From: Candidatus Latescibacterota bacterium
GTDB lineage: Bacteria > Latescibacterota > UBA2968
Direction of reading: 5' to 3'
Length of the DNA stretch: 64,000 bases
Assembly: GCA_965204745.1 (NCBI GenBank)
Contig: OZ242010.1
Span: 896,001 to 960,000 of the forward strand
This document shows positions 1-64,000 of this stretch, piece by piece. The position numbers were made by a program, and so were the translations under genes. Each line of letters starts with the position of its first letter. Position 1 is the first letter of the stretch. The notes beneath the pieces are model-generated. The model was not told the origin of the DNA. It searched no databases and worked only from the letters and a program-made list of their open reading frames with translations.

Positions 1-785
1 GGGAGGGTTGGGATCGCCAGCCAATAGAATTTTTGGCATGCGAATTCGCGTTTGTAGGACAGATAGACTAGGGCGGCGACAGGGAGCAAAATAGCCAAGG
101 CCGAATTGTATTTTGTGGCTGAGGCAAGGCCGACGCAGATCAGACTCAAAATGAAATGGACGCGCTTTTTGCGCTGGATGAACAAAATGGAAAACAGGGC
201 GGTCAGGGCGACGAACAAGGCGACCGGCACGTCCACCGTGACCAAGCCCGAATGCGCGATATGCACCGGGATAACCGCGAGGAAAATGGCCGACACAATG
301 CCGCTCCATGCATTGCCTATCGCCTTGCCGATCAGGTAGGTGACAAAGACCGTTGCCGTGCCCATTGCAGCGGTTAAAAAGCGATTCCAAAAGTAAAAAC
401 TCGGATGGGAAGCCACCCAATGCCCAGCCGTGCCGATGTGGCCGATGTGGATGTCTTCCACGCCTTGCAACGCGCCGGTGTGAGAGAGATGGACGGCGTG
501 GAGTTTATCCACGATCAGGTTCAAGTAGAACATCAGCGAGCCGTACCTGAAAAAGTGCGGGTTGTAATCCCCGGTTTTCAACATTTTCAGTATTGTGCCA
601 GCCACGTACGGTTCGTCCCAAAAATACAAATAGGGCAAGCCGATGTTTAATCGCAGATAGCGCAGGCCAAAGGCGAGGGCGATGACCAGCGCGATGCCTA
701 CAGTGGGCACATAGACGCGAGAGTATTCCCGCATGAATGCGAGAATTTTAGGCGACTGTTTAGGGGGTATGGTTAGGTTTGACAT
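1..785 (-). CDS. GT-C fold glycosyltransferase (ArnT/PMT, GT39/GT83-like), runs off the window start
   Basis: Not in the ORF track. Manual translation from ATG 785 gives MSNLTIPP...GLPYLYFWDEP...DYNPHFFRYGSL...ATKYN, with many TM segments and the DE motif after TM1. Frame is open to position 1. Confidence 0.8.
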   Translation of the reverse strand, partial: MSNLTIPPKQSPKILAFMREYSRVYVPTVGIALVIALAFGLRYLRLNIGLPYLYFWDEPYVAGTILKMLKTGDYNPHFFRYGSLMFYLNLIVDKLHAVHLSHTGALQGVEDIHIGHIGTAGHWVASHPSFYFWNRFLTAAMGTATVFVTYLIGKAIGNAWSGIVSAIFLAVIPVHIAHSGLVTVDVPVALFVALTALFSILFIQRKKRVHFILSLICVGLASATKYNSALAILLPVAALVYLSYKREFACQKFYWLAIPTL

Positions 786-801
786 ACACGATAAAGTAAC
801 A

Positions 802-873
802 ATACCAATTTGATTTTAAGTTGTCCTTATCCTGCCACCCACCTGGGAAGGATGAGGAACAGACTTTTCGTAG
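802..873 (+). repeat. IS-end-like dispersed repeat, L-type copy
   Basis: ATACCAATTTGATTTTAAGTTGTCC is identical to 19103-19127; similarity continues to ATGAGGAACAGA. Confidence 0.7.
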
Positions 874-969
874 ATCCGAATAAAATTATTGATGTCCTAA
901 ATTATCGGTTTTCAAAATAAAAGCAATGGCAATGCCGAAGCGATGTTGGCGTTGCCCGCGGTTGGGCGG

Positions 970-1098
970 ACTGACAACTGACTACTGACCACTGTATTCT
1001 GCCAACGGCTGTTCCCCGCAGGGATTTGTTGGGCGGACTGACCACTGACCACTGACCACTGACTACTGAATCACTGACCACTGACTACTGAATCACTG
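970..1098 (+). repeat. Two short ACTGACN heptamer arrays, each preceded by TTGGGCGG
   Basis: ACTGACA/ACTGACT/ACTGACC units at 970-994 and 1037-1098. Confidence 0.9.
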
Positions 1099-1164
1099 TT
1101 GGCATTGCACAGATCGAGAAATTTTGATATTCTGCATATTGTGCTCTGTTGAGAGGAATCCCCA

Positions 1165-3876
1165 ATGCGTTCTATCATCTTTTCCATCTGCTTTTTGCCC
1201 CTGCAAGCGCTGGCGAGTTCGCCGCCGTATCACAAAATCGCCGATGTGTCACTCGCGGGGACCCTCGCCCTACAGCACTATCGCCTCGCCAATGGCCTCC
1301 AGGTTGCGATAATCGAAGACGATACGCGCCCGGTCGTAACGTGCCACCTCGCCTATCGCGTGGGATCGGCGCACGAATTGCCCGGGCAGCAGGGCATGGC
1401 GCATCTCGTCGAGCACCTCGCGATGGACCGCACATATCTCGAATCCCTCGGCCTGTTGGGCGCGCCTCACGCCAATGCCAGCACCTCGCGCGATGGCACG
1501 AAGTACTACGCCACTGTGCCCAAAGCGCGGTTGGACACGCTCATCGCCTATTTTGCACGCGACATGACGCAATTCAATATTTCGCAAAAAGAATACGACC
1601 TCGAAAAAGAGGTCGTTTTGAGCGAATGGGCGCGCAGTGCCAAAAGTGCGCGCAGGTGGCTCTACAAAAAACTCTACGCACGCATGTTCGCGGGGCATCC
1701 CTACCAGTACGATATTTTGGGGCATCCCGATACCATTCGGGCTTTCACGTTGGAACGGGCTATCGCATTTCACGAGCGGTACTACGCGCCGAACAACGCC
1801 TGCCTCGCCATTGTCGGCGACGTGAAAGCCGCGGAGATTTTGCCCGTTGTGCTGCAACATTTTGCGGGCATCCCAAAGCGCGTGGGCCGCATTCACGCCG
1901 AAGTCGATACGTCCCAAGCCGCATCCATACCGCAGGATTCCATCGGCACCACGAGCGGGCTGCATTCCAGAGTTTGGGGCGTTTGGAAAATTCCCATCGA
2001 CAGGCATTCCGACTCCCGCGCCTTGTACTTGTTTGACCAAGTCCTCTTCGAGGGCGAATATTCCCCTGCGGATCAAAAATTGGTCGGATCCGGAAAAGCC
2101 CTTTGGATCCGTTCCCATTTTTTGAGCCTGCGCGACAGAGCACTGTATTACTACATCGCCGAACTGCCTTCGGGCGCGCCTTATGAACCCGTGCGCGACG
2201 CCATGCAACAGACCATTCAAACCACAATCGACTCGCTATCAGAAGAAAATTTACTGCTGGCGCGAAACGAAGCGCGGCGAATCCTGTACCGCATGATGAT
2301 CAGCCAAACCCGGCTGGCAACCAACATTTCCAACGCCTTCATTCGCACCGATGACCCGGCCTACGGTCTCAAATGGATGCAGGGTTTCGACGGCATCACC
2401 GTAGCCGATGTTCGGCGCGTGGCAACGCGATATCTGTCGGGGCAACCGCCGCGCACCTTTGTCCTGACCGCGGTCACAGAACCGCCCTCTCGGCGCGCGT
2501 GGCTCTACGCGGGCATCGTTTGGATCATCATCGGCATCGTGGGATGCTGGTACTTGCGGCGGCACGTCCTCGCCGTCGGCGCGATGCTGATCGCCTGCAA
2601 CGCAGCAACCGCGGAAATCCCCAACCACAAAATGTACTATGTGCAAGACCTGCGCGTGCCGCAAACCGGGATTTCAATGGTGTATTTCACAGGAGGCCAC
2701 CGCCGAGAAACGCGGGACACCTGCGGCTTGACCTTTGCGTTTTACCGCCTGTATCCCCTCGCACTCCACGGGGACGACCTCAAAGAAATGGACCGGCTCG
2801 GCGCGGAGTTTTGGATCGACATTTCCGACCGCGCGGTCACTGTCGGCATCGCCACATTTAGCGAAAACTTGGATGCGGCCCTGCGACGCCTCAAAAAGAT
2901 GCTGGACAACCTCACCTTCTCAGAGGCACTGCTCGACCGGGAACGGGCGCGCATCATAGACGATTTTGAGGATCATATCGACGACCGCGAAACGACGGAG
3001 ACCTTTCGGTATCACCTGTACGAAGCCGAGGAAGACCGGCGGCGGGGCACGCGCACTGCGCTCGAAAATTTGACCGCAGAACACTTGCAGCGATTTTGGG
3101 ATCAAACCCTGCGCGCAAAGGTGCTGTATTTTAAGGTGACATCCGATCTCGGCGCAGCGGATATCGAACGCCACTTGCAGGTGATCGCGCATGGCCGCCC
3201 TCGAGATGGCTTTGCCCCGCATCCGCGCCCCAAACGCAAAACCATTGCGGGGTTGCGCGCCTTACTTTCTCCGTCTTCCCATGCGGCGGATTTTTGTCAC
3301 TGGATAACCAATGGCTTGCCACGCACAGATGCGGATTGGTTTGCACAAACCCTGTTGGTCGACGCGCTGAATCGCCTGTTGTTCACCCGGCTTCGAGAGC
3401 AAAACGGCTGGTGCTATTCGACCGGCGTGCGGATCGACACCTGGCCATCCCCACCCGTGTTGCGCTTTTGGGCCAACCCGCAAGGTGTGCATACCGCCAA
3501 ACTCATTCCCGAGATGTTTCGGCTGATCCACCACTGCTTGACCGAACCCGATTTCTGGCAACAAGTGGCGAAAAGCCGCGAAAGGCTCAAGCGCGCCTAC
3601 CATCTGCAACTCGGCCCGTTCGCGCGCCTCAATCAACAGGTGCGCTACGACCGCGATGGCGTGCCCATGCGTTCGCTCGCGGAGTTTGAATCCGCCATCG
3701 ATCAAGTGACGAAAGAAGACATCCGCCGCGTCTTCGGGCACTTCACAAACGACCGCGGCAAATTGCCGTTGCTAATGCTCTTTTACGGCAATTCCGACCG
3801 CATTCAAGACGCTTTGGAACATGAGGACATCCAACTGAAACCAACGATTTTCGGCCTCCAAACCCTGATAAAATGA
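1165..3876 (+). CDS. M16 (pitrilysin/insulinase) family zinc peptidase with signal peptide and a central TM segment
   Basis: HLVEH inverted zinc motif, NAST, YYAPNNA; second M16-like half with LREQNGWCYS. Confidence 0.85.
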   Translation: MRSIIFSICFLPLQALASSPPYHKIADVSLAGTLALQHYRLANGLQVAIIEDDTRPVVTCHLAYRVGSAHELPGQQGMAHLVEHLAMDRTYLESLGLLGAPHANASTSRDGTKYYATVPKARLDTLIAYFARDMTQFNISQKEYDLEKEVVLSEWARSAKSARRWLYKKLYARMFAGHPYQYDILGHPDTIRAFTLERAIAFHERYYAPNNACLAIVGDVKAAEILPVVLQHFAGIPKRVGRIHAEVDTSQAASIPQDSIGTTSGLHSRVWGVWKIPIDRHSDSRALYLFDQVLFEGEYSPADQKLVGSGKALWIRSHFLSLRDRALYYYIAELPSGAPYEPVRDAMQQTIQTTIDSLSEENLLLARNEARRILYRMMISQTRLATNISNAFIRTDDPAYGLKWMQGFDGITVADVRRVATRYLSGQPPRTFVLTAVTEPPSRRAWLYAGIVWIIIGIVGCWYLRRHVLAVGAMLIACNAATAEIPNHKMYYVQDLRVPQTGISMVYFTGGHRRETRDTCGLTFAFYRLYPLALHGDDLKEMDRLGAEFWIDISDRAVTVGIATFSENLDAALRRLKKMLDNLTFSEALLDRERARIIDDFEDHIDDRETTETFRYHLYEAEEDRRRGTRTALENLTAEHLQRFWDQTLRAKVLYFKVTSDLGAADIERHLQVIAHGRPRDGFAPHPRPKRKTIAGLRALLSPSSHAADFCHWITNGLPRTDADWFAQTLLVDALNRLLFTRLREQNGWCYSTGVRIDTWPSPPVLRFWANPQGVHTAKLIPEMFRLIHHCLTEPDFWQQVAKSRERLKRAYHLQLGPFARLNQQVRYDRDGVPMRSLAEFESAIDQVTKEDIRRVFGHFTNDRGKLPLLMLFYGNSDRIQDALEHEDIQLKPTIFGLQTLIK

Positions 3877-3939
3877 GTGATGCCGTGCAACCGGAGAACG
3901 ACGAGCCCTCGTCTATAGAAAAAAATCTTCGTTTATCCC

Positions 3940-3968
3940 TTGACGTTTCACTTGAACTTGGGTATGTT
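3940..3968 (+). promoter_or_regulatory. sigma70-like promoter P1
   Basis: TTGACG-17 nt-TATGTT. Confidence 0.55.
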
Positions 3969-3974
3969 TTCCAA

Positions 3975-4056
3975 ACAGCGGGTTGCCTCGCGTCTCTGTT
4001 TATTTTTCCCTCCCGATAAATAGGGCGCCTCGATGGGTGGCAACCCGCTTTTTTTT
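3975..4056 (+). ncRNA. Candidate sRNA A: long hairpin with a C/U-rich loop, ending in U8
   Basis: AGCGGGTTGCC/GGCAACCCGCT outer stem, CTCTGTTTAT/ATAAATAGGG inner stem, loop TTTTCCCTCCCG, T-run 4049-4056. Confidence 0.5.
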
Positions 4057-4057
4057 G

Positions 4058-4086
4058 TTGACATGCCCATTTTTGCGTCTTATTTT
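4058..4086 (+). promoter_or_regulatory. sigma70-like promoter P2
   Basis: TTGACA-17 nt-TATTTT directly after the sRNA A T-run. Confidence 0.55.
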
Positions 4087-4091
4087 CACCG

Positions 4092-4145
4092 CGCAATACC
4101 CAAGCCTTCAAGGGGATCGGGAGGGACCCCTTGAAGGCTTTTTTT
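4092..4145 (+). ncRNA. Candidate sRNA B: perfect 14-bp hairpin with U-tail
   Basis: AAGCCTTCAAGGGG/CCCCTTGAAGGCTT stem, loop ATCGGGAGGGA, followed by a T-run. Confidence 0.5.
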
Positions 4146-4256
4146 CAGCGCGTATCTCCACGCGATTGTCACTTGACGGAAACGCGGGCGTAACATCGCT
4201 TGGGTATTTTCGCCTGCAAATAGCGAGCGTTCATCACCAAAGAGAAAGGAGGCGAT

Positions 4257-4421
4257 ATGCGTACCGAATGCGTTGATCCGCGTTACGAATTGAATCCCAA
4301 TCAAACGCATTGGATTTACAGCGCGGATGATGTGCGGTCTTTGCTCGAATTTATCGAGCGCGGAGAAAACGACGAAGCCAAGCGCGTTTTGCAAGACCAC
4401 AAGCGGTGTCAGTCAGTTTGA
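4257..4421 (+). CDS. Small hypothetical protein, 54 aa (MRTECVDPRYELNPNQTHWIYSADDVRSLLEFIERGENDEAKRVLQDHKRCQSV)
   Basis: Strong RBS AAAGGAGG 5 nt before ATG; terminator downstream; below the ORF-track cutoff. Confidence 0.55.
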   Translation: MRTECVDPRYELNPNQTHWIYSADDVRSLLEFIERGENDEAKRVLQDHKRCQSV

Positions 4422-4467
4422 CCTGTGGCGGCGGAGAAAACGACGAAGCCAAGCGCGTTTTGCAAGA
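4360..4467 (+). repeat. 37-bp perfect direct repeat (4360-4396, 4431-4467) with a 34-bp spacer
   Basis: GCGGAGAAAACGACGAAGCCAAGCGCGTTTTGCAAGA occurs twice. Confidence 0.9.
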
Positions 4468-4533
4468 GCGAAGATTTCCGCTCGGCTGGCAGTCCAATAA
4501 GTGAGGATATGGGCAGGAAGGGCAATGCAGATC

Positions 4534-4559
4534 AACTCCCCAGCACGGGAGTTTTTTTT
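4534..4559 (+). terminator. Intrinsic terminator after the small ORF
   Basis: AACTCCC/GGGAGTT stem + T-run. Confidence 0.65.
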
Positions 4560-4563
4560 GTAC

Positions 4564-4659
4564 AAAAAAAGAGGCATTGGTCGGGAGGGAATAACCAACG
4601 CCTCAGAGGGATACAAAAAAAACGGCGCTGACTTAGCCGGGGTATAGAAGTCAACGCCG
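4564..4659 (-). ncRNA. Candidate minus-strand sRNA(s): two tandem U-tailed hairpins
   Basis: Minus strand: CGGCGTTGACTT/AAGTCAGCGCCG+T8, and GAGGCGTTGGT/ACCAATGCCTC+T7 with TCCCTCCCG in its loop. G-U pairs favour the minus strand. Confidence 0.45.
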
Positions 4660-4831
4660 ATATTGCGACTCGCTTTGTCGCATGGTCTTTTACGTCTTAT
4701 ATGCGGGGAAAGTTCCCTCGAGATGCGATTTTTTTTGCACGCAGACCTTTTGTGACTGCGCGCTTTCTTTGTTTTTCGTTCTGATATATATTGTCGCGCT
4801 TTTTGTCGTGTATTCTGCAGGAGGAGGAGCT

Positions 4832-6334
4832 ATGGCGCGTGGGCGAAAATTGGAACGCTGGGGCCTGTGGCTCGGCCCGGTGATCGGGCTGGGAGTCGCG
4901 GTTTTTGGCGACCTCGAGCCGGGCAAACCCGAAGTGACCCTGACCGCGGGGGCGGCTTGTTGGATGGCGATCTGGTGGATGACAGAGGCCGTGCCCCTCG
5001 CGGCCACCGCGCTACTGCCCGTGGTGCTCTTTCCCCTGCTGGGCATTATGAATGGGAGAGAGGTCGCGCCGCTGTATTTTAACCACATCATTTTTTTATT
5101 TGTCGGCGGCTTTATGGTCGCCTTGGCGATGCAGCGTTGGAATTTGCACCGGCGAATTGCCCTGCGTCTGCTGCTCGTTTTTGGTGGGTGTCCGCGCTGC
5201 ATCCTGACGGGATTCATGCTGGCAACCGCGTTCTTGTCCATGTGGATTTCCAACACGGCTACAACGATGATGATGGTACCGATAGCCATGGCCATCGTGG
5301 CCAAGATGGAGGAACAGCACGCGGCCTTTGGCCCGGCTGTGTTTTTGGGCGTGGCTTATGCGGCTTCCATCGGGGGGTTTGCAACGCTCGTGGGCACCCC
5401 GCCCAACTTGTCGTTTGCGCGGATTTTAGCCATCCATTTTCCCCGAGCACCCGAGATTTCGTTTGCGACTTGGTTTGCGTTCGCGTTGCCCTTGTCGTGC
5501 GCGATGCTCCTGTGCGCGTGGGGCGTGCTGTGTGTCGCGTTTGGCATCCGCGGGCGCGGCGAGGACATCGACTTGACCGCGGTGGAAATGCAATACGCCG
5601 AGTTGGGGCGAATGTCGTTTGCCGAGAAAATCGTGCTGACCGATTTCGCGTTGCTGGCATTTTTTTGGTTGTCCCGCCGCCCGGTTCAAATTGGCGATTG
5701 GACCCTGCCGGGCTGGTCTCAGCTTTTTGAATCCGCCGAGTTGATGACCGATGGCTCGGTCGCCATGGCGATGGCCTTGGTCTTGTTCGTCATTCCCGCC
5801 CGAGATGGCACGGGCACGCGCGTGATGAACTGGCAAACAGCGGGCAACTTGCCGTGGCACATCGTGTTGCTGATCGGCGGCGGATTCGCGCTGGCGAGTG
5901 GGTTCATCTCGTCCGGCTTGTCGCTTTGGTGCGCGCAACAGTTGAAAATTTTGGGCAGTGTGCATCCCCTGTTCTTGGTCGGCAGCCTGTGCGTGATGAT
6001 GACCTTTTTGACCGAACTGACCTCGAACACCGCGACTGCGGAAATGTTTCTCCCGGTCTTGGCATCGTTGGCCGTTGCGGTGAATGCCAATCCCCTGTTG
6101 CTGATGATCCCGGCGACCTTGTCGTGTTCCTGCGCGTTCATGCTACCCGTGGCGACCCCGCCCAATGCGATTGTGTTCGGCACAGACCGCGTATCCATGC
6201 GCGACATGGCCCGCACAGGCGTGGTGCTCAACTTGGTCGGAACCGTGCTGATCACCCTCGCTATAGCAACCCTGGGCCGCCTCGTGCTGGACATCGACCT
6301 CGGCATAATCCCCGACTGGGCGCAGATTCACTGA
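4832..6334 (+). CDS. DASS/SLC13 family sodium:dicarboxylate or sulfate symporter
   Basis: SNTAT motif twice, GTPPN, ATPPNA, multi-TM. Start placed at the ATG after GGAGGAG. Confidence 0.9.
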   Translation: MARGRKLERWGLWLGPVIGLGVAVFGDLEPGKPEVTLTAGAACWMAIWWMTEAVPLAATALLPVVLFPLLGIMNGREVAPLYFNHIIFLFVGGFMVALAMQRWNLHRRIALRLLLVFGGCPRCILTGFMLATAFLSMWISNTATTMMMVPIAMAIVAKMEEQHAAFGPAVFLGVAYAASIGGFATLVGTPPNLSFARILAIHFPRAPEISFATWFAFALPLSCAMLLCAWGVLCVAFGIRGRGEDIDLTAVEMQYAELGRMSFAEKIVLTDFALLAFFWLSRRPVQIGDWTLPGWSQLFESAELMTDGSVAMAMALVLFVIPARDGTGTRVMNWQTAGNLPWHIVLLIGGGFALASGFISSGLSLWCAQQLKILGSVHPLFLVGSLCVMMTFLTELTSNTATAEMFLPVLASLAVAVNANPLLLMIPATLSCSCAFMLPVATPPNAIVFGTDRVSMRDMARTGVVLNLVGTVLITLAIATLGRLVLDIDLGIIPDWAQIH

Positions 6335-6438
6335 AAAAGCAACCGCTGATGAACAGATGTCAGCATGTGCTGAAGCGATTTTATTCAGTAGCGAAAACCA
6401 CTGGATTACTTGCGTTATGACGAGGATTGGGGGCGGGG

Positions 6439-6578
6439 ACTGACCACTGACTACTGACTACTGACTACTGACTACTGACTACTGACTACTGACTACTGAC
6501 TACTGACTACTGACTACTGACTACTGACTACTGACTACTGACTACTGACTACTGACTACTGACTACTGACTACTGACT
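6439..6578 (+). repeat. Heptamer array ACTGACC + (ACTGACT)x19
   Basis: 20 units after GGGGCGGGG; ends 6 nt before ATG 6585. Confidence 0.95.
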
Positions 6579-6584
6579 ACTACC

Positions 6585-7673
6585 ATGCCATTTCTCGAAC
6601 TACAAAATCTCCAAAAAACCTATCCGGACGGCACGCGAGCGGTTCGGGGGATCGATCTGGCGGTGGATGAAGGGGAATTTATCGTTCTGCTCGGGCCTTC
6701 GGGATGCGGGAAAACGACGACCCTTCGCATGATCGCCGGGCTGGAAAATCCGACGGATGGGCAGATTGTACTCGCCAATCAAAATGTCACGCACTTGCCG
6801 CCATCCCAACGCGACATGGGATTTGTGTTTCAATTTTACGCGCTCTACCCGCACATGAGCGTGCAGAAAAACATCGCGTTTCCGCTGGAGAACATCGGCA
6901 TGGCGGCTTCGGACATCAACGCGACAGTTGATCGCGTTGCGCGGGCGTTGGGGATTGAGGGGTTGCTCGGGCAGTATCCCAGGCAACTTTCGGGTGGGGA
7001 TCAACAGCGCGTTTCCCTTGCGCGGGCGATGGTACGCACGCCGGATGTGTATTTGATGGATGAACCGCTGGGCACGCTGGACGCGGAGCATCGGTTGGAA
7101 TTGCGTGAATTTATACGCCGGCAGCAGTTGGCCCTTTCCACAACCGCGATTTACGTCACGCACGACCAAGAAGAGGCGATGAGCTTGGCGGATCGCATGG
7201 TGGTCATGGAAGGCGGGAAGATCAGGCAGACGGGTTCGCCCTCGGAAATCTACACGCAGCCCGCGGATCTGTTTGTCGCAAATTTTGTCGGTAGCCCGGG
7301 CATGAATCTCATCCGCGGACGGATCGTGCGGGATGGGGATGGATTGGCTTTTACGCGGCAGGGGGCAAACATTCATCTCCCCATCCGCAGGCGCGTCTTT
7401 CCCGGCCGGGCGATTCTGGGCATTCGTCCGGAATTTATCCGCCCCGCTGATCGGGGGGTGCCGGGCAAGGTCGTGCTGGAGGAATACATGGGGAGTCACG
7501 CTTATGTGCACGTGGATACGCCGCTGGGCGAGTTGGTGATGCACGCGCCCGGCCGTTTTGCCATAAGCGAAACCATCCGCCTGCGCTTGGATGATGACCG
7601 CATTTGTTTGTTCGATCCAGAGACGGGCGTTGGGTTGGGGGGATCCACTAAGGACGCGAAAAAGTTGTTTTGA
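6585..7673 (+). CDS. Carbohydrate ABC transporter ATP-binding subunit (MalK/UgpC-like)
   Basis: GPSGCGKT, LSGGDQQR, LMDEP, YVTHDQ, C-terminal TOBE-like region. Confidence 0.92.
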   Translation: MPFLELQNLQKTYPDGTRAVRGIDLAVDEGEFIVLLGPSGCGKTTTLRMIAGLENPTDGQIVLANQNVTHLPPSQRDMGFVFQFYALYPHMSVQKNIAFPLENIGMAASDINATVDRVARALGIEGLLGQYPRQLSGGDQQRVSLARAMVRTPDVYLMDEPLGTLDAEHRLELREFIRRQQLALSTTAIYVTHDQEEAMSLADRMVVMEGGKIRQTGSPSEIYTQPADLFVANFVGSPGMNLIRGRIVRDGDGLAFTRQGANIHLPIRRRVFPGRAILGIRPEFIRPADRGVPGKVVLEEYMGSHAYVHVDTPLGELVMHAPGRFAISETIRLRLDDDRICLFDPETGVGLGGSTKDAKKLF

Positions 7674-7771
7674 TTTTTTTGGACCTACCCCGTTGTGCGT
7701 TGCGCTTCGTTTGTGCGTACGAGGGATGGAGGCTCCCGGTTGCGCGGAGGAGCTTAGGAAGGTGAGATTGT

Positions 7772-8824
7772 ATGGGCGGGGCATTTCTCGAAATTGAAAA
7801 TCTGTCCAAAGTCTATGGCGAGACGCACGCGCTTTCGGACATTTTTTTTGCCCTGAATGCGGGGGAATTGTTGGTCGTTTTGGGGCCAACTGGCGCGGGC
7901 AAGACCACGCTGTTGCGGATCATCGCGGGCCTCGAAGTGCCGGATGCCGGGCGCGTTGTCGTGGAGGGGGTGGATATGACGCACTGCTTGCCGGCAGAAC
8001 GCGACGTGGCGCTGGTCTTTCAAAATTTTTCCCTGTATCCCAACAAGACCGTGCGCCAGAATCTCGAATTTCCACTGCTCGCGCCCGGGCGCGATCTCTC
8101 GAAAATGGAAATCGCTGACCGCATTGCCCACACCGCGGCCCTGCTCCGCATCGCGCCGCTTTTGGATCGACCCGCCACGCACTTGTCGGGCGGGGAGATG
8201 CAGCGCGTTGCCATCGGGCGCGCCATTGCGCGCCAACCCCGGCTTTTTTTGCTGGACGAACCTTTGACCAATTTGGATGCCAAGTTGCGCGAGGTGTTGC
8301 GGGTCGAGCTCATCCGCCTTCAGCGCGACTTGGGCACGCCGATGATTTACGTGACGCACGACCGGGTCGAAGCCCTTTCAATGGGGGATCGCATCGCGGT
8401 TTTGTCCGAGGGGAAAATCCTGCAAATCGGTTCGCCGGAAGAAATCTATCAACGGCCCAATTCCCCGGTCGTGGCACGGCAACTCGGGTATCCGCCCATC
8501 AATCTGATAGCGGTTCACAAACGGGACGGGCACTGGGTCACAGCGGCGAATCACGCCCTTGCGGCGGCAGAGCGAGACGCTCCTCAACGGGCGACCCTGG
8601 GCATTCGCCCGGAAAACATTTTGCCACATGGGGGCGAGATTCCAGCGGCTATCGAGGTCGTGGAAACCTTGGGCGCATCGACCATTGTGCTCGCGACTTG
8701 GGCGGACCAATCCATTCACCTGTTGATCACCGGCGCGGCACAGTGGCGAGTCGGGGATGTGATTTATCCATTCGTCGATTCAAAGCGCGTTTTGATATGG
8801 GGAGAAGCGAGAGGTGAGGAGTGA
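7772..8824 (+). CDS. Second carbohydrate ABC transporter ATP-binding subunit
   Basis: GPTGAGKT, LSGGEMQR, LLDEP, YVTHD. Confidence 0.92.
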   Translation: MGGAFLEIENLSKVYGETHALSDIFFALNAGELLVVLGPTGAGKTTLLRIIAGLEVPDAGRVVVEGVDMTHCLPAERDVALVFQNFSLYPNKTVRQNLEFPLLAPGRDLSKMEIADRIAHTAALLRIAPLLDRPATHLSGGEMQRVAIGRAIARQPRLFLLDEPLTNLDAKLREVLRVELIRLQRDLGTPMIYVTHDRVEALSMGDRIAVLSEGKILQIGSPEEIYQRPNSPVVARQLGYPPINLIAVHKRDGHWVTAANHALAAAERDAPQRATLGIRPENILPHGGEIPAAIEVVETLGASTIVLATWADQSIHLLITGAAQWRVGDVIYPFVDSKRVLIWGEARGEE

Positions 8825-8877
8825 AAAACAAAAAGCAACCACAGATGAACGCAGATAAAAGGCAAAGGCAACACCCT

Positions 8878-9957
8878 TAGGACTTACGCAAAAAAGAACA
8901 GGATCGAACCCCCATCCTCACTTTGGAGGTCTGTATGGCGAAACCAACGCGCTTGGATTACTGCCAGTATCTGCTTAGCAGTCCGCTCAATTATACCCTG
9001 ACTCATTTCGCAGATCACAGCGACCGGTTCACGCATGATATGCTCAACCGCTATCTGGGTGGGGATCGCGTCTCGCCGCGTGTGATCTGGAAAAACGTCA
9101 AACCCCACCTCACGTCGACCGCAAAGGGCGTAATTCTCTTTGATGACACGGTCTTAGATAAGCGCTATGCCAAAAAGATGGCTCTCGTGCGTCGGCAATA
9201 CAGTGGCAATGCGAAGGGGGTCATCTCGGGGATCGGTGTGGTGACGTGTGTGTATGTCAATCCGATTCAAGATCGGTTTTGGCTGATTGACTATCGCATT
9301 TACGATCCGCAAGGGGATGGAAAAACCAAGTTAGACCACGTCAAAGAGATGTTGTCACTCTTGGTCTATCACAAAAAACTGCCTTTTGAGCGAGTGGTGA
9401 TGGATACTTGGTATGCCACCAAAGCGGTCATGCTTCACATTGAGCACTTGCAAAAGACCTATTACTGTCCTATCAAAAAGAATCGCCTCGTGGACGATTC
9501 GTCAGGTGAAAACCCCTATCAACGGGTCGATGCCTTAACTTGGACAAAACGCGAACAGGCCACAGGAAAACGCATGAAACTCAGAGGGTTCCCTAAAAAC
9601 CACAAGGTGAACGTATTCCGGGTCGCGTCTGCGACGAGACGCACGGCGTATATCGTAACCAACGACTTGACTCAAACCGACCCGTCAGTGGCACAAGCGG
9701 TGTGCCACTTGCGTTGGAAGATTGAGCAAGTTCACCGGGAAGCAAAACAGGTAACGGGGCTTGAAAAGTGTCAATGCCGATTGGCACGCATTGTGCGAAA
9801 CCACATCGCGTGTGCCTTTCTCGTTTGGGGACGACTGACCCAAGTCGCCTATCAGACTGGACAAACCATCTATCAAGTCAAACATGGCTTATGGGAGGAT
9901 TATTTGAGACAACAACTCAAAACACCGGCGATACCAATGACCCTGGCGTAAGTCCTA
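8878..9957 (+). mobile_element. Complete IS701-family-like insertion sequence (1080 bp)
   Basis: TIRs TAGGACTTACGC (8878-8889) / GCGTAAGTCCTA (9946-9957); 5-bp TSD ACCCT at 8873-8877 and 9958-9962. Confidence 0.88.
8935..9951 (+). CDS. DDE transposase, IS701-like
   Basis: FDDTVLDK, VMDTWY, RWKIEQVHREAKQ motifs; GGAGG RBS. Confidence 0.88.
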   Translation: MAKPTRLDYCQYLLSSPLNYTLTHFADHSDRFTHDMLNRYLGGDRVSPRVIWKNVKPHLTSTAKGVILFDDTVLDKRYAKKMALVRRQYSGNAKGVISGIGVVTCVYVNPIQDRFWLIDYRIYDPQGDGKTKLDHVKEMLSLLVYHKKLPFERVVMDTWYATKAVMLHIEHLQKTYYCPIKKNRLVDDSSGENPYQRVDALTWTKREQATGKRMKLRGFPKNHKVNVFRVASATRRTAYIVTNDLTQTDPSVAQAVCHLRWKIEQVHREAKQVTGLEKCQCRLARIVRNHIACAFLVWGRLTQVAYQTGQTIYQVKHGLWEDYLRQQLKTPAIPMTLA

Positions 9958-10015
9958 ACCCTGTCTGAATCCGAGACGATTTTAATTTTATCCCTCACGC
10001 TTGCCATGACCTACC

Positions 10016-10393
10016 TCACAAATTCCATTCTTCAAACACAATCTGCCCGTCTCGTATCACAAATAATCGAGAACTTTCCTGTCTTCCACCGATGGGGTAG
10101 CGTGCATTGATATGGACAACCAAAATGTAGCCATAATACACCTTGTGCCCCGTCTTTGCGTTCCACTCAAGCGGGTTAATACGCTGACCGCAATAAATTT
10201 TTTCAAAACGATACTGCGCCGAGCGGGGGTAGATGAGCCTTTTCTGAATGCGCCACTTGGCAAGGGCTTCGGCTTTCTGTTGCGAGATTGGCCGTCCGTA
10301 ATCCGGCGGTCGATAGCCTGCCGGGACGGCATAATGCAATCCACACCCTGTTGCCGACAAAGCGAACAAAACCACGCAAAACAATTTGGTCAT
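10016..10393 (-). CDS. Hypothetical lipoprotein
   Basis: AAAGGAG RBS; MTKLFCVVLFALSATGC lipobox-like N-terminus. Confidence 0.65.
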   Translation of the reverse strand: MTKLFCVVLFALSATGCGLHYAVPAGYRPPDYGRPISQQKAEALAKWRIQKRLIYPRSAQYRFEKIYCGQRINPLEWNAKTGHKVYYGYILVVHINARYPIGGRQESSRLFVIRDGQIVFEEWNL

Positions 10394-10416
10394 GTCGAAC
10401 TCCTTTGCTGGCCGCC

Positions 10417-10447
10417 GCATACGGATAACCTAAAATCAAATGGGTAT
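10417..10447 (-). repeat. IS-end-like dispersed repeat, R-type copy
   Basis: Reverse complement ATACCCATTTGATTTTAGGTTATCCGTAT is nearly identical to 57186-57214. Confidence 0.65.
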
Positions 10448-11472
10448 TACATGACTTCATCGACCGCCACCATTTCTCCGCCGCGTTCTGCCGAGAGATA
10501 GGCTGAGTCGACGATTTGCATGGTGTAGAGATTTCCGCGTCCGCTGTGGATGGGTTCTGCGCCGCGGCGGGCCGCGTCTAGCAGGTGATTCATGCTTTCG
10601 CCCATCGCGTGTGTAAAAGCGTCTTTTCGATAGAGCGTGCGCGTTTCCAGTTCTCGGTTGTGCGGGTGGATGTGCAATGTCGCTTCGTCGGAGAGCACAT
10701 TTTTTTTCACGGACAGCGCGGAGCCCTTTGTGCCATCTATACGCAGGCGGCATTCGGATAAGGTGAGGGCATGCCAGTTGGAGATCATCGTGCCCACGAT
10801 GCCATTTTCAAATTGCACGATCAAACTCGCAAAGGTTTCGCCTTGCACGTCCGGATTCCAATGGCGCGTGGTGGCGGATATTTTTTGCGGCGGGTTGCCT
10901 GCCAACGTGCGGATGCGGTCGATGAGGTGGATGCTGAAAATGCTGATCTCCAATCGCTGTTCTCGGGTTCGCCACCCGCGCACTCGGGTCCGATTTTTGA
11001 GTTCATCGTGCGAGATATAGCGCGCCTCGCCGAGAGTGCCCGCATCGACTGCGCGCCGCAGGGCGACGACATCTTCCATAAATCCCAACTGGTGATTCAC
11101 GGCCAGCGTGACGCCCGCCTGTTCCGCGGCTTCGACAAAAGACACCGCGTCGCGCAGGGACTCGCCAAATGGCTTTTCGACGAGCAGGTGGATGCCCTTG
11201 TCAATCGCCGGAAAGATCACGTCTTGGCGCACCGCAGGAGGGGTCAAAAGGCTGATAACATCGACCTCGCCCGACGCGATCATATCGGCGGCATTTGTAA
11301 AGCGGTGGGGAATGTCGTATTCGTCGCAATACCGATTCAGCGTGTTTTTGTCGATATCGCAACCGGCGACCACCTCGCCTAGGTCGTGCGCCACGGTTCG
11401 ATAGCCCGCGATGTGTCGATTTGCGATTCCGCCACATCCGACAATGCCGATCCGAAAGCCATTCATTTTCAT
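10447..11472 (-). CDS. Gfo/Idh/MocA family oxidoreductase
   Basis: GIVGCGGIA Rossmann motif, VEKP. Confidence 0.9.
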   Translation of the reverse strand: MKMNGFRIGIVGCGGIANRHIAGYRTVAHDLGEVVAGCDIDKNTLNRYCDEYDIPHRFTNAADMIASGEVDVISLLTPPAVRQDVIFPAIDKGIHLLVEKPFGESLRDAVSFVEAAEQAGVTLAVNHQLGFMEDVVALRRAVDAGTLGEARYISHDELKNRTRVRGWRTREQRLEISIFSIHLIDRIRTLAGNPPQKISATTRHWNPDVQGETFASLIVQFENGIVGTMISNWHALTLSECRLRIDGTKGSALSVKKNVLSDEATLHIHPHNRELETRTLYRKDAFTHAMGESMNHLLDAARRGAEPIHSGRGNLYTMQIVDSAYLSAERGGEMVAVDEVM

Positions 11473-12959
11473 TCCTCCCTTGCGTTATGGTTGACGGGGG
11501 CTTCGCGCAGGGCGCGACGGATGCAGCTTCGCGCTTTCGCGCTTTTGACAAAGCCGAGCCAATCGCTGTTGGGTCGCTGGCGCGGCGACGTGAGGATTTG
11601 CACGGTTTGCCCGGTTTTGAGCGGGGTGGACAGGGCCGCCCGCTGGTTGTCGATGCGCGCGCTTATGCAGCGGTTGCCGATTTCGGTGTGGACGGCAAAG
11701 GCAAAGTCCACTGGGGTGGCGGACTCGGGCAGGCGGATCAGGTCGCCTTTGGGCGTGAAAACGAAAATTTCATGCGACAAGAGATCGGCCTTGAGTTCGT
11801 CGATGAGTGCCTGCGGGTCGGAAATTTCCTCTTGCCATTCGAGCATGTCGCGTAGCCAGTACGCGTATTGATCGACTGCTGTGGATTTTTCCGCGCCCTC
11901 TTTGTACAAGTGGTGCGCGGCAATGCCCACCTCTGCGGTTTGGTGCATCTCGTGCGTGCGGATTTGCACTTCGATCATCATGTTGTGCGGGCTGATCACG
12001 GTGGTGTGCAGGGATTGGTACCTGTTGGGCTTGGGCGTTGCGATGAAGTCTTTGAACCGGGGCATCACAGGCGTGCAAAAAGAGTGGACCAAGCCCAAGA
12101 CGTGGTAGCACGCTTGCACGGTGTCCACCAAAATGCGGAGGGCGAGCAGGTCGTGGATGTCCTCAAAGGCTTTGCCCCGGGTTTGCATCTTGCGGTGGAT
12201 GCTGTAAAAATTCTTGGGGCGCCCGGTGATTTCCGCGTGGATATTGGCCTCGTTGAGCATTTTTTCTAAGGGCACGCGCATGGCTTCGATATAGGCTTCG
12301 CGCTCGTGCCTTTTGAGGTGGATTTTTCGTTGGATGGCGCGATAGGCTTTCGGCTCGAGCCACTTGAGGGCGAGGTCTTCGAGTTCCCAGCGAATGCGCG
12401 CAATGCCCAAGCGATGGGCCAAGGGCGCGTAAATATCCAAACATTCCCGCGCCATGTGCTTTCGCACCTCGGGCGATAGGGGGTCCATGGTTCGCATGTT
12501 GTGCAGGCAATCGCAAAATTTGATGAGCATAACGCGCACGTCGTGGATCATGGAGAGGAGCATTGCGCGAAAGTTTTCGACTTGATCCGCTTCGTGCGAT
12601 TGGAAGGATATGTCTTTGATTTTGCCCACGGCCGTGACGAGGTCGGCGATGCGCGTGCCAAAGTGGTGCGCGAGTTGTTTGGGCGTTGCAGAGCCGTGCC
12701 GGATGGTGTCGTGCAAAATCCCCGCGGCCAGGGTTTCGGTGTCTTGGTTGAGTTCCGCGAGGACGCGCCCCACCTCGAGGGCATGCGCGATATAGGGTTG
12801 GCCGGACTTGCGGAAGCGGTGTGCGTGTGCTCTGCTGGCAAAGTGAAACGCGCGGGTCAAAAGTTCGACATCGCACTCGGGATGGCACTGGAGGGCGTGC
12901 TGGAGAAAGGCGTCAAAGGCGGGCGCGCCTGCAAAGGGTTGTGTGGGTTGCGTAGGCAC
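11469..12959 (-). CDS. RelA/SpoT homologue (HD-SYNTH-TGS), C-terminally short, hydrolase motifs degenerate
   Basis: RKSGQPYI, PLAHRLG, GRPKNFYSI, RFKD, YQSLHT, EVQIRT, TGS motif DFAFAVHTEIG; no ZFD/ACT. Confidence 0.88.
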   Translation of the reverse strand: MPTQPTQPFAGAPAFDAFLQHALQCHPECDVELLTRAFHFASRAHAHRFRKSGQPYIAHALEVGRVLAELNQDTETLAAGILHDTIRHGSATPKQLAHHFGTRIADLVTAVGKIKDISFQSHEADQVENFRAMLLSMIHDVRVMLIKFCDCLHNMRTMDPLSPEVRKHMARECLDIYAPLAHRLGIARIRWELEDLALKWLEPKAYRAIQRKIHLKRHEREAYIEAMRVPLEKMLNEANIHAEITGRPKNFYSIHRKMQTRGKAFEDIHDLLALRILVDTVQACYHVLGLVHSFCTPVMPRFKDFIATPKPNRYQSLHTTVISPHNMMIEVQIRTHEMHQTAEVGIAAHHLYKEGAEKSTAVDQYAYWLRDMLEWQEEISDPQALIDELKADLLSHEIFVFTPKGDLIRLPESATPVDFAFAVHTEIGNRCISARIDNQRAALSTPLKTGQTVQILTSPRQRPNSDWLGFVKSAKARSCIRRALREAPVNHNAREE

Positions 12960-13030
12960 GGGGACGTCCTTTCAGGATGGATTTGGGTTTTGGCCCCTCC
13001 TCGAGACGGAGAGGTTCTCCGACCTGTCTC

Positions 13031-13147
13031 TTAGCCACAAAAAGCACGAGCGGGGTACAACTGGCGACAGCCAGTTCAAAGACACAAAAGGTGAGCGATA
13101 TGTATAGGGGCGATGCCCCCGTGCTCGCCCGAAGATACAAGGGGGGT
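13031..13147 (+). repeat. Composite REP-like element (AACTGGC/GCCAGTT hairpin + GGGCGATGCCCCCGTGCTCGCCC hairpin + AAGATACAAG)
   Basis: Related copies near 34617, 52504, 54766(-), 56005 and 62217(-); partial copy at 19269. Confidence 0.8.
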
Positions 13148-13221
13148 ATTAGGTTCTGTTGACATTTACGAGCAAAGCAACTGGCTTGAGCGGTTTATCG
13201 AGAAAATCAAGCCCTATATCG

Positions 13222-13650
13222 GGACCTACCCCCCTAACCCCCCTTCCTGCGAGGAAGGGGGGAACTGTGAGCGGTTTTGCGAAGGGTATTGATGAGGGAT
13301 ATTTAATCGCTTTATGCCCTCGGTCAATGCCATCAGAGCAACCAGAGCGAGAAGCCATCAAAGGAGCTTTACTCCCCTTTCCTCGTAGGAAAGGGGCCGG
13401 GGGATAGGTCCCCCTCGCAAAACGCCATCAGAGCAACCAGAGCGAGAAGCCATCAAAGGAGCTTTACTCCCCTTTCCTCGTAGGAAAGGGGCCGGGGGAT
13501 AGGTCCCCCTCGCAAAACGCCATCAAAGCAACCAGAGCGAGAAGCCATCAAAGGGACTTTACTCCCCTTTCCTCGTAGGAAAGGGGCCGGGGGATAGGTC
13601 CCCCTCGCGCAATGCCACCAGAGCAACCAGAGCGAGAAGCCATCAAAGGA
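13222..13650. repeat. MITE-like element with hairpin termini; right part amplified as a 95-bp tandem repeat (3 full + 1 partial)
   Basis: Units start at 13329, 13424, 13519 and 13614; each full unit has CCCCTTTCC-TCGTA-GGAAAGGGG. Inverted terminal match at 13222-13260; partial inverted copy at 25621-25740. Confidence 0.85.
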
Positions 13651-13723
13651 AACGCATTAAATGAGCAAGCAACGCATTTGCTAATCTGTGCGTAACGTCA
13701 AAAAAATGAAATGTCAACACAAC

Positions 13724-16267
13724 CTAAGCCCAAGCGATGAGGCCGGTGTCGCAGATCGAGTGGAGGTCTGGATGGCGCGGGCGGACGCGCACGGTATAGC
13801 CCCAGCGCCCGCTTTTTTGCAAGGGCAAGCGCCCGACAAATGTATCGGGGCCTTCGGGCGTCATTGGGATGGACGCGCCTTGGACAATCCGATCATCTGC
13901 GGCGACCTGACCGTGAAAAATCTCGACCGACACATCGCGCTCGGTCAATGTGCCCAGCGAGACCTCGGCGCGAATCTCGATTTTGTCGCCCACCTGCGGG
14001 GTTTGTGCGCGGCTGGATTGGACGGCATGAATGCCGACTTCGCGCCACGCATGGCGAAGTTTGGTCTTCCACTGGGCGAGCGCGCTGGCTCTCGCGCCGT
14101 TGTTGGCGGAGAGGATTTTTGAGCGCGCGTGCGCTTTGAGGTAAAATCGCTCGGTGTAGTCCTGCACCATGCGGTGGGTGTTGAATTTGGGACACAACAC
14201 GCGCATGGCGTTTTTCATGCGGGCGATCCACCTGCGCGGCAATCCATCTGCGCCGCGGTCGTAAAACAGGGGCACGGCTTCTTTTTCCAGGATGTTGTAA
14301 AGGGCGCGCGCCTCGATCTGGTTCTGATACGCCGGGTCGTCGTATTCCTTGCCGTGTCCGATTTCCCAACCCAGTTCCGGGTGGTATGCCTCGGCCCACC
14401 ACCCGTCGAGCACGCTGAGGTTCAACGCGCCATTGGCTACGGCTTTCATGCCGCTGGTGCCGCTGGCTTCTTGGGGCCTGACCGGGGTGTTGAGCCAAAT
14501 ATCCACGCCTTGCACGAGATAGCGCGCCACGCACATGTCGTAATTTTCGATGAAAATGAGCCGCCGATGCAGGTAGTCGCGCTGCGTCAGCCCGAAAATT
14601 TCCTGAATCAGTTCTTTGCCCGCGTGGTCTTGGGGATGGGCTTTGCCGGCAAAAATGACCTGCACCGGTTGGTCTTCGTTGCACAAGATGCGCGTGAGTC
14701 TTTCCAAGTCGTGAAACAATAAGGTGGCGCGTTTGTACGTGGCAAACCGGCGCGCAAAGCCAATGGTGAGCGCGTCTGCGGTCAGGACTTCGTCTGCGCG
14801 GGCCATGTCGATGGGAGACGCGGTTTCGCGTTGCAACTGCTGGCGGAGGCGTTGTCGGGCAAAGGCCACAAGGCGTTCTCGCCTGCGCTCGTGGACGCGC
14901 CAGAGTTCCTCAGCCGGGATGTGATCGATGGTTTCCCACACGCTTTGATCGTGGGGTTCTTCCAAGCGCCGAGGCCCCATGTAATTGTCTTCAAGGCCGC
15001 GCATTTGTTGCGAGAGGTGAGAGGCGATGTGGACGCCGTTGGTGATGGATGCGATGGGGATTTCGTTTTCCGGCACCCCGGGCCAAAGCGATTGCCACAT
15101 CTTGCGCGAGACCTGCCCGTGTAGTCTGCTCACGCCATTGCGATATGCCGAGAGCCTGAACGCGAGCACGGTCATGTTGAACTCATCCCCATCGTTTTCC
15201 GGGTTTTCCCGACCCAACGCGAGGAATGCGGGCATGGAAATGCCCAGGTCGTGGGCGTAGGAGTTGAAGTATTTTTCCATCAGCGTAGCCGGAAAGACGT
15301 CGTGCCCGGCCGGCACCGGGGTGTGGGTCGTGAAAACGTGCCCGGCAACGGTGGATTCGAGGGCCTGATCAAAGGTGGCGCGGTCGTCGCGCATGGCTTG
15401 GCGGATGCGTTCCAAGCCCAAAAAGGCCGAGTGCCCCTCGTTCATGTGGCAAACCGTGGGGCGTTTGCCCAAGGCGTTGAGCGTGCGCACGCCCCCAATG
15501 CCGAGCAGGATTTCCTGCCGGATGCGCGTTTCCCGGTCCCCGCCGTAGAGTTGCGCGGTGATTTCGCGGATCGAAGGCGGGTTTTCCATCACATTGGTGT
15601 CGAGCAAATACAGGGGGACGCGCCCAACCTGCGCCTTCCAAATTCGCACCTGCGCTTCGGCTTCGGGATACGCAAGGGTGAGGGTGATGTCTCGACCCTG
15701 GTCGTCGCGTGCGATTTGCACGGGCATGGCATAGTAGTCGTTTTCCGGATATTCCTCTTGTTGCCAGCCGTCATTGGTGAGGTACTGGTGGAAGTAGCCG
15801 TGTTGGTACAACAGGCCCACCGCGGCAAATGGCAACCCCAATGTGCTGGCGGATTTGAGGTGATCCCCGGCCAAAACGCCCAAGCCGCCCGAGTAGATGG
15901 GCAGGCTTTCGGTGAGGCCAAATTCCGCAGAAAAATAGGCGATTTGAATGTCGGATGCGGTTTTGCCGTGGGTGGTGAAAAAATAGGTTTCGCCATCCAT
16001 AAATGCGCGAAGGGATTCGGAGACGCGCTTGAAATGCGCCATGAAGCCCGGGTTTTTGGAGAGTTGATCCAAGCGTTCTTGCCCGATGTCGTCGATCATC
16101 CGCACCGGGTTGTGGTACACGCTTTCCCAAAGCACGGGGTCGATGCGCCGAAACAGGTCAATACTGTCGGGGTTCCACGTCCAGCGCAGGTTGTACGCCA
16201 GTGCTTCGAGGCCCTGAAGGGGTTTGGGCAACGCGGGCTTGACGATGAGGGTGGAGATGGGTTTCAA
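13724..16267 (-). CDS. glgP: Alpha-glucan (glycogen/maltodextrin) phosphorylase
   Basis: YSGGLG, NEGH, ARRFATYKR, EASGTSGMK PLP site. TTG start chosen; upstream extension is repeat-derived. Confidence 0.93.
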   Translation of the reverse strand: MKPISTLIVKPALPKPLQGLEALAYNLRWTWNPDSIDLFRRIDPVLWESVYHNPVRMIDDIGQERLDQLSKNPGFMAHFKRVSESLRAFMDGETYFFTTHGKTASDIQIAYFSAEFGLTESLPIYSGGLGVLAGDHLKSASTLGLPFAAVGLLYQHGYFHQYLTNDGWQQEEYPENDYYAMPVQIARDDQGRDITLTLAYPEAEAQVRIWKAQVGRVPLYLLDTNVMENPPSIREITAQLYGGDRETRIRQEILLGIGGVRTLNALGKRPTVCHMNEGHSAFLGLERIRQAMRDDRATFDQALESTVAGHVFTTHTPVPAGHDVFPATLMEKYFNSYAHDLGISMPAFLALGRENPENDGDEFNMTVLAFRLSAYRNGVSRLHGQVSRKMWQSLWPGVPENEIPIASITNGVHIASHLSQQMRGLEDNYMGPRRLEEPHDQSVWETIDHIPAEELWRVHERRRERLVAFARQRLRQQLQRETASPIDMARADEVLTADALTIGFARRFATYKRATLLFHDLERLTRILCNEDQPVQVIFAGKAHPQDHAGKELIQEIFGLTQRDYLHRRLIFIENYDMCVARYLVQGVDIWLNTPVRPQEASGTSGMKAVANGALNLSVLDGWWAEAYHPELGWEIGHGKEYDDPAYQNQIEARALYNILEKEAVPLFYDRGADGLPRRWIARMKNAMRVLCPKFNTHRMVQDYTERFYLKAHARSKILSANNGARASALAQWKTKLRHAWREVGIHAVQSSRAQTPQVGDKIEIRAEVSLGTLTERDVSVEIFHGQVAADDRIVQGASIPMTPEGPDTFVGRLPLQKSGRWGYTVRVRPRHPDLHSICDTGLIAWA

Positions 16268-16269
16268 GG

Positions 16270-16455
16270 CGTTGTCTCTGGGGAAGCAAGGGAAGAGGGG
16301 GCAAGAGGGAAGAGAGGGGAGCAAGAGGGAAGTCAGGCAAGAGGGGAGACGTAAGAGGGAAGTGGTCAGTGGTCAGTGGTCAGTGGTCAGTCCCTACCCA
16401 CCAACCCCAAAACCCGACGCACATCAGTAGGGGCGAATAATTATTCGCCCCTACT
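16270..16455. repeat. Repeat patch: purine-rich heptamer-like run, (GGTCAGT)x4 and a 30-bp perfect GTAG palindrome
   Basis: AGTAGGGGCGAATAATTATTCGCCCCTACT at 16426-16455; array at 16361-16391. Confidence 0.85.
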
Positions 16456-16467
16456 TGCGGTTAAATC

Positions 16468-17490
16468 TCAAACATCCTCGACAGTGACGACCGAATCTGT
16501 TTGCCATGATTTTATCGCGGCTTCGATGACGAGTTGTGCTTTGAGGGCTTCTTCGCCGGAGCCCTCGATGGCTTCGGGGTCTGCGTTTTCGAGGTTTTGG
16601 TCGATCCAGCGCCCAATGCGGCTTTGGAAGGTTTCGTTGAAACCCATCATGTCGCCGATGTAGTCGTAGCGTTCCAATTCCATTGTGCGGCGGGGGTGAA
16701 AGTGCAGGCGTTCGCAGGCTTCTTCGAGCACGAAGCGGGCGTCTGAACCCACGACTTCGAGGCGTTCGAGACCATAAGACCCGCCCGGCCCGGTGGCGTC
16801 GTAACTGCCGGTGAGGTTGCCCACTGTGCCATCGCAAAAGCACAGGTTGAGTTGCATGTTCGACCAGCAGACGCGGCGGTTGCCATCTTTGTCCAAGCCG
16901 CGCTTAAAAAAGGCGTGGACTTTTTCGATGTCGCCGCAAAAGTAGCGCATCACGTCGATGGAGTGCGGGTGCAAGGCGCGAATGTGGAACCACGGCGAGG
17001 TTTCGCGGGGGTTGTTGATCCACATGGTCATGTTGATGATGTTGATCTCACCCAAACGCCCTTCATCCACCCATGCCTTGGCGCGTGCCGCGGCGGGCGT
17101 GAACCGGTGGTTGAGGTCGATGCCGTAGCGCAGGTTCTTTTCTTTGGCTTTGGCGACCATTTCGCGGGCTTCGCGGATGTTGTTGGAAATGGGTTTTTCC
17201 CCGAGGACGTGAATCCCGGCGTCGAGCAATTCCATTGTCGGCGCGTAGTGGTCGCCGCCGTTTTCGTGCCCGGCAGTTGCCACGCTCGCAATGTCGATGC
17301 CCAAGTTGGCGTCGAGCATGTCTCGCACCGCGTAAAAGGCTTTGGCGCCGTATCGCGTTGCTGTTGCGTCTGTGCGTTTGGGGTCTATGTCGCAAACCGC
17401 GACGAGATTGCATTGGGCATGGTTGTCGTAAATGGTGGCGTGCCGGTTGCCGATGCCACCCAAACCGACTACGGCGATGTTCAATGCCAT
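16468..17490 (-). CDS. Gfo/Idh/MocA family oxidoreductase
   Basis: VVGLGGIG, GEKP; AGGAG RBS. Confidence 0.9.
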   Translation of the reverse strand: MALNIAVVGLGGIGNRHATIYDNHAQCNLVAVCDIDPKRTDATATRYGAKAFYAVRDMLDANLGIDIASVATAGHENGGDHYAPTMELLDAGIHVLGEKPISNNIREAREMVAKAKEKNLRYGIDLNHRFTPAAARAKAWVDEGRLGEINIINMTMWINNPRETSPWFHIRALHPHSIDVMRYFCGDIEKVHAFFKRGLDKDGNRRVCWSNMQLNLCFCDGTVGNLTGSYDATGPGGSYGLERLEVVGSDARFVLEEACERLHFHPRRTMELERYDYIGDMMGFNETFQSRIGRWIDQNLENADPEAIEGSGEEALKAQLVIEAAIKSWQTDSVVTVEDV

Positions 17491-17503
17491 TTGAAACTCC
17501 TTT

Positions 17504-18154
17504 CTACCAATACCGAAGCATCCGATCTACAAAGGCGGGCACTTCTTCTGTGAGGTACATAGCGGCGATAAATCCCCCGCAGATCAGATAGATCAGGAGG
17601 ATGGTGATCAGGGCGATTTTCTTGCGCCTGGTCATTTTGGTTCGCGGTGGTTTGGCGTCGCGGGGCGGTTCGATAGAACCGTCGGCCGGTGGCGGCTCTA
17701 AAGGTTTTTCTTCTGTTTCGGAGGCCGAGGATTCTGCGGGAGGCGCGTCTGCGGAGGCGGGTTCTGCTGTCGCTGTGGGGGGCGATTCCGGTTCGGCTTT
17801 GTCGAGCACGCGCTCGATTTCTTCGATGAGGCGGCTGGCTGAAAATGGTTTTTCGACAATGCCTTGCGCGCCGCGATTGAGCAGGGCTTGAATGGCGGAT
17901 TCCTCGTCGATGTGCGAGACTGCGATCACCGGCATGTCATAGCCTTCTTCGCGGATAAAATCGAGCAAGGTCGCGCCGTGGATGATGGGCATTTCCAAGT
18001 CTAACAAGATCAAGTCGGGCTGGCCGTGTGCGATTGCATCGAGGGCATCGGTCCATTTTGTCGCGCTTCGCGCTTGGTAATCGTTGGATTCGAGAATCCC
18101 GACGATTCGCTCTGCAACCGCGGCTTCGTCGTCAATGGTCAAAATTTTTGTCAT
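17504..18154 (-). CDS. Response regulator receiver domain + Pro/Ala/Glu linker + C-terminal TM helix
   Basis: IDDE, PDLILLD, KPF motifs; hydrophobic C-terminal helix. Confidence 0.8.
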   Translation of the reverse strand: MTKILTIDDEAAVAERIVGILESNDYQARSATKWTDALDAIAHGQPDLILLDLEMPIIHGATLLDFIREEGYDMPVIAVSHIDEESAIQALLNRGAQGIVEKPFSASRLIEEIERVLDKAEPESPPTATAEPASADAPPAESSASETEEKPLEPPPADGSIEPPRDAKPPRTKMTRRKKIALITILLIYLICGGFIAAMYLTEEVPAFVDRMLRYW

Positions 18155-18275
18155 CGCGTCCGTCCGCGTGGGGTGGGAAAATGTCGGCGATTGAAAGTAT
18201 AAAGCGAAAGAGGGGTTATGACAAGCGTTTTCCAAGTTTTGAATATCGCGAGGGCCGCCGCGGCAGTCTCGCGGT

Positions 18276-18968
18276 TCACTTGTGGATCGTTTGGCGGACG
18301 CGCTCTTCTAGCGTGCCATCGGTTTTGCCGATGATAATGTGGTCGGTCATGTCGATAAAGAGGCCGCATTCGACCACGCCGTAGATCGCGTTGATTTTGG
18401 CTTCGAGCGCGGGCGGGTCGTCAATGCGCCCGAAATCGCAATCGAGGATGTAATTGCCGTTGTCCGTCAGATAGGGCGCGGCGTCCTGGGTGCGGCGAAG
18501 CGCGGGATGACAGCTCAAGTCCGCGAGCAGGCGTTGGACAACTTGCCAGCCAAAGGGGATGACTTCAACTGGCAGGGGAAATGCCCCCAAGTGCGCGACT
18601 GCCTTGGATTCGTCTGCGACGATGATCTCGCGGTCGGACAGGGAGGCGACGATCTTTTCTCGCAACAGCGCGCCGCCGCCGCCTTTGATGAGGTTGAAGT
18701 GCGGGTCTAACTCGTCAGCACCGTCAATGGTCAGGTCGATGCGCGTCACTGCGTCAAAGCCGATGAGGGGAATGTTTTCCGATTCTGCCTGCTTGCGCGA
18801 TTGTTCGGAGGTGGGGATGCCGCGCATGGCGAGCCCCGATGAGACGCGCTGGCCCAGTTTTTGAATCGCAAAAAAGGCGGTCGTTCCCGTGCCTAGGCCC
18901 ACGACCATGCCATCTTCAACGCATTCGGCGGCGCGTTCTGCGGACAGTTGCTTGGGGTTGATGGTCAT
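18276..18968 (-). CDS. rpiA: Ribose-5-phosphate isomerase A
   Basis: GLGTGTT, IDGADE, IKGGGGALLREK. Confidence 0.95.
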   Translation of the reverse strand: MTINPKQLSAERAAECVEDGMVVGLGTGTTAFFAIQKLGQRVSSGLAMRGIPTSEQSRKQAESENIPLIGFDAVTRIDLTIDGADELDPHFNLIKGGGGALLREKIVASLSDREIIVADESKAVAHLGAFPLPVEVIPFGWQVVQRLLADLSCHPALRRTQDAAPYLTDNGNYILDCDFGRIDDPPALEAKINAIYGVVECGLFIDMTDHIIIGKTDGTLEERVRQTIHK

Positions 18969-19102
18969 GGTGTTCCTCCGAAAAATCCGCGAGAAGATAA
19001 ACCCGCGCTATGCGTTTGGCAATGATTTTGAACGCACACACGCCCGGCGTTTCCCGGCTTGTTTTTGCGAAGAATTGTCGTATTATGGCAAAGGCAAAAG
19101 TC

Positions 19103-19174
19103 ATACCAATTTGATTTTAAGTTGTCCGCATCCTGTCTCACATCAGGGATGAATGAGGAACAGAAGTTCCGTAG
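19103..19174 (+). repeat. IS-end-like dispersed repeat, L-type copy
   Basis: Matches 802-873. Confidence 0.7.
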
Positions 19175-19592
19175 GAGTGCTTGTCTCAAGCGTTTGGTCC
19201 TACAGCATTGTTGGTTGCTTTCGATGCCTTCGGCGACTTACTTTTTTTCAACAGCAAAAAAAAGTAAGCGAGCGGGGTACAACTGCCCCAGCAGTTCAAA
19301 AATGCCGCTCTCAAACGCCGAGGGGCTTGCACAGCGCAAATCGCTTTTGTAATCGCCCGACATGCGTTGGCCTGCAAGGTGGGTTGCAAGAGGGGTGTTG
19401 GTTGCGAGACGGACTTGCGCGCTGTGCGTGATGGCTTTAGCTGATGGTCGTTTGCGCTGGCATTGTTGCCATGGCTTCTCTGAATGACTGCGGAACGTCA
19501 AGGGGATCGCTTGCTGTCAGCATATCGCATCACATTAGGACAACAGCAATTCAATTTTGTATTGCGATTCATCTGTTTTCAAGGAGAAGGAC

Positions 19593-20441
19593 ATGAGCTA
19601 TGACACGTTGGAAGATTTTTTTGGGGATATTGTGGGGAAGGCGCGGCGGGGGCGGGGGATTTCCGAAGCGGCGTTGGCGCAGAGTGTCGGCTTGAGTGCG
19701 CGGGAGATCGGGCGAATCGAATCCTATGCCCTAATGCCGGATGACCGCGTCATTCGCAGGCTCGCGGACGCGCTTCATCTCGACGGCGAAAAATTGGTGG
19801 GCGTGGCGCGCGGGTGGGTGCCGCAACGGGGCAATGCGGCGTTTGAAGATCGAGGCAGGCGGGTCGAGCGGTTGATTCTCGACGCGGGGATGACGGTCAA
19901 CTGCTATTTGCTCACCTGTACGGCGTCTGGCAACGGGGCCGTCATTGACCCTGGCGGGCAGGCGCGGGTGATTTTGGATGCGGTTGCAAGTGCGGGCATG
20001 CAGGTGACGCACATCTTGCTCACGCACGGGCACGGAGATCATGTGGGCGCGCTGGACGCGGTTGCCGATGCGACAGGCGCGCATGTGTGCGGTTGCCAAC
20101 GCGATTTTGCGGTGATGGGATCGCGCAGCCAATGGGTGGCAGAGCAAGTGGATGAGGGATGGCAAACGCGGATTGGGGAACTCGATGTGACTGCGGTGAG
20201 CCTGCCCGGGCACACGGCAGGAGGGATTGGGTATTATACGGCTCCCGTGTTTTTTTCTGGAGACGCGCTTTTTGCCGGCTCTTTGGGCGGCGCGATGGGC
20301 GATGCGTACGCCGGGCAAATTCAAGCCGTGCGCGACAAGGTGCTCTCGCTGCCGGGAGAGACGGTTGTTTTTCCCGGGCACGGGCCGATCACTTCTGTGG
20401 CGCAAGAGTTGCAACACAATCCCTATTTTGGATGGGGATAG
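19593..20441 (+). CDS. XRE-type HTH fused to a glyoxalase II-like MBL-fold metallo-hydrolase
   Basis: N-terminal HTH pattern; THGHGDH, PGHT, GD, PGHG motifs; AAGGAG RBS. Confidence 0.85.
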   Translation: MSYDTLEDFFGDIVGKARRGRGISEAALAQSVGLSAREIGRIESYALMPDDRVIRRLADALHLDGEKLVGVARGWVPQRGNAAFEDRGRRVERLILDAGMTVNCYLLTCTASGNGAVIDPGGQARVILDAVASAGMQVTHILLTHGHGDHVGALDAVADATGAHVCGCQRDFAVMGSRSQWVAEQVDEGWQTRIGELDVTAVSLPGHTAGGIGYYTAPVFFSGDALFAGSLGGAMGDAYAGQIQAVRDKVLSLPGETVVFPGHGPITSVAQELQHNPYFGWG

Positions 20442-20444
20442 GCC

Positions 20445-20510
20445 CTACTCGCTTCACTCGTTATTCCCTGATGGGAAGCGGATACGGACAACCTAAAATC
20501 ATAATGGGTA
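20445..20510 (-). repeat. IS-end-like dispersed repeat, R-type copy
   Basis: Reverse complement TACCCATTATGATTTTAGGTTGTCCGTATCC..CCCATCAGGGAAT matches 57187-57245. Confidence 0.7.
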
Positions 20511-20541
20511 ACGTCTCCCCTCCTCAGATTGCCGTTGTAGG

Positions 20542-20739
20542 CTACGCCTCTGTATCACCCTGCGTTTCCACCCATTGCCCGATGGCTTGGCGGATGGATT
20601 CAACCGCAACTTTTTTGCGCTCGAGGCGGTCGATTTGTGCGCGTAATTGTTCGATTTGCGCGTTGATGTCTTGAAGCTCGCCATCTGCTGTTGAGAGTGC
20701 TTGCCGATAGACGGGTTCGCCGTGCGTGGATTCTGCCAT
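20542..20739 (-). CDS. Small coiled-coil hypothetical protein
   Basis: AAGGAG RBS; heptad pattern LQDINAQIEQLRAQIDRLE. Confidence 0.6.
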   Translation of the reverse strand: MAESTHGEPVYRQALSTADGELQDINAQIEQLRAQIDRLERKKVAVESIRQAIGQWVETQGDTEA

Positions 20740-20951
20740 GGATGTGCTCCTTCATGCGTGGTGTTTTGGAACGAATTGCACGAGCATGTACCAACTATAG
20801 AACTCATCGTTGCGATTCGTCAAGCGCAAAGTGAAATTTGTCCCGCGAACTGGGGTTAAAGACATGCAACTTTCTCTCGTTTTACGCATTTAAGAACGCA
20901 GACGCCAACTGGCCTTCCATCGATCAGTGCTGTTCAGCAAAGGAGATCACC

Positions 20952-23900
20952 ATGTCGTATCGTTTCACACGTTTCACACACGCGCCCAAGCGCGTGCCGA
21001 AGTCAATCGCAGTGTATTTGGTCGCCCTGATTTTGTGCGCTTCCACCTCTGCGGTCGCACAGGAATATTTTGGGAAGAACAAGGTCAATTACAGCCAATA
21101 CACCTGGCATTATATCGACAGCGAACACTTCACGATCTACTTTGACAAGGGGTCGCTCGGCCTGGCCGAGTTTGTCGCCAAAGAGGCGGAGCGGTCTTTG
21201 GTCCACATCGAAAAAACCCTGAAGTACACCATGAAAGAACGCTATCCCATCGTCATTTACAATTCGCACAATGGGTTTTCCGTGTCCAATATCACCAATG
21301 CGGAACAGTCCGAGTTCACGGGCGGGTTCACCGAGTTCGCCCAAGGGCGCGTGGTGATCCCCTTTACCGGGTCGTACGCGGATTTGCAGCACGTCATTCA
21401 CCACGAGTTGGTTCACGCGGTGACGATAGAGTTGTGGACCGGCGGCGGTTGGTTAGGGTCATTGGTTTCGCAAACCTCCACGTTGCCCCCGCTGTGGATC
21501 GCCGAGGGCATTGCCGAATACGTGTCGCGCTATGGCTGGCACAAAGAACACGACAATTTTATGCGCGACGCCACCATTACCGGGTACGTGCCGACCATCG
21601 AGATGATGTCGATGAGTTATTTTGCGTATCCCGGTGGCAACTCGGTTTTTTACATGATCGAACAGGAGTACGGCAAGGACAAGGTGGCGTCCTTTATTTC
21701 GTCCTTCCGCACGGCCAAAAATCCGGACAAGGCACTCAAGGCGTCGTTGGGATTTGGGATGAAGGAGCTGGAGGAGAAATACCAACTGTGGCTCAAGCGG
21801 CAATACTGGAACGAGATCAACCTGCGCCACACCCCCGCCGAGATGGCGAAAAACTTGACGGAACGCGAAGATGAGCCTGCGTCCTACAATCTGGCCGCCG
21901 CGCTTTCGCCCCAAGGCGACAAGGTCGCGTATTTGACCAACCGAAACGGCACGTTTGACATTTATCTCATGTCGGCGATTGATGGCAAGGACTTGGGGCG
22001 GTTGGTCGAGGGACAAAAGTCGTCCGATTTTGAGTCGATGTTCGTTTTGCGGCCCGGGTTGACGTGGTCGCCCGATGGCCGGCATATTGCATTTGCCGCC
22101 AAGTCGAATAACAAGAATACCCTGTACATTCTCGAGGTGAAAAATAAGCGGATTCGCAAGCGGTTCAAGTTTGACCTCGACGGGTTGTTTGAACCCACTT
22201 GGTCGCCGGATGGGCAAAAAATTGCCGTTGCCGGGATCAAAGATGGGTGGTCCGATATCTACGTGATCGATCTCGATGACGAGTCCCTCACCCGCCTGAC
22301 CAACGACCCCTACGACGAGCGGCACTTGGATTGGTCGCCGGATGGCGCGTGGATCGCCGTGAGTTCGGATCGTCCGGATACCGCGCTGGCATTTCGCGGG
22401 GGAAAGGATTTTGGGTTCGGGCAATACGACATCTTTTTGGTGCGCGCCGATGGGTCGGAAATGCGCCGCATCGTCACGTATGAAGACGCCGAAGACTCGC
22501 ATCCGGTGTGGGGATCAGACAGCAACCACCTCGCCTTTGTTTCCGACCGCACGGGGGTGGGCAATATTTATATCGCAAGCGTCGATGGCACCGAGGAGAT
22601 CTATCCCATCACCAATTTGCTGTCTGGGGCGCAATACCTCGATTGGTCAGCCGATGGAAAAAAGATCGCGTTCAATGCCTTTCACAAGGGCACGCTCGAC
22701 GTGTTTGTGATGCGCGACCCGTTCGCGCAAAAAAAACAAATGGCGGATTTGCCGCGCACGCGCTTTGTCAAGCGACTCGCAGGGGAAGATGAAAAGATGT
22801 TCGTGGAGTTGCAAAAGGAGAAATACGCCTCCCGCGATACCGCCGCGGCCGACAGCGCGATAGTCGATTCCGCGACGACAAAACCCAAGGAGGTGGCGCA
22901 GTGGATCGCGGATCAAGAAGCCCTCGCTACGGCCGCTGTTGCCGACAGCACCGAGCCTGCGATCACGCAGCCGGTCGCGGGTAGCCCGGATGTGGCGGAT
23001 TCTGGGGCGAAAGACTGGGGCGAGCGAGAATTTCAGGTCAAGAAGTACAAGTTGAAATTCAAGCCCGAACTGTTCGGCGCGCAAGCGGGGTTCGACACGT
23101 TTTACGGGGTGAACAGTTTTATCATGTTGTCGATGAGCGATGTGATGGGCGACCACCGCGCCACGCTGTTGACGAGTTTGAACTTCTCGCTCAAAGACAG
23201 CGATTTTCTGCTGAGTTACGCCTATTTGAAGCACCGCACGAATTACGGCGCGCAGCTTTTTCACACGCGCTTCTTCTTCTTTGACAACACCGGCAATTTG
23301 ACCGCTGATCGCTATTACGGAATTTCCGGCGGGCTCGAGCGACCGTTTAATCGGTTCTCCCGCTTGGAGTTCAGTTCGCGCTTTGTCTCTGTTGACCGCG
23401 AGCGATTGATAACCGGCGGCACCAATTTGTTCCAGCCGGGGTTTCGCGGCATTGCGCGGTACAGCGGCACATTGATCGACCGCCGCCGCGCAGCTATCGG
23501 CGAAGTGGCACTCGTGGGCGACAGCGCGCTTTACAGCTTGTTTGGCGCCGCAGACGGGCATCGCTACCGCCTGGGCTTTGAAGGGTCTGGCGCGGGCATG
23601 AAGTTCGCCACATTTCGACTGGATTATCGCAAGTACCTGCGCCTGTTGAATGAATACACGTTTGGGTTCCGCGTGTCGGGCGGGACGAGTTACGGCCCCA
23701 ACAGCACGGTGTTTTTCTTGGGCGGGGTGAACAATCCGATCAACCCGACGTTTTCCACCATTGCCAATGTGGATCAAAGCCGCGTGTTTTTCTCGTCTTA
23801 TGCCTGGCCCTTGCGCGGGGCATCTCTGCTCGAAATGGCGGGCAATTCCTACGTGCTGGGCAATTTCGCGTTCCGGTTCCCGCTCATCCGGCAGTTGTCG

Positions 23901-24218
23901 ATGGGCTGGCCCTTGCCGTTTTTCTTTCAAAATGTGCAGGGGGAATTGTTCTTTGACATCGGCGGGGCTTTTGACCGTGCGGATTGGCGCGATGGCTGGG
24001 TGGCCCGCGATGGCGGGTTCCAACTCAATACGCCGCAAAACTACTACAAGCAGGAAATCGGAAAATCAAAGCCGCAACTGGCCGCGGGCTATGGATTTGG
24101 CGTGCGGGTAAATCTGGGCTATTTCCTGTTCCGCTACGATCTGGCCTGGCCCACGGACCTCGCGGAAACCTACCACCCGCATCAGTACTTCTCGATTGAT
24201 TTCACGGGGTTGTTTTAA
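20952..24218 (+). CDS. Zinc peptidase (HExxH) + TolB/PD40 propeller + Omp85-like barrel protein
   Basis: HELVH...EG, repeated WSPDG, FLGG...LRG, GFGVR, C-terminal Phe; signal peptide. Confidence 0.85.
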   Translation: MSYRFTRFTHAPKRVPKSIAVYLVALILCASTSAVAQEYFGKNKVNYSQYTWHYIDSEHFTIYFDKGSLGLAEFVAKEAERSLVHIEKTLKYTMKERYPIVIYNSHNGFSVSNITNAEQSEFTGGFTEFAQGRVVIPFTGSYADLQHVIHHELVHAVTIELWTGGGWLGSLVSQTSTLPPLWIAEGIAEYVSRYGWHKEHDNFMRDATITGYVPTIEMMSMSYFAYPGGNSVFYMIEQEYGKDKVASFISSFRTAKNPDKALKASLGFGMKELEEKYQLWLKRQYWNEINLRHTPAEMAKNLTEREDEPASYNLAAALSPQGDKVAYLTNRNGTFDIYLMSAIDGKDLGRLVEGQKSSDFESMFVLRPGLTWSPDGRHIAFAAKSNNKNTLYILEVKNKRIRKRFKFDLDGLFEPTWSPDGQKIAVAGIKDGWSDIYVIDLDDESLTRLTNDPYDERHLDWSPDGAWIAVSSDRPDTALAFRGGKDFGFGQYDIFLVRADGSEMRRIVTYEDAEDSHPVWGSDSNHLAFVSDRTGVGNIYIASVDGTEEIYPITNLLSGAQYLDWSADGKKIAFNAFHKGTLDVFVMRDPFAQKKQMADLPRTRFVKRLAGEDEKMFVELQKEKYASRDTAAADSAIVDSATTKPKEVAQWIADQEALATAAVADSTEPAITQPVAGSPDVADSGAKDWGEREFQVKKYKLKFKPELFGAQAGFDTFYGVNSFIMLSMSDVMGDHRATLLTSLNFSLKDSDFLLSYAYLKHRTNYGAQLFHTRFFFFDNTGNLTADRYYGISGGLERPFNRFSRLEFSSRFVSVDRERLITGGTNLFQPGFRGIARYSGTLIDRRRAAIGEVALVGDSALYSLFGAADGHRYRLGFEGSGAGMKFATFRLDYRKYLRLLNEYTFGFRVSGGTSYGPNSTVFFLGGVNNPINPTFSTIANVDQSRVFFSSYAWPLRGASLLEMAGNSYVLGNFAFRFPLIRQLSMGWPLPFFFQNVQGELFFDIGGAFDRADWRDGWVARDGGFQLNTPQNYYKQEIGKSKPQLAAGYGFGVRVNLGYFLFRYDLAWPTDLAETYHPHQYFSIDFTGLF

Positions 24219-24275
24219 CTATCTTGTTTTGCCGATTGATAGCCAAGAGACAAAAGGCGAGAGCGTAGCCCATTC

Positions 24276-24310
24276 AAGAGAGGCATGCCGTGCATGTCTC
24301 TCTTGTTTTA
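24276..24310 (+). terminator. Probable intrinsic terminator
   Basis: AAGAGAGGCATG/CATGTCTCTCTT + T-rich tail. Confidence 0.55.
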
Positions 24311-24397
24311 TTTTTTTGCGCGGTTGATGGGTGTCGATTTTTTGCGTATTATTGACGCGGAACGCGGACCTATCCTTAAAGCGCGAGGAGGTGCATC

Positions 24398-24991
24398 ATG
24401 GCAGTTGAAACGTTGCGGGACGTTGAAATTCCGCGAGAGGTCAAGCCCCTGCGCTGGCGATTTACGGTCGATGATTTTATGCGTATGGCAGAAGCGGGGG
24501 TTCTTTGTGACGAGGATCGGGTCGAACTCATCAATGGAGAGGTGCGTGCAATGAGTCCTGTTGGGCCAAGTCATGGTGCTGTTCTCAATCGGCTGAATAT
24601 GTTTTTTTCGCCCAAGTTGTTCGGGAAGGCGATTGTGAGTATTCAAAATCCGGTTCAGTTAGACGACTTTTCCGAACCCTTGCCCGATTTTGTGATTGCG
24701 CGTTTCCGCGAGGATTATTACGCCCTCGCGCATCCGTCGCCCGATGATGTGTTGTTGCTGATCGAGGTTGCGGATTCCTCGTTGCCTTATGATCGCGGCG
24801 AGAAGCGAGCGCGCTATGCCCAAGCCGGGATTCCCGAATACTGGGTGATCGACATTCCGCGCAGGCGCGTTTTTCAGTATGTCGCGCCGGAGGCGATGGG
24901 CTATCGCACAGAGCGCGTGTTGGGTGCGGGTGAGGTGATCACCTGCGCTTTCGCGGCGGATATCGCGATCTCGGTCGATGAGATTTTCTAA
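24398..24991 (+). CDS. Uma2 family endonuclease
   Basis: RVELINGE, PD, LLIEVADSS, YAQAGIPEYWVID. Confidence 0.9.
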   Translation: MAVETLRDVEIPREVKPLRWRFTVDDFMRMAEAGVLCDEDRVELINGEVRAMSPVGPSHGAVLNRLNMFFSPKLFGKAIVSIQNPVQLDDFSEPLPDFVIARFREDYYALAHPSPDDVLLLIEVADSSLPYDRGEKRARYAQAGIPEYWVIDIPRRRVFQYVAPEAMGYRTERVLGAGEVITCAFAADIAISVDEIF

Positions 24992-25122
24992 CCGGCCCCT
25001 CCCCACAACGGGAAGGGGAGACGTTATTCCCCCATTCCTCGTCCTACAACGAAGCAGAGCGAGTAACGGGACTAAAAAAAATCAAAACAACTTCAGGATG
25101 ACAACGCAACAAAGGATTTGTT

Positions 25123-25437
25123 ATGACGGCAAAAGAATACTACATGGCGGGGTTGGGCAAGTTGGGGACAGGGGACTTAGATGGTGCTATCGCCGAGTTT
25201 GAGAAGGCCGTTGCAAGCGATGAGTCGTTTTACATGGCGCGTTTGGGATGGGCGCAGGCACTGGACAGGCAGGGCGAGATCGACGCTGCGATTGAACAGG
25301 TCAATCACGCCTTGGCCATCGTCCCGGACGAGGCCCTCGCGCATACGAGTCTGTCGCGGTTGTATCAGCAAAAAGGCATGATCGCAGAGGCCGAAAGGGA
25401 AATGGCGATTTCGCAACAACTCGCTCAAAATATTTGA
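25123..25437 (+). CDS. Small TPR protein
   Basis: TPR-like helical repeats (GDLDGAIAEFEKAV, AHTSLSRLYQQKG). Confidence 0.75.
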   Translation: MTAKEYYMAGLGKLGTGDLDGAIAEFEKAVASDESFYMARLGWAQALDRQGEIDAAIEQVNHALAIVPDEALAHTSLSRLYQQKGMIAEAEREMAISQQLAQNI

Positions 25438-25444
25438 TGATCCC

Positions 25445-25620
25445 GCCACCCGTGCGGCCTCACCGCGCCACCCAACCGCCCGTGTCTGAATCGCGGATTA
25501 AACGGATTACGCAGATTACGCGGATTACCCCTCACCGCTCTACCGCCGTTTCATCGTTCCCACCCGATATGTCCTTCGCAACCCTGTCGCCATTATCCGT
25601 AGGGACAGGCCCATGTGCTT
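25445..25620 (+). repeat. Long composite repeat, inverted partner at 27418-27607
   Basis: TTCATCGTTC..ATGTCCTTCGCA..CCGTAGGGACAGG is mirrored at 27418-27510; related short units at 41975-42030 and 49575-49686. Confidence 0.7.
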
Positions 25621-25779
25621 ACCTATCCCCCGGCCCCTTTCCTACGGGAAAGGGGAGTAGCGTCCTTTGATGGCTTAATCAATGGCTGGTTTTAAGGGCG
25701 TTGCGCGAGGGCATAAAGCGATTAAAAATCCCTCACCCCTTCCCCTCGTAAAACCTCTCGCCATTCCCCCTTGTATCTT

Positions 25780-26155
25780 TGGATCAAGGGTTAATTAGGT
25801 GTTGCGCCCTCGTATCGAGACAAGCCATCTTGATGCTCGGCTCGGAGAAGGCCGGTCCCCCCCTTGAAGGCAATGACCTTGTTAGGAAGAGAGGCCCCCC
25901 GACCGCCGAGTCTATGCCGAAGAGTATCTAAGTCCATCGAGGCTGCATATACAAGGTCGGTAGGCTTGGCGCGAATGGTCGGGACGCGAACCCGAGCGCA
26001 CACCAGATCCCTTACAAACCCCTCATCACAGGAGGCCCCTATGTCGAACTCTCACTCCGCTTTTGCCGGCATTGATGTCAGTGCCCACACATTGTCCGTT
26101 GCCCTGTCCAGACCTGGACAAGATGTCCTGCAAGCGACCTTTGACAATGATCCCC
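25780..26155 (+). pseudogene. IS110 remnant: full left non-coding end + first ~38 transposase codons (ATG 26041)
   Basis: Colinear with 60893-61263; MSNSHSAFAGIDVSAHTLSVALSRPGQ. Confidence 0.9.
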
Positions 26156-26261
26156 GGGCGGATAGGTGGCGAGGAGGGGAAAATCACTTGACATCGCGAG
26201 AGGGATTGGAGATTATTTGTGTTGTTCCGCAAGTCGTTCAAACAATCTCAGGAGGTGCCCC

Positions 26262-27287
26262 ATGGCAGAATACGATACGATTCCCAAGCAGTTGATTCAC
26301 CTCTACCCGCAAGATCTCGTCCGCTTGGCTCTCGGACGCGAGGATGTCGAAATTGAAGTTGAAGAAGTCCTCGACACCGAACTCCCGATGGTTGACACGC
26401 GCCTGGTCGATAGCCTCATTCGCGTGCGGATCAATGGCGAGGAAGCCTTGGTACACATCGAATTTCAAACCACCGACAGCGCGAATATGGCTATTCGCAT
26501 GGCGATCTATATCCTCCGCCTCATCGAACGCTATGGCCTGCCGGTCTATGCCCATGTGATTTACTTGCGTCCCAATGCCGGGCGACGCGATAAAGGGTTT
26601 TACCTTCAAGATCATGCCGATTACCCAGTGCTGGTGCGCTACAAGGTGCTTCGGTTGCGTGAGCTGGACGGGCGAGGCATTCTTGAAGGTGGTCAGGCGG
26701 GCTTGCTTCCTTTCGCGCCGTTGATGAAGCGTCCTGTGGGGATGGGTTCCGAGGATTGGTTGCGCGAGTGTGTTCGCAAGAGCGATTCGGTTTCGTTGGA
26801 TCAATCAGAAAAGGCTAATTTTTTGAGTAGCTTGGGGGTCTTGAGTGGGTTGGCGTACGATCCAAGCACCATCACGAAAATTCTTTCTCAGGAGGGTTTT
26901 ATGGACGCGATTATGCGTGAGTCATCGTTTGCCCAATACCTCAAGGAACAGATCCAGGAACAGTTCAAGGAACAGTTCAAGGAACAGATCCAGGCACAGT
27001 TCAAGGAACAGTTCATTGAGCAGGGCATTGAGCAAGGAATCGAGCAGGGAATCGAGCAGGGAATCGAGCAGGGAATCGAGCAGGGAATCGAGCAAGGGGG
27101 TAGAGAACATACCATTGCCGCTATCCTCGACGTGTTGGAGGTTCGCTTCGATCCAGCCGTTGCCGGTCAGTTCGCCGGTCGCATTGCGGTTATCGACGAT
27201 TTGCAACGGCTCAAGCGGTTGCTTCGCTCGGCGGTGCAAGTGGATGATCTGGCGGCCTTTCAGCACCTGTTGGATGCGGAGGCCTGA
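26262..27287 (+). CDS. Rpn family (recombination-promoting nuclease/putative transposase, PD-(D/E)XK)
   Basis: LVD..VHIEFQ, RM..Y motifs, (xEQF/I) and (IEQG) 4-aa repeats; AGGAGG RBS. Confidence 0.85.
   Translation: MAEYDTIPKQLIHLYPQDLVRLALGREDVEIEVEEVLDTELPMVDTRLVDSLIRVRINGEEALVHIEFQTTDSANMAIRMAIYILRLIERYGLPVYAHVIYLRPNAGRRDKGFYLQDHADYPVLVRYKVLRLRELDGRGILEGGQAGLLPFAPLMKRPVGMGSEDWLRECVRKSDSVSLDQSEKANFLSSLGVLSGLAYDPSTITKILSQEGFMDAIMRESSFAQYLKEQIQEQFKEQFKEQIQAQFKEQFIEQGIEQGIEQGIEQGIEQGIEQGIEQGGREHTIAAILDVLEVRFDPAVAGQFAGRIAVIDDLQRLKRLLRSAVQVDDLAAFQHLLDAEA
26901..27287 (+). CDS. Candidate in-frame internal small protein (RpnS-like, 128 aa)
   Basis: AGGAGG at 26890-26895 then an in-frame ATG at 26901, just before the repeat block. 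Confidence 0.6.
   Translation: MDAIMRESSFAQYLKEQIQEQFKEQFKEQIQAQFKEQFIEQGIEQGIEQGIEQGIEQGIEQGIEQGGREHTIAAILDVLEVRFDPAVAGQFAGRIAVIDDLQRLKRLLRSAVQVDDLAAFQHLLDAEA
26943..27098 (+). repeat. 12-bp coding tandem repeat, 13 units
   Basis: AAGGAACAGTTC-type x6, then ATCGAGCAGGGA-type x7. Confidence 0.9.
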
Positions 27288-27645
27288 CGCACGTCCCTTA
27301 ACGACACAAGCCCTCGCATGCTGACCCTGGACAGATCGATTCGGGGCCAGGCTATGCGAGGGCTTTTTAGGGCGTGCGCGCACAGGGTCCCGAGAGGAGA
27401 GGTCTTGCGAGGAGGACAAGCACAGGGACCTGTCCCTACGGGGTATGGTGGCGGGGTGTGCGAAGGACATAGCGGGGAGAACGATGAAGCGGCGGTAGGG
27501 GGGGGTAATCCGTGCAAATCCCAATCGCAGGATATAAGACGGGGCTAACGCACACGGCAGGGTGGAGATGGGCTGGGCACGCACGGGTGGCGGATAGGTG
27601 GCGAGGACAGGTAGGTCACAAAAACGCTCTCAAAATACTTAAAAC

Positions 27646-29652
27646 ATGGTGCGAGAACTGAACATGAGGACGTCCGGGGTGGGCGTCCTTTTTGCGTTGA
27701 TCCTCATCGCCTCGGGCGCGGCAAGTGCGAGCCCGGTCGATTCCCTGCTGGCGTGCGCGCAGAGCGATACGGCTAAACCGGTCGAATACCGCATCGACCT
27801 GCTCAAAAAAGCCCTGCGCGTGGATCGCGACCGCGCAGATGTTTGCGCGGCATTGGGCGCGTTGTTGATGCAGAAGAATACGCCCGCTGCGCGGTTGCGA
27901 GCGGACCAGTATATTTATCGCGCGATAGTATTGGATCCCGAAAATATCGAATACCGCTTTTTGTACGCGACTTTGCAACGAAAGAAGGGCTTTCGCTACA
28001 ATGCGATGAACGACTTCAAAAAAGTGCTCGCCATGGATTCCACTCGGGTAGAAGCGGCCTGCGAGGTGGGCGATTATTATTTGCAGGACATGTTGAAATA
28101 CGTGGATGCGCGGCGGTTTGACGGGGGTGGCAGCATGCGGTCTTTTGCCATGGAGAGCGTGCAGACCGCCGCGCAGTACTACCGCTACGCGCTGTCCCGC
28201 GACCCCTATTGCAAACGCGCGTATTACGGGTTGGGGATGCTGAGCATCGAAGGGGGGTATGCCGAAGATTTGATCGCTATCGCGCGAGAACTATTAGCCC
28301 GATGGCCGCGGGATCGCGACGGGCTTTTGTTTTTGGGATTGGGCTATTACGCGACCGAAAAGTTCGAGGCGGCGGGCACGGCATTTGATCGGGCGTATGT
28401 GCAGATGGATTCGGTCGGGCAGGCCGCGATGACGTCGGTGGCGTTGCTCGGGGGCAAAGATGGGGACGCGCTTTTTTGGCAACGGCGAGACCCTTTGTTT
28501 CTCACGCCTGTGAACGAGCGAAAGCTGGCCCATCGCGGCCGGGTCGCGTACGCAAATTTGCGATTTGGGTTGCCCGATGAGGGGGTTGCGGGATGGGAAA
28601 CGGATCTGGGCAAGGCGTGGATTCGCTACGGTCGGTATGTCAATCGCGTGAGAACCCTGATTCCGCATCGGGAGATTTGGACGTACGAGGATTTTTCACT
28701 GGAATTTTTTTCCTACGATTCCGTGCATTGGAAATTGGAATTGATGCGGGATCAGCACTGGGCACTCGTTCCGGGCGGGTGGGGCAGAAGCCAAGTGTTG
28801 GCGGATGATTTTTATATGCGCGAGCGATATGTGGATCCGTACCGCGATCAGAAATACGGGTTGCCCGCGCAGGTGGGATTTTTTAGGGCAGGAAAAGGTC
28901 GCGTGAAGGTGGCCTTGTCGTGGGGCGTGCCCAAGCGCGCGTTGCAATATCTCGAGTTGTACGGCACGTATCAAGTGGAGGTCGATGCCGGCGTTTTTGT
29001 TCACAACAGCGCTGGGCAGATGGTTGAGCAAATCAGGTGGCGGCCCGATACGTTTCGAGATGTTTGGCGCGATTCCATGAAGAGTCGCTATTTGTTGGGC
29101 GAGCGTGCGGTGGTTGTACCGCCGGATTCGCTGGCCTTGTCGTTGGAAATCCGAGATGCGGGGCAACAGACCGTGGGCGTGTTCCGCGATACCATCTTTG
29201 TACGGGCATTTCCCGATAGTGAGGTGGCGATGAGTTCGGTCGTGCTAGCGTCGCAGGTGACGGAGGGCGACGCGGGAATCGAGGTCATCCCCAACCCCTT
29301 GCGGACCTATCACATGGGCGAGTTGCTACATCTGTATTTTGAGATTTACAATTTGGCGCGAGACGCATTTGGGCAGACCGATTTTTCAGTGACGTATCGG
29401 ATTGGGCCACCGGATTTGCGGCGTTTTGCCGATCCGCAAGACCGCAAGGCCATCGCGCAGTTGGGCCAAAGCGATGCGCCGTGGCGCGTTTCCGTGAGCA
29501 CGGATTACCGCGGTAAGGACGCACACGCGCCGATTTATCTAGCTGTGGATTTGACCGAGTTGGGGTCTGGGGTACACTTGCTGTCGCTGATCGTCACGGA
29601 TCGCCAAACCGGGTTGCAAACCTGGCGCGAAACCCTGTTTCGCATTTTGTAA
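27646..29652 (+). CDS. TPR and GWxTD domain-containing exported protein
   Basis: Signal peptide, TPRs, FW..RDP..NE..H..RV.YAN..GWETDLG..IRYG. Confidence 0.85.
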   Translation: MVRELNMRTSGVGVLFALILIASGAASASPVDSLLACAQSDTAKPVEYRIDLLKKALRVDRDRADVCAALGALLMQKNTPAARLRADQYIYRAIVLDPENIEYRFLYATLQRKKGFRYNAMNDFKKVLAMDSTRVEAACEVGDYYLQDMLKYVDARRFDGGGSMRSFAMESVQTAAQYYRYALSRDPYCKRAYYGLGMLSIEGGYAEDLIAIARELLARWPRDRDGLLFLGLGYYATEKFEAAGTAFDRAYVQMDSVGQAAMTSVALLGGKDGDALFWQRRDPLFLTPVNERKLAHRGRVAYANLRFGLPDEGVAGWETDLGKAWIRYGRYVNRVRTLIPHREIWTYEDFSLEFFSYDSVHWKLELMRDQHWALVPGGWGRSQVLADDFYMRERYVDPYRDQKYGLPAQVGFFRAGKGRVKVALSWGVPKRALQYLELYGTYQVEVDAGVFVHNSAGQMVEQIRWRPDTFRDVWRDSMKSRYLLGERAVVVPPDSLALSLEIRDAGQQTVGVFRDTIFVRAFPDSEVAMSSVVLASQVTEGDAGIEVIPNPLRTYHMGELLHLYFEIYNLARDAFGQTDFSVTYRIGPPDLRRFADPQDRKAIAQLGQSDAPWRVSVSTDYRGKDAHAPIYLAVDLTELGSGVHLLSLIVTDRQTGLQTWRETLFRIL

Positions 29653-29661
29653 GGCCCGGCA

Positions 29662-30663
29662 TTAGCGCGTCCGGTTTTCCGCCTTTTGACGCCACAGCAA
29701 CCGGATCAGCGGCGGGCCGCCGAATAGAATAAACCCGAAGATCGTGACCGCGTGGACAGATGTGGCGAATGCCAGCGCAAGTTCGTTGGGCACCTGGTAG
29801 AAGAGGTGGAGGGTTTGGGCGCAAAAGAGGTGGTACGTGCCGATGCCGCCCGGGGTGGGAATGACAAAGCCGATAGTGGCGATGGTCATGACGACAAAAG
29901 CCTCAAACAAACCGAGATTGTATTGATCCGCCAAGCCAAAGCTGTAAAAGGGCACGTACATGGCGAGCCAATACAAACTGTCGAGAACGAGCGTGGAGAC
30001 CAAAATCTCCGCATAGCCCTCGACTGTGTGAATGGCGCGCAAGCCCTGCAATGCGGAGCGCAACAGGTGGGTCACTTTGTCGGCCAGCGTGGGAGAAAGG
30101 CGTGCCGACAAGCGGTGGAAGAGGAGCAACCCCGGCTCGCCGCGTGCGGAAAGCAATCCGAGAAAAACGAATGCGAATAAAATGATCGGCAAGGTCAGCA
30201 ACGCGACTTGCTCGAGCCAGGGGAATGCCGCGCCGATCTGCTCGCGGGCAAAAAAGAGCACCACGCCAAAGGTGATCAACAAGACGAGGACATCGATCAG
30301 GCGTTCGACGACCACAGTCGCCAAAATCGCGCTGATGCCGGTGGGATGATCGCGTTCAAGGGCCAGGGCACGCGCCACCTCGCCCGCACGCGGAAAAACG
30401 CAGTTGCCCGCATAAGCGACCATGACGGCCCAAAACGCGGCCCGCGTGGAAATCCCCGGGGCAACGGGTGCGAGCAAAACGCGCCATCGCCACGCGCGCG
30501 GAATGCCCGAAGCGAGGACGATGAGGCCGGACGCGATCAACCAGATGGGATTGGCGGTTTGAAAGGCGTCTTTGAGGTGTGTCCCTTCGACATTCCGAAA
30601 TGCGGCCCACAAAAAGCCCCCCATCAGGACGAGGCTGACCGCGAGTTTGAGAGCGGTTTTCAT
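29662..30663 (-). CDS. Lysylphosphatidylglycerol-synthase TM / flippase-like membrane protein
   Basis: RAWRW, PRAGE, VVERLID, PTPGGIG; ATGA overlap with era. Confidence 0.85.
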   Translation of the reverse strand: MKTALKLAVSLVLMGGFLWAAFRNVEGTHLKDAFQTANPIWLIASGLIVLASGIPRAWRWRVLLAPVAPGISTRAAFWAVMVAYAGNCVFPRAGEVARALALERDHPTGISAILATVVVERLIDVLVLLITFGVVLFFAREQIGAAFPWLEQVALLTLPIILFAFVFLGLLSARGEPGLLLFHRLSARLSPTLADKVTHLLRSALQGLRAIHTVEGYAEILVSTLVLDSLYWLAMYVPFYSFGLADQYNLGLFEAFVVMTIATIGFVIPTPGGIGTYHLFCAQTLHLFYQVPNELALAFATSVHAVTIFGFILFGGPPLIRLLWRQKAENRTR

Positions 30664-31541
30664 GAATACCCCAGGCCGCGCAGGGCCGCGTCTTTTTTGC
30701 GCCAATTCTCATAGACCTTGACGTGCAGGTCGAGGTAAATGGGGCGGTCCAAAAAGGCTTCGATTTTTTTGCGTGCATTTTGCCCAATGGTTTTGAGGGT
30801 TTTGCCCCTGCGTCCGATCACAATGCCTTTTTGAGACTGGCGTTCGACGATGATATTGGCCTGAATATAGCCCTTGGGGCGGTCTTCTTCAAACGCCTCG
30901 ATGCCGATAGCCGTTGCATAAGGCAGTTCTTGGCGGAGTTGGTGGAAGACTTCTTCGCGGATGAGTTCGGCGACGAAGAATCGCTCGGGCTGTTCGGTGA
31001 GCATGTCCTCCGGGTAGTATTGCGGGCCTTCTGGCAAGGCGTGGCGCAGGGCGACGTGGAGTTCGGGCACACCTCGGCCCTCGGTGGCCGATACGGACAA
31101 AACAGCGCGCGTGCCAAGCGCGGCGCAAATTTGTTGCTCGCAATGTTGGGCCTGATCGCGCGAGATGAGGTCCGCCTTGTTGATGGCGATGATCTTGGGC
31201 ATCTCCCATCGTTCAAACGCGCGTTGCACTTCGGCATCAAAAGAGGCGTCGAAGTGCGCCCCATCGACAATGCCCAAAAGCACGTCTGCACTTTGGGAGG
31301 CGCGCCCGATTTGTCGGTTCATAAATTCGTGCAGGCGATACCGCGCAGACATCATGCCGGGGGTGTCGAGAAACATCATTTGCGCTCGGTCGTCCGTCAC
31401 AATGCCCAGAATATTGTTGCGGGTCGTTTGGGGTTTGGGCGAGATGATCGACAGCCGCTCCCCCACCAGCGCGTTGAACAGGGTGGATTTGCCGACATTC
31501 GCCCGGCCTGCGATGACGATATATCCGGATTTGAAAGCCAT
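30660..31541 (-). CDS. era: GTPase Era
   Basis: GRANVGKST, PQTTR, DTPG, NKAD, KH domain VIGRRG. Confidence 0.96.
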   Translation of the reverse strand: MAFKSGYIVIAGRANVGKSTLFNALVGERLSIISPKPQTTRNNILGIVTDDRAQMMFLDTPGMMSARYRLHEFMNRQIGRASQSADVLLGIVDGAHFDASFDAEVQRAFERWEMPKIIAINKADLISRDQAQHCEQQICAALGTRAVLSVSATEGRGVPELHVALRHALPEGPQYYPEDMLTEQPERFFVAELIREEVFHQLRQELPYATAIGIEAFEEDRPKGYIQANIIVERQSQKGIVIGRRGKTLKTIGQNARKKIEAFLDRPIYLDLHVKVYENWRKKDAALRGLGYS

Positions 31542-31659
31542 GTGAGTTTTCCATTTATTGGGACCTACCCCCCCTAGCCCCCTTCAAATGAGGAAGGGGA
31601 ATAACATCTCTCCGTTGCGGGAAGATCCGGCAGAGGGGTCATTATTCATTTTTTTGTGC

Positions 31660-32589
31660 CTAAAAAAACAGGGTGGCGGAGATGCGGTACGTGTTGTCGA
31701 GTTGGTCGTGTTCGAGGATGGCGAGGTCGATGCCAAACCGCCTGAGTTGCAAACCCGTGCCCGCGGTGAAGTGACCGTCCCTGCGCCCGAGGCGAAATGA
31801 GACGCGCTGTCGCAAGCGGTACTCGACGCCCAGTTGGATGCTGCGTGCGGTTTCCCGAGGAGGGTTTTGGTCGTTTAGGCGCGTGCTCGCACTGATCGTT
31901 AGCTCTCCGCCGGGGATGGCGCGCTGAAAGGCAGAGCCGATGAGCAACGACGGTGAGATGCTGTCTGTGACGCCGTCGGGAAATGCGATGCGCGTTTGGG
32001 TGAGATCGCGCAGGGTCGCGCCGATGCGGATCGTGGAAATGGGCAAATAGAGCGCGCCGAAGTCCAAGCCGATGCCGGTGCCGATGCCCACGCCCAAGTC
32101 GCGCCTGATGAGTTTCACGCCCGCGCCCAAGTGCAATTTATCCGTTATCCGCCGCCCATAAGCGATCCGAAAAACGTAATCGGTCGTGCCGATCTCGTCG
32201 GTGATGACCGGGCGATTGCCCGGGCCGATGGGCAGATTGGGGTCTTCCAAAGTGGTCAGAGAGATTTTGTCAACGCCTGCGCGCACAATGCCCACGCCCA
32301 TGCCACCCTTGAAGATGGGCACGCGCGCGGCAAAGACGTCGTGGTTCACACTGCCGCCGAATTGCTCGGCGTGTTGGAGGTGGATTTCCCGGTTGGGCGA
32401 CGCATGGGCCAGGCCCGCGGGATTCCAGTACACGGCTGTGGCGTCCAGACTGAGCGCGACATACGCGTTGCCCATGCCCAAGGCGCGCGCGCCTGCACCG
32501 AGCAGGAGGGGGTCGCCCGCATAGTGGCCCGTTTGTGCGTGGGCCGCACTGGTCAGCGCGAATATCAGCCAAGTCGCAATGCGTTTCAA
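31660..32589 (-). CDS. PorV/PorQ-like outer-membrane beta-barrel
   Basis: GARALGMGNAYVA..DATAVYWNPAGL; C-terminal Phe. Confidence 0.8.
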   Translation of the reverse strand: MKRIATWLIFALTSAAHAQTGHYAGDPLLLGAGARALGMGNAYVALSLDATAVYWNPAGLAHASPNREIHLQHAEQFGGSVNHDVFAARVPIFKGGMGVGIVRAGVDKISLTTLEDPNLPIGPGNRPVITDEIGTTDYVFRIAYGRRITDKLHLGAGVKLIRRDLGVGIGTGIGLDFGALYLPISTIRIGATLRDLTQTRIAFPDGVTDSISPSLLIGSAFQRAIPGGELTISASTRLNDQNPPRETARSIQLGVEYRLRQRVSFRLGRRDGHFTAGTGLQLRRFGIDLAILEHDQLDNTYRISATLFF

Positions 32590-33179
32590 GGATCGGTCTC
32601 GCGTGATGGGGGGATGAGAATCGCGGTATTGCCCGGGCGCAGGGCCGAACCGAGGGCTTTGATATCCTCGGGGGATAGGGCGATATGTGGTGTCGTGTCG
32701 GTTGACATGCCGCTAGCTTGAATGACGAGGGCAGGCGCGAAATAGAGGCGGGAACGGCGGCGAGGCCCTTCGATCAGGCGCCCGAAAAAGTCGAGGGGCA
32801 AAAGCCGACCGCGCAATCGCAGGTTTGCATTGCCCGGCTCGACCGAGACGGGATCGACGCGGCGGGCAAAGCGATAGGTCTGCGTATGCTCGGCACTCGT
32901 GGGCGACAAGTTGAGGATGGGACACATTCTCAAAATATTGCCATTGGCCTTGAGGTGAACGCGCTTTGCCGCGAGGTCGATGACGAGGTAAAACTCGGCC
33001 GTTTGGGCTTGATCGAGTTCGAGAATGAGGGCGTCTCTTTGGTTTTGGAGCGCGATCACGTCTCGACCAAATACAGGGGGTTGCGCGAGGAGCAAACCGA
33101 TCAGTAGATATAGACCTGGTCGCCAACTTGAAGGGTGCGATGCACAAAGGCGAGGTCGTCGTCGTTGAGGCGAATACAT
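32586..33179 (-). CDS. Hypothetical exported protein, L,D-transpeptidase-like N-terminal part without the catalytic motif (start uncertain)
   Basis: YLVIDL motif parallels the neighbour's YIVIDT; stop overlaps the PorV-like start. Confidence 0.5.
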   Translation of the reverse strand: MYSPQRRRPRLCASHPSSWRPGLYLLIGLLLAQPPVFGRDVIALQNQRDALILELDQAQTAEFYLVIDLAAKRVHLKANGNILRMCPILNLSPTSAEHTQTYRFARRVDPVSVEPGNANLRLRGRLLPLDFFGRLIEGPRRRSRLYFAPALVIQASGMSTDTTPHIALSPEDIKALGSALRPGNTAILIPPSRETDP

Positions 33180-33679
33180 CCGTGCGTGATATGCCTTCCG
33201 AGCAGGGCGGGATATAAGGTGCCGTGGATTTCGTAGCCCTCGCCCAATTCGAGGGCATAAGCACCTAAGGTCGTCTGGTCGAGGCGGCGAAAGGCCCAGG
33301 GCAATACCGGGGGGGCTTCGCCACTTTCGACAAAGGCCCAGATGGGTTTGGCCCAGATGGGATCTGTCACTTTACGCAAAATGGTTCGGACGCCCACTGG
33401 GGTGTGAAATTGCCAGCGCGCCGCGTTCCGCGGGTGGAGTAGCACTTTGCCGCTGCCAGTCGCGCAGGTCGCTTCTCGTATCACCCGATTGTCGCGCCAC
33501 ACTTGAAGGCGGTTGTGGACCGTGTCGATCACGATATAGGATTTCGCCGCGTGGCGGTTCAGGCTTTCGCGGAGGGATGCGATTTCGGCATGGAGTTGTT
33601 CGATTTCCACATCGCGCGCAGAGAGCCGCGGGGAGAAACCGAAGCACAAGAACAGGATGATGAACAGGGATAGGCGCAT
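33101..33679 (-). CDS. L,D-transpeptidase (YkuD family)
   Basis: IHGT...THGCIRL; signal peptide. Confidence 0.9.
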   Translation of the reverse strand: MRLSLFIILFLCFGFSPRLSARDVEIEQLHAEIASLRESLNRHAAKSYIVIDTVHNRLQVWRDNRVIREATCATGSGKVLLHPRNAARWQFHTPVGVRTILRKVTDPIWAKPIWAFVESGEAPPVLPWAFRRLDQTTLGAYALELGEGYEIHGTLYPALLGRHITHGCIRLNDDDLAFVHRTLQVGDQVYIY

Positions 33680-33843
33680 GGTGTGGCTCGGAAATTGTCT
33701 AATTGCAAGCCCTTCCCAAAATGCGGAGGAAAGACTCGGGCCTTCCATTCGTCGCAGACATGGGCTAGGTCCCATAAATTGCAAAACCGAGACGCTTTTT
33801 GCACGCCTCGGTTTTTGTGTTTTGAGAAGCTATCGGATGGGGA

Positions 33844-34455
33844 TTACATCCGCAGGTACCAGGGTTTGTTCTGGTTTTGCCAGTCTGTGATCTTTTGGAG
33901 AGCCATCGCGATAGAACCCTGAACTTGAGACAGTTGGGTTTCGGCATCGCGAGCGCGGGCGAGCGCGTCATTGTATTTCCCGGTGTCGAGATTGCTGCGC
34001 GCATCGCTTGCATTGGCTTCGGCTTGATTGAGATCGGCGTTGAGTTGATCGAGGTCATCGTCCGCGCCTTTGCCCCGAGGGGCTTCGCCCAAACTGCCTC
34101 TGGTGTCTGAAATGCCGAGCATGACGCGGTCGATGATCGTTTGGGTTTCCGTGCTGATCTCGTTCTTGCTGGTCTCGGCTTCGGCTTTGGCGCGGTCAAA
34201 CAAGTCTTTTGCCTGCATGTAACCCGCCGTGGCCCCATCGTGTTCGTTTTGCTCAAATTTGCCATTGGCATCGTCAATGGTGCTGGTGGCAGAACGAAAT
34301 GTGTCGGCAGCATAGACATCGGCCTCGGCCGCTTTGGCCGCGGTTTGGGCCGCCATCGCTTCTTCTTGCGCTTTCAGGTCGGCTTCGTTGGGCCGACAAC
34401 CCGAAATGACAAGTGCCAACATGAGAACTGAACAAAGGCTTAAAATAGATCGCAT
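33844..34455 (-). CDS. Helical lipoprotein (DUF4398-like)
   Basis: ISGC lipobox, AEADVYA motif, Ala-rich helices; AAGGAG RBS. Confidence 0.7.
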   Translation of the reverse strand: MRSILSLCSVLMLALVISGCRPNEADLKAQEEAMAAQTAAKAAEADVYAADTFRSATSTIDDANGKFEQNEHDGATAGYMQAKDLFDRAKAEAETSKNEISTETQTIIDRVMLGISDTRGSLGEAPRGKGADDDLDQLNADLNQAEANASDARSNLDTGKYNDALARARDAETQLSQVQGSIAMALQKITDWQNQNKPWYLRM

Positions 34456-34616
34456 CGTGAATCTCCTTGTTTGCTGTTACGTGAAAACGGCGTCCTCTGC
34501 GAATGTATTGGAAAGATAAAACACATGTTTCAGGTTGTCAATACCAAAATGGGAAAAGCAACCACAGATGAACGATGAAAGGCGAAGATGTGAGAAGTGA
34601 GACGCGAGATGGGGGT

Positions 34617-34722
34617 TAGCCACAAAAGGCACGAGCGGGTACAACTGGGCAACAGCTAGTTCAAAGGCGATCAGTGTGTAAGGGCGATGCCCCTGTGCTC
34701 GCCCAAAGATACGAGACGCGAG
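34617..34722 (+). repeat. Composite REP-like element copy
   Basis: TTAGCCACAAAAGGCACGAGCGGGTACAACTGG..GGGCGATGCCCCTGTGCTCGCCCAAAGATACGAG. Confidence 0.8.
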
Positions 34723-34766
34723 TTTTTGTCACTCCTGCGGTTGCCGGAGTCCGGTGACTTTTGTCT

Positions 34767-35603
34767 TTACCGCCGTTCGCTTTTTTTATAGAACATTTTG
34801 TTCAGCGGGCGTTTGGGGGCCGTGAGGTATTTGACTTCGCCGGGGGTTAGGGCTTTGCCAAAGACGGCGATTTCGTCGACTTCGCCGGGGTATTTGAAGT
34901 GGTTGAAGCGCATCACGAGGTTTTCGATGTCCCAAGTGACTTGTTGCGGCAGTGGGCCTTTGCTACCTGCGAGTTTGCCATCGACGTACAGGGCCCATTC
35001 TGCATCGGCGTTGCCGCTGTTGAAATTGGACCACGTAATCGCGACGTGGTGCCAGTCGTTGGGCTGCCAGTTGACGGGCACGGCGATCACGCGCTCTTCA
35101 AACATCTGGTCTGTAATTTCCCCATCTTTGTCCGGATAGCATCCAAAGCGGAGGGTGCTGTCGGCTTTTTTGAAATCGACAAACACGACGGCGTCATCCC
35201 ACGGAAATCCGTCTCCGTATTTTTTGCCGATGTGAAAGGGTTCGGGATTATCGTTTTCAAAGTTGGCTATGTCGGCCTTGAGCCAAAACGCCACACTGCC
35301 CGACCAAGCACTGTCCGCGCTGTACGCGAGGTTGTCTTTGCCCGCGTAGTTGAGCGCACCTGCGTTGGCGTTGAACGACAGGTACCCGTCCGGATTGCCG
35401 CCATCCATGATGTGGCTGGTGTTGGCCGTGTCAAAGGTCGCCAAATCCTTGCCGAGGCTGTCGAGGGCATCCACGCCCTTTTCAAAGTTGGCGAAGAAAA
35501 GCACATGTGCGTGCAAGTTCTTTTCAATGGCCCTTTCCGGGCCGCCGCAAGCTGTGCACAAAATGAGGACGAGCACGCCGAGATGGGAAAGGCGAAACGA
35601 CAT
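34767..35603 (-). CDS. LamG/concanavalin-like jelly-roll lipoprotein
   Basis: CTAC lipobox-like, SVAFW, WHHVAITW, LYVDG, DEIAVF. Confidence 0.8.
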   Translation of the reverse strand: MSFRLSHLGVLVLILCTACGGPERAIEKNLHAHVLFFANFEKGVDALDSLGKDLATFDTANTSHIMDGGNPDGYLSFNANAGALNYAGKDNLAYSADSAWSGSVAFWLKADIANFENDNPEPFHIGKKYGDGFPWDDAVVFVDFKKADSTLRFGCYPDKDGEITDQMFEERVIAVPVNWQPNDWHHVAITWSNFNSGNADAEWALYVDGKLAGSKGPLPQQVTWDIENLVMRFNHFKYPGEVDEIAVFGKALTPGEVKYLTAPKRPLNKMFYKKSERR

Positions 35604-35781
35604 GAGAAAATCTCCTAAAAAAAGCCGAGGTTCAGCGCGTTGTAAAGTTGCCGCGCAGCGGGTTCGCAAGTGATATACTTCCAAAACGCGGGGATGTCAA
35701 CCCCAAAACAAAAAAAACAAATGCGTAACGTCCGTTTTTAATACAGGCACTTACGCGAGGGGCGCAAGTGCCTGAAGGAAG

Positions 35782-35855
35782 TGCGGCAGAGAGGACTCGA
35801 ACCCCCAACCCTCTGGTCCGAAGCCAGATGCTCTATCCAATTGAGCTACTGCCGC
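35782..35855 (-). tRNA. tRNA-Arg(TCG), CCA not encoded
   Basis: Cloverleaf GCGGCAG/CTGCCGC, anticodon arm TCTGG-CTTCGGA-CCAGA, GTTCGAGT. Confidence 0.93.
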
Positions 35856-35978
35856 TGTGGGGATAATATACGGATTGTGATCGCGTTTTGCAAGGGAAAG
35901 GAATTGACTTGACAGGATAAAGCGCGTGGAGTAATTAAAAACCCACTCTTTGTTTTTATTTTTTCGTGGAGGTGTAAT

Positions 35979-37268
35979 TTGAGTACGCGTTCAAAGGCAT
36001 TATTTGATGCGGCGAGGCGCGTGATTCCCGGCGGCGTGAACAGTCCGGCGAGGGCATTTGGGCCGGTCGGTGGCGATCCCCTATTTATCGTGCGCGGTGA
36101 GGGGGCGCGAATTACCGATGCGGATGGCGCGTCTTATATCGACTTTGTGGGATCCTGGGGGCCGCTCATTTTGGGCCATGCCCATCCGGAAGTCGTTGCG
36201 GCGGTACAGGCGGCGGCAATAGCGGGAACGAGTTTTGGCGCGCCGACTGAAATCGAAGTCAAAATGGCCCAATTGGTCGCAGAAATGGTGCCGGGCGTGG
36301 AAATGGTGCGGATGGTCAATTCCGGCACGGAAGCCACGATGTCGGCGATTCGACTCGCACGCGGGCACACCGGGCGAAACAAAATTGTCAAGTTCGAGGG
36401 ATGCTGGCACGGGCACGCCGATAGCTTTTTGATTCGCGCCGGGTCTTCCGCGCTCACGATGGGCGCGCCGAACAGCCCTGGGGTCACGCCCGGAACCGCA
36501 GCAGATTCGATCACCGCGCCCTATAATGACTTGGAGGCCGTGCAAAAAGCCGTTGCGGAAAACAGGGATGAGATCGCCGCGGTGATCGTCGAACCCATCG
36601 CGGGCAACATGGGCGTGATTCCGCCTACGCCGGGGTTTTTGCAGGGCTTGCGGGATTTGACCACGGAATTGGGCATCGTGCTGATTTTTGACGAAGTCAT
36701 CACCGGGTTTCGCGTCGGTTCAGGCGGGGCGCAGGCCCTGTATGGCATGACGCCCGATTTGACGACTTTGGGGAAAATCATCGGCGGCGGGTTGCCGGTT
36801 GGCGCGTTTGGTGGCAAGCGGGAAATCATGTCGGACATTTCTCCGCTGGGCAAAATGGTGTCGCAGGCCGGCACGTTGTCCGGCAATCCCTTGGCGATGA
36901 CAGCGGGGTATGAGACTTTGAGGAGATTGCGTGCGCCGGGGGTATATGACGCGCTGGAGGCAAAAGCGCGGGCGTTGGAGACCGGCATTCGGGAAAATTT
37001 GAACGCGCTGGGATTGAAGTATCAGACCAATCGGGTGGGTTCGATGATGACCTTGTTCTTCACGGAAACCCCCGTGACCTCGTTTGATGCGGCCAATGCG
37101 TGCGATCAGGATTTGTTCGCCCGGTATTTTCGGGAGATGCTCAAGCGCGGCATTTATCTCGCGCCGTCGCAGTTCGAGGCTGCGTTTGTCTCTCTGGCGC
37201 ATTCTGATGCGGATATCGACGCGACCGTGAGGGCAAATTACGAAGCCCTAAAAATATGTACAATATGA
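35979..37268 (+). CDS. hemL: Glutamate-1-semialdehyde 2,1-aminomutase
   Basis: [33 protein letters not shown]; GGAGG RBS + TTG start. Confidence 0.96.
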
Positions 37269-37738
37269 AAAAGATATGGCTCGTGCTCTTGCTCGGTTGC
37301 GTGGGTTGCGGGTCTCCGTATGCCGACTATTTTGATCAACTGCGCTCCGGCTCGGTTGAGCAACGCCTGGACGCGGCGACTTTTTTGGGCGGGCATCGGA
37401 TCGTGGAGGCCATTCCCCATTTGCGCGCTGCGTTGCGCGACACCGTCCCACAGGTGCGAACAAAGGTCGCGTGGGCATTGGGCGCGTTGCGGGCGAAGGC
37501 GGCGTTGCGCGATTTGAGTTTGATGCTCGGCGACAGGGATCGGAATGCGCGCCAAGTTGCCGCGTGGGCATTGATGCAACTCGAAGAACCCGAAGCCATT
37601 CCCGCACTCGAACGCGCGATGGCGTCTGAACCCGATGCCTGGGTCAAAAAAGACATGGAACGCGCAACGCGCTATTTGAGGCAGTTTGAAGGTGAAGCAA
37701 ATGTCGAAGAAAGCCGCGTGCGAGGAGCGTTTTTTTAG
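37265..37738 (+). CDS. HEAT-repeat lipoprotein
   Basis: CVGC lipobox, VR..AWALG repeats; ATGA overlap with hemL. Confidence 0.75.
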
Positions 37739-37766
37739 CGTAGTACACGTCATGGCGAATGTGATC

Positions 37767-39821
37767 CTACCCCCATAGTTTGCTCATCCATCGAGAACGA
37801 CGGCCCAGACGGAAGCCGAGAAATTCGTTCTCCAATTCCCTCCTGTTCAGCACCGTCCTGCCGCCGATGCTGGCGTTCTCATCGATCAGCGTCGAAGGTA
37901 CGTTCTCCCAGTCAAACTCGCGGCGACCGAATTGGTCCTTCTGCTCGATGACGATGACCTTATCGCCTTCTAGCATCCATCCGGATCGCGCATCCCCTTC
38001 CCGCTTTATCCTCGCCTCCGGGCGCAGCAAATTCCCGAGTTGATCTTTGACCTTGTCATGTCGCTTATCCGCGTATTCACGCCATGCCACCGGTTGACAC
38101 CACGCAGGTGCGCGTTCTTCGATGTTGGCGGCGATGATCTCACCGATCACGCGGGACGAAAATTTTAGCCAGTCGTCTGGCTGGCGATTATCCTTCATCC
38201 TTTCAATCACTTGCGAGAGGTAGAGGCGGTAGAGATGACCGCTGAGTTCGCCGTGTACCCGTTGGATATGAAGGTGGAGTTTGTGTCTCAGATCTTCCTT
38301 GTAGCTCGGCAGTGCGGTCGTGGTGTAAATCATCAGGCTTCGCTTGACTATCTCGTCGGGAAATGCCTTCATTTCGTTGTTCATCGACAGAATGAAGCAG
38401 GGGTACTCTTCAACCGGAGGCGGGTTCTCGTCTTTGATGATGTCGATTGCGTGATTTCGCACGGCCTGCTTCCCAACATCGTCGAACACCACGGGGAATC
38501 GTTTGTAATTCTGCTGAAGACCGCGAAGTTTGGATCGGGTGAAATCCCCTTTATCCACGCGATGCACGCGACCGAACATCGAGGTTATCAGGGTATCGAC
38601 AAGACTCGACTTGCCGCAACTCGGCTTACCATAGAGGATGGCAAAGGACGGGTAACGAAATATATCTCCCATCGCGCCGGCGAGATTTCTCATATCGCAC
38701 ATAAAGGGCGAGAAGTAAAGCCACGACCAGAGCATAAAGTAATCGCGCTGGAGACGATCCACATCGCCCTCAAACGTCTCTCGATAATTGCCGAAGTAAT
38801 TGACCAGTAGCCGTGCGTCGGTTTTCACTCGGGCCGGGTCGCTTTCCAAAGGGAAGGGGTTGCCAGACATCTCGGCGGTGCATTCCGTGCGATTGATGGA
38901 AAAGTAGCGGCTGTCGGCTTCTTCGTCAGAATGCACGATGCGAACGCGGCTGTGCTCTCGCCGTATCTCCCGCTTGATCTGCGGCGTGATCTTCTGGCGT
39001 CCATTGCGGATGGCTGGAATCAACGTAGAGACGACGGACGGTATGGTCGCTTTCACCTTCTCGATTCTCTCTATCTGGGTCTGCACGGAGATGGAAAGGG
39101 ACTTGGAAGAATCGGACGCGTCGATGACGAGCGTGGTGGGGTCGTGGGAATCCAAGACGGGGATCTCGTGCAACTGAATGTCGGCTTTTTGTATTTGCTC
39201 CGCTGGCAGTGGGATATCATCAGACGCGGAGTCCCTTATCTCTTTGTACATCCGCGAGTAGTGGGACCACGCGGATTCGTCGTTGTCGAACTTGACGAGG
39301 GTTTCGGATTGGCGACCACTGAAGGCTGTCTCCGATAGGTTGGCGGAGCCGATGATGGCGCGCGTGTTTCCGTTGGTCGCGTTTTCTAGCAGGTACAGTT
39401 TTGAATGCGCGATGGCTTTGCGGAGTACGCGGAAGCGGGCCTGCCCCTCTCGCACTCTGCCGAGGATAAAAGCGTGCCGTTGGTCCTTCAGCCCTTTTAT
39501 CGCCGCGAGTGTGTCGCTTATCGCCACCTGCTGAAACGCCATGATGTCCTTGAAGGTGCGGAGCGTGCTTTCGCAACCGAATACGCATTCGAAGTCCGTG
39601 AAGTCGTGCTCATCGAGCAACCTGACAATGGCGGATATGCCGGCGGAGTAGGTCAGGATGCGGATTTTGTCATAGCCGTCGAACAGGGGCCAACTGAATT
39701 TTGCCTCGCTGACGAACTCGGCATCTACCACGCGAAGCCCGCCACCGTCGTCGAGGGTCAACGCACTCTGGCCTTCACTCGCATCGGGGGAATCAAAAAA
39801 TAACTGGTTCATAGACATCAC
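37767..39821 (-). CDS. PLD (HKD-like) nuclease domain fused to a P-loop ATPase
   Basis: HSKLYLLE...GSANLS; YGKPSCGKS; VVFDD. Confidence 0.8.
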   Translation of the reverse strand: MMSMNQLFFDSPDASEGQSALTLDDGGGLRVVDAEFVSEAKFSWPLFDGYDKIRILTYSAGISAIVRLLDEHDFTDFECVFGCESTLRTFKDIMAFQQVAISDTLAAIKGLKDQRHAFILGRVREGQARFRVLRKAIAHSKLYLLENATNGNTRAIIGSANLSETAFSGRQSETLVKFDNDESAWSHYSRMYKEIRDSASDDIPLPAEQIQKADIQLHEIPVLDSHDPTTLVIDASDSSKSLSISVQTQIERIEKVKATIPSVVSTLIPAIRNGRQKITPQIKREIRREHSRVRIVHSDEEADSRYFSINRTECTAEMSGNPFPLESDPARVKTDARLLVNYFGNYRETFEGDVDRLQRDYFMLWSWLYFSPFMCDMRNLAGAMGDIFRYPSFAILYGKPSCGKSSLVDTLITSMFGRVHRVDKGDFTRSKLRGLQQNYKRFPVVFDDVGKQAVRNHAIDIIKDENPPPVEEYPCFILSMNNEMKAFPDEIVKRSLMIYTTTALPSYKEDLRHKLHLHIQRVHGELSGHLYRLYLSQVIERMKDNRQPDDWLKFSSRVIGEIIAANIEERAPAWCQPVAWREYADKRHDKVKDQLGNLLRPEARIKREGDARSGWMLEGDKVIVIEQKDQFGRREFDWENVPSTLIDENASIGGRTVLNRRELENEFLGFRLGRRSRWMSKLWG

Positions 39822-39935
39822 TCTTTATTATAGGCTGGCTACATCACCGGATTTTGTTCTGCGAGATCCGGCTCGTCTTTGTTGCAAGTCAAAAAAAGAA
39901 AATAGAACTTTGATTTTGATGCAAGATGATTAAGA

Positions 39936-40090
39936 AGCGGTCAGCGGTCAGTCCGCTCAACCCCTCCAACCCCAAGTAGTCAGTTGTCAGTTGTCAGTCC
40001 CCGCACAGCCCTTCCGCAAGTGAGACGTGAGACGCAAGACGGGAGAGGGCCACCCAGCACCCCAAGTAGTCAGTAGTCAGTAGTCAGTCC
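39936..40090 (-). repeat. Three short heptamer arrays + GAGACGT-type heptamers
   Basis: GCGGTCA, GTTGTCA and GTAGTCA units, each followed on + by a C-rich flank. Confidence 0.85.
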
Positions 40091-40182
40091 ACCCGCCCAC
40101 AGGCCCCAAGCAACCAGCCCTAGCCCATCGCCTGAGTCATCCCAACGCGAACGGCGATATGCCCCGTACTCTGCACTATCGT

Positions 40183-40485
40183 TCATGCGCGTTCATCTGT
40201 GGTTGCTTTTTGTTTTTTTTGCCGTTGCGGAACCGGATCATAGCCCCCTTTGGCAAACGGATGGCAACAGGCGATGCGGCGCAAGGTCAAAGCGAGGGCG
40301 AATGCAAAGGAGTGGCGGCGGAAGGCTTCGAGGGCGTAGTGCGAGCAGGTGGGGGTATAGCGGCATGAACTGGGCGCGAGGGCGAAAAAGCGCGTCAGAG
40401 GCGCGAGGGTGTATTGATAGCCCTTGATGAGCGCGCACGCGAGGGTTGCCAATATTCTATCGGCGATTTTTAGGGGATTGACCAT
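40183..40485 (-). CDS. yidD: Membrane protein insertion efficiency factor
   Basis: YQ..CRYTPTCSHYALEA..CHPF..GGYDPVP. Confidence 0.9.
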   Translation of the reverse strand: MVNPLKIADRILATLACALIKGYQYTLAPLTRFFALAPSSCRYTPTCSHYALEAFRRHSFAFALALTLRRIACCHPFAKGGYDPVPQRQKKQKATTDERA

Positions 40486-40544
40486 TTTGCGTTTTCGGGT
40501 ATATTAGGCTAAATTTTTGCCGACACTTCCGCTTAGGAGAGGAA

Positions 40545-41393
40545 ATGGATTTACCGGATATACAGAACTCGCAGGACAGGCGCGGCATTGAAATTGACGA
40601 GGTGGGCGTGTCCAATGTGCGCTATCCCCTGACCTTGCCGCTGCGCGACAATGGCGAGTTTCACACTGTGGCGAATTTGTCGATGACCGTGAGCTTGCCC
40701 CACTATCAAAAGGGCACTCACATGTCGCGGTTTATGATCGCGCTGAACGAGCATCACAAACACTTCACGCCCAACAGCGTTCACATTGTCCTCGAAGAAA
40801 TCCTCGCATTTTTGGAAGCCGAAGAAGCATTTTTGAGCATGACATTTCCCATTTTTTTGTTGCGAAAAGCCCCGATAACGGGCATTGAAGGCATGCTGGA
40901 CTACAACTGTGAATTTAAGGCGATGTTGACCAGCGATGGCATGCACGACAAGTTGATCGGCGTGCGCGCAAATGTGGCGAGTCTCTGCCCGTGCAGCAAG
41001 GAAATCAGCGACTACGGCGCGCACAATCAGCGTTCCGAAGTGCGGATGGACGTGCGCCCATGTGACGGGGAATTTATCTGGTTTGAAGATCTGATCGACA
41101 TTGGCGAATACAATGCGTCTTGCCAACTCTATCCCATTTTGAAACGCCCAGATGAAAAATACGTCACGGAGCGTGCGTATAACAATCCCAAATTTGTCGA
41201 GGACATCGTGCGCGATGTGGCTGCGGATTTGCTCGCGATAATGGACGAAGAGCGCATCGCTTGGTTTTACGTATCGAGCAACAACTACGAGAGCATTCAC
41301 AACCACGATGCGTTTGCCAAAATAGAACGCGGCGCGCGCGGCCCACTTTTGACGCACCGCAAAGAAGCCCAAAATGAGTTGGTGATGCTTTAG
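40545..41393 (+). CDS. folE2: GTP cyclohydrolase IB
   Basis: LPDIQ, KGTHMSRF, LCPCSK, AHNQRS, KRPDEK, FVED, ESIHNH. Confidence 0.95.
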   Translation: MDLPDIQNSQDRRGIEIDEVGVSNVRYPLTLPLRDNGEFHTVANLSMTVSLPHYQKGTHMSRFMIALNEHHKHFTPNSVHIVLEEILAFLEAEEAFLSMTFPIFLLRKAPITGIEGMLDYNCEFKAMLTSDGMHDKLIGVRANVASLCPCSKEISDYGAHNQRSEVRMDVRPCDGEFIWFEDLIDIGEYNASCQLYPILKRPDEKYVTERAYNNPKFVEDIVRDVAADLLAIMDEERIAWFYVSSNNYESIHNHDAFAKIERGARGPLLTHRKEAQNELVML

Positions 41394-41495
41394 CTCAACA
41401 GCCCGCCCTGCCCTTGAGGGCGCGGGGACTGACCACCGACCCCTTTGGGAGCGGCGGTTGGGTGGGATTCGTCTATTCTGCGGTTTGGAACAAAG

Positions 41496-41529
41496 AAGGC
41501 CCGTGAACATTGCTCACGGGCCTTTTTTA
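41496..41529. terminator. Terminator between convergent folE2 and sufE-like
   Basis: AAGGCCCGTGA/TCACGGGCCTT + T-run. Confidence 0.7.
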
Positions 41530-41946
41530 TGCTGCGGTTGCAAGCGCGAGTTCGTGAATGCGCTTGACCATCGCGGCAAAGCCATTGGCGCGGTTGATGC
41601 TGAGGTGTTTGGCGAGGTCGAGTTTGACAAAAATGTTGCGAATGTCCGCGGTGAGAATTTCCCGGGCGGTTTTGCCGGAATACAACGCCAACAAAATTGC
41701 GACCAAGCCCTTGACGATCTGCGCGTCGCTGTCTGCGCGAAATTCGATCACGGGCGGGTCCTCGTCTCGCACATCGGTGATGAGCCACACATTGCTCACG
41801 CACCCCTGCACGCGGTTGGCTTCGCTTTTGTGTTCCGCTTCGAGCGGTGGCAAGTTGCGACCAAGTTCGATGATATACCGATAGCGTTCTTCCCAATCCG
41901 CGAGCACATCGAAATTTTGCATGATGCGGTCAATGGTGATGTTCAT
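41527..41946 (-). CDS. SufE family Fe-S sulfur acceptor
   Basis: WEERY, VQGCVSNVW, DSDAQIVKGL, LSINRANG. Confidence 0.92.
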   Translation of the reverse strand: MNITIDRIMQNFDVLADWEERYRYIIELGRNLPPLEAEHKSEANRVQGCVSNVWLITDVRDEDPPVIEFRADSDAQIVKGLVAILLALYSGKTAREILTADIRNIFVKLDLAKHLSINRANGFAAMVKRIHELALATAA

Positions 41947-42102
41947 GGAAAACCTCGGAAAAATGGGAGAAGTGAGGCGGCCTCACCGCGCCGCTCATCC
42001 ACCCGTGCGTGCCCATCCCACCTCCGCACCGCCGTGTGCGTTATCCCGGCCCATATTCCCCGACCTCTTGCCTCTCCCCTCTTGCCTCTCACGTCTTGCC
42101 TC

Positions 42103-43077
42103 TCACGTCTTCAACACCCGTGCGATGTCTCGGGCAAAATAGGTGAGAATCAGGTCCGCGCCTGCGCGTTTGATGCTCAATAAGATCTCGTCTCGCACCC
42201 GGGCTTCGTCGAGCCAGCCATTGGTCGATGCTGCTTTGACCATTGCAAATTCACCGCTGACATTGTACGCGGCAACTGGCACGCCAAATTCCGCCTTGAC
42301 CCGGTAGATGATGTCGAGATAGGACAACGCGGGTTTGACCATCACGATATCCGCGCCTTCTTCGATATCCAACGCCACTTCGCGCAGGGCTTCATCGCTG
42401 TTTGCCGGGTCCATCTGATAGGAGAGGCGGTCGCCGAATTGGGGCGCGGATTCCGCGGCCTCTCGAAACGGCCCGTAGAACCCGGAGCAGTATTTGGCCG
42501 CGTAAGCCATGATGGGAATGTGGTCAAATCCCTCTACGTCAAGCGCGGCGCGAATGGCCCCCACACGTCCATCCATCATGTCGGAAGGCGCGACCATATC
42601 TGCGCCCACGCGCACATGCGAAAGGGATTCTTTGACGAGGTAGGCGACGGTTTCATCGTTGTGTACGTCATCGTCCACGATGATGCCGCAATGCCCGTGG
42701 TCCGTGTATTCGCAGAGGCACACATCCGTGATCACGTAGAGGTCGGGCACTTGTGCTTTGATCGCGGATACGGCGCGTTGAATAATGCCGTCATCGCAAT
42801 ACGCCTCGCTACCCATCGCGTCTTTGTGGTCCGGAATGCCAAAGAGGATCACCGCGGGAATGCCCAAATCGGCGATTTCCCTGCACGCCTCAACCGCGAC
42901 ATCTATCGACATCTGATGGTTGCCCGGCATCGATTCAATTTCTTTTTTAATGCCTTTGCCCGGGCACACAAACAGGGGCATAATCAAGTCGTCAACGCGC
43001 AGGTGATTTTCGCGCACCATTCGCCGCATCGTTTCACTACGGCGCATCCGGCGCATGCGTGTGATTGGAAAGGTCAT
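42103..43077 (-). CDS. hemB: Porphobilinogen synthase
   Basis: [37 protein letters not shown]. Confidence 0.96.
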
Positions 43078-43080
43078 GGG

Positions 43081-43160
43081 AGTTGTCGGTTGTCAGTTGT
43101 CAGTTGTCAGTTGTCAGTTGTCAGTTGTCAGTTGTCAGTTGTCAGTTGTCAGTTGTCAGT
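43081..43160 (-). repeat. Heptamer array (ACTGACA)n, about 11 units, abutting the hemB start
   Basis: (GTTGTCA)n on +, followed by TACCCCGCC. Confidence 0.93.
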
Positions 43161-43347
43161 TACCCCGCCTCGCCACCCAAAAAGCGAGAACGAATCGTAG
43201 GGGCGATGCCCCGTGCTCGCCGAAGCAGTGCATTCAGCAGTCAGCAAAACAAGCGATCAGCACAGACATTGCCTTGGGGTGGAAGGGCGGGGTTGCCTCA
43301 CCTCTCCCGTCTCCCGTCTTACGTCTCACTGAAGGGGGTTGGGTGGG

Positions 43348-43380
43348 GACTGACTACTGACTACTGACCACTGACCACTG
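43348..43380 (+). repeat. Short heptamer array after GGGTGGGG
   Basis: ACTGACTx2, ACTGACCx2. Confidence 0.85.
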
Positions 43381-43397
43381 CCTTTTTGCCTCTTGCC

Positions 43398-44324
43398 TCA
43401 TTCAAACAGTGCTTTGACAAAGCTCTCGGCGTCGAAATCGTCCAAGTCTTCGGCGGATTCGCCCAGGCCGACAAAGCGCACGGGCAAATCGAGTTCGTCG
43501 GCGATGGCGATGACCACGCCGCCCTTGGCCGTGCCGTCGAGTTTTGCAAGAACCAGGCCCGTGACTTCAACCGCGCTGTGAAATTGTTTGGCTTGCAGGA
43601 CAGCATTTTGGCCGGTGGTCGCGTCCAAGATGAGCAGGGTCTCATGGGGGGCGCCGGGCATGGCTTTGTCGATGACGCGGCGGATTTTTTTGACTTCCTC
43701 CATGAGGTTGACCTTGGTGTGGAGGCGGCCCGCGGTGTCGATGAGCACGATGTCTGTACCGCGTGCGCGTGCGGCTTTGATCGCGTCGAATGCCACGGAT
43801 GCTGCGTCTGCGCCCGGTTGGTGGCGCACCATGTCCGACCCCGTGCGTTCGGCCCAAATGCCGAGTTGATCGATGGCTGCGGCGCGAAAGGTGTCGCCTG
43901 CGGCAAAGAGCGCGGTTTTTCCCTCGCGTGCGAATTTGTGGGCCAGTTTGCCGATGGTGGTGGTCTTGCCCACGCCGTTGACGCCCACGACGAGAATGAC
44001 GTGGGGCTTTGTCGTAATGGCAATGGGGGCCGCGCCATCTGCGGGCATGAGGATTTTTCGGATTTCTTCTTCGAGAAAGTTTTGCACTGCGGTTTCCGCG
44101 TCTTCGACCGGTTCGTCCGATGCCACGCGCTCGCGCAAGTGGTCGATGATCCGAAGGGTCGGATCGACGCCCACGTCGGCTTGGATGAGGATTTCTTCGA
44201 TTTCTTCAAGGGTTTCTTCGTCGAGTTCGGGACGCCGCCGAATGACAGCGCGGATTTTTTGTACCATGCCCTCGCGGGTCTTGGTCAATCCCTTTCTAAA
44301 TTTGTCGATCAATTTGCCGAGCAT
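43398..44324 (-). CDS. ftsY: Signal recognition particle receptor
   Basis: GVNGVGKTT, DTFRAAA, DTAGR, KLDGTAKGG. Confidence 0.96.
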   Translation of the reverse strand: MLGKLIDKFRKGLTKTREGMVQKIRAVIRRRPELDEETLEEIEEILIQADVGVDPTLRIIDHLRERVASDEPVEDAETAVQNFLEEEIRKILMPADGAAPIAITTKPHVILVVGVNGVGKTTTIGKLAHKFAREGKTALFAAGDTFRAAAIDQLGIWAERTGSDMVRHQPGADAASVAFDAIKAARARGTDIVLIDTAGRLHTKVNLMEEVKKIRRVIDKAMPGAPHETLLILDATTGQNAVLQAKQFHSAVEVTGLVLAKLDGTAKGGVVIAIADELDLPVRFVGLGESAEDLDDFDAESFVKALFE

Positions 44325-44488
44325 GCAAACTCCTTCAAAGCGTGCGAACAGGCGTTGCGAAAAGGGAAGATACACAAAACCGGTTTTTTTGCCAAAAAAA
44401 GACGGGATGCGTTCTGACTTGACATGCACGGGGGATTTCCTCATGCATGCAAGTTGACGCGCTACCTCTAGGATAAAGGAAGACTGCT

Positions 44489-45202
44489 ATGGCATCTGAA
44501 GACAGCACGCGCAAATCCCGCGTTGCCATTGAACTCGGCACCGAATCCGTCCCTATGCTCATTCGATGCGCCACCATGTGGGGGCGTTATAGCCCCTTTG
44601 AGTCCTACATCCTCAACGCGACAGAGGGCTGGGTCTTGATCGATCCAGAACGGCCCGACGCGCCTGCAAAAAATCGCCTGCTTCAACTGATCCCCGAACG
44701 GCCTATCGCAACCGTGCTGACCAGCGACGGACACGAGCGCAGTTGTTACGACATACGCGAGCAATGGGGCGTCCCCGTGTGGGGGCCAGAATACAGCCCG
44801 GCCGTGCGCGACATTGCTTACGATGGCGAACCCGATCACCTGTATAAAGAAGGCCAATCGCTACCCGGCGGTCTCAGGCCCATCAAACTTCAGGGCGCGT
44901 GGGGAGGCGACCACGCCCTCTTATGGTCTGCGCCTAGCGGACAAACCCTCGCGTTTACGGGCGACATCCTCAACGGCCAAGTCGAACGGACGCTGGCAGG
45001 CCCGGATCACTATCGCCGATCACCCGGTCTCGCCTTTGGCTCGCGCCCCGGCTACCTCGCACGTCACGGCAATCTCAAAGGCTTGAAACAGAGCTTGCAT
45101 CGCCTTCTCGAAGAAGACATAGACGCAATTTGCGGTGCCCATGGTATGCCGTTCTGGGACAATCCCAAAGCCGCGATCACGCGCTTGATCGCTACGCTCT
45201 GA
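44489..45202 (+). CDS. MBL-fold-like hypothetical hydrolase (degenerate metal motif)
   Basis: VLIDP, LTSDGHER, FTGD, AHG pattern. Confidence 0.6.
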   Translation: MASEDSTRKSRVAIELGTESVPMLIRCATMWGRYSPFESYILNATEGWVLIDPERPDAPAKNRLLQLIPERPIATVLTSDGHERSCYDIREQWGVPVWGPEYSPAVRDIAYDGEPDHLYKEGQSLPGGLRPIKLQGAWGGDHALLWSAPSGQTLAFTGDILNGQVERTLAGPDHYRRSPGLAFGSRPGYLARHGNLKGLKQSLHRLLEEDIDAICGAHGMPFWDNPKAAITRLIATL

Positions 45203-45540
45203 TCGCGTAGCAAATGGGCGTTTTGGCATACCGTTCAAAGGATGTAAAGACCTAACAGAAAAAGACCCAAACACACTGTCCTCAAATGAATCGGTAGAGA
45301 TCGCAACAAAAGCGGTCGACGCATTCAGCAAATACGAGAAAAAGCCCGAGCAGATGGATCTCATAATTAAGGAATTGGAAACAGCAGACCACAAAAATGA
45401 AAACGCGGATCAAGTGCCCACAAATAACACAGGGAAATGAGGGCGTGCGTTGCCCAATATCTGAAATCCTATTGACGATAGATGCCGATTGTATATATTT
45501 TTTTTCGTCCCTTTCGATCTGTTCCACCTAAGGAGAGAAC

Positions 45541-48216
45541 ATGAAAAAAGCCAACGCAAAAGCGATGCCGGCAGGTGCCGTGTTTCATCGGTGCGCGCTA
45601 CAGGTCAACCCGCACGGCTATGGCGGTAAATTTCGCGGTCAAGAAGCCAAAGGCGACGATCGGTCCCACGCCGAGGCCATCGTCACAAGGGCCGATGAGA
45701 TCGGCGTCTCCGTGCTCGCCATTACCGATCACAACAACGCGAGTGGCGTCTCCGCATTTCAGGCCGCGGCCGAGGATCGAGGCATTGCGATATTTCCCGG
45801 ATTTGAGCTTTCTTCCACAGAGGGCATCCACGTCTTGTGCATCTATCCAAAAAATACCGACGAGGAGCAACTCGGAAGATTCCTCGGCGAGTTTGGGATC
45901 ACGGGAACCGATCCATCCTCGGATTTGTCGAACAGCAGTTTTGTCGAGATTCTCGCACAGGTCCGAAAACAGGGCGGCATCGCCATCGCCGCGCATGTGA
46001 CCAACGACAAAGGGCTATTCAAAGCTCTTTCGGGACAAGCGCGGATCAAGGCATGGCAAAGTGACGAACTCCTCGCGATTCAGATTCCGGGGGCGGTCGA
46101 GAACTTATCTCAGGATATACGCCAGATCGTGAAAAATAAAAACGCAGATTACCGGCGCACCCCTGCGGCGGGTGACAATCGGGCAGTGGCCGCGATCAAC
46201 GCGAAAGATATTGTCGACCCCGAGGATATAGAAGACCCTGCGGCGACATGCTGGATCAAGATGTCCGAGGTCACAGTTGAGGGTCTGCGGCAAGCCTTTC
46301 TCGATCCGGGATCGCGGATCCGGCTGACGAGCGACCCCGCGGCCGAAGAACATGCCGAACTCATCTCATTGGCTTGGGAGGGCGGATTTCTCGCTAGCAC
46401 GGCCGTTCGCTTCAACCCAAATCTGAACGTACTCGTTGGTGGCCGCGGCGCGGGCAAATCCACGGTCATCGAAAGCCTGCGCTATGTGCTCGGCGTGGTC
46501 CCTGTCGGCGAAGACGCCCGCAGAGCGCATGAGGGCATCGTTCGCCAAGTGCTCCGGAGCGGGACGAAAATATCGCTTTGCGTCCGATCCCATCGCCCTG
46601 CGAAACGGGCGTACCAGATCGAGCGAACCATTCCCAACCCGCCCGTTGTGCGAGACGAGAACGGCCGTATATCGAACCTGTCGCCCAGCGAAATACTCCC
46701 CGGCGTTGAGGTATATGGGCAACACGAGATATCGGAACTCGCCAAAAGCCCCGAAAAACTCACCCACCTGCTCGACCGCTTCATTGACCGGGATGCCGAT
46801 CTCGCCCGGCGCAAAGTCGATCTCCGCCGCGAACTCGAAAGGGTGAGACGCGCCGCCCTCGATGTGCGGGCAGAGCGCGAGCAAATTGACGAACAGCTGT
46901 CCACCCTGCCGGGCCTCGAGGAGACGCTCAAACAATTTCAAGAGGCAGGACTCGAAGACCGCTTGCGCGAACAGAGTTTGCTCGTCCGCGAGGAGCGCGT
47001 GCTCGACTCGATCCCAGAACGCTTGAAAACGTTTTTCGAATGCCTGGATATGTTGCGCCAAGAACTGCCCATCGATCGCGTATTTCTGTCGCCGAGGGCA
47101 CTCAAAGACCTGCCCGGGAAGAACATCCTCGCAGGGACTGATGAAATTTTGGCGCGTCTGAGCGGCGACCTCGAGCATGTCGTTCGCCAACTCGAAGCCG
47201 CGCTGAAACGCGCTGATGAAGAGATCGCCGCGGTGCGATCTCGCTGGGACAAACGCAAACATGAGGTCGATGCCGCATATCAAAAAATCCTGCGCGAACT
47301 CCAGAAATCAGCCGGAGATGGCGAGGCGTTTATTCGCCTGCGGCGCGAGATCGAAAGGTTGCGCCCGTTGCGCGAACGCCGGTCTTTGTTGCAACGCTTA
47401 GAGGGTGAGTACGCAACACAACGCCATGCGTTGCTCGTGGAGTGGGAAGATGTCAAGACGGAGGAATTTCGCCTTCTGGATCGGGCCGCGAAAAAGGTCA
47501 GCAAAAAGCTGCGCGGTCACATTCGGGTTGAGGTTACCGCCGCGGGCGACCGCGAGCCGCTGTTTCACCTTCTCCGCGATCAGATCGGCGGGCGTCTCTC
47601 CGAAGCCATTGACGTCATCGCCGAGATGGAGAGCTTTTCACTCTCCCAATTCGTCGAAAGCTGTAGGGCGGGAACGGTTCGGGATGCCTACACTATCCCG
47701 CCATCCCAAGCGCAACGCCTTGTCGAAGCCCCCGCCGATGTCCTGATGCAGATTGAAGAATTGGACTTGCCGCCGATAACGACCATTCAACTCAACACGG
47801 CGCATGCCGGCGGCCCGCCTGTGTGGCACGCGCTCGAAGCCCTTTCGACCGGTCAGAAAGCAACCGCGGTGTTGTTGCTCCTCTTGCTGGAATCCGACGC
47901 GCCGCTGATCGTCGATCAGCCAGAAGACGATCTCGACAATCGCTTCATCACGGAAGGCATCGTCCCCAAGATGCGCGAGGAGAAGCGCAGGCGGCAGTTC
48001 GTCTTCTCTACCCACAGCGCGAACATCCCCGTGCTCGGCGACGCCGAGATGATCGTCGGGCTTACGCCATCCGGCGAGGCAGATGGCGGGACTGCACGCA
48101 TCGCGCCCGAGCATGTAGGCTCAATTGACGCGCCCCCGGTTCGGGAACTGGTCGAAGAAATCCTCGAAGGAGGCAAGGAAGCCTTCGAACGCCGCCGCCG
48201 CAAGTATGGCTTTTGA
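45541..48216 (+). CDS. PHP phosphoesterase + SMC/ABC-type ATPase (TrlF/Ppl-like architecture)
   Basis: ITDHN, PGFEL; GGRGAGKS, coiled coil, LSTGQK, IVDQPEDDLD, STH; AAGGAG RBS. Confidence 0.85.
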   Translation: MKKANAKAMPAGAVFHRCALQVNPHGYGGKFRGQEAKGDDRSHAEAIVTRADEIGVSVLAITDHNNASGVSAFQAAAEDRGIAIFPGFELSSTEGIHVLCIYPKNTDEEQLGRFLGEFGITGTDPSSDLSNSSFVEILAQVRKQGGIAIAAHVTNDKGLFKALSGQARIKAWQSDELLAIQIPGAVENLSQDIRQIVKNKNADYRRTPAAGDNRAVAAINAKDIVDPEDIEDPAATCWIKMSEVTVEGLRQAFLDPGSRIRLTSDPAAEEHAELISLAWEGGFLASTAVRFNPNLNVLVGGRGAGKSTVIESLRYVLGVVPVGEDARRAHEGIVRQVLRSGTKISLCVRSHRPAKRAYQIERTIPNPPVVRDENGRISNLSPSEILPGVEVYGQHEISELAKSPEKLTHLLDRFIDRDADLARRKVDLRRELERVRRAALDVRAEREQIDEQLSTLPGLEETLKQFQEAGLEDRLREQSLLVREERVLDSIPERLKTFFECLDMLRQELPIDRVFLSPRALKDLPGKNILAGTDEILARLSGDLEHVVRQLEAALKRADEEIAAVRSRWDKRKHEVDAAYQKILRELQKSAGDGEAFIRLRREIERLRPLRERRSLLQRLEGEYATQRHALLVEWEDVKTEEFRLLDRAAKKVSKKLRGHIRVEVTAAGDREPLFHLLRDQIGGRLSEAIDVIAEMESFSLSQFVESCRAGTVRDAYTIPPSQAQRLVEAPADVLMQIEELDLPPITTIQLNTAHAGGPPVWHALEALSTGQKATAVLLLLLLESDAPLIVDQPEDDLDNRFITEGIVPKMREEKRRRQFVFSTHSANIPVLGDAEMIVGLTPSGEADGGTARIAPEHVGSIDAPPVRELVEEILEGGKEAFERRRRKYGF

Positions 48217-48226
48217 GGACCCAAAG

Positions 48227-49450
48227 ATGACCCCTAGCGAATTGTCGGAACTGCTCAGAAATGGCGAGGACTCAACTCTGGAGTTCAAGCGCGATGATAT
48301 CAAAAATTACGACTTAGCCAAGGAACTCGTGGCCTTTCTCAACCTCGAAGGCGGTACTGTTCTGCTCGGCGTTGAGGACGAAGGACATATTTCTGGCACG
48401 ACCCGCGAGCGTCTCGAGGCGTGGGTCAGCGAAATTTGCCGCGTGAAGATCGAACCCCCAGTCATTCCGCTGTTCTCTTGGGCAAAAAATGCCGAGCCGG
48501 ACCGGCATGTTCTCGCCGTTCGCGTCATGCAGGGATCGGACAAGCCCTACGCACGCATCCACAACCATCGCAGGACCTACTACATTCGCGTCGGCGATAC
48601 GTCGCAAGAGGCCAGCCGAGAAGAACTCGAGCGATTGTTTCAAGCGTCTGGTCGGCTGCATTACGGTTTGAAACCCGTTTCCGGCGCGCGTTTCGACGCG
48701 TTTGACCTGCGCCGATTGCGCGATTACTTCACGCGGGTATCTGGAGGAGAAGCACCGTCGGATGCGGATATCCATGGTTGGGAGGTCTTGCTCGGAAATG
48801 TGGAGTTGATGGCGGTTTCCCAGAATCAATACGTCGCCACTGTGGATGGGCAACTCCTCTTCGGCAATAATCCGAAGCGATTTGTGCCGCAATCGGGCAT
48901 TCGAGCCGTGTGTTACCCGGGTACAGAGCCCGATTATGCAACCCGTGCCGATGAATATCTGCGAGGCCCCATGACCCTATTGGGCACTGCTGACGGGCGC
49001 ATCGCGGAAACCGGCCTCGTCGAGCAGGCGTGGGATTTTGTGCGACGCAACACGACACCCACGGCCCGTCTTGAAGGTGGGCGAAGGATCGACCGATGGG
49101 ACTATCCCGAAGGGGCTTTCCGCGAAGCAATCGTCAACGCACTCGTTCACCGCGATTACACCATCGCGGGCACCGACATCCTCCTCGCCATCTACGCGGA
49201 TCGGCTCGAGATCGAAAGCCCGGGACGCCTGCCCAATACCGTGACGATTGAAGGCATGAAATCGGGCATGCGCTACGCACGCAACCAAACGCTGGTCAAT
49301 ATCATGCGGGATTACGGATACGTCGACGCCCGCGGCATGGGCGTGCGAAACAAGATCATCCCCGGCATGCTGGAACACAACGGGACCGAGCCTGACTTTA
49401 TCGAAAAAGAAAGCCGCTTCATCGTCCGGCTGTGGAAAACGCCAAAGTGA
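48227..49450 (+). CDS. Schlafen/AlbA_2 domain + HATPase_c_4 (RecG-C-like) protein
   Basis: E..LEFK..AFLN..GG.V.LGVED; REAIVNALVHRDY..ESPG..RN..GMG. Confidence 0.85.
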   Translation: MTPSELSELLRNGEDSTLEFKRDDIKNYDLAKELVAFLNLEGGTVLLGVEDEGHISGTTRERLEAWVSEICRVKIEPPVIPLFSWAKNAEPDRHVLAVRVMQGSDKPYARIHNHRRTYYIRVGDTSQEASREELERLFQASGRLHYGLKPVSGARFDAFDLRRLRDYFTRVSGGEAPSDADIHGWEVLLGNVELMAVSQNQYVATVDGQLLFGNNPKRFVPQSGIRAVCYPGTEPDYATRADEYLRGPMTLLGTADGRIAETGLVEQAWDFVRRNTTPTARLEGGRRIDRWDYPEGAFREAIVNALVHRDYTIAGTDILLAIYADRLEIESPGRLPNTVTIEGMKSGMRYARNQTLVNIMRDYGYVDARGMGVRNKIIPGMLEHNGTEPDFIEKESRFIVRLWKTPK

Positions 49451-49463
49451 AATTGCAAAAAAC

Positions 49464-49495
49464 AAAAAAGCCAGATATCGCATCTGGCTTTTTTT
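49464..49495. terminator. Bidirectional intrinsic terminator
   Basis: AAAAAAGCCAGAT/ATCTGGCTTTTTT. Confidence 0.8.
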
Positions 49496-49688
49496 GTGGC
49501 TGACCGCTTGGGGGCGAGGTGGACTGGCAACTGACCACTGGCAACTGACCACTTGGGGTTGCGTGCTCGAACAGGCACAGGGCCTATCCCTACGGGTGTG
49601 GCGGGCCGGAGGTGGGCTGGGCACGCACGGGCGGATGAGTGGCGCGGTTGGGCACGCACGGGCGGATGGGCGGCGCGGTGAGGCACGC

Positions 49689-52394
49689 TTACATCGAAAC
49701 GCCCAAAAGCCCGCGCGTGAATTGAAAATCCGTGTTGCCGATTGCGGGTGTTTTGGGCGCGTATTGGCGGGAGGCGACCGCGAGGATCAAATTCAAAAGG
49801 ACATCGGCATTGCGGTTGGGATCCGCGCTGAGGATCGCGTCAAAGTCATCGCCATAGAAGTGGGCCGCGCGTTCATCGGCGGTTGCTTGTAGCACTGGGA
49901 TGAGCGGATGGCCCTGTTGGGGGTGGTCGCCGGCATACGCCGCGATGAGGTGGACGCCTGTTCCGCCCAATCCGGTGAGGGTTTCGACCCAGTGATCGGT
50001 CTGGCTGTCCATGATATAATACCCGGCGCGATCTGTGGCTTGCCCGTGCGATAGGGTGGGCGCGGGGGGCGTGTTGCCCAACACAGCGGACAGGTAGATC
50101 GGATGGGACAGGAAACGTGCGTTGTCCGGCACGACGAGCGTGGCGCCAGCGCGGATCAGGGTTTGCGACAAGTGGGCGAGGGATTGCGCGGCACTATCGG
50201 AAAGAGAACCCGTAGCGTGCAGGCCGATGCGGAGTGCGGACAGATCGGTCGGCGCGAGTTCCGGGGGTTCGGCCCGTGCGAATTGGCGGGCAAAATAGGC
50301 TTCGACCTCGTCCAAAACCGCGTCTATGCCGCCGTCGAGTTGGACGCTCGCCCATCCGTACGCATCCGCGCTGATCCCCTTGTCGATGAGCGCGTGGCGG
50401 ATATAGTCGTTGTGGGTCTTTTCGCAACCGTGTTCCAAGAGCAAGCCGCTGTGTACCAAGGGGTGGGTGAGATACCCGAGCATGGTGCGCGTGTACAGGC
50501 GTTCGGTGGCTTCGCCGGCTACGCCGCAACCTTCGGTATGCGCGAGGGCCACAAAGCGCGAGATGCCCTTTTCGCGGCCCAAGCCCTTTGCGGTGAGGCG
50601 TTTGGCGGCCATCAGCGCGATTTGCCCGGAACACAAGCTAGTCGGCAAAATCAAACCCAAGCGGTCCGTGGTCACGCCGTCGGGGGTGCGGATGGCGTCA
50701 AAGGTGCGTTGTGCTGCATCTCTTTGCCCGTGGTCGTCTTGAACGACGAGGGGCACGCCCAGGGGTTCGGGACGATTTTGCAGGTCGGGCAGGTGATCTG
50801 TGGAGGTCTGCCGCCAGGCGCGCCAAATAGAAACTTGCGCGTGGGCGGCCCGTTCGCCTTTGCTGCGTTGTCCAGACGCGATTTTGCAGGTCAGGTCAAA
50901 CATGTCGCGGCCCAGGTCGTCCATAGACGCGCCATCCAAATACGCGCCCGCGTTGACATCCATATCCTTGCTGAGCAGGCCATAGCGTTCAGAGGTGGTC
51001 ACGATTTTGAGGGTGGGCACAAAGGGGAAATTTGTGATCGAGCCGTTGCCCGTGACAAAGAAGATCAGATTGCATCCCGAAGCCACTTGCCCGGCGATGC
51101 TCTCGAGGTCATTGCCCGGGCTGTCCATAAAATAGTAGCCCGGCTGCGTCATGGGCGCGGCGTAGTCGATCACCGCGTCGAGGCGCACATCCGGGTGGCG
51201 TTTCATGGCCGCGCCGATGGATTTGAGGACGATGTTGTACAGGCCGCGAAATTTGTTGCCCCCGGACGGGTTGCCTTCTGCGGTTGTGCCGTGCCACGCG
51301 GCCAGAGTCTTGTACGCTTCGACTTTGTCGAGAAAGCGTTGGGCCACGTCGCGAGACGCGACGTTTTGCAGGACATAAGACTCGGCGCCGATGAGTTCGT
51401 CTGTTTCCGCGAGATTAGCCGCGCCGCCATAGCGGATGATTTCCCGCGCAACCCACGACGCCAATGGATTGCCGGAGATGCCCGAAAACGCATCGGAGCC
51501 GCCGCATTGCAACGCGATTTTGATGTGCGACAGGGGTTCGGAGGTGCGGGGCATCGCATCGACTTGCGGCAACCAGTTGGCGATGATGGTTTCGCCCTGT
51601 TGCAGCGCGTTTTCAAAACTGCCTTTGAGTGTGAGGAAGTGGTGCAAGACGTGGTCGATGGGATGGTTTTCTCTTTTGAGAAACGCCTGCAAGTCCCGAT
51701 TGGTGATGGCTTCAAAGCCATAGTCCGCCGCGAGCACGGCGCCGACATTGGGGTGAGCGATGAATCCCGCGAGGGTACGCAAGAGGAGGGCTTTGTTGTT
51801 CGGGCGTTCCGCGCCGCCGCCTTCGGTGTGGGCCACCGCGACAATGCCGTCGATGTTTGGATAGGCGCGTACGCGATCTTTGAATCGCGCCTCGAGTTGT
51901 TTGGCATAACTCGCGGTGCGCGAGGATGTGCCCAAGATGACGATGGTATTGCGCGTGCCCACGCCTCGGTTGCCCGGTCGCCTGTATCCCTGAAACGCGC
52001 CGCCCGAGTCGTAGCGTTCGACTTGCTCGCCCGGCGCAAACGCGTCGAGTTGGTGCGGCACGATGCGGTCTTCAAAATTGGGCACATCGGGAAGGTCAAA
52101 GGCGAGGGCGCGCAAGGCGAGGGCATGGAGGATCTGCGGATTGCAAGCGTAATCCCCAGGAGCTATGGGGCGCGTGGCAACGCCAAACGGCAAGCCCCAC
52201 GAGAGCAGGGGATCGCCCGTTGCAATGGGCTGAACCGCAAAGCGATGGCCTTCGAGGATGGTATGCCCAAGCGCGAACGCGTGCCCCGCATGGACGATCT
52301 GCGTGCCCTTGTCCAGCGTGCGGATCGCAATGCCGACGTTGTCAGCGGGTAGCGGAAGACGGCCGATTTCGGAAAAAGCGTGGGGTTTTGCCAT
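49689..52394 (-). CDS. UxaA/GarD family altronate/galactarate dehydratase with a duplicated C-terminal module (901 aa)
   Basis: SAF-like N-terminus, GY.R..VGTRN, LQCGGSD.FSG, FMDSPGND, HTEG twice. Confidence 0.85.
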   Translation of the reverse strand: MAKPHAFSEIGRLPLPADNVGIAIRTLDKGTQIVHAGHAFALGHTILEGHRFAVQPIATGDPLLSWGLPFGVATRPIAPGDYACNPQILHALALRALAFDLPDVPNFEDRIVPHQLDAFAPGEQVERYDSGGAFQGYRRPGNRGVGTRNTIVILGTSSRTASYAKQLEARFKDRVRAYPNIDGIVAVAHTEGGGAERPNNKALLLRTLAGFIAHPNVGAVLAADYGFEAITNRDLQAFLKRENHPIDHVLHHFLTLKGSFENALQQGETIIANWLPQVDAMPRTSEPLSHIKIALQCGGSDAFSGISGNPLASWVAREIIRYGGAANLAETDELIGAESYVLQNVASRDVAQRFLDKVEAYKTLAAWHGTTAEGNPSGGNKFRGLYNIVLKSIGAAMKRHPDVRLDAVIDYAAPMTQPGYYFMDSPGNDLESIAGQVASGCNLIFFVTGNGSITNFPFVPTLKIVTTSERYGLLSKDMDVNAGAYLDGASMDDLGRDMFDLTCKIASGQRSKGERAAHAQVSIWRAWRQTSTDHLPDLQNRPEPLGVPLVVQDDHGQRDAAQRTFDAIRTPDGVTTDRLGLILPTSLCSGQIALMAAKRLTAKGLGREKGISRFVALAHTEGCGVAGEATERLYTRTMLGYLTHPLVHSGLLLEHGCEKTHNDYIRHALIDKGISADAYGWASVQLDGGIDAVLDEVEAYFARQFARAEPPELAPTDLSALRIGLHATGSLSDSAAQSLAHLSQTLIRAGATLVVPDNARFLSHPIYLSAVLGNTPPAPTLSHGQATDRAGYYIMDSQTDHWVETLTGLGGTGVHLIAAYAGDHPQQGHPLIPVLQATADERAAHFYGDDFDAILSADPNRNADVLLNLILAVASRQYAPKTPAIGNTDFQFTRGLLGVSM

Positions 52395-52503
52395 GTGCTG
52401 TATTCCTTTGGAAAGGGTGGCGTGACAGAGAGAAATAAGAGAAAGAATGGGGGATGTCAAGGAAGATGAGAGGCAGTAAAAAGGGGAGACGGGAGACGGG
52501 ATT

Positions 52504-52670
52504 TTAGCCACGAGCGGGGTACAACTGGCGACAGCCAGTTCAAAGGCACAAAAGGCACAAAAGGGGTACAACTAGGCGATAGCCCGTAGTGTGTAGGGGC
52601 GATGTCCCCGTGCTCACCCAAAGATACAAGACGCAAGAAGGTTGTCGCCCAAGCGGTCAGTGGTCAGTGG
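52504..52670 (+). repeat. Composite REP-like element copy + short heptamer array
   Basis: Same modules as 13031-13147. Confidence 0.8.
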
Positions 52671-52700
52671 ATTGAACAGATGACGATGTAAATTTGTGTG

Positions 52701-52729
52701 TTGACAAGGGTACCTTGTTTTTTTATCAT
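52701..52729 (+). promoter_or_regulatory. sigma70-like promoter for the HU gene
   Basis: TTGACA-17 nt-TATCAT. Confidence 0.7.
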
Positions 52730-52789
52730 TCACGCACGAAAAATAAAACGGGTAGAAGGATGTCTGTAAAACCAAAGAAAGGGGATGCG

Positions 52790-53086
52790 GTGACCAAAGC
52801 GGATATTGTCAATCAGATTGCCGAAGCAACGGGATTGACCAAAACAGATACTTCATTGGTCGTAGAGGGCATGCTCGCGTCGCTCAGTGAGGCGATGCAA
52901 CAGGGTGAACACATTGAGATTCGCGGTTTTGGCACGTTCAAGGTGGTTCGCCGCGCACCGCGCACGGGTCGCAACCCCAAAACAGGCAAAGTCGTAAAAA
53001 TTCCCGCACGCCCAGTGCCCGTGTTCAAGCCCTCACGCGAACTGCGTCATTCTGTTGCGGAGGCTTCTGTTCTTCCATCTAGCTAA
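52790..53086 (+). CDS. HU/IHF family DNA-binding protein
   Basis: TKADIV, IRGFGTF, GRNPKTG, PVFKP; GTG start. Confidence 0.93.
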   Translation: MTKADIVNQIAEATGLTKTDTSLVVEGMLASLSEAMQQGEHIEIRGFGTFKVVRRAPRTGRNPKTGKVVKIPARPVPVFKPSRELRHSVAEASVLPSS

Positions 53087-53107
53087 TGCACCCACAGGAG
53101 GTGGCTC

Positions 53108-53200
53108 TTGCCCAGCGGAAAAAAGCGCAAACGCGCAAAAATCGCAACGCATAAGCGAAAAAAAAGACGCCGACGAGACCGACACAAAAAGAAGGTTTAA
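53108..53200 (+). CDS. 30-aa basic protein, ribosomal bS22/AURKAIP1-COX24-like (MPSGKKRKRAKIATHKRKKRRRRDRHKKKV)
   Basis: AGGAGG RBS + TTG; resembles Bacteroidetes-type bS22; below the ORF cutoff. Confidence 0.8.
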   Translation: MPSGKKRKRAKIATHKRKKRRRRDRHKKKV

Positions 53201-53347
53201 GGGTAGTAAGGCGGTCAGCGATTCGCGCACGGCACGCCAAGGGCCCCTGACCTTGTACATTACCGGTCTTGTCAGCCCCAAAGGCTGCGATACTCTTCGG
53301 TAAAACTTGAAGGCAGGGGCCCATTTCCCAGTTGGATGTGGCTACTC
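53201..53347 (+). ncRNA. Candidate structured RNA (long irregular hairpin, 6S-like shape)
   Basis: Nested stems GGGTAGT/GCTACTC, GGGCCCCTG/CAGGGGCCC, TTACCG/CGGTAA, CAGCC/GGCTG. Confidence 0.35.
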
Positions 53348-53348
53348 T

Positions 53349-53425
53349 GGGGCATTAGCTCAGTTGGATAGAGCACTGGTCTCCGGAACCAGAGGTCACA
53401 GGTTCGAATCCTGTATGTCCCACCA
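53349..53425 (+). tRNA. tRNA-Arg(CCG)
   Basis: GGGGCAT/ATGTCCC acceptor, CTGGT-CTCCGGA-ACCAG, GTTCGAAT, encoded CCA. Confidence 0.95.
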
Positions 53426-53430
53426 TAAGC

Positions 53431-53469
53431 AATGGGGCGAGAGTGATGAATAACTCTCGCCCCATTTTT
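53431..53469 (+). terminator. Terminator after the tRNA
   Basis: AATGGGGCGAGAGT/ACTCTCGCCCCATT + T-run. Confidence 0.75.
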
Positions 53470-53499
53470 GTATTCGTCGTTATCCGCGTTCATCCCCGC

Positions 53500-54555
<1,056 letters not shown>

Positions 54556-54653
54556 CTACTGACCGCTTGGAACGTTCGGGCGAGCACGGGACATCGCCCA
54601 AAAAGGTGAGAGGTGAGAGGCAAGACGTGAGAAAGCCACCCCTCTTGTATCTT

Positions 54654-54704
54654 GGAAGAAAGGGTTAATTAGGTGTTGCGCCCTCGCATCGAGACAAGCC
54701 ATCT
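54654..54704 (+). mobile_element. IS110 left-end remnant (~50 bp)
   Basis: CCCCTCTTGTATCTT|GGAAGAAAGGGTTAATTAGG..GCCATCT matches 60878-60943; lies between 35-bp direct repeats at 54556 and 54747. Confidence 0.8.
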
Positions 54705-54718
54705 CACGTCTCGGTTTT

Positions 54719-54885
54719 GGGCGGCTGGGCGGGGACTGACTACTGACTACTGACCGCTTGGAACGTTCGGGCGAGCACGGGGGCATCGCCCCTCTCTTGA
54801 ACTGGCTATCGCCAGTTGTACCCCTTTTGTGCCTTTGAACTGGCTGTCGCCAGTTGTACCCCGCTCGTGCCTTTTGTGGCTAAAA
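54719..54885. repeat. Heptamer mini-array + inverted composite REP-like element
   Basis: GGGCGGGG-ACTGACTx2-ACTGACC; reverse copy of the 13031 modules. Confidence 0.8.
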
Positions 54886-54899
54886 TCTCATCTCCCCTC

Positions 54900-55538
54900 T
54901 CACCGCCGGGCGGCTGGGCGGGGACTGACCGCTGAATCCTGCGCGGCATCGATCAGTTCGTTGATTTTGTCGCGGGCGTCGCGGGCTTCTTTGTTTAGCT
55001 TTTGGATCAGCGGCGGCACTTGTGAGGCGGTCTGAATGCCCAGTTTTTCGAGCGTGGTTTTTACGTTGGGAAACATGGCTTGCACCCCATCGGCAATGAC
55101 GCGGGCGGCTTTTTGCAGGGGCGGCCCCAAGGCGGAGTCGTCAATGAGTTCGGGCACGCGGCTGTGGATGGGGTTTGCGCGCAAAAACAGGGTGAGCAGG
55201 CCGATGATCAAGACGCCTTGCGCCAGGCCCAAAATGCCGCCGCCAACCGCATCTATCAGGCCCAAGGGCGATGCGTGCAGGACCCTGTGGATGGCCTGAC
55301 CAATCAGGTAGCAGGCGATCAAGACAGCCAGCCCCACCGCAAAAAACCCGATCAGCATGGTGCCCTCGCTGGTCGAATCGAACAGGGCACGCGCCAAAGA
55401 TTCGCCATAAGCGAGGGCACATCCGTAGGCCAAGACCACGCTGATCAGCCAGATCAGGCTTTGCACCAGCCCGATTTGCCACCCTTTCCAAGCGAGGTAA
55501 AAGAGGCCGAGTGCGAGAATGGGATCGATGATGTTCAT
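54900..55538 (-). CDS. CvpA family membrane protein
   Basis: MNIID, G..GL, D..GGGILG, four TM helices. Confidence 0.85.
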   Translation of the reverse strand: MNIIDPILALGLFYLAWKGWQIGLVQSLIWLISVVLAYGCALAYGESLARALFDSTSEGTMLIGFFAVGLAVLIACYLIGQAIHRVLHASPLGLIDAVGGGILGLAQGVLIIGLLTLFLRANPIHSRVPELIDDSALGPPLQKAARVIADGVQAMFPNVKTTLEKLGIQTASQVPPLIQKLNKEARDARDKINELIDAAQDSAVSPRPAARR

Positions 55539-55546
55539 GGCAAAAA

Positions 55547-55581
55547 TAAAAAAGCGACAGCCACCCGTAGGTGACTATCGC
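55547..55581 (-). terminator. Terminator downstream of rpsU
   Basis: Minus strand GCGATAGTCACC/GGTGGCTGTCGC + T-run. Confidence 0.65.
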
Positions 55582-55688
55582 GTGACCTAAAAATTGCGAA
55601 AGACTTAGAGAATACCCCCTACTCGCCTCAGTTGGGAGAGACAGGCTCCCTTGTAGAGGGGTGAGGAAGCGGATCTTAAAGCACTCTC

Positions 55689-55886
55689 TTAGCGGGTGTA
55701 TTGTTGGTCCATCTTGATCCGCTTGCGTCTTGCAGCGGCAATTTTGCGTTTCCGACGTTCACTTGGTTTTTCAAAGTGCTGGTTTTTCTTCATGTCGGAA
55801 ATAACACCGGCTTTTTCGCAGGCTTTTTTGAACCGCTTGAGTGCTCTTTCAAACGGCTCGTCATCGCGTACGAGGACACCAGGCAT
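55689..55886 (-). CDS. rpsU: 30S ribosomal protein bS21
   Basis: E.FERALKRFKK..EKAG..FEKPS..RKRK..AARRK. Confidence 0.95.
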   Translation of the reverse strand: MPGVLVRDDEPFERALKRFKKACEKAGVISDMKKNQHFEKPSERRKRKIAAARRKRIKMDQQYTR

Positions 55887-56091
55887 GCCTGGATCACCCC
55901 TTTCTTGAATGAGTGTTGTGAACGACCAAAGCGAAGTTCAATATATAAAAACCCCCGCACTTTCGCAACCCGTTTTTAGGCGCGAAACGTGCGAGGGGAG
56001 TTTGGTCACAAGCGGGATAACTGGCGATAGCCCGTTCAATGGAGAGCAGTGTGTAGGGGCTGACGCCTCCACGCTCGCCCGAAGATAAATG

Positions 56092-56242
56092 CAGTAGTCA
56101 GTAGTCAGTGGTCAGTGGTCAGTGGTCAGTGGTCAGTGGTCAGTGGTCAGTGGTCAGTGGTCAGTGGTCAGTGGTCAGTGGTCAGTGGTCAGTGGTCAGT
56201 GGTCAGTGGTCAGTGGTCAGTGGTCAGTGGTCAGTGGTCAGT
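56092..56242 (-). repeat. Heptamer array, about 21 units, mostly ACTGACC
   Basis: (CAGTGGT)n on +; flank CCCCGCCCATCGCCGCCCAA. Confidence 0.95.
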
Positions 56243-56354
56243 CCCCGCCCATCGCCGCCCAAAGGCGGTTCGCAGATCAGGCAGAGGGCGCAGATGTAGG
56301 GGCGATGCCCCCGCGCTCGCCCAACCCGTTCAACCGCTTGGTATGACCACTGCC

Positions 56355-57119
56355 TTAAGCAAATTGCAACACGGTGCGATGCGCTCCGACGTGACCGATG
56401 TTGTCGTCGATTTCCCGGCGGTTCATCATGCCGATGGTGATGGCGTCGATGGCCGGGATGTCGAGGACGTAGTGGATGGCGTCGCGCGCGGGCAGGTCGC
56501 CGCGGCCCACCACTTTCATGCCGTAAACCCCGATGTCGTTGGCGTCCATTTCTTCGAGAATGGGGATGACCCGTTCGGGCGGGCCGTCCATGTTTTTGCC
56601 AGCGTAGTTGATGCGCGCCAAAACGACGTCGACCCAAGGGGTAAAGGCGGCTTGCTGGAACGCGTCGATATCGTGGCAGGAAACCCCGTGGGCGCGGATG
56701 ACGCCGCGTTGCTTTTTCTCGGCGAGCACGTCCATGACCCCGCGATACGAGAAGGGCCATTCCTCGTCGGTCAGGCAATGCATGAGAACGATGTCGATGT
56801 AATCGGTGTTCAGTTCGCGCAAGATGCGATCCATATCGCGCTCGGCCTCGCGGGCCGTGGTGGCGCGAATTTTGGAGGTGATGACCACGTCCTCGCGGTC
56901 GATGTGATCGAGCGCGGCCGCGAGGTGGCGATGGCTACCGTATTGATCCGCGCTGTCCCAAAACGCGATGCCCCGCTCAAAGCCGTAGATGAGCAGGTCG
57001 GTCAACGCACGCTGTCCCAAGTCCGTCTGGTTGGAACGCCCGCCCCAACCATTGGTGCCCGTGCCAAAACAGAGTTGCGAGACCGCGATGCCGGTGGTGC
57101 CGAGTTCGACGATTTTCAT
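56355..57119 (-). CDS. Aldo/keto reductase family protein
   Basis: LG.TG..VS.L.FG, DSADQYG, ITSK, DYIDIVLMH, GVSCH. Confidence 0.9.
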   Translation of the reverse strand: MKIVELGTTGIAVSQLCFGTGTNGWGGRSNQTDLGQRALTDLLIYGFERGIAFWDSADQYGSHRHLAAALDHIDREDVVITSKIRATTAREAERDMDRILRELNTDYIDIVLMHCLTDEEWPFSYRGVMDVLAEKKQRGVIRAHGVSCHDIDAFQQAAFTPWVDVVLARINYAGKNMDGPPERVIPILEEMDANDIGVYGMKVVGRGDLPARDAIHYVLDIPAIDAITIGMMNRREIDDNIGHVGAHRTVLQFA

Positions 57120-57185
57120 GGTGAGCTCCTCGTGAAAATGAAAGACGACCCCTCCCCCGGCCCCTCCCCGAGACGGGGAGTCCTT

Positions 57186-57250
57186 ATACCCATTTGATTT
57201 TAGGTTGTCCGTATCCTGGTCCCATCAAGGAATGGCGAGGGGGTAGGTCT
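57186..57250 (+). repeat. IS-end-like dispersed repeat, R-type copy
   Basis: ATACCCATTTGATTTTAGGTTGTCCGTATCC..CCCATCAAGGAAT. Confidence 0.7.
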
Positions 57251-57337
57251 CGGGTTAGACTGGTGTTTTGTGTATATTAAAGTCCTGTGCTGCATTCGTC
57301 AATGAATTTGTGTTGGGGAAAAAAGGAGTTTGCCGCG

Positions 57338-58381
57338 ATGAAATTAGGTCTTGTCGGGTTGCCGCAGGTGGGGAAAAAGACGCTGTTTCGGTTGTTGACC
57401 GGGCAGGTTGCAAGCGAGATGGGGCAGGTGAAAGTGCGCGACGCACGGTTTGATAGGCTGGTGGAACTGTATGCCCCACAGCGCGGAGTGCCCGCACAGA
57501 TGGATTTTGTGTTGTTGCCGGATTTGGATGTTCAGGCGGATCGCAATATCCCGGTTTTTCGCGGTCTGGAGCGGGTGGATGTGATTTGCTTGCTCGCGCG
57601 GGCGTTTGAAGACGATACGGTTTTTCACGTTGCGGGCCGCGTGGATGCCAAGCGCGATGTGCAGGCGTTTTGGGACGAGTTGTTGCTCGCCGATCTGATT
57701 TTTGTGGAGAAGCGGTTGGCGCGGTTGGCAAAAGAGCAGCGAACAAGAGATCGGCAACGCGCAGCGCGAGAGGCGGATTTGATGACGCGGATGCAGGCGC
57801 ATTTGGAAGCGGGCAACCCCCTCCGAGAATTCGCGCTCACCGCAGAGGAGGTGAAGTTGACCGCGAGTTATCCCTTTTTGACGGCCAAGGCCGTGATCGT
57901 GGTGCTGAACACAAGCGAAGATCAAATCGGCGATGCGCGTCTCGTGGCGGAACTCGCGGCTGATTTTGCCACCTGTGGGTTTGAATGGATTTCGATTTCC
58001 GCGCAAATCGAGGTGGAAATTTCCCTGCTCGACGCAGAGGGTCGCGCGGCGTTTCTCGCCGATTTGGGCATCGATCAACCCGCGCTGGATCGGTTGACTC
58101 TGCTGTGTTATGAGACGCTGGGGTTGATTTCGTTTTTCACCGTGGGCGAGGACGAGGTGCGCGCTTGGACGATTCGCAAGGGGACATTGGCCCAGCGAGC
58201 AGGCGGCGCGATTCACGGGGATATCGAGCGGGGGTTCATTCGCGCAGAGGTGACGCGCTACGAGGATTTGATCGCACTGGGCGATGAGCAAAAAGTGAAA
58301 GCCGCAGGCAAACTGATGGTTAAGGGAAAAGACGCAGAGGTGCTAGATGGCGATGTGATTCACTTTTTGTTTAAGGTGTGA
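57338..58381 (+). CDS. ychF: YchF family ATPase, divergent
   Basis: LTAK, LGLISFFTVG.DEVRAW, AG.IH.D.ERGFIRAE, GKD..V.DGD. The P-loop is altered (GLPQVGKKT). Confidence 0.8.
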   Translation: MKLGLVGLPQVGKKTLFRLLTGQVASEMGQVKVRDARFDRLVELYAPQRGVPAQMDFVLLPDLDVQADRNIPVFRGLERVDVICLLARAFEDDTVFHVAGRVDAKRDVQAFWDELLLADLIFVEKRLARLAKEQRTRDRQRAAREADLMTRMQAHLEAGNPLREFALTAEEVKLTASYPFLTAKAVIVVLNTSEDQIGDARLVAELAADFATCGFEWISISAQIEVEISLLDAEGRAAFLADLGIDQPALDRLTLLCYETLGLISFFTVGEDEVRAWTIRKGTLAQRAGGAIHGDIERGFIRAEVTRYEDLIALGDEQKVKAAGKLMVKGKDAEVLDGDVIHFLFKV

Positions 58382-58493
58382 TGTGGCTCGAGTGGCATTT
58401 TGGGGCAAGCGTTCCCCGCTTGACTTTTCTCGAAATGGATCTTTATTATCGCTGTGCGTAATAGAGGGTTGACACAGAACGACGAGGGCAATC

Positions 58494-60689
58494 ATGACCA
58501 ATAATTCTCATACCGCCGAACGGCTCACCCCGTTGCATCGCATCAAACTGTTGCTTCTAGCGGGGTTGATCGCCTTGGGTACTTTTGTGCAGTGCGGGCA
58601 ACCCGAACCCGAACCCGTGTCCGAGCCAGCGTCGGCGTCGCGGCCCAAGTACACCGGCGACCTTCCACAGTTGCAGGAACGCGGGGCCTTGCGCGTGATC
58701 GTGCGCCCGGATCCGATCAGCCACATGCCTCGTCGGGCAGAGCCGGTGACCCTGAACCACGACATCGCCAATGGCCTGGCAGAAGCCTTTAAGGTGAAGT
58801 TGGAACTCGTCAATGCCGAGAATTACGCGCAGATGATCGACAAACTCCTCGAAGGTGAGGGCGACATCATCGCCGCCAGCTTGACCGTGACGCCAGAGCG
58901 CGAACAGGTCGGGGCGTTTTCCGTGCCCTATCTGTACGTGGATGAGTACTTGATAACAGCAACCGGGGACAGCCTGCCGCAGACCATAGACGAACTCGCG
59001 GGCATGGTAATCAGCGTGCGGCAGACGAGTTCGTATCATCAAACCCTAGTTGATATTCAGAAGCGCGTCCCGTCTTTGACCATCCACGCCGCGCCCGAAT
59101 CGCTCAGCACCACAGCGCTGATCGACGGCGTCGCGCACGGCAAATTCACCGCGACCGTCTCCGACGCCCACATCTGGCAAGCCGTGTCCAGCTATTACGA
59201 CAGGTTGGCGACCCCACTCGTGCTGGCTGAAAATCGCCCCATCGCCCTGATGATGCGGCCCGGCGATGTGAAGCTCAAAGAAAAGGTGGATGAGTTCCTG
59301 CTCGCATACCAGTTCACGCGCCATCGGCAACAGACATTTGACGACGACCTGAGCGGCCTGAAAAAACGCCGGCGGTTGCGGATGATCACGCGCAACAATG
59401 CCATGACCTATTTTATCTACCGCGGCCAGCAAGTGGGCTTTGAATACGAACTCATGAAAAAATTCGCGTCCGAACACGACTTGCGCCTCGAAATCGTCAT
59501 TCCAGACAGCCATGCCGAACTGCTCTCGTACTTGAACGCGGGCAAGGGCGACGTCGTGGCCGTGGCAATGACCATCACCGAAGAACGGCAAGCGCAGGCC
59601 GCATTTACCCTGCCCTACAACGAGGTGGAAGAACTGGTGGTGGTGCGCGAAGAGGACCATTCAATTACCAGCTTGAAGGATTTGGCCGGGAGAACCGTCC
59701 ATGTGCGCGAGAGCTCTTCGTTTCACACCACCCTGACCGCGTTGCAAAATTCTATCGGCGGCCTCGAGATCGCGGCGGTTGCCGACCATATTGAAACCGA
59801 AGATATTTTGGCCGGGGTGGAAGCGGGCAAATACGATATTACGCTGTGCGACTCCAATTTGCTCGACGTGGAACGCGCTTATGGCCGCCGCCTCAAAGCC
59901 GCCTTCAGCATCAAACCCACCGCGTTGGGCTGGGCCGTGCGAAAGGACAATCCGGAATTGCTGGCCGCACTCGATCAATACATCGCACGCGAAAAAGGCG
60001 GTTTGTTTTTCAACATGATGAAAAAGCGGTATTTTCAGAACAAACGCGCAGTCGCCAGAGCCAAGGATTCCCTGCGGGTCGATCTGGGCGGGAAGTTGTC
60101 GCCTTATGACGACCTCGTCAAAAAGTACGCGTACCAATACGGGCAGGACTGGCGGTTGACCACCGCGCAGATGTACCAGGAATCCAAATTCGATCCCAAA
60201 GCCGTCAGTTGGGTCGGCGCGCAGGGCCTGATGCAGGTGATGCCGAGAACGGGCCGGCAGTTGGGATTCACCAAACTTTACGAACCCCACGAGAGCATCC
60301 ACGCGGGCGTGAAGTACATGCATCAACTCATCAACCGGTTCGATCACAACTTGCCAATGGACGAGCGGATTCGCTTCGCGCTGGCTTCGTACAATGTCGG
60401 GTACGGTCATGTGCTCGACGCCCGCCGCTTGGCGCGAGAAAAGGGATGGAATGCGGACCGCTGGTTCGGTCATGTGGAACGGGCCATGCGCCTGCTCTCC
60501 CAACCCGCTTACTACAAACGGGCGCGATACGGCTTTTGCCGCGGCAACCAACCCGTACACTACGTCGAGAACATCCAGAGTTTTTACGACGCGTATGTCG
60601 AAATCCTGAGCACGACCACGCCCACAACTCTGCCCCTCGTCGCGGGCTTCATCGGACGCCCATCCGCTATAACGCAACCGCATCGCTGA
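58494..60689 (+). CDS. mltF: MltF-like lytic transglycosylase with two SBP domains
   Basis: Two family-3 SBP-like repeats; QES.FDP, GAQGLMQ, ALASYNVG.GH. Confidence 0.88.
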   Translation: MTNNSHTAERLTPLHRIKLLLLAGLIALGTFVQCGQPEPEPVSEPASASRPKYTGDLPQLQERGALRVIVRPDPISHMPRRAEPVTLNHDIANGLAEAFKVKLELVNAENYAQMIDKLLEGEGDIIAASLTVTPEREQVGAFSVPYLYVDEYLITATGDSLPQTIDELAGMVISVRQTSSYHQTLVDIQKRVPSLTIHAAPESLSTTALIDGVAHGKFTATVSDAHIWQAVSSYYDRLATPLVLAENRPIALMMRPGDVKLKEKVDEFLLAYQFTRHRQQTFDDDLSGLKKRRRLRMITRNNAMTYFIYRGQQVGFEYELMKKFASEHDLRLEIVIPDSHAELLSYLNAGKGDVVAVAMTITEERQAQAAFTLPYNEVEELVVVREEDHSITSLKDLAGRTVHVRESSSFHTTLTALQNSIGGLEIAAVADHIETEDILAGVEAGKYDITLCDSNLLDVERAYGRRLKAAFSIKPTALGWAVRKDNPELLAALDQYIAREKGGLFFNMMKKRYFQNKRAVARAKDSLRVDLGGKLSPYDDLVKKYAYQYGQDWRLTTAQMYQESKFDPKAVSWVGAQGLMQVMPRTGRQLGFTKLYEPHESIHAGVKYMHQLINRFDHNLPMDERIRFALASYNVGYGHVLDARRLAREKGWNADRWFGHVERAMRLLSQPAYYKRARYGFCRGNQPVHYVENIQSFYDAYVEILSTTTPTTLPLVAGFIGRPSAITQPHR

Positions 60690-60708
60690 GTGACGCGGTT
60701 GACCTATC

Positions 60709-60757
60709 AAAAAAAATGAGAGGTTGCGACGAACTCGAGCGCGACCTCTCATTTTTA
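60709..60757. terminator. Bidirectional terminator after mltF
   Basis: AAAATGAGAGGT/ACCTCTCATTTT. Confidence 0.7.
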
Positions 60758-60790
60758 AGTTACTGACCACTTGGGCGGCGATGGGCGGGG

Positions 60791-60846
60791 ACTGACCACT
60801 GACCACTGACCACTGACCACTGACCACTGACCACTGACCACTGACC
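60791..60846 (+). repeat. Heptamer array (ACTGACC)x8
   Basis: Preceded by TTGGGCGGCGATGGGCGGGG, identical to the flank of the 56092 array. Confidence 0.95.
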
Positions 60847-60904
60847 ACTTGTTTCTTGCCTCTCCCCTCTTGCGTCTCCCCTCTTGTATCTTGGAAGTAA
60901 GGGT

Positions 60905-61085
60905 TAATTAGGAGTTGCGCCCTCGTATCGAGATAAGCCATCTTGATGCCCGGCTCGGGGAAGGCCGGCCCCTCTTGAAGGCGATGACCTTGTAGGTAAG
61001 ATAGGCCCCCCGACCGCCGGGTCTATGCCGAAGAGTATCTAAGTCCCTTGAGGCTGCATATACAAGACCGGTAGACTTGGCGTCA
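60905..61085 (+). ncRNA. Candidate IS110 bridge RNA
   Basis: 5' hairpin, then a loop matching the target, then a loop matching the donor (see findings). Ends are approximate. Confidence 0.65.
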
Positions 61086-61149
61086 ATGGTCGGGATCGAA
61101 CTCGAGCGCACACCAGACCCCTTACAACCCCTCATCACAGGAGGCCCCC

Positions 61150-62157
61150 ATGTCGAAATCTCAACCCGCTTTCGCCGGCATTGATGTCAGTGCCCGCACG
61201 TTGTCTGTTGCCCTGTCCAGACCCGGACAAGCTGTCATGCAAGCGACCTTTGCCAATGATCCCCAAGCCCATAAGCGGTTGCTGAAGTGGCTCACCAAGG
61301 GCGGGCACATGGTCTCTGTGTGCCTCGAAGCGACCGGGCTTTACAGCTTGGGGGTGGCCTTGGCCTTGCATCGGCATCGCCACACAAAGGTCATGGTCGT
61401 CAATCCCAAAGCGATGAGCAAGTACGGTCAAGCCCGCATGCAACGAGCCAAGACGGATGCGAAGGATGCGTTGTTGATCATGGATTATGCCGAGCGCATG
61501 CCGTTTGTGCCTTGGCAAGCGCCGAGTGAGCAACGGCTTCAACTGCAAGCCCTCACCAGACGCATTGACCAACTCAAGCAGGTGATCATCAGTGAACAGA
61601 GCCGCAACCACGCGCAAAGCTACCACATCCTGAGCACACGGCGCATCGCACGCGATATTCAGGTGAATATTCGACACCTCAAACGCCGGATTGCATACTT
61701 GGAAGACCAAGCCCTCGATCTCGTTTTGCACGATGAGACCCTCAAGCGCGCCTACCAACGCCTCTGCTCGACGCCTGGCATCGCACAAACGAGCGCCTTG
61801 CGGCTCTTGGCCGAGTTGACCCTTTTGCCTGAGGAGATGCAACCGCCCCAGTGGGTCGCACATGCAGGCCTGGATCCCAAACCCAAACAATCCGGAACCG
61901 CCAACCCACAAAGACGCATCTCGAAAACCGGGAATAAGTACCTCCGCCATGCCCTCTATATGCCTGCCTGGGTGGCCATCAGACACGAAGTCCATGTCAA
62001 AGCCTTCTATGACCAACTCATTGCCCGCGGCAAGAAACCTTTGCAGGCTATCGTTGCGGTGATGCGAAAGTTGCTCCATTCAATCTGGGGCATGTTGCGG
62101 CATGACCAAGATTTTGAGGGCGAGAAATTCTATCGAATCGCCCCGCAATCCCCTTGA
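61150..62157 (+). CDS. IS110 family DEDD recombinase/transposase
   Basis: GIDVS, LEATG, AKTDAKDA, TPGI, QSG, SKTGNKYLR, AVMRKL. Confidence 0.95.
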   Translation: MSKSQPAFAGIDVSARTLSVALSRPGQAVMQATFANDPQAHKRLLKWLTKGGHMVSVCLEATGLYSLGVALALHRHRHTKVMVVNPKAMSKYGQARMQRAKTDAKDALLIMDYAERMPFVPWQAPSEQRLQLQALTRRIDQLKQVIISEQSRNHAQSYHILSTRRIARDIQVNIRHLKRRIAYLEDQALDLVLHDETLKRAYQRLCSTPGIAQTSALRLLAELTLLPEEMQPPQWVAHAGLDPKPKQSGTANPQRRISKTGNKYLRHALYMPAWVAIRHEVHVKAFYDQLIARGKKPLQAIVAVMRKLLHSIWGMLRHDQDFEGEKFYRIAPQSP

Positions 62158-62291
62158 CCTTTAAGAGAGTATCTTACCTCTCCCGTCTTCCGTCTCACCT
62201 TTTACCACTGCCCGCCTTTGAACGGGCTATCGCCAGTTGTACCCCTTTTGTGCCTTTTGTGCCTTTTGTGGCTAAACTTTCATCTCACCTT

Positions 62292-63290
62292 TTACCGCTC
62301 TTGCACCAATTTCTCGAACTCTGAAGTCATCTTTTCCACGAACCCATCCTCTCGGCGCACGATCATAAACGCGGCCAAGCCGCGGGCTTCTGCAAATGCA
62401 AATCCCCTTTCCGGCCCCATCACGTTGATCGCCGTCGCCAAGCCATCCGCGTACAGGCAACTCGGATGCACCACGGACACGGACGCCAAGCCGTGCGTAA
62501 TCGGTCGGCCCGTGCGCGGGTCAAGGGTATGCGAATACCGCACCCCATCGCGTTCAAAATAATTGTGGTAATCCCCAGACGTCGCCAACGACATGTTTTT
62601 CAGTGCCAGCACCTTTTGCAACGCGCCCGGTTCTGTGGGACTCGCAATGCCGACCCGCCAGCGTTGGCCGAGGTGATTGCGTCCCTTGGTCCGCAACTCG
62701 CCGCCGATTTCGATAAAATAGCCATCCACGCCCAAACTATCCAAATAGCTCGCCACGCGGTCCACGCCAAAGCCCTTGGCTATCGCAGACAAATCGCAAT
62801 AAACCCCACCCACCTCTTTTTTGATCGCAGACGCAGACCGATCCACGCGAACCTTCTCGTAGCCCACCCGCGCTTTGCGTGCGGCTATCGAATCCGGCGG
62901 TGGCACGCGGTTCGGGATGGCGTTTGGGCCAAAGCCCCACAAATTGACCAATGGCCCAACTGTGACGTCAAACGCGCCATCGGACCAAGTGCTGATTTGA
63001 TGGGCAACGCGCAAAACCCGCGCAAAGTCCGGCGAGACGCGCACCCAGTTAGTCGAGCGCGAACGATTAAAGCGGCTGATCTCCGAATCCTTTCGATACG
63101 TGGACATCTGCCGGTTCACCTCGTCCAACCGCGCATCGATCTCCCGCGCCAATACCCGTGCGTCCAACGCGACCTCATCCCGCGCGATCTTCACCTGAAA
63201 CGTCGTCCCCATTGTCGAACCCGAGATCGCCATGAACGGCTCATCGCATCCGGCGAGGACAACCATCAAGATTGAAACCACCCAGCGCAT
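62292..63290 (-). CDS. apbE: FAD:protein FMN transferase lipoprotein
   Basis: LAGC lipobox, TMGT, DLSAIAKG, IGGE, ATSGDY, SHTLDPRTG, ADGLAT. Confidence 0.95.
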   Translation of the reverse strand: MRWVVSILMVVLAGCDEPFMAISGSTMGTTFQVKIARDEVALDARVLAREIDARLDEVNRQMSTYRKDSEISRFNRSRSTNWVRVSPDFARVLRVAHQISTWSDGAFDVTVGPLVNLWGFGPNAIPNRVPPPDSIAARKARVGYEKVRVDRSASAIKKEVGGVYCDLSAIAKGFGVDRVASYLDSLGVDGYFIEIGGELRTKGRNHLGQRWRVGIASPTEPGALQKVLALKNMSLATSGDYHNYFERDGVRYSHTLDPRTGRPITHGLASVSVVHPSCLYADGLATAINVMGPERGFAFAEARGLAAFMIVRREDGFVEKMTSEFEKLVQER

Positions 63291-63302
63291 TTCGCATCTC
63301 GC

Positions 63303-63338
63303 AAAAAAAAGCGGAGCCCGGCGCGCCGGCACTCCGCT
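63303..63338 (-). terminator. Terminator-like hairpin between nqrF and apbE
   Basis: Minus strand GCGGAG/CTCCGC stem + T-run. Confidence 0.6.
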
Positions 63339-63361
63339 CGTCGTGTTGGTCTATGACGACA

Positions 63362-64000
63362 CTAGCCGCCAAAATCGTCGAACAAAACGTTCTCGGGCTC
63401 CACGCCCAAATCGTCTAACATGTTCAGACAAGCCGTGAGCATCAGCGGAGGGCCGCAAATATAATATTCGCAATCCTCGGGCGCGGGGTGATCTTTCAAA
63501 TACTCATCGTAGAGCACTTGGTGAATAAACCCGGTCAGGCCCGTCCAATTGTCTTCTGGCATGGGGTCGGACAGCGCGACATGCCAGGTGAAGTTGTCAA
63601 AATCGCGCTGCAACCCGTCGAAATCATCCACGTAAAACATCTCGTTCAAACTGCGCGCGCCGTACCAGAAGGTGACTTTGCGATCTGTGCCAATGCGTTT
63701 GAATTGATCAAAAATATGCGACCGCATGGGCGCCATGCCCGCGCCGCCGCCAATGAAAATCATCTCCGCGGGTGTATCTTTGGCAAAAAACTCGCCGTAA
63801 GGCCCCGAGATGGTCACATCATCGCCGGGTTTCAAATTGAAGGTCCACGACGACATCTTGCCCGGCGGAATGCCCGTCGTGCCCGGCGGCGGAGACGCCA
63901 CGCGGATGTTGAGCATGATGACCCCTTTTTCCTCGGGGTAATTCGCCATGGAATACGCGCGAAAAACCGGCTCATCCACCGTGGAAATATTGTCCCACAC
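63362..64000 (-). CDS. nqrF: Na+-translocating NADH:quinone reductase subunit F (C-terminal part; starts beyond the window)
   Basis: [44 protein letters not shown]. Confidence 0.95.

What the first reader, a model, noticed from the sequence alone, without database searches (positions are those of the whole stretch)
3940..4660. Cluster of small hairpin RNAs with exactly complementary loops around a 54-aa ORF: candidate RNA-RNA regulatory or TA-like circuit
Seen: P1 (TTGACG-17-TATGTT) precedes hairpin A, which carries TCCCTCCCGAT at its loop (4007-4017) and ends in T8. P2 (TTGACA-17-TATTTT) follows at once and precedes hairpin B, whose whole 11-nt loop ATCGGGAGGGA (4116-4126) is the exact reverse complement. 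A convergent minus-strand U-tailed hairpin C (4571-4604) carries TCCCTCCCGA again. The three stems are unrelated, so only the loop motif is shared, which argues against simple duplication. Between them lies a 54-aa ORF with an AGGAGG RBS. Inference: A and C are anti-SD-type sRNAs and B is their sponge or partner by loop kissing, together controlling the small ORF or other mRNAs. I recognise no family with this layout; the CU-rich loops only loosely recall alphaproteobacterial cuckoo RNAs.
Basis: partly seen in the sequence, partly recalled or inferred. Interest (0 to 1): 0.82.

Follow-up and report, generated by a model that had tools for sequence, protein, structure and literature searches.

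The report
Conserved complementary small-RNA gene pair
Two tiny neighbouring RNA genes of an uncultured bacterial lineage carry hairpin loops that are exact complements of each other and have stayed so across many species, which suggests a regulator RNA and its built-in antagonist.

Summary
The 10-mer TCCCTCCCGA occurs three times in the window, only at 4007(+), 4117(-) and 4581(-), each in a hairpin loop. It is not a common genome motif: 8 copies in 5.48 Mb. Record titles of near relatives name the organism a Candidatus Latescibacterota MAG.

Hairpins A and B are two short genes in tandem. Each has its own TTGACA-N17-TAnnnT promoter and a U-tailed terminator. The pair is in 21 of 21 genomes of the genus, and in tandem in four further genera of two families. 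The stems covary strongly and the loop cores never change. No Rfam family matches.

A:B loop complementarity is 9 or more contiguous pairs in 37 of 39 genomes. Some changes are compensated between the two RNAs.

Best reading: A is a C-rich, anti-Shine-Dalgarno-type regulator and B is its G-rich partner or sponge.

Hairpin C is a real sRNA in relatives, with an ECF-type promoter. That promoter and the 5' part are deleted in this window, so C is probably a relic here.

The 54-aa ORF is a damaged leftover of an inserted sigma-factor cassette and not part of the circuit.

No expression data exist and no mRNA target was established.

The parts
3940..3968 (+). Promoter P1 of sRNA A (TTGACG-N17-TATGTT)
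   Evidence: Found by the scan. Both hexamers are conserved in 21 of 21 genus loci. Equivalent promoters stand before A in G024, G036, G122, G119 and G153.
3975..4056 (+). sRNA A, about 80 nt: 10-bp outer stem, about 11-bp inner stem, apical loop with CCCUCCC (motif at 4007-4017), T8 tail at 4049-4056. The 5' end is inferred from P1.
   Evidence: Fold. On 39 sequences from 6 genera (21 pairs), 93.2% of cells pair, 15 of 21 pairs show changes on both sides, and 0 of 500 shuffles reach the covariation score. U.G wobbles fit the + strand only.
4058..4086 (+). Promoter P2 of sRNA B (TTGACA-N17-TATTTT)
   Evidence: Found by the scan. Conserved in the genus and before B in other genera.
4093..4145 (+). 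sRNA B, about 55 nt: single hairpin 4102-4140 with the G-rich loop ATCGGGAGGGA at 4116-4126, then a T7 tail. The 5' end is inferred from P2.
   Evidence: Fold. On 44 sequences (38 distinct, 12 pairs) from 7 genera, 97.1% of cells pair, 7 of 12 pairs show changes on both sides, and 0 of 500 shuffles reach the covariation score. Single copy in the genome.
4148..4256 (+). Leftover leader and ribosome-binding site of a deleted sigma-70 family gene
   Evidence: In G020, G012, G005 and G002 the same leader precedes a gene of about 307 aa with Sigma70_r2 and Sigma70_r4 domains. In G013 that gene is split in two.
4257..4421 (+). 54-aa ORF: a copy of a 58-aa cassette gene with an altered C-terminus
   Evidence: Relatives encode a 58-aa protein with dN/dS of 0.15-0.30; pairs that include the window copy give 0.34-0.42. 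A repeat of 4362-4398 at 4433-4468 shifts the frame, and the original 3' end is left behind at 4433-4504.
4534..4560 (+). Terminator of the cassette (7-bp hairpin plus T8)
   Evidence: It is present in the loci that carry the ORF block, and also in L015.
4564..4612 (-). Hairpin C with U tail: the 3' part of sRNA C, without its promoter and conserved 5' part, so probably a relic here
   Evidence: Fold. Wobble pairs fit the minus strand. 17 genus loci and 3 loci of genera g9 and g5 have GGAAC (GAAAC in the g5 locus), about 17 nt, then CGTCT, followed by a conserved 5' stretch upstream of the hairpin. The window and G018 lack it. The hairpin is degenerate in G018.
4615..4685 (-). sRNA D (not in the finding): small hairpin at 4664-4682, 12-bp hairpin at 4623-4659, U8 tail at 4615-4622
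   Evidence: Conserved in 20 genus loci and 2 g9 loci. The small hairpin is replaced by a different pairing sequence in g9, and the stem changes are wobble-compatible on the minus strand only.
4692..4716 (-). ECF-type promoter-like motif before D (GGAAC-N17-CGT)
   Evidence: Read. GGAAC is kept in the genus and in g9. The CGT is AGT in most genus loci. The AAC/CGT hallmark is taken from passages of PMC5758882. This is inference, not shown.

Best explanation
Window 3940-4147 holds two tandem small-RNA genes, each with its own promoter. They are ancestral to an order of Candidatus Latescibacterota. sRNA A (about 80 nt) displays an invariant CCCUCCC(G) in the apical loop of a long two-part hairpin. 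This is the look of an anti-Shine-Dalgarno sRNA that blocks ribosome-binding sites. sRNA B (about 55 nt) is one hairpin whose loop is the exact complement, (C)GGGAGGG. I propose that B pairs loop-to-loop with A, and could also pair with the paralogue A2. In that way B would titrate or destabilise A, as a sponge or decoy for a C-rich regulator. Which of the two is the regulator and which the antagonist is not settled. On the opposite strand lie two further sRNA genes, D and C, with ECF-sigma-type promoters in relatives. In this genome C has lost its promoter and 5' part. Shown here: the conserved promoters and terminators, the structures with covariation, the strand assignments, the invariant loops, and the maintained A:B complementarity. 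Inferred: that the RNAs are transcribed, that A and B pair in the cell, that A acts on ribosome-binding sites, and that C and D depend on an ECF sigma factor.
For: Conservation: A and B are in 21 of 21 genus loci. The A-B tandem, with both promoters, is also in G024, G036, G122, G119 and G153. B is in 15 of 15 and A-like genes in 15 of 15 genomes of genus g6, where they lie apart. In a sample of 151 genomes of the phylum, convincing hits came only from two families of one order. Structure: A has 93.2% of cells paired and 15 of 21 pairs compensated. B has 97.1% paired and 7 of 12 compensated. In both, 0 of 500 shuffles reach the covariation score. Wobble pairs fix the strands. The loop cores are invariant while the stems change. 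A:B pairing: 9 or more contiguous Watson-Crick pairs in 37 of 39 genomes. The pair next to the core is G:C in 38 genomes and A:U in both g48 genomes (2 A copies, 3 B copies). In g6 the next two positions change on both RNAs and keep pairing, up to 13 nt. Other points: the 16S 3' end is the canonical CCUCC, so CCCUCCC mimics it. No CsrA or Hfq gene was found in the 97.65%-complete single-contig genome. A precedent for C-rich sRNAs with a G-rich sponge is RoxS/FsrA with RosA, and RsaI (passages of PMC8216469).
Against: There are no expression data at all. No mRNA target was established. Among 5786 candidate start regions, 41 have a match of 9 nt or more to the A loop region, within the range of 20 flank-shuffled controls (14-52). 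The best start-region match belongs to a paralogous family, 19 of whose leaders were compared, and the family does not keep the match. A 16-nt perfect match lies inside a coding region, and about 0.18 such matches are expected by my own estimate. Uncompensated changes exist: G001 has A.C next to the core, G024 has a core mismatch that leaves 6 contiguous pairs, and G036 and G024 lack the flank pairs. Cognate A/B pairs exceed cross-lineage pairs by only about 1 nt on average. The core is invariant, so most of the complementarity could be inherited, or could follow from A mimicking the anti-SD and B mimicking an SD. The flanking bases of A also sit in A's own stem. In G134 A stands alone, and in G152 B stands alone.
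Confidence: 0.6

Rival explanations
1. A and B are both real sRNAs but work independently. A (and C) mimic the 16S anti-SD and bind mRNA ribosome-binding sites. B mimics an SD and binds 30S subunits, C/U-rich mRNA sites or an unknown RNA-binding protein. Their mutual complementarity is then a by-product of the SD/anti-SD relation.
For: The invariant cores are SD-like and anti-SD-like, and the 16S tail is canonical. In g6 A and B lie megabases apart, for example at 0.56 and 4.68 Mb in G027. G134 and G152 have one without the other nearby. Cognate pairs have only a small excess of complementarity.
Against: The conserved complementarity goes beyond the GGAGG/CCUCC core. CCCUCCCG pairs with CGGGAGGG, and lineage-specific flanks change together (A:U in g48; GGC with GCC in g6). 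The tandem linkage is kept in five genera of two families. No CsrA gene was found.
Confidence: 0.25
2. The motif is a DNA-level site, such as an operator for a regulator, or the hairpins are merely terminators of the flanking genes. No trans-acting RNA is involved.
For: The motif is invariant. D is a near-perfect DNA palindrome. No transcripts have been shown.
Against: A and B each have their own conserved promoter-like element and U-tailed terminator, about 55-80 nt apart, in several genera. Stem changes are compensatory and include many G.U pairs that would be A.C on the other strand. A DNA site would not need to sit in the loop of three unrelated hairpins. In g6, A and B are not downstream of convergent genes.
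Confidence: 0.07
3. The hairpin RNAs form a toxin-antitoxin-like circuit with the 54-aa ORF, or otherwise control it.
For: Only proximity and the AGGAGG site of the ORF.
Against: The ORF block is absent from 12 of 21 genus loci and from the tandem loci of other genera. It travels with a sigma-70 family gene. The protein is not overlapped by any of the RNAs. The window copy is frameshifted at its 3' end. Its ribosome-binding site offers only the generic GGAGG to the A loop.
Confidence: 0.03

Closest known systems
RoxS/FsrA (C-rich-region sRNAs) with the sponge RosA in Bacillus subtilis, and RsaI with RsaE/RsaD/RsaG in Staphylococcus aureus (passages of PMC8216469)
   Same: C-rich single-stranded regions target ribosome-binding sites. 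A separate stand-alone sRNA with G-rich regions pairs with them. The system works without a known Hfq requirement. Each RNA has its own sigma-A-type promoter and a Rho-independent terminator.
   Different: There is no sequence or Rfam relationship. Here each RNA carries one motif in a hairpin loop instead of several regions. The two genes are adjacent in tandem and this linkage is conserved, which is not described for RosA or RsaI in the passages I read. The phylum is different and uncultured. Function is untested here.
Cuckoo RNAs (RSs0680/CcsR, ar14 and related) of Alphaproteobacteria (abstract and passages of PMC4615179)
   Same: A CU-rich anti-SD-like motif sits in hairpin loops with variable stems, and several copies occur per genome.
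   Different: Cuckoo RNAs have 2-4 adjacent hairpins, each with CCUCCUCCC. A has one nested hairpin with CCCUCCC. No G-rich partner is described for cuckoo RNAs in those passages. cmscan gave no hit.
ECF sigma-dependent sRNAs such as MicA, RybB and MicL of E. coli (recalled, not looked up here)
   Same: C and D have an AAC / CGT promoter-like motif of the ECF type (hallmark from PMC5758882). They are short, end in a terminator hairpin and have a conserved 5' stretch.
   Different: Dependence on a sigma factor is inferred from the motif only. There is no homology. In this window C has lost the promoter.
CsrB/RsmZ-type protein sponges (recalled)
   Same: GGA-containing hairpin loop in B.
   Different: B has a single hairpin rather than many. 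No CsrA gene was found in the genome.

Membership tests
Any Rfam family (release 15) | Covariance-model match at the gathering score | tested here: not met
   The whole window gave only two tRNAs. At E up to 10, region 3800-4850 gave 5 chance-level hits, the best being mir-239 at 24 bits against a cut-off of 49. Seven loci of relatives gave 0 hits.
Cuckoo RNA family | 2 to 4 adjacent hairpins, each with the loop motif CCUCCUCCC (PMC4615179) | tested here: not met
   A is one nested hairpin with CCCUCCC or CCUCCCUCCC. B and C are separate genes with their own promoters or on the other strand.
C-rich sRNA plus G-rich sponge (RoxS/RosA kind; a functional class, not a homology family) | An exposed C-rich region complementary to an exposed G-rich region of a second stand-alone sRNA | tested here: met
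   There are 11 contiguous pairs between the loops in the window and 9 or more in 37 of 39 genomes. Both motifs lie in the apical loops of covarying hairpins.
C-rich sRNA plus G-rich sponge (RoxS/RosA kind) | Physical pairing, and an effect of the sponge on the level or activity of the regulator | not testable with these tools
   No RNA run was listed. Only comparative compensatory changes are available.
Anti-SD sRNA acting on mRNA ribosome-binding sites | Identifiable mRNA targets with complementarity at the SD or start codon | tested here: inconclusive
   Candidate start regions with (U)CGGGAGGG(A) exist, but they are not enriched over flank-shuffled controls (41 against 14-52). The best candidate is not conserved among its paralogues.
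CsrB/RsmZ-type CsrA sponge | CsrA encoded in the genome, and multiple GGA loops | tested here: not met
   PF02599 gave 0 matches in G000, while the control genomes gave hits. B has one hairpin.
Type I toxin-antitoxin | A small toxic ORF whose mRNA is bound by an antisense or overlapping RNA, the two conserved together | tested here: not met
   The ORF is absent from 12 of 21 loci that keep A and B. It is linked instead to a sigma factor gene, and no RNA overlaps it.
ECF-sigma-dependent promoter (for C and D) | AAC in the -35 region and CGT in the -10 region at ECF spacing (PMC5758882), plus dependence on an ECF sigma factor | tested here: inconclusive
   GGAAC (GAAAC in the g5 locus), about 17 nt, then CGTCT stands before C in 17 genus loci, 2 g9 loci and 1 g5 locus. 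A similar motif stands before D. At least 13 full-length ECF sigma matches are in the genome. Dependence itself cannot be tested here.

The most novel reading that the evidence does not exclude
A genetically linked regulator/anti-regulator RNA module, made of an anti-SD sRNA and its exact-complement sponge, each with its own promoter, is ancestral to a whole order of an uncultured phylum that shows no Hfq or CsrA gene. Together with two ECF-type sRNAs on the opposite strand it forms an sRNA island that tunes translation initiation by SD/anti-SD mimicry. The A:B ratio, set by two differently regulated promoters, would be the control variable.
Probability: 0.3. Interest if true: 0.72.

Novelty: new variant of a known kind. 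Interest (0 to 1): 0.6.

Why it matters
Nothing seems to be in print on small RNAs of Latescibacterota. A full-text search for 'Latescibacteria' with 'small RNA' found one unrelated paper, and Rfam has no match. The locus gives four well-supported new sRNA families, A, B, C and D, with covariation-backed structures. It also gives a rare case where a candidate regulator and its candidate sponge are neighbours and can be followed together through evolution. That makes RNA-RNA co-evolution testable from genomes alone. It also offers a simple synthetic test in a heterologous host: A, B and a reporter with a CGGGAGGG ribosome-binding site. If confirmed, it would show that the C-rich sRNA plus G-rich sponge logic known from Firmicutes arose independently in the FCB group, in the apparent absence of Hfq and CsrA.

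Tried and rejected
Expression: the look-up of sequencing runs (kind rna) listed 5 holders and none is on record as RNA, so no RNA holder is listed. Read laying was not used, because DNA contigs cannot show transcripts.

Targets: a genome-wide search for complementarity to A found a 16-nt perfect match at G000:1358482, but it lies inside a coding frame and I take it as chance. The start region of a large secreted repeat protein at G000:4580245 matches 17 of 18 positions. It belongs to a paralogous family (19 leaders compared) with a shared AU-rich leader, and the family does not keep the match. There was no enrichment over flank-shuffled controls. My gene calls there were crude: ORFs of 100 aa or more with an SD-like site.

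CsrA-sponge idea: rejected, no CsrA gene was found. Hfq was not found either.

Toxin-antitoxin idea: rejected.

Small protein: Pfam and NCBIfam gave nothing. The protein atlas gave only a 0.77 lead, which I do not use.

Alignment A4 from cmsearch mixed in antisense matches and was not used for counts. I made A5 from chosen strands instead.

Full-length duplexfold energies mix stem sequences with the loops and are not used as evidence.

The R3 hit in G056 is an unrelated leader with three copies of a pairing motif upstream of a trpB-like gene. The R2 hits L143 and L144 are plain terminators.

In one search my pattern put three rows (L017, G122, G119) in the wrong register. Read by eye they have G:C.

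Supplementary files of the papers were not opened.

Full report
1. What is in the window.

P1 (3940-3968) and P2 (4058-4086) match the sigma-70 consensus in 9 and 10 of 12 positions.

Three hairpins fold well below their shuffles:
- A (3972-4056, + strand): -34.8 kcal/mol, z -4.1.
- B (4088-4147, + strand): -28.0 kcal/mol, z -4.0.
- C (4555-4615, minus strand): -21.4 kcal/mol, z -6.8.

TCCCTCCCGA occurs three times in 64 kb, only in these three loops. None of 100 shuffles reached three matches. In the whole 5.48-Mb genome it occurs 8 times, about the chance number.

The flanking genes are an M16 peptidase (1165-3876) and a DASS-type sodium:sulfate symporter family transporter (4832-6334). Record titles of the closest relatives name them Candidatus Latescibacterota MAGs.

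2. A and B are conserved small genes.

A DNA search in 41 related genomes found the region in 20 of 20 other genomes of the genus and in none of 20 outside it. Block mapping and alignment of 21 loci show that both promoters' hexamers, both terminators and both loop motifs are nearly invariant. The stems and the 5' tail of B vary.

Covariance models built from these alignments reach further. The A-B tandem, again with TTGACA-N17-TAnnnT before each RNA, is found in:
- G024 (genus g5), G122 and G119 (g9), and G036 (g7, second family);
- G153 (g48).

In genus g6, B (15 of 15 genomes) and A-like genes (15 of 15, often 2-3 paralogues) lie at separate places. The genome of the window has a second A-like gene, A2, at G000:1934838-1934916. 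Most genus genomes have one too.

In the 151-genome phylum sample, convincing hits came only from these two families. The order holds 53 genomes in the collection.

3. Structure and strand.

For A, 39 sequences from 6 genera and 21 pairs give 93.2% of cells paired. Of the 21 pairs, 15 show changes on both sides. None of 500 shuffles reaches the covariation score, and slid controls pair at 39-50%.

For B, 44 sequences (38 distinct) and 12 pairs give 97.1% paired. Of the 12 pairs, 7 show double changes, with 0 of 500 shuffles reaching the score.

Kinship inflates shuffle tests, but the slid controls and the many pair types agree with them. Many pairs are U.G on the stated strand and would be A.C on the other strand. 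That supports A and B on the + strand and C on the minus strand.

The architecture is constant. A is a long two-part hairpin with a loop of 10-12 nt that ends in CCCUCCC. B is a 12-15-bp hairpin with (C)GGGAGGG in its loop. Rfam has nothing for the window or for seven loci of relatives.

4. Do A and B pair with each other?

The longest contiguous Watson-Crick stretch between the two loop regions is 11 nt in the window. It is 9 or more in 37 of 39 genomes; G001 has 8 and G024 has 6.

Most of this is the invariant 8-nt core, which says nothing about co-evolution. The informative positions are the flanks:
- The pair next to the core is G:C in 38 genomes. Three of those rows I read by eye, because my pattern mis-registered them. 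It is A:U in both g48 genomes (2 A copies, 3 B copies). It is an uncompensated A.C in G001.
- In g6 the next two positions differ from the genus of the window on both RNAs and still pair, giving up to 13 nt.
- In the tandem B of G153, a second double change lies on the other side of the core.

Against this:
- G024 has a core mismatch.
- G036 and G024 lack the flank pairs.
- Cognate pairs beat cross-lineage pairs by only about one nucleotide on average.
- A's flank bases also belong to A's own inner stem.

I read this as moderate, not decisive, evidence for direct pairing.

C does not follow B. In 11 of 18 genus genomes C's loop shares only the 7-nt core, and the variable base pairs within C's own stem.

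5. Likely mechanism.

The 16S rRNA ends in the canonical GGAUCACCUCCUUUCU. CCCUCCC is therefore an extended anti-SD mimic and GGGAGGG an extended SD mimic.

The nearest functional precedent is the C-rich sRNAs RoxS and FsrA with their G-rich sponge RosA, and RsaI in staphylococci (passages of PMC8216469). The cuckoo RNAs share the CU-rich loop idea but are defined by 2-4 hairpins with CCUCCUCCC (PMC4615179), which A does not meet.

No CsrA or Hfq gene was found in the 97.65%-complete single-contig genome. That removes the CsrA-sponge reading of B.

I could not establish mRNA targets.

6. The ORF is a bystander.

Ten genus loci have A, B, C and D packed into 391-395 nt. Two more have small insertions but no ORF block.

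Nine loci carry the ORF block. In five of them (G020, G012, G013, G005, G002) a sigma-70 family gene of about 307 aa lies between B and a 58-aa ORF. The gene has regions 2 and 4 and is RpoS/RpoD-like below the curated cut-offs; it is split in G013.

In G000, G018, G016 and G001 the sigma gene is gone and its leader abuts the small ORF. In G001 the ORF is degenerate.

The small protein is under purifying selection, with dN/dS of 0.15-0.30 among relatives. In the window, a repeat of 4362-4398 at 4433-4468 shifts the frame and replaces the C-terminus. So there is no sign of a toxin-antitoxin arrangement and no conserved link of the ORF to the RNAs.

7. C and D.

On the minus strand, relatives show a conserved unit. 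It consists of:
- a small hairpin plus a 12-bp hairpin (D);
- then GGAAC (GAAAC in the g5 locus), about 17 nt, and CGTCT;
- then a conserved stretch of about 15 nt;
- then hairpin C with a U tail.

The motif has the AAC / CGT hallmark of ECF-sigma promoters (passages of PMC5758882). A similar GGAAC-N17-CGT/AGT motif precedes D. The genome has at least 13 full-length ECF sigma matches.

The promoter before C is present in 17 genus loci, 2 g9 loci and 1 g5 locus. It is degenerate in G016 and absent from the window and from G018. G018's C hairpin is also degenerate.

In the window D is complete, with a U8 tail, and C follows it directly. C is therefore most likely a promoterless relic, unless it is read through from D.

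8. Verdict.

A and B are new, well-supported sRNA families whose complementary loops are maintained across an order. A regulator-and-sponge relation is the best-supported mechanism, at about 0.6, but it is not demonstrated. The ORF and the toxin-antitoxin idea are rejected.

No RNA data were available.

Noticed in passing
window 4615-4716 (minus strand): A fourth conserved small RNA, D: a small hairpin plus a 12-bp hairpin with a C-rich loop. It has a GGAAC-N17-CGT promoter-like motif and a U8 tail. It lies divergent from the DASS transporter gene.
   Followed up: partly
G000:C1:1934838-1934916 (+), L079 1501-1579: A paralogue of sRNA A, called A2 here, with a loop containing UUCCCUCCCG. It sits behind a gene end and is followed at once by another TTGACA-N17 promoter. 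Most genus genomes have a second R1 match.
   Followed up: partly
L004, L006, L008, L009 (between B and the small ORF); L007 split: An RpoS/RpoD-like sigma-70 family gene plus a 58-aa conserved protein of no known family, inserted as a cassette between B and C in 5 of 21 genus genomes. The sigma gene is deleted again in the clade of the window.
   Followed up: partly
G000:C1:4580050-4580550 and other places in G000 (55 matches in all): A large paralogous family of long secreted repeat proteins with a shared AU-rich 5' leader; 19 leaders were compared. The first 66 bases or so of the leader region recur as a dispersed repeat in G018, G016 and G009.
   Followed up: partly
L178-L200 (genus g6): The A-like genes of g6 come in 2-3 copies about 5 kb apart. 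One copy type has a CCCCCC loop instead of CCCUCCC. Many lack a clear U tail.
   Followed up: no
L173 (G056:C83), about 480-730 on the reverse-complemented locus as printed: A leader with three copies of a mutually pairing motif of about 14 nt, ending in a terminator, upstream of a trpB-like gene. It looks like an attenuator or riboswitch-like switch and is unrelated to C.
   Followed up: no
L153-type context in f2: L142, L145-L148, L218, L247: In the second family, B (g6), A-B (G153) or A alone (G154) lie just upstream of an aldo/keto-reductase-like gene. This suggests an older conserved neighbourhood, different from the one in the genus of the window.
   Followed up: no

Follow-up and report, generated by a model that had tools for sequence, protein, structure and literature searches.

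An IS110-family recombinase gene lies at positions 61150–62157 of a 64,000-nucleotide stretch of a Candidatus Latescibacterota genome (contig OZ242010.1, positions 896,001 to 960,000; hereafter the window, whose numbering is used throughout). The gene, the element around it and its insertion site comprise the following features.

60876–60882, + strand: left target (LT, positions 1–7, CTCCCCT), part of a heptamer array
60883–60884, + strand: CT core of the left junction, which ends the left flank directly before TGTA[TC]CTT
60885–62174, + strand: insertion sequence proper, 1290 bp including the right-end CT core, delimited by empty-site reconstruction, termini common with relatives and 52 full-length copies
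60885–60892, + strand: left terminus TGTATCTT, which includes TGTAT as right donor arm (RD) and, at 60887–92, a -10-like TATCTT, and is kept in all relatives
61150–62157, + strand: IS110-family DEDD/serine recombinase of 335 aa, identified by Pfam (PF01548, PF02371) and PDB sequence matches
62154–62159, + strand: -35-like TTGACC, overlapping the stop codon and 15 nt from the element's end, with hexamer and distance kept in relatives
62166–62174, + strand: left donor arm plus core, AGAGTAT-CT, the element's right terminus, with the CT core at 62173–74
62175–62179, + strand: right target (RT, positions 10–14, TACCT), flank sequence

The recombinase contains a DEDD_Tnp_IS110 domain (PF01548, residues 9–151, 4.6e-23) and a Transposase_20 domain (PF02371, residues 203–287, 6.6e-20), and phmmer matched it to the PDB sequences of ISCro4 (E 7.9e-41) and IS621 (E 1.9e-36). 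Residues D12, E60, D103, D106, and S248 aligned with IS621 D11, E60, D102, D105, and S241, as named in passages of PMC11208158; the pairing was read from the alignment with the PDB chain numbering assumed to run 2 ahead of that of the paper. The protein has the domain arrangement of the IS110 group, i.e., a DEDD RuvC-like domain at the N-terminus and, at the C-terminus, a Tnp domain with the catalytic serine. A long left end combined with a short right end is given as an IS110-group character in passages of PMC11208160, and the ends of this element measure 265 nt (60885–61149) and 17 nt (62158–62174), respectively. The host genome (5.48 Mb) carries 52 full-length copies. Recent activity is indicated by two groups of identical copies, one of 30 and one of 8, and by 51 recombinase matches that span residues 1–335 without a stop.

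Since TATCT is present at both ends, the boundary is unreadable from one copy alone. A previous reading of the window from sequence only had started the element at 60892 (TGGAA), with a 19-mer target CCCCTCTTG-TATCTTACCT read by abutting guides and a circle junction AGAGTATCT-TGGAA, and the matches of CCCCTCTTG (9/9) and AGGTAAGATA (10/10) to the two junctions speak for it. Removal of 60885–62174, in contrast, joins the flanks to an 18-mer, and for 32 of the 52 copies this 18-mer has further occurrences in the genome (379 in all); these exactly restored empty sites fit the CT (or NT) core without other target duplication that characterizes the IS110 group. Moving the boundary one heptamer further gave 20/52, each of 16 other shifts gave 0 or 1, and the TGGAA boundary gave 2/52, at one place. 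The 19-mer itself is absent from the 5.48-Mb genome, which has 70 unoccupied CCCCTCTT[AG]CCT sites. A TGGAA start would also reduce the right donor guide to 4/7, with its CAAG expected by chance, and the joint -35/-10 spacer to 10 nt instead of 17. Because TGTATCTT was found after unrelated flanks in the genomes of six relatives (G016, G030, G128, G101, G152, and G151), it belongs to the element. We regard the TGGAA start as very improbable and place the left end 7 nt further out, at 60885; the proposed circle junction was accordingly built on a left boundary 7 nt too far in.

Termini starting at 60885 and ending at 62174 are common to relatives down to 51% protein identity. All 34 relatives' copies (27 from G016, G018, and G030, and seven more distant ones) start with TGTA[TC]CTT, and a CT closes the left flank in 26 of the 28 copies listed (the remaining two, from G030, have AT) and in 7/7 of the more distant set. 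Thirty-one of the 34 right ends are GAGAGTATCT, two (G016) are GAGAGTTTCT, and that of L122 differs, with its left donor guide changed alongside. A search of relatives for the orthologous empty site with the left flank matched the mltF-like gene part only (query 1–410 to 1–582), not the array.

The left end encodes a putative bridge RNA with a 5' hairpin, a target-binding loop and a donor-binding loop; it is predicted to be about 180–210 nt long, to begin shortly downstream of 60892 and to end near 61082–61103.

60925–60949, + strand: 5' stem-loop of GUAUCGAGAU, loop AAGCC and AUCUUGAUGC, found in the minimum-free-energy fold and absent from the cross-species consensus fold
60956–61012, + strand: target-binding loop (TBL), with outer stem 60956–60/61008–12 and 60963–66/61004–07 and an AA bulge, in the RNAalifold consensus
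60969–60976, + strand: left target guide (LTG) CCCCUCUU, in top-strand sense, covering target positions 3–10 and covarying with the flank
60978–60991, + strand: TBL inner hairpin AAGG (60978–81)/CCUU (CCTT, 60988–91), four nearly invariant pairs with one compensatory change
60994–61000, + strand: right target guide (RTG) AGGUAAG, reverse complement of CT plus TACCT, covarying with nine different right targets
61001–61003, + strand: TBL handshake guide AUA, complementary to donor positions 5–7 (TAT, 62170–72)
61015–61082, + strand: donor-binding loop (DBL), with a long outer stem, an inner hairpin 61042–45/61052–55 and compensatory changes at several outer-stem pairs
61032–61040, + strand: left donor guide (LDG) AGAGUAUCU, matching left donor arm (LD) positions 1–7 plus core, 9/9 to 62166–74
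61058–61066, + strand: right donor guide (RDG) AUAUACAAG, of which AUACAAG is the reverse complement of CT plus TGTAT, 7/7

G60977, between the LTG and the inner hairpin, is probably a linker. The RNAalifold consensus of 24 left ends comprises 34 pairs, 16 with compensatory changes, a count that overstates independent events because many of the aligned sequences are near-identical. It recovers both internal loops, each built of outer stem, guide, hairpin and guide as in the left-end RNAs of the IS110 group. The single-sequence fold of 60892–61149 was no better than shuffles (z = -1.09), and the structure claim therefore rests on the alignment fold. A scan of 60500–62500 against Rfam 15 (E <= 1) yielded no match.

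The motifs and stems of the sequence-only reading are all present: CCCCTCTTG at 60969–60977, AGGTAAGATA at 60994–61003, AGAGTATCT at 61032–40 (the letters of the right end at 62166–74), and CAAG at 61063–66, together with AAGG 60978–81/CCTT 60988–91 and GTCTA 61021–25/TAGAC 61072–76. The first three motifs lie far beyond chance, with 1e-3 (9-mer), 1.4e-4 (10-mer), and 5e-4 (9-mer) occurrences expected in a 257-nt left end of its own base composition. CAAG, expected about 1.15 times, carries no weight; the actual right donor guide is ATACAAG, which pairs 7/7.

The target is CTCCCCT-CT-TACCT, a site in a heptamer array. In the 45 copies with the main guides, the last 7 bases of the left flank are CCCCTCT in 40. 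The comparison of guides with flanks over the genomic copies that had been proposed as a check covers 81 copies, 78 of them parsed by script and three G030 copies read by eye. Covariation of guides and flanks extends over subfamilies and species. Among the 52 copies of the host genome, the guides come in four or more variants, and each of these sits in the heptamer variant cognate to it. RTG and right target change together (AGGTAAG/TACCT, AGGTGAG/CACCT, AAGTAAG/TACTT, AGAAAAG/TTTCT, ACGTTAG/AACGT, AAGTGAG/CACTT, GCGTGAG/CACGC), as do LTG and left target (TCCCTCT, CGCCTCT, CTCGCCTCT with 9/9, and AAATAGTCT with 9/9); for the LTG, the covarying cases are subfamilies v3 and C and genome G016. 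The RTG pairs 7/7 in most families and the LTG 7–9 of 9, with an offset of +1 in G000 and G016. The Watson-Crick fraction between guide and target is 0.81 for cognate combinations (n = 78) versus 0.62 for non-cognate ones (n = 702). Poor guide fits comprise two copies with the right target CCCGT (4/7 with the RTG), four copies with the left target TACCTCT, and copy c602784, whose own flanks are ill-matched by its guides (6+1 of 9; 5/7).

With 405 adjacent CCTCTT(G/A) heptamer pairs, the genome is rich enough in such arrays that the left-end matches might be array or terminus fragments from past nested insertions or rearrangements rather than RNA guides. We give this almost no credence. The matches sit at fixed positions in a conserved two-loop structure in elements of 51–83% protein identity, they differ along with the flanks, also at the non-heptamer targets AACGT, TTTCT, and CACGC, and each loop has one sense and one antisense arm, as in IS621. 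As RNA guides, the LTG CCCCUCU(U) would pair with the bottom strand and the RTG AGGUAAG with the top-strand core and right target, and the target-binding loop would thereby read CTCCCCT-CT-T(A/G)CCT within CCTCTT(G/A) arrays. The right target TACCT, which forms an A-U pair with the RTG, is occupied at 24 sites and unoccupied at 5, whereas TGCCT, which forms a G-U wobble, is occupied at 17 and unoccupied at 65 (Fisher p = 5e-9, with sites that are not independent). The perfectly paired site is thus visibly preferred over the wobble site.

The two target matches had been described as abutting over 19 nt, as if the target were longer or the guide register different. This apparently unusual register results from the misplaced left boundary: with the start at 60885, the two target guides overlap each other at the core, just as those of IS621 do. 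The 19-mer combines pieces of both junctions, namely left target, core and first 2 element nt from the left one, and the last 3 pre-core element nt, core and right target from the right one; the extra ATA in the RTG match is the handshake guide. What does hold of a different register is a small shift: the LTG of the G000/G016 clade sits one base further right (+1 nt) and covers positions 3–10. A 9-nt LTG window of G000 fits positions 2–10 at 7.71/9 and positions 1–9 at 3.91/9, and G016 behaves likewise, whereas in G018 and L110 it fits better at 1–9 than at 2–10. The first two window positions are unmatched to the target. With an LTG that reads positions 3–10, three base pairs (C8, T9, N10) would be probed on both strands, by LTG and RTG together.

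The shift could mean that the crossover dinucleotide of this clade is T-N at positions 9–10 (mostly TT) and not CT at 8–9, with boundaries the same within 1 nt. In the alignment, the last two bases of the LTG window fall in the core columns of relatives, the window prefers 2–10 over 1–9 in G000/G016, and IS621 tolerates TT cores according to passages of PMC11208158. Junction sequences cannot separate the two cores because donor and target both read C-T-T. RTG, handshake guide, LDG, and RDG, however, all hold the CT register of relatives, and in copy v3 (target ...CT-CACCT) position 10 is the donor T at the left junction and the target C at the right, which fits exchange 3' of T9, albeit as evidence from a single copy that repair of a core heteroduplex could blur. 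We consider a T-N core quite unlikely and retain CT; by analogy with IS621, recombination would occur at the CT cores.

The donor junction is AGAGTAT-CT-TGTAT. LDG (9/9) and RDG (7/7) match the joined right and left ends, an alternative reading of the RDG, AU-(AU)-ACAAG, contains a 2-nt bulge like that of IS621, and the LDG changes alongside the right end in L122 and L112. The donor-binding loop would accordingly read the joined ends through the LDG and AU(AU)ACAAG. On the TBL side, the handshake guide AUA, directly 3' of the RTG, would pair with donor TAT after top-strand exchange; it covaries with the donor in L112 (AUG with CAT) and L122 (GUA with AAC, 2/3 paired). In the IS110 group, handshake guides pair with positions 6–7 of the other DNA; here the DBL-side handshake is weaker, with the first base alone pairing (A with T7). 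The circle joint is predicted as ...GAGAGTAT-CT-TGTATCTTGG. Joined ends would place the right-end TTGACC 17 nt from the left-end TATCTT and, by analogy with IS621, would create a promoter for RNA and recombinase; by hand count, TTGACC-17 nt-TATCTT would pass the promoter-scan criteria. In the integrated locus the scan returned a sole site, at chance level and inside the ORF. The sequencing runs listed for this stretch include no RNA run. Logan contigs of four runs were short pieces with many array-driven joints, and among the joints listed none ran from right end to left end; two of them, 60885>62173 and 60885>62179, have sides too short to be used.

We conclude that 60885–62174 is, with high probability, an intact and recently active IS110-group insertion sequence with a recombinase and an IS621-type left-end bridge RNA carrying guides for target and donor. 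The sequence-only reading had recognized an IS110 element with a CT core and a left-end bridge RNA in the IS621 order, and this is supported. IS621 of E. coli, with its bridge recombinase and bridge RNA, is the reference system (Durrant et al. 2024, PMC11208160; Hiraizumi et al. 2024, PMC11208158; PDB 8wt6; compared from parts of these sources). Both elements share the two Pfam domains and the five catalytic residues, a left-end RNA in the order 5' hairpin, TBL, DBL with a CT core, LTG and LDG in top-strand sense and RTG and RDG in antisense, a handshake guide 3' of the RTG, an outer-stem A-bulge, a G-U linker before the RTG, and a -35 in the right end that comes together with a -10 in the left end only once the ends are joined. 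The relationship between the two proteins is distant (phmmer E 2e-36). The RTG has 7 nt compared with 4 in wild-type IS621, the handshake guide 3 nt compared with 2, the linkers are shorter, and the LTG pairs positions 3–10 rather than 1–9. The target of the element is a heptamer tandem array, whereas IS621 targets REP sequences. Donor positions 6–14 (A,T,C,T,T,G,T,A,T; ATCTTGTAT) are identical in both, with the IS621 bases taken from passages of PMC11208158 because a blastn search of E. coli genomes with the element gave no match. The ISCro4 recombinase (PDB 9t56) belongs to the same family and is the best sequence match among solved structures (residues 7–332), a likeness by protein alone. 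ISPpu10 of Pseudomonas putida (10.64898/2026.03.19.712850) is an IS110 element whose insertions, in the parts of its description consulted, are all in copies of one repeated intergenic sequence; host and repeat type differ, and the comparison is by description only. Literature searches on tandem or heptamer IS110 targets and on Latescibacterota IS110 yielded nothing on this particular element.

The left-terminal sequence TGTATCTT occurs 285 times in the genome, 211 times directly after CT, and 108 occurrences are followed by a GC-rich hairpin module and adjoin CCTCT heptamer arrays. A MITE reading of these 108 repeats was not supported: only 31/108 have a recognizable right end, only 5/31 reconstructed sites exist elsewhere, with counts following the heptamer phase, and GAGTATCT outside element right ends and LDGs is found in unrelated contexts only. 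It is conceivable, if rather unlikely, that the CT-TGTATCTT short repeats are non-autonomous elements, or that the IS110 recombinase and its bridge RNA produced them by donor-arm-only ('half-match') recombination. If true, the half-site reading would mean that the element shapes the entire set of intergenic repeats in the genome.

A different register or a longer target would have mattered for the engineering of bridge recombinases, which is not the case here. The element is a new representative of the already described RNA-guided IS110 type, with a guide RNA that reads both sites, target and donor, essentially as known. The +1 position of the LTG and the many CT-TGTATCTT half-sites are each a modest lead for research on off-target and half-match recombination. 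With 52 copies in one genome, and with a handshake guide that covaries with the donor across species, the element provides a clean natural illustration of the published bridge-RNA mechanism.

The pentamer TATCT is present at both ends of the element, an IS110-group insertion sequence with a left-end bridge RNA, so that its boundary cannot be fixed from one copy. Pre-insertion sites were rebuilt for all 52 copies in the genome holding the window (G000) at 19 left cut points, and each 18-mer was sought elsewhere in this genome. With the cut after ...CCTCT, the 18-mer was found for 32 of the 52 copies (379 occurrences), with the cut one heptamer further left for 20 of 52, and with the remaining cut points for 0 or 1 copies each. 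The cut of the sequence-only reading, two bases to the right at G|TATCT, gave an 18-mer found elsewhere for only 2 of 52 copies, at one and the same place, and its left boundary and circle junction ending in TGGAA are thus replaced. The 19-nt target that it had reconstructed has no occurrence in the genome, versus 70 unoccupied sites of the inferred target, CCCCTCTT[AG]CCT. Copies were also fetched from relatives (6 in G016, 18 in G018, and 3 in G030), with seven more genomes contributing single or double copies at 51–63% protein identity. The fetched copies all begin TGTA[TC]CTT, straight after a flank-final CT or, in two G030 copies, after AT, and their flanks are unrelated. Among 34 right ends read in relatives, 31 are GAGAGTATCT and two (G016) are GAGAGTTTCT; that of the single locus L122 deviates, with its left donor guide (LDG) altered in step. 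From the rebuilt empty sites and the relatives' termini, the element is therefore placed at 60885–62174, with CT cores at 60883–60884 and 62173–62174 that bear out the core proposed earlier. The same sequence evidence gives CTCCCCT-CT-TACCT as the putative target and AGAGTAT-CT-TGTAT as the donor joint. The motifs noted beforehand in the left end were all found in place, and are listed here together with the element's newly read parts:

60885–62174 (+), the element
60969–60977 (+), target-loop motif CCCCTCTTG
60978–60991 (+), AAGG/CCTT hairpin
60994–61003 (+), target-loop motif AGGTAAGATA
60994–61000 (+), right target guide (RTG) AGGUAAG, reverse complement of CT+TACCT (7/7)
61001–61003 (+), handshake guide AUA, complementary to donor positions 5–7 (TAT)
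61021–61025 and 61072–61076 (+), GTCTA/TAGAC stem arms
61032–61040 (+), donor-loop motif AGAGTATCT, identical in letters to the right end, 62166–62174
61060–61066 (+), right donor guide (RDG) AUACAAG, reverse complement of CT+TGTAT (7/7)
61063–61066 (+), CAAG
61150–62157 (+), recombinase ORF, 335 aa, PF01548 and PF02371

The left target guide (LTG) CCCCUCU matches target positions 3–9, and the LDG AGAGUAUCU matches the left donor arm plus core (9/9). Chance expectations from base composition in the 257-nt left end are 1e-3, 1.4e-4, and 5e-4 for the three long motifs and approximately 1 for CAAG.

In the IS621 study (PMC11208158), positions are numbered 1–7 for the left arm, 8–9 for the core, and 10–14 for the right arm, and the donor bases dA6, dT7, dC8, dT9, dT10, dG11, dT12, dA13, and dT14 are named. 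These nine bases, positions 6–14, are the same as in the element's joint. The RDG of the single relative locus L110, AUUUGCAAG, agrees with the bases named for IS621. The IS621 handshake guide, described there as pairing with the top strand of the donor once strands have been exchanged, lies at exactly the same place as AUA. The RDG can alternatively be read as AU-(AU)-ACAAG, with AU-AG-ACAAG in relatives, which matches a 2-nt RDG bulge described for IS621. The two target matches had earlier appeared to abut over 19 nt, hinting at another register or a longer target, because the target had been taken to include 7 nt that belong to the element; by its sequence, that 19-mer is a composite of the two junctions, left and right. 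With the element start at 60885, the two target guides overlap at the core, an arrangement shared with IS621.

A smaller register offset is, on sequence comparison, a real difference of G000 and its closest relative G016 from the other relatives. The 9 nt before the (G/A)AAGG hairpin correspond to positions 1–9 (left target plus core) in G018, L110, G030, G128, G101, G151, and G097, and fit positions 2–10 in G000 and G016. The G000 window scores 7.71/9 at positions 2–10 versus 3.91/9 at 1–9, the G018 window 1.39/9 versus 7.78/9. The G000 copy v3 has C as ninth LTG base and C at target position 10, where the element itself has T; this one copy suggests that the ninth base pairs with the target and is not a passive linker. 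Donor and target alike read C-T-T, a sequence equally compatible with an unmoved and a moved cleavage site.

The covariation of guides with flanks, proposed earlier as a check, was found in G000 subfamilies and in relatives. The single v3 copy combines LTG window GTCCCTCTC and RTG AGGTGAG with the site TCCCT-CT-CACCT. Four of the five C-subfamily copies (88–89% identity) have CGCCTCTT and AAGTAAG, the fifth TGCCTCTT with unchanged RTG; left flanks are CGCCT-CT in 3/5 and right targets TACTT in 4/5. Pairs of RTG and right target in relatives are AGAAAAG and TTTCT (G016), ACGTTAG and AACGT (G030, L122), AAGTGAG and CACTT (L123), GCGTGAG and CACGC (L124), and GGGAG and CT-CCC (G018), and LTG matches of 9/9 are given by CTCGCCTCT in G018 and AAATAGTCT in L110. 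The handshake guide tracks the donor (AUG with CAT in L112); in L122, the first two of three bases of GUA pair with donor AAC. Across the 78 of 81 copies parsed by pattern, the Watson-Crick fraction was 0.81 for cognate guides and targets versus 0.62 for other families' targets, a descriptive comparison of related sequences. TACCT right targets are occupied at 24 and unoccupied at 5 sites, versus 17 and 65 for TGCCT, which needs a G-U wobble (Fisher p = 5e-9, sites not independent), and site choice thus fits base pairing. Exceptions are right targets CCCGT (two), TGCCC (one), and TACTT (one), left target TACCTCT in four copies, copy c602784, whose guides do not match its own flanks, and copy c5198949, with an additional C close to its start.

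For 24 left ends, drawn from eight genomes, RNAalifold predicted both loops, a target-binding loop with an A-bulged outer stem and inner hairpin and a donor-binding loop with a long outer stem and inner hairpin; 16 of 34 predicted pairs have at least one compensatory change. Single-sequence folding of the left end gave no advantage over shuffles, and Rfam held no family matching this RNA. By analogy with IS621, end joining would put TTGACC (62154–62159, which overlaps the stop codon) upstream of TATCTT (60887–60892) with a 17-nt spacer and 9/12 consensus matches by our own count; this pair would pass promoter-scan criteria, and the previously proposed joint would leave a spacer of 10 nt. TTGACC and its 15-nt distance from the element end are repeated in relatives. 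In the integrated locus, a promoter scan gave nothing promoter-like upstream of the RNA. Against solved recombinases, the 335-aa protein matched ISCro4 (E 7.9e-41) and IS621 (E 1.9e-36). Read from the alignment, with an apparent 2-residue chain offset, D12, E60, D103, D106, and S248 are probable counterparts of the IS621 catalytic set, as named in PMC11208158.

CCTCTT(G/A)-like heptamer arrays surround every G000 copy. The intergenic stretches 60793–60849 and 62230–62262 hold tandem repeats (ACTGACC x8–9, CCTCTTG-like heptamers, and TTTTGTGCC x3) of types that recur genome-wide, between genes that we take, by translation reading, to be mltF-like (58494–60689) and apbE-like (62292–63332, -). 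Just downstream of the mltF-like orthologue in G018, the same intergenic position, lies a G018-variant copy (G018:C1:4493109-4495564; L033, L082) whose protein is 76% identical to the recombinase in the window; either one old insertion common to both genomes or repeated hits on a single array could explain it. The element's first 8 nt, TGTATCTT, occur 285 times in the genome, 211 times after CT, for example at 13141(-) and 52630(-) in the window. They are followed by YGGGCGAGCACGGGGGCATCGCCCCTACACA... in 108 cases, the GC hairpin module of a variable 80–280-nt intergenic repeat adjoining CCTCT arrays, and by CCTCGTAGGCACAGGCGTAGCC... in approximately 15 more. Over their first ~20 nt, these repeats are similar to the beginning of the G018-type element's left end; non-autonomous elements, half-match products, and plain array borders are all candidate explanations for them. 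The window also contains a truncated relative (25772–26155; 89% identity over the first 380 nt, i.e. left end and ~40 codons) with another target loop (LTG region GTCCCCCCCTT, RTG TAGGAAG), placed after ...CCCCCT, and a 59-nt left-end piece (54646–54704, 93% identity) preceded by CCCCTCT and followed by ACTGAC(C/T) heptamers and a GC-hairpin repeat. At G000:C1:1121591-1124178, a 96% and a 100% copy stand head to tail with only TACCTCT between them, the second having taken as its left target the right end of the first together with the flank. A mini-derivative of ~190 nt (G000:C1:2972659-2972850) runs from the left end through the RDG ATACAAG directly into AGTATCT and flank, as if recombination had joined the right end to the RDG-encoding DNA, which mimics the right donor arm on the opposite strand. 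The sole genomic ...CTTGTATCTTGCCTCTTACC, at G000:C1:4397649 (-), is TGTATCT alone in a heptamer array, detached from any element, and may be what was left when a former copy was deleted between its two GTATCT repeats.

The register anomaly that had made the element seem special is absent, and it is a further instance of the known bridge-RNA IS110 kind; a literature search for Latescibacterota together with IS110 found no paper. Eight of the 52 full-length copies in G000 are 100% identical to it, 39 are at 96–97%, and five at 88–89%; 15 different sequences make up the 52, with 30 copies of one and eight of another. Together with 51 uninterrupted recombinase matches over 335 aa, these 30 and 8 identical copies point to recent activity. 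A 2026 preprint (10.64898/2026.08.31.748434) reports copy-and-paste behaviour of IS621 in its abstract, and a mechanism of this type would suit the expansion of the element in G000.
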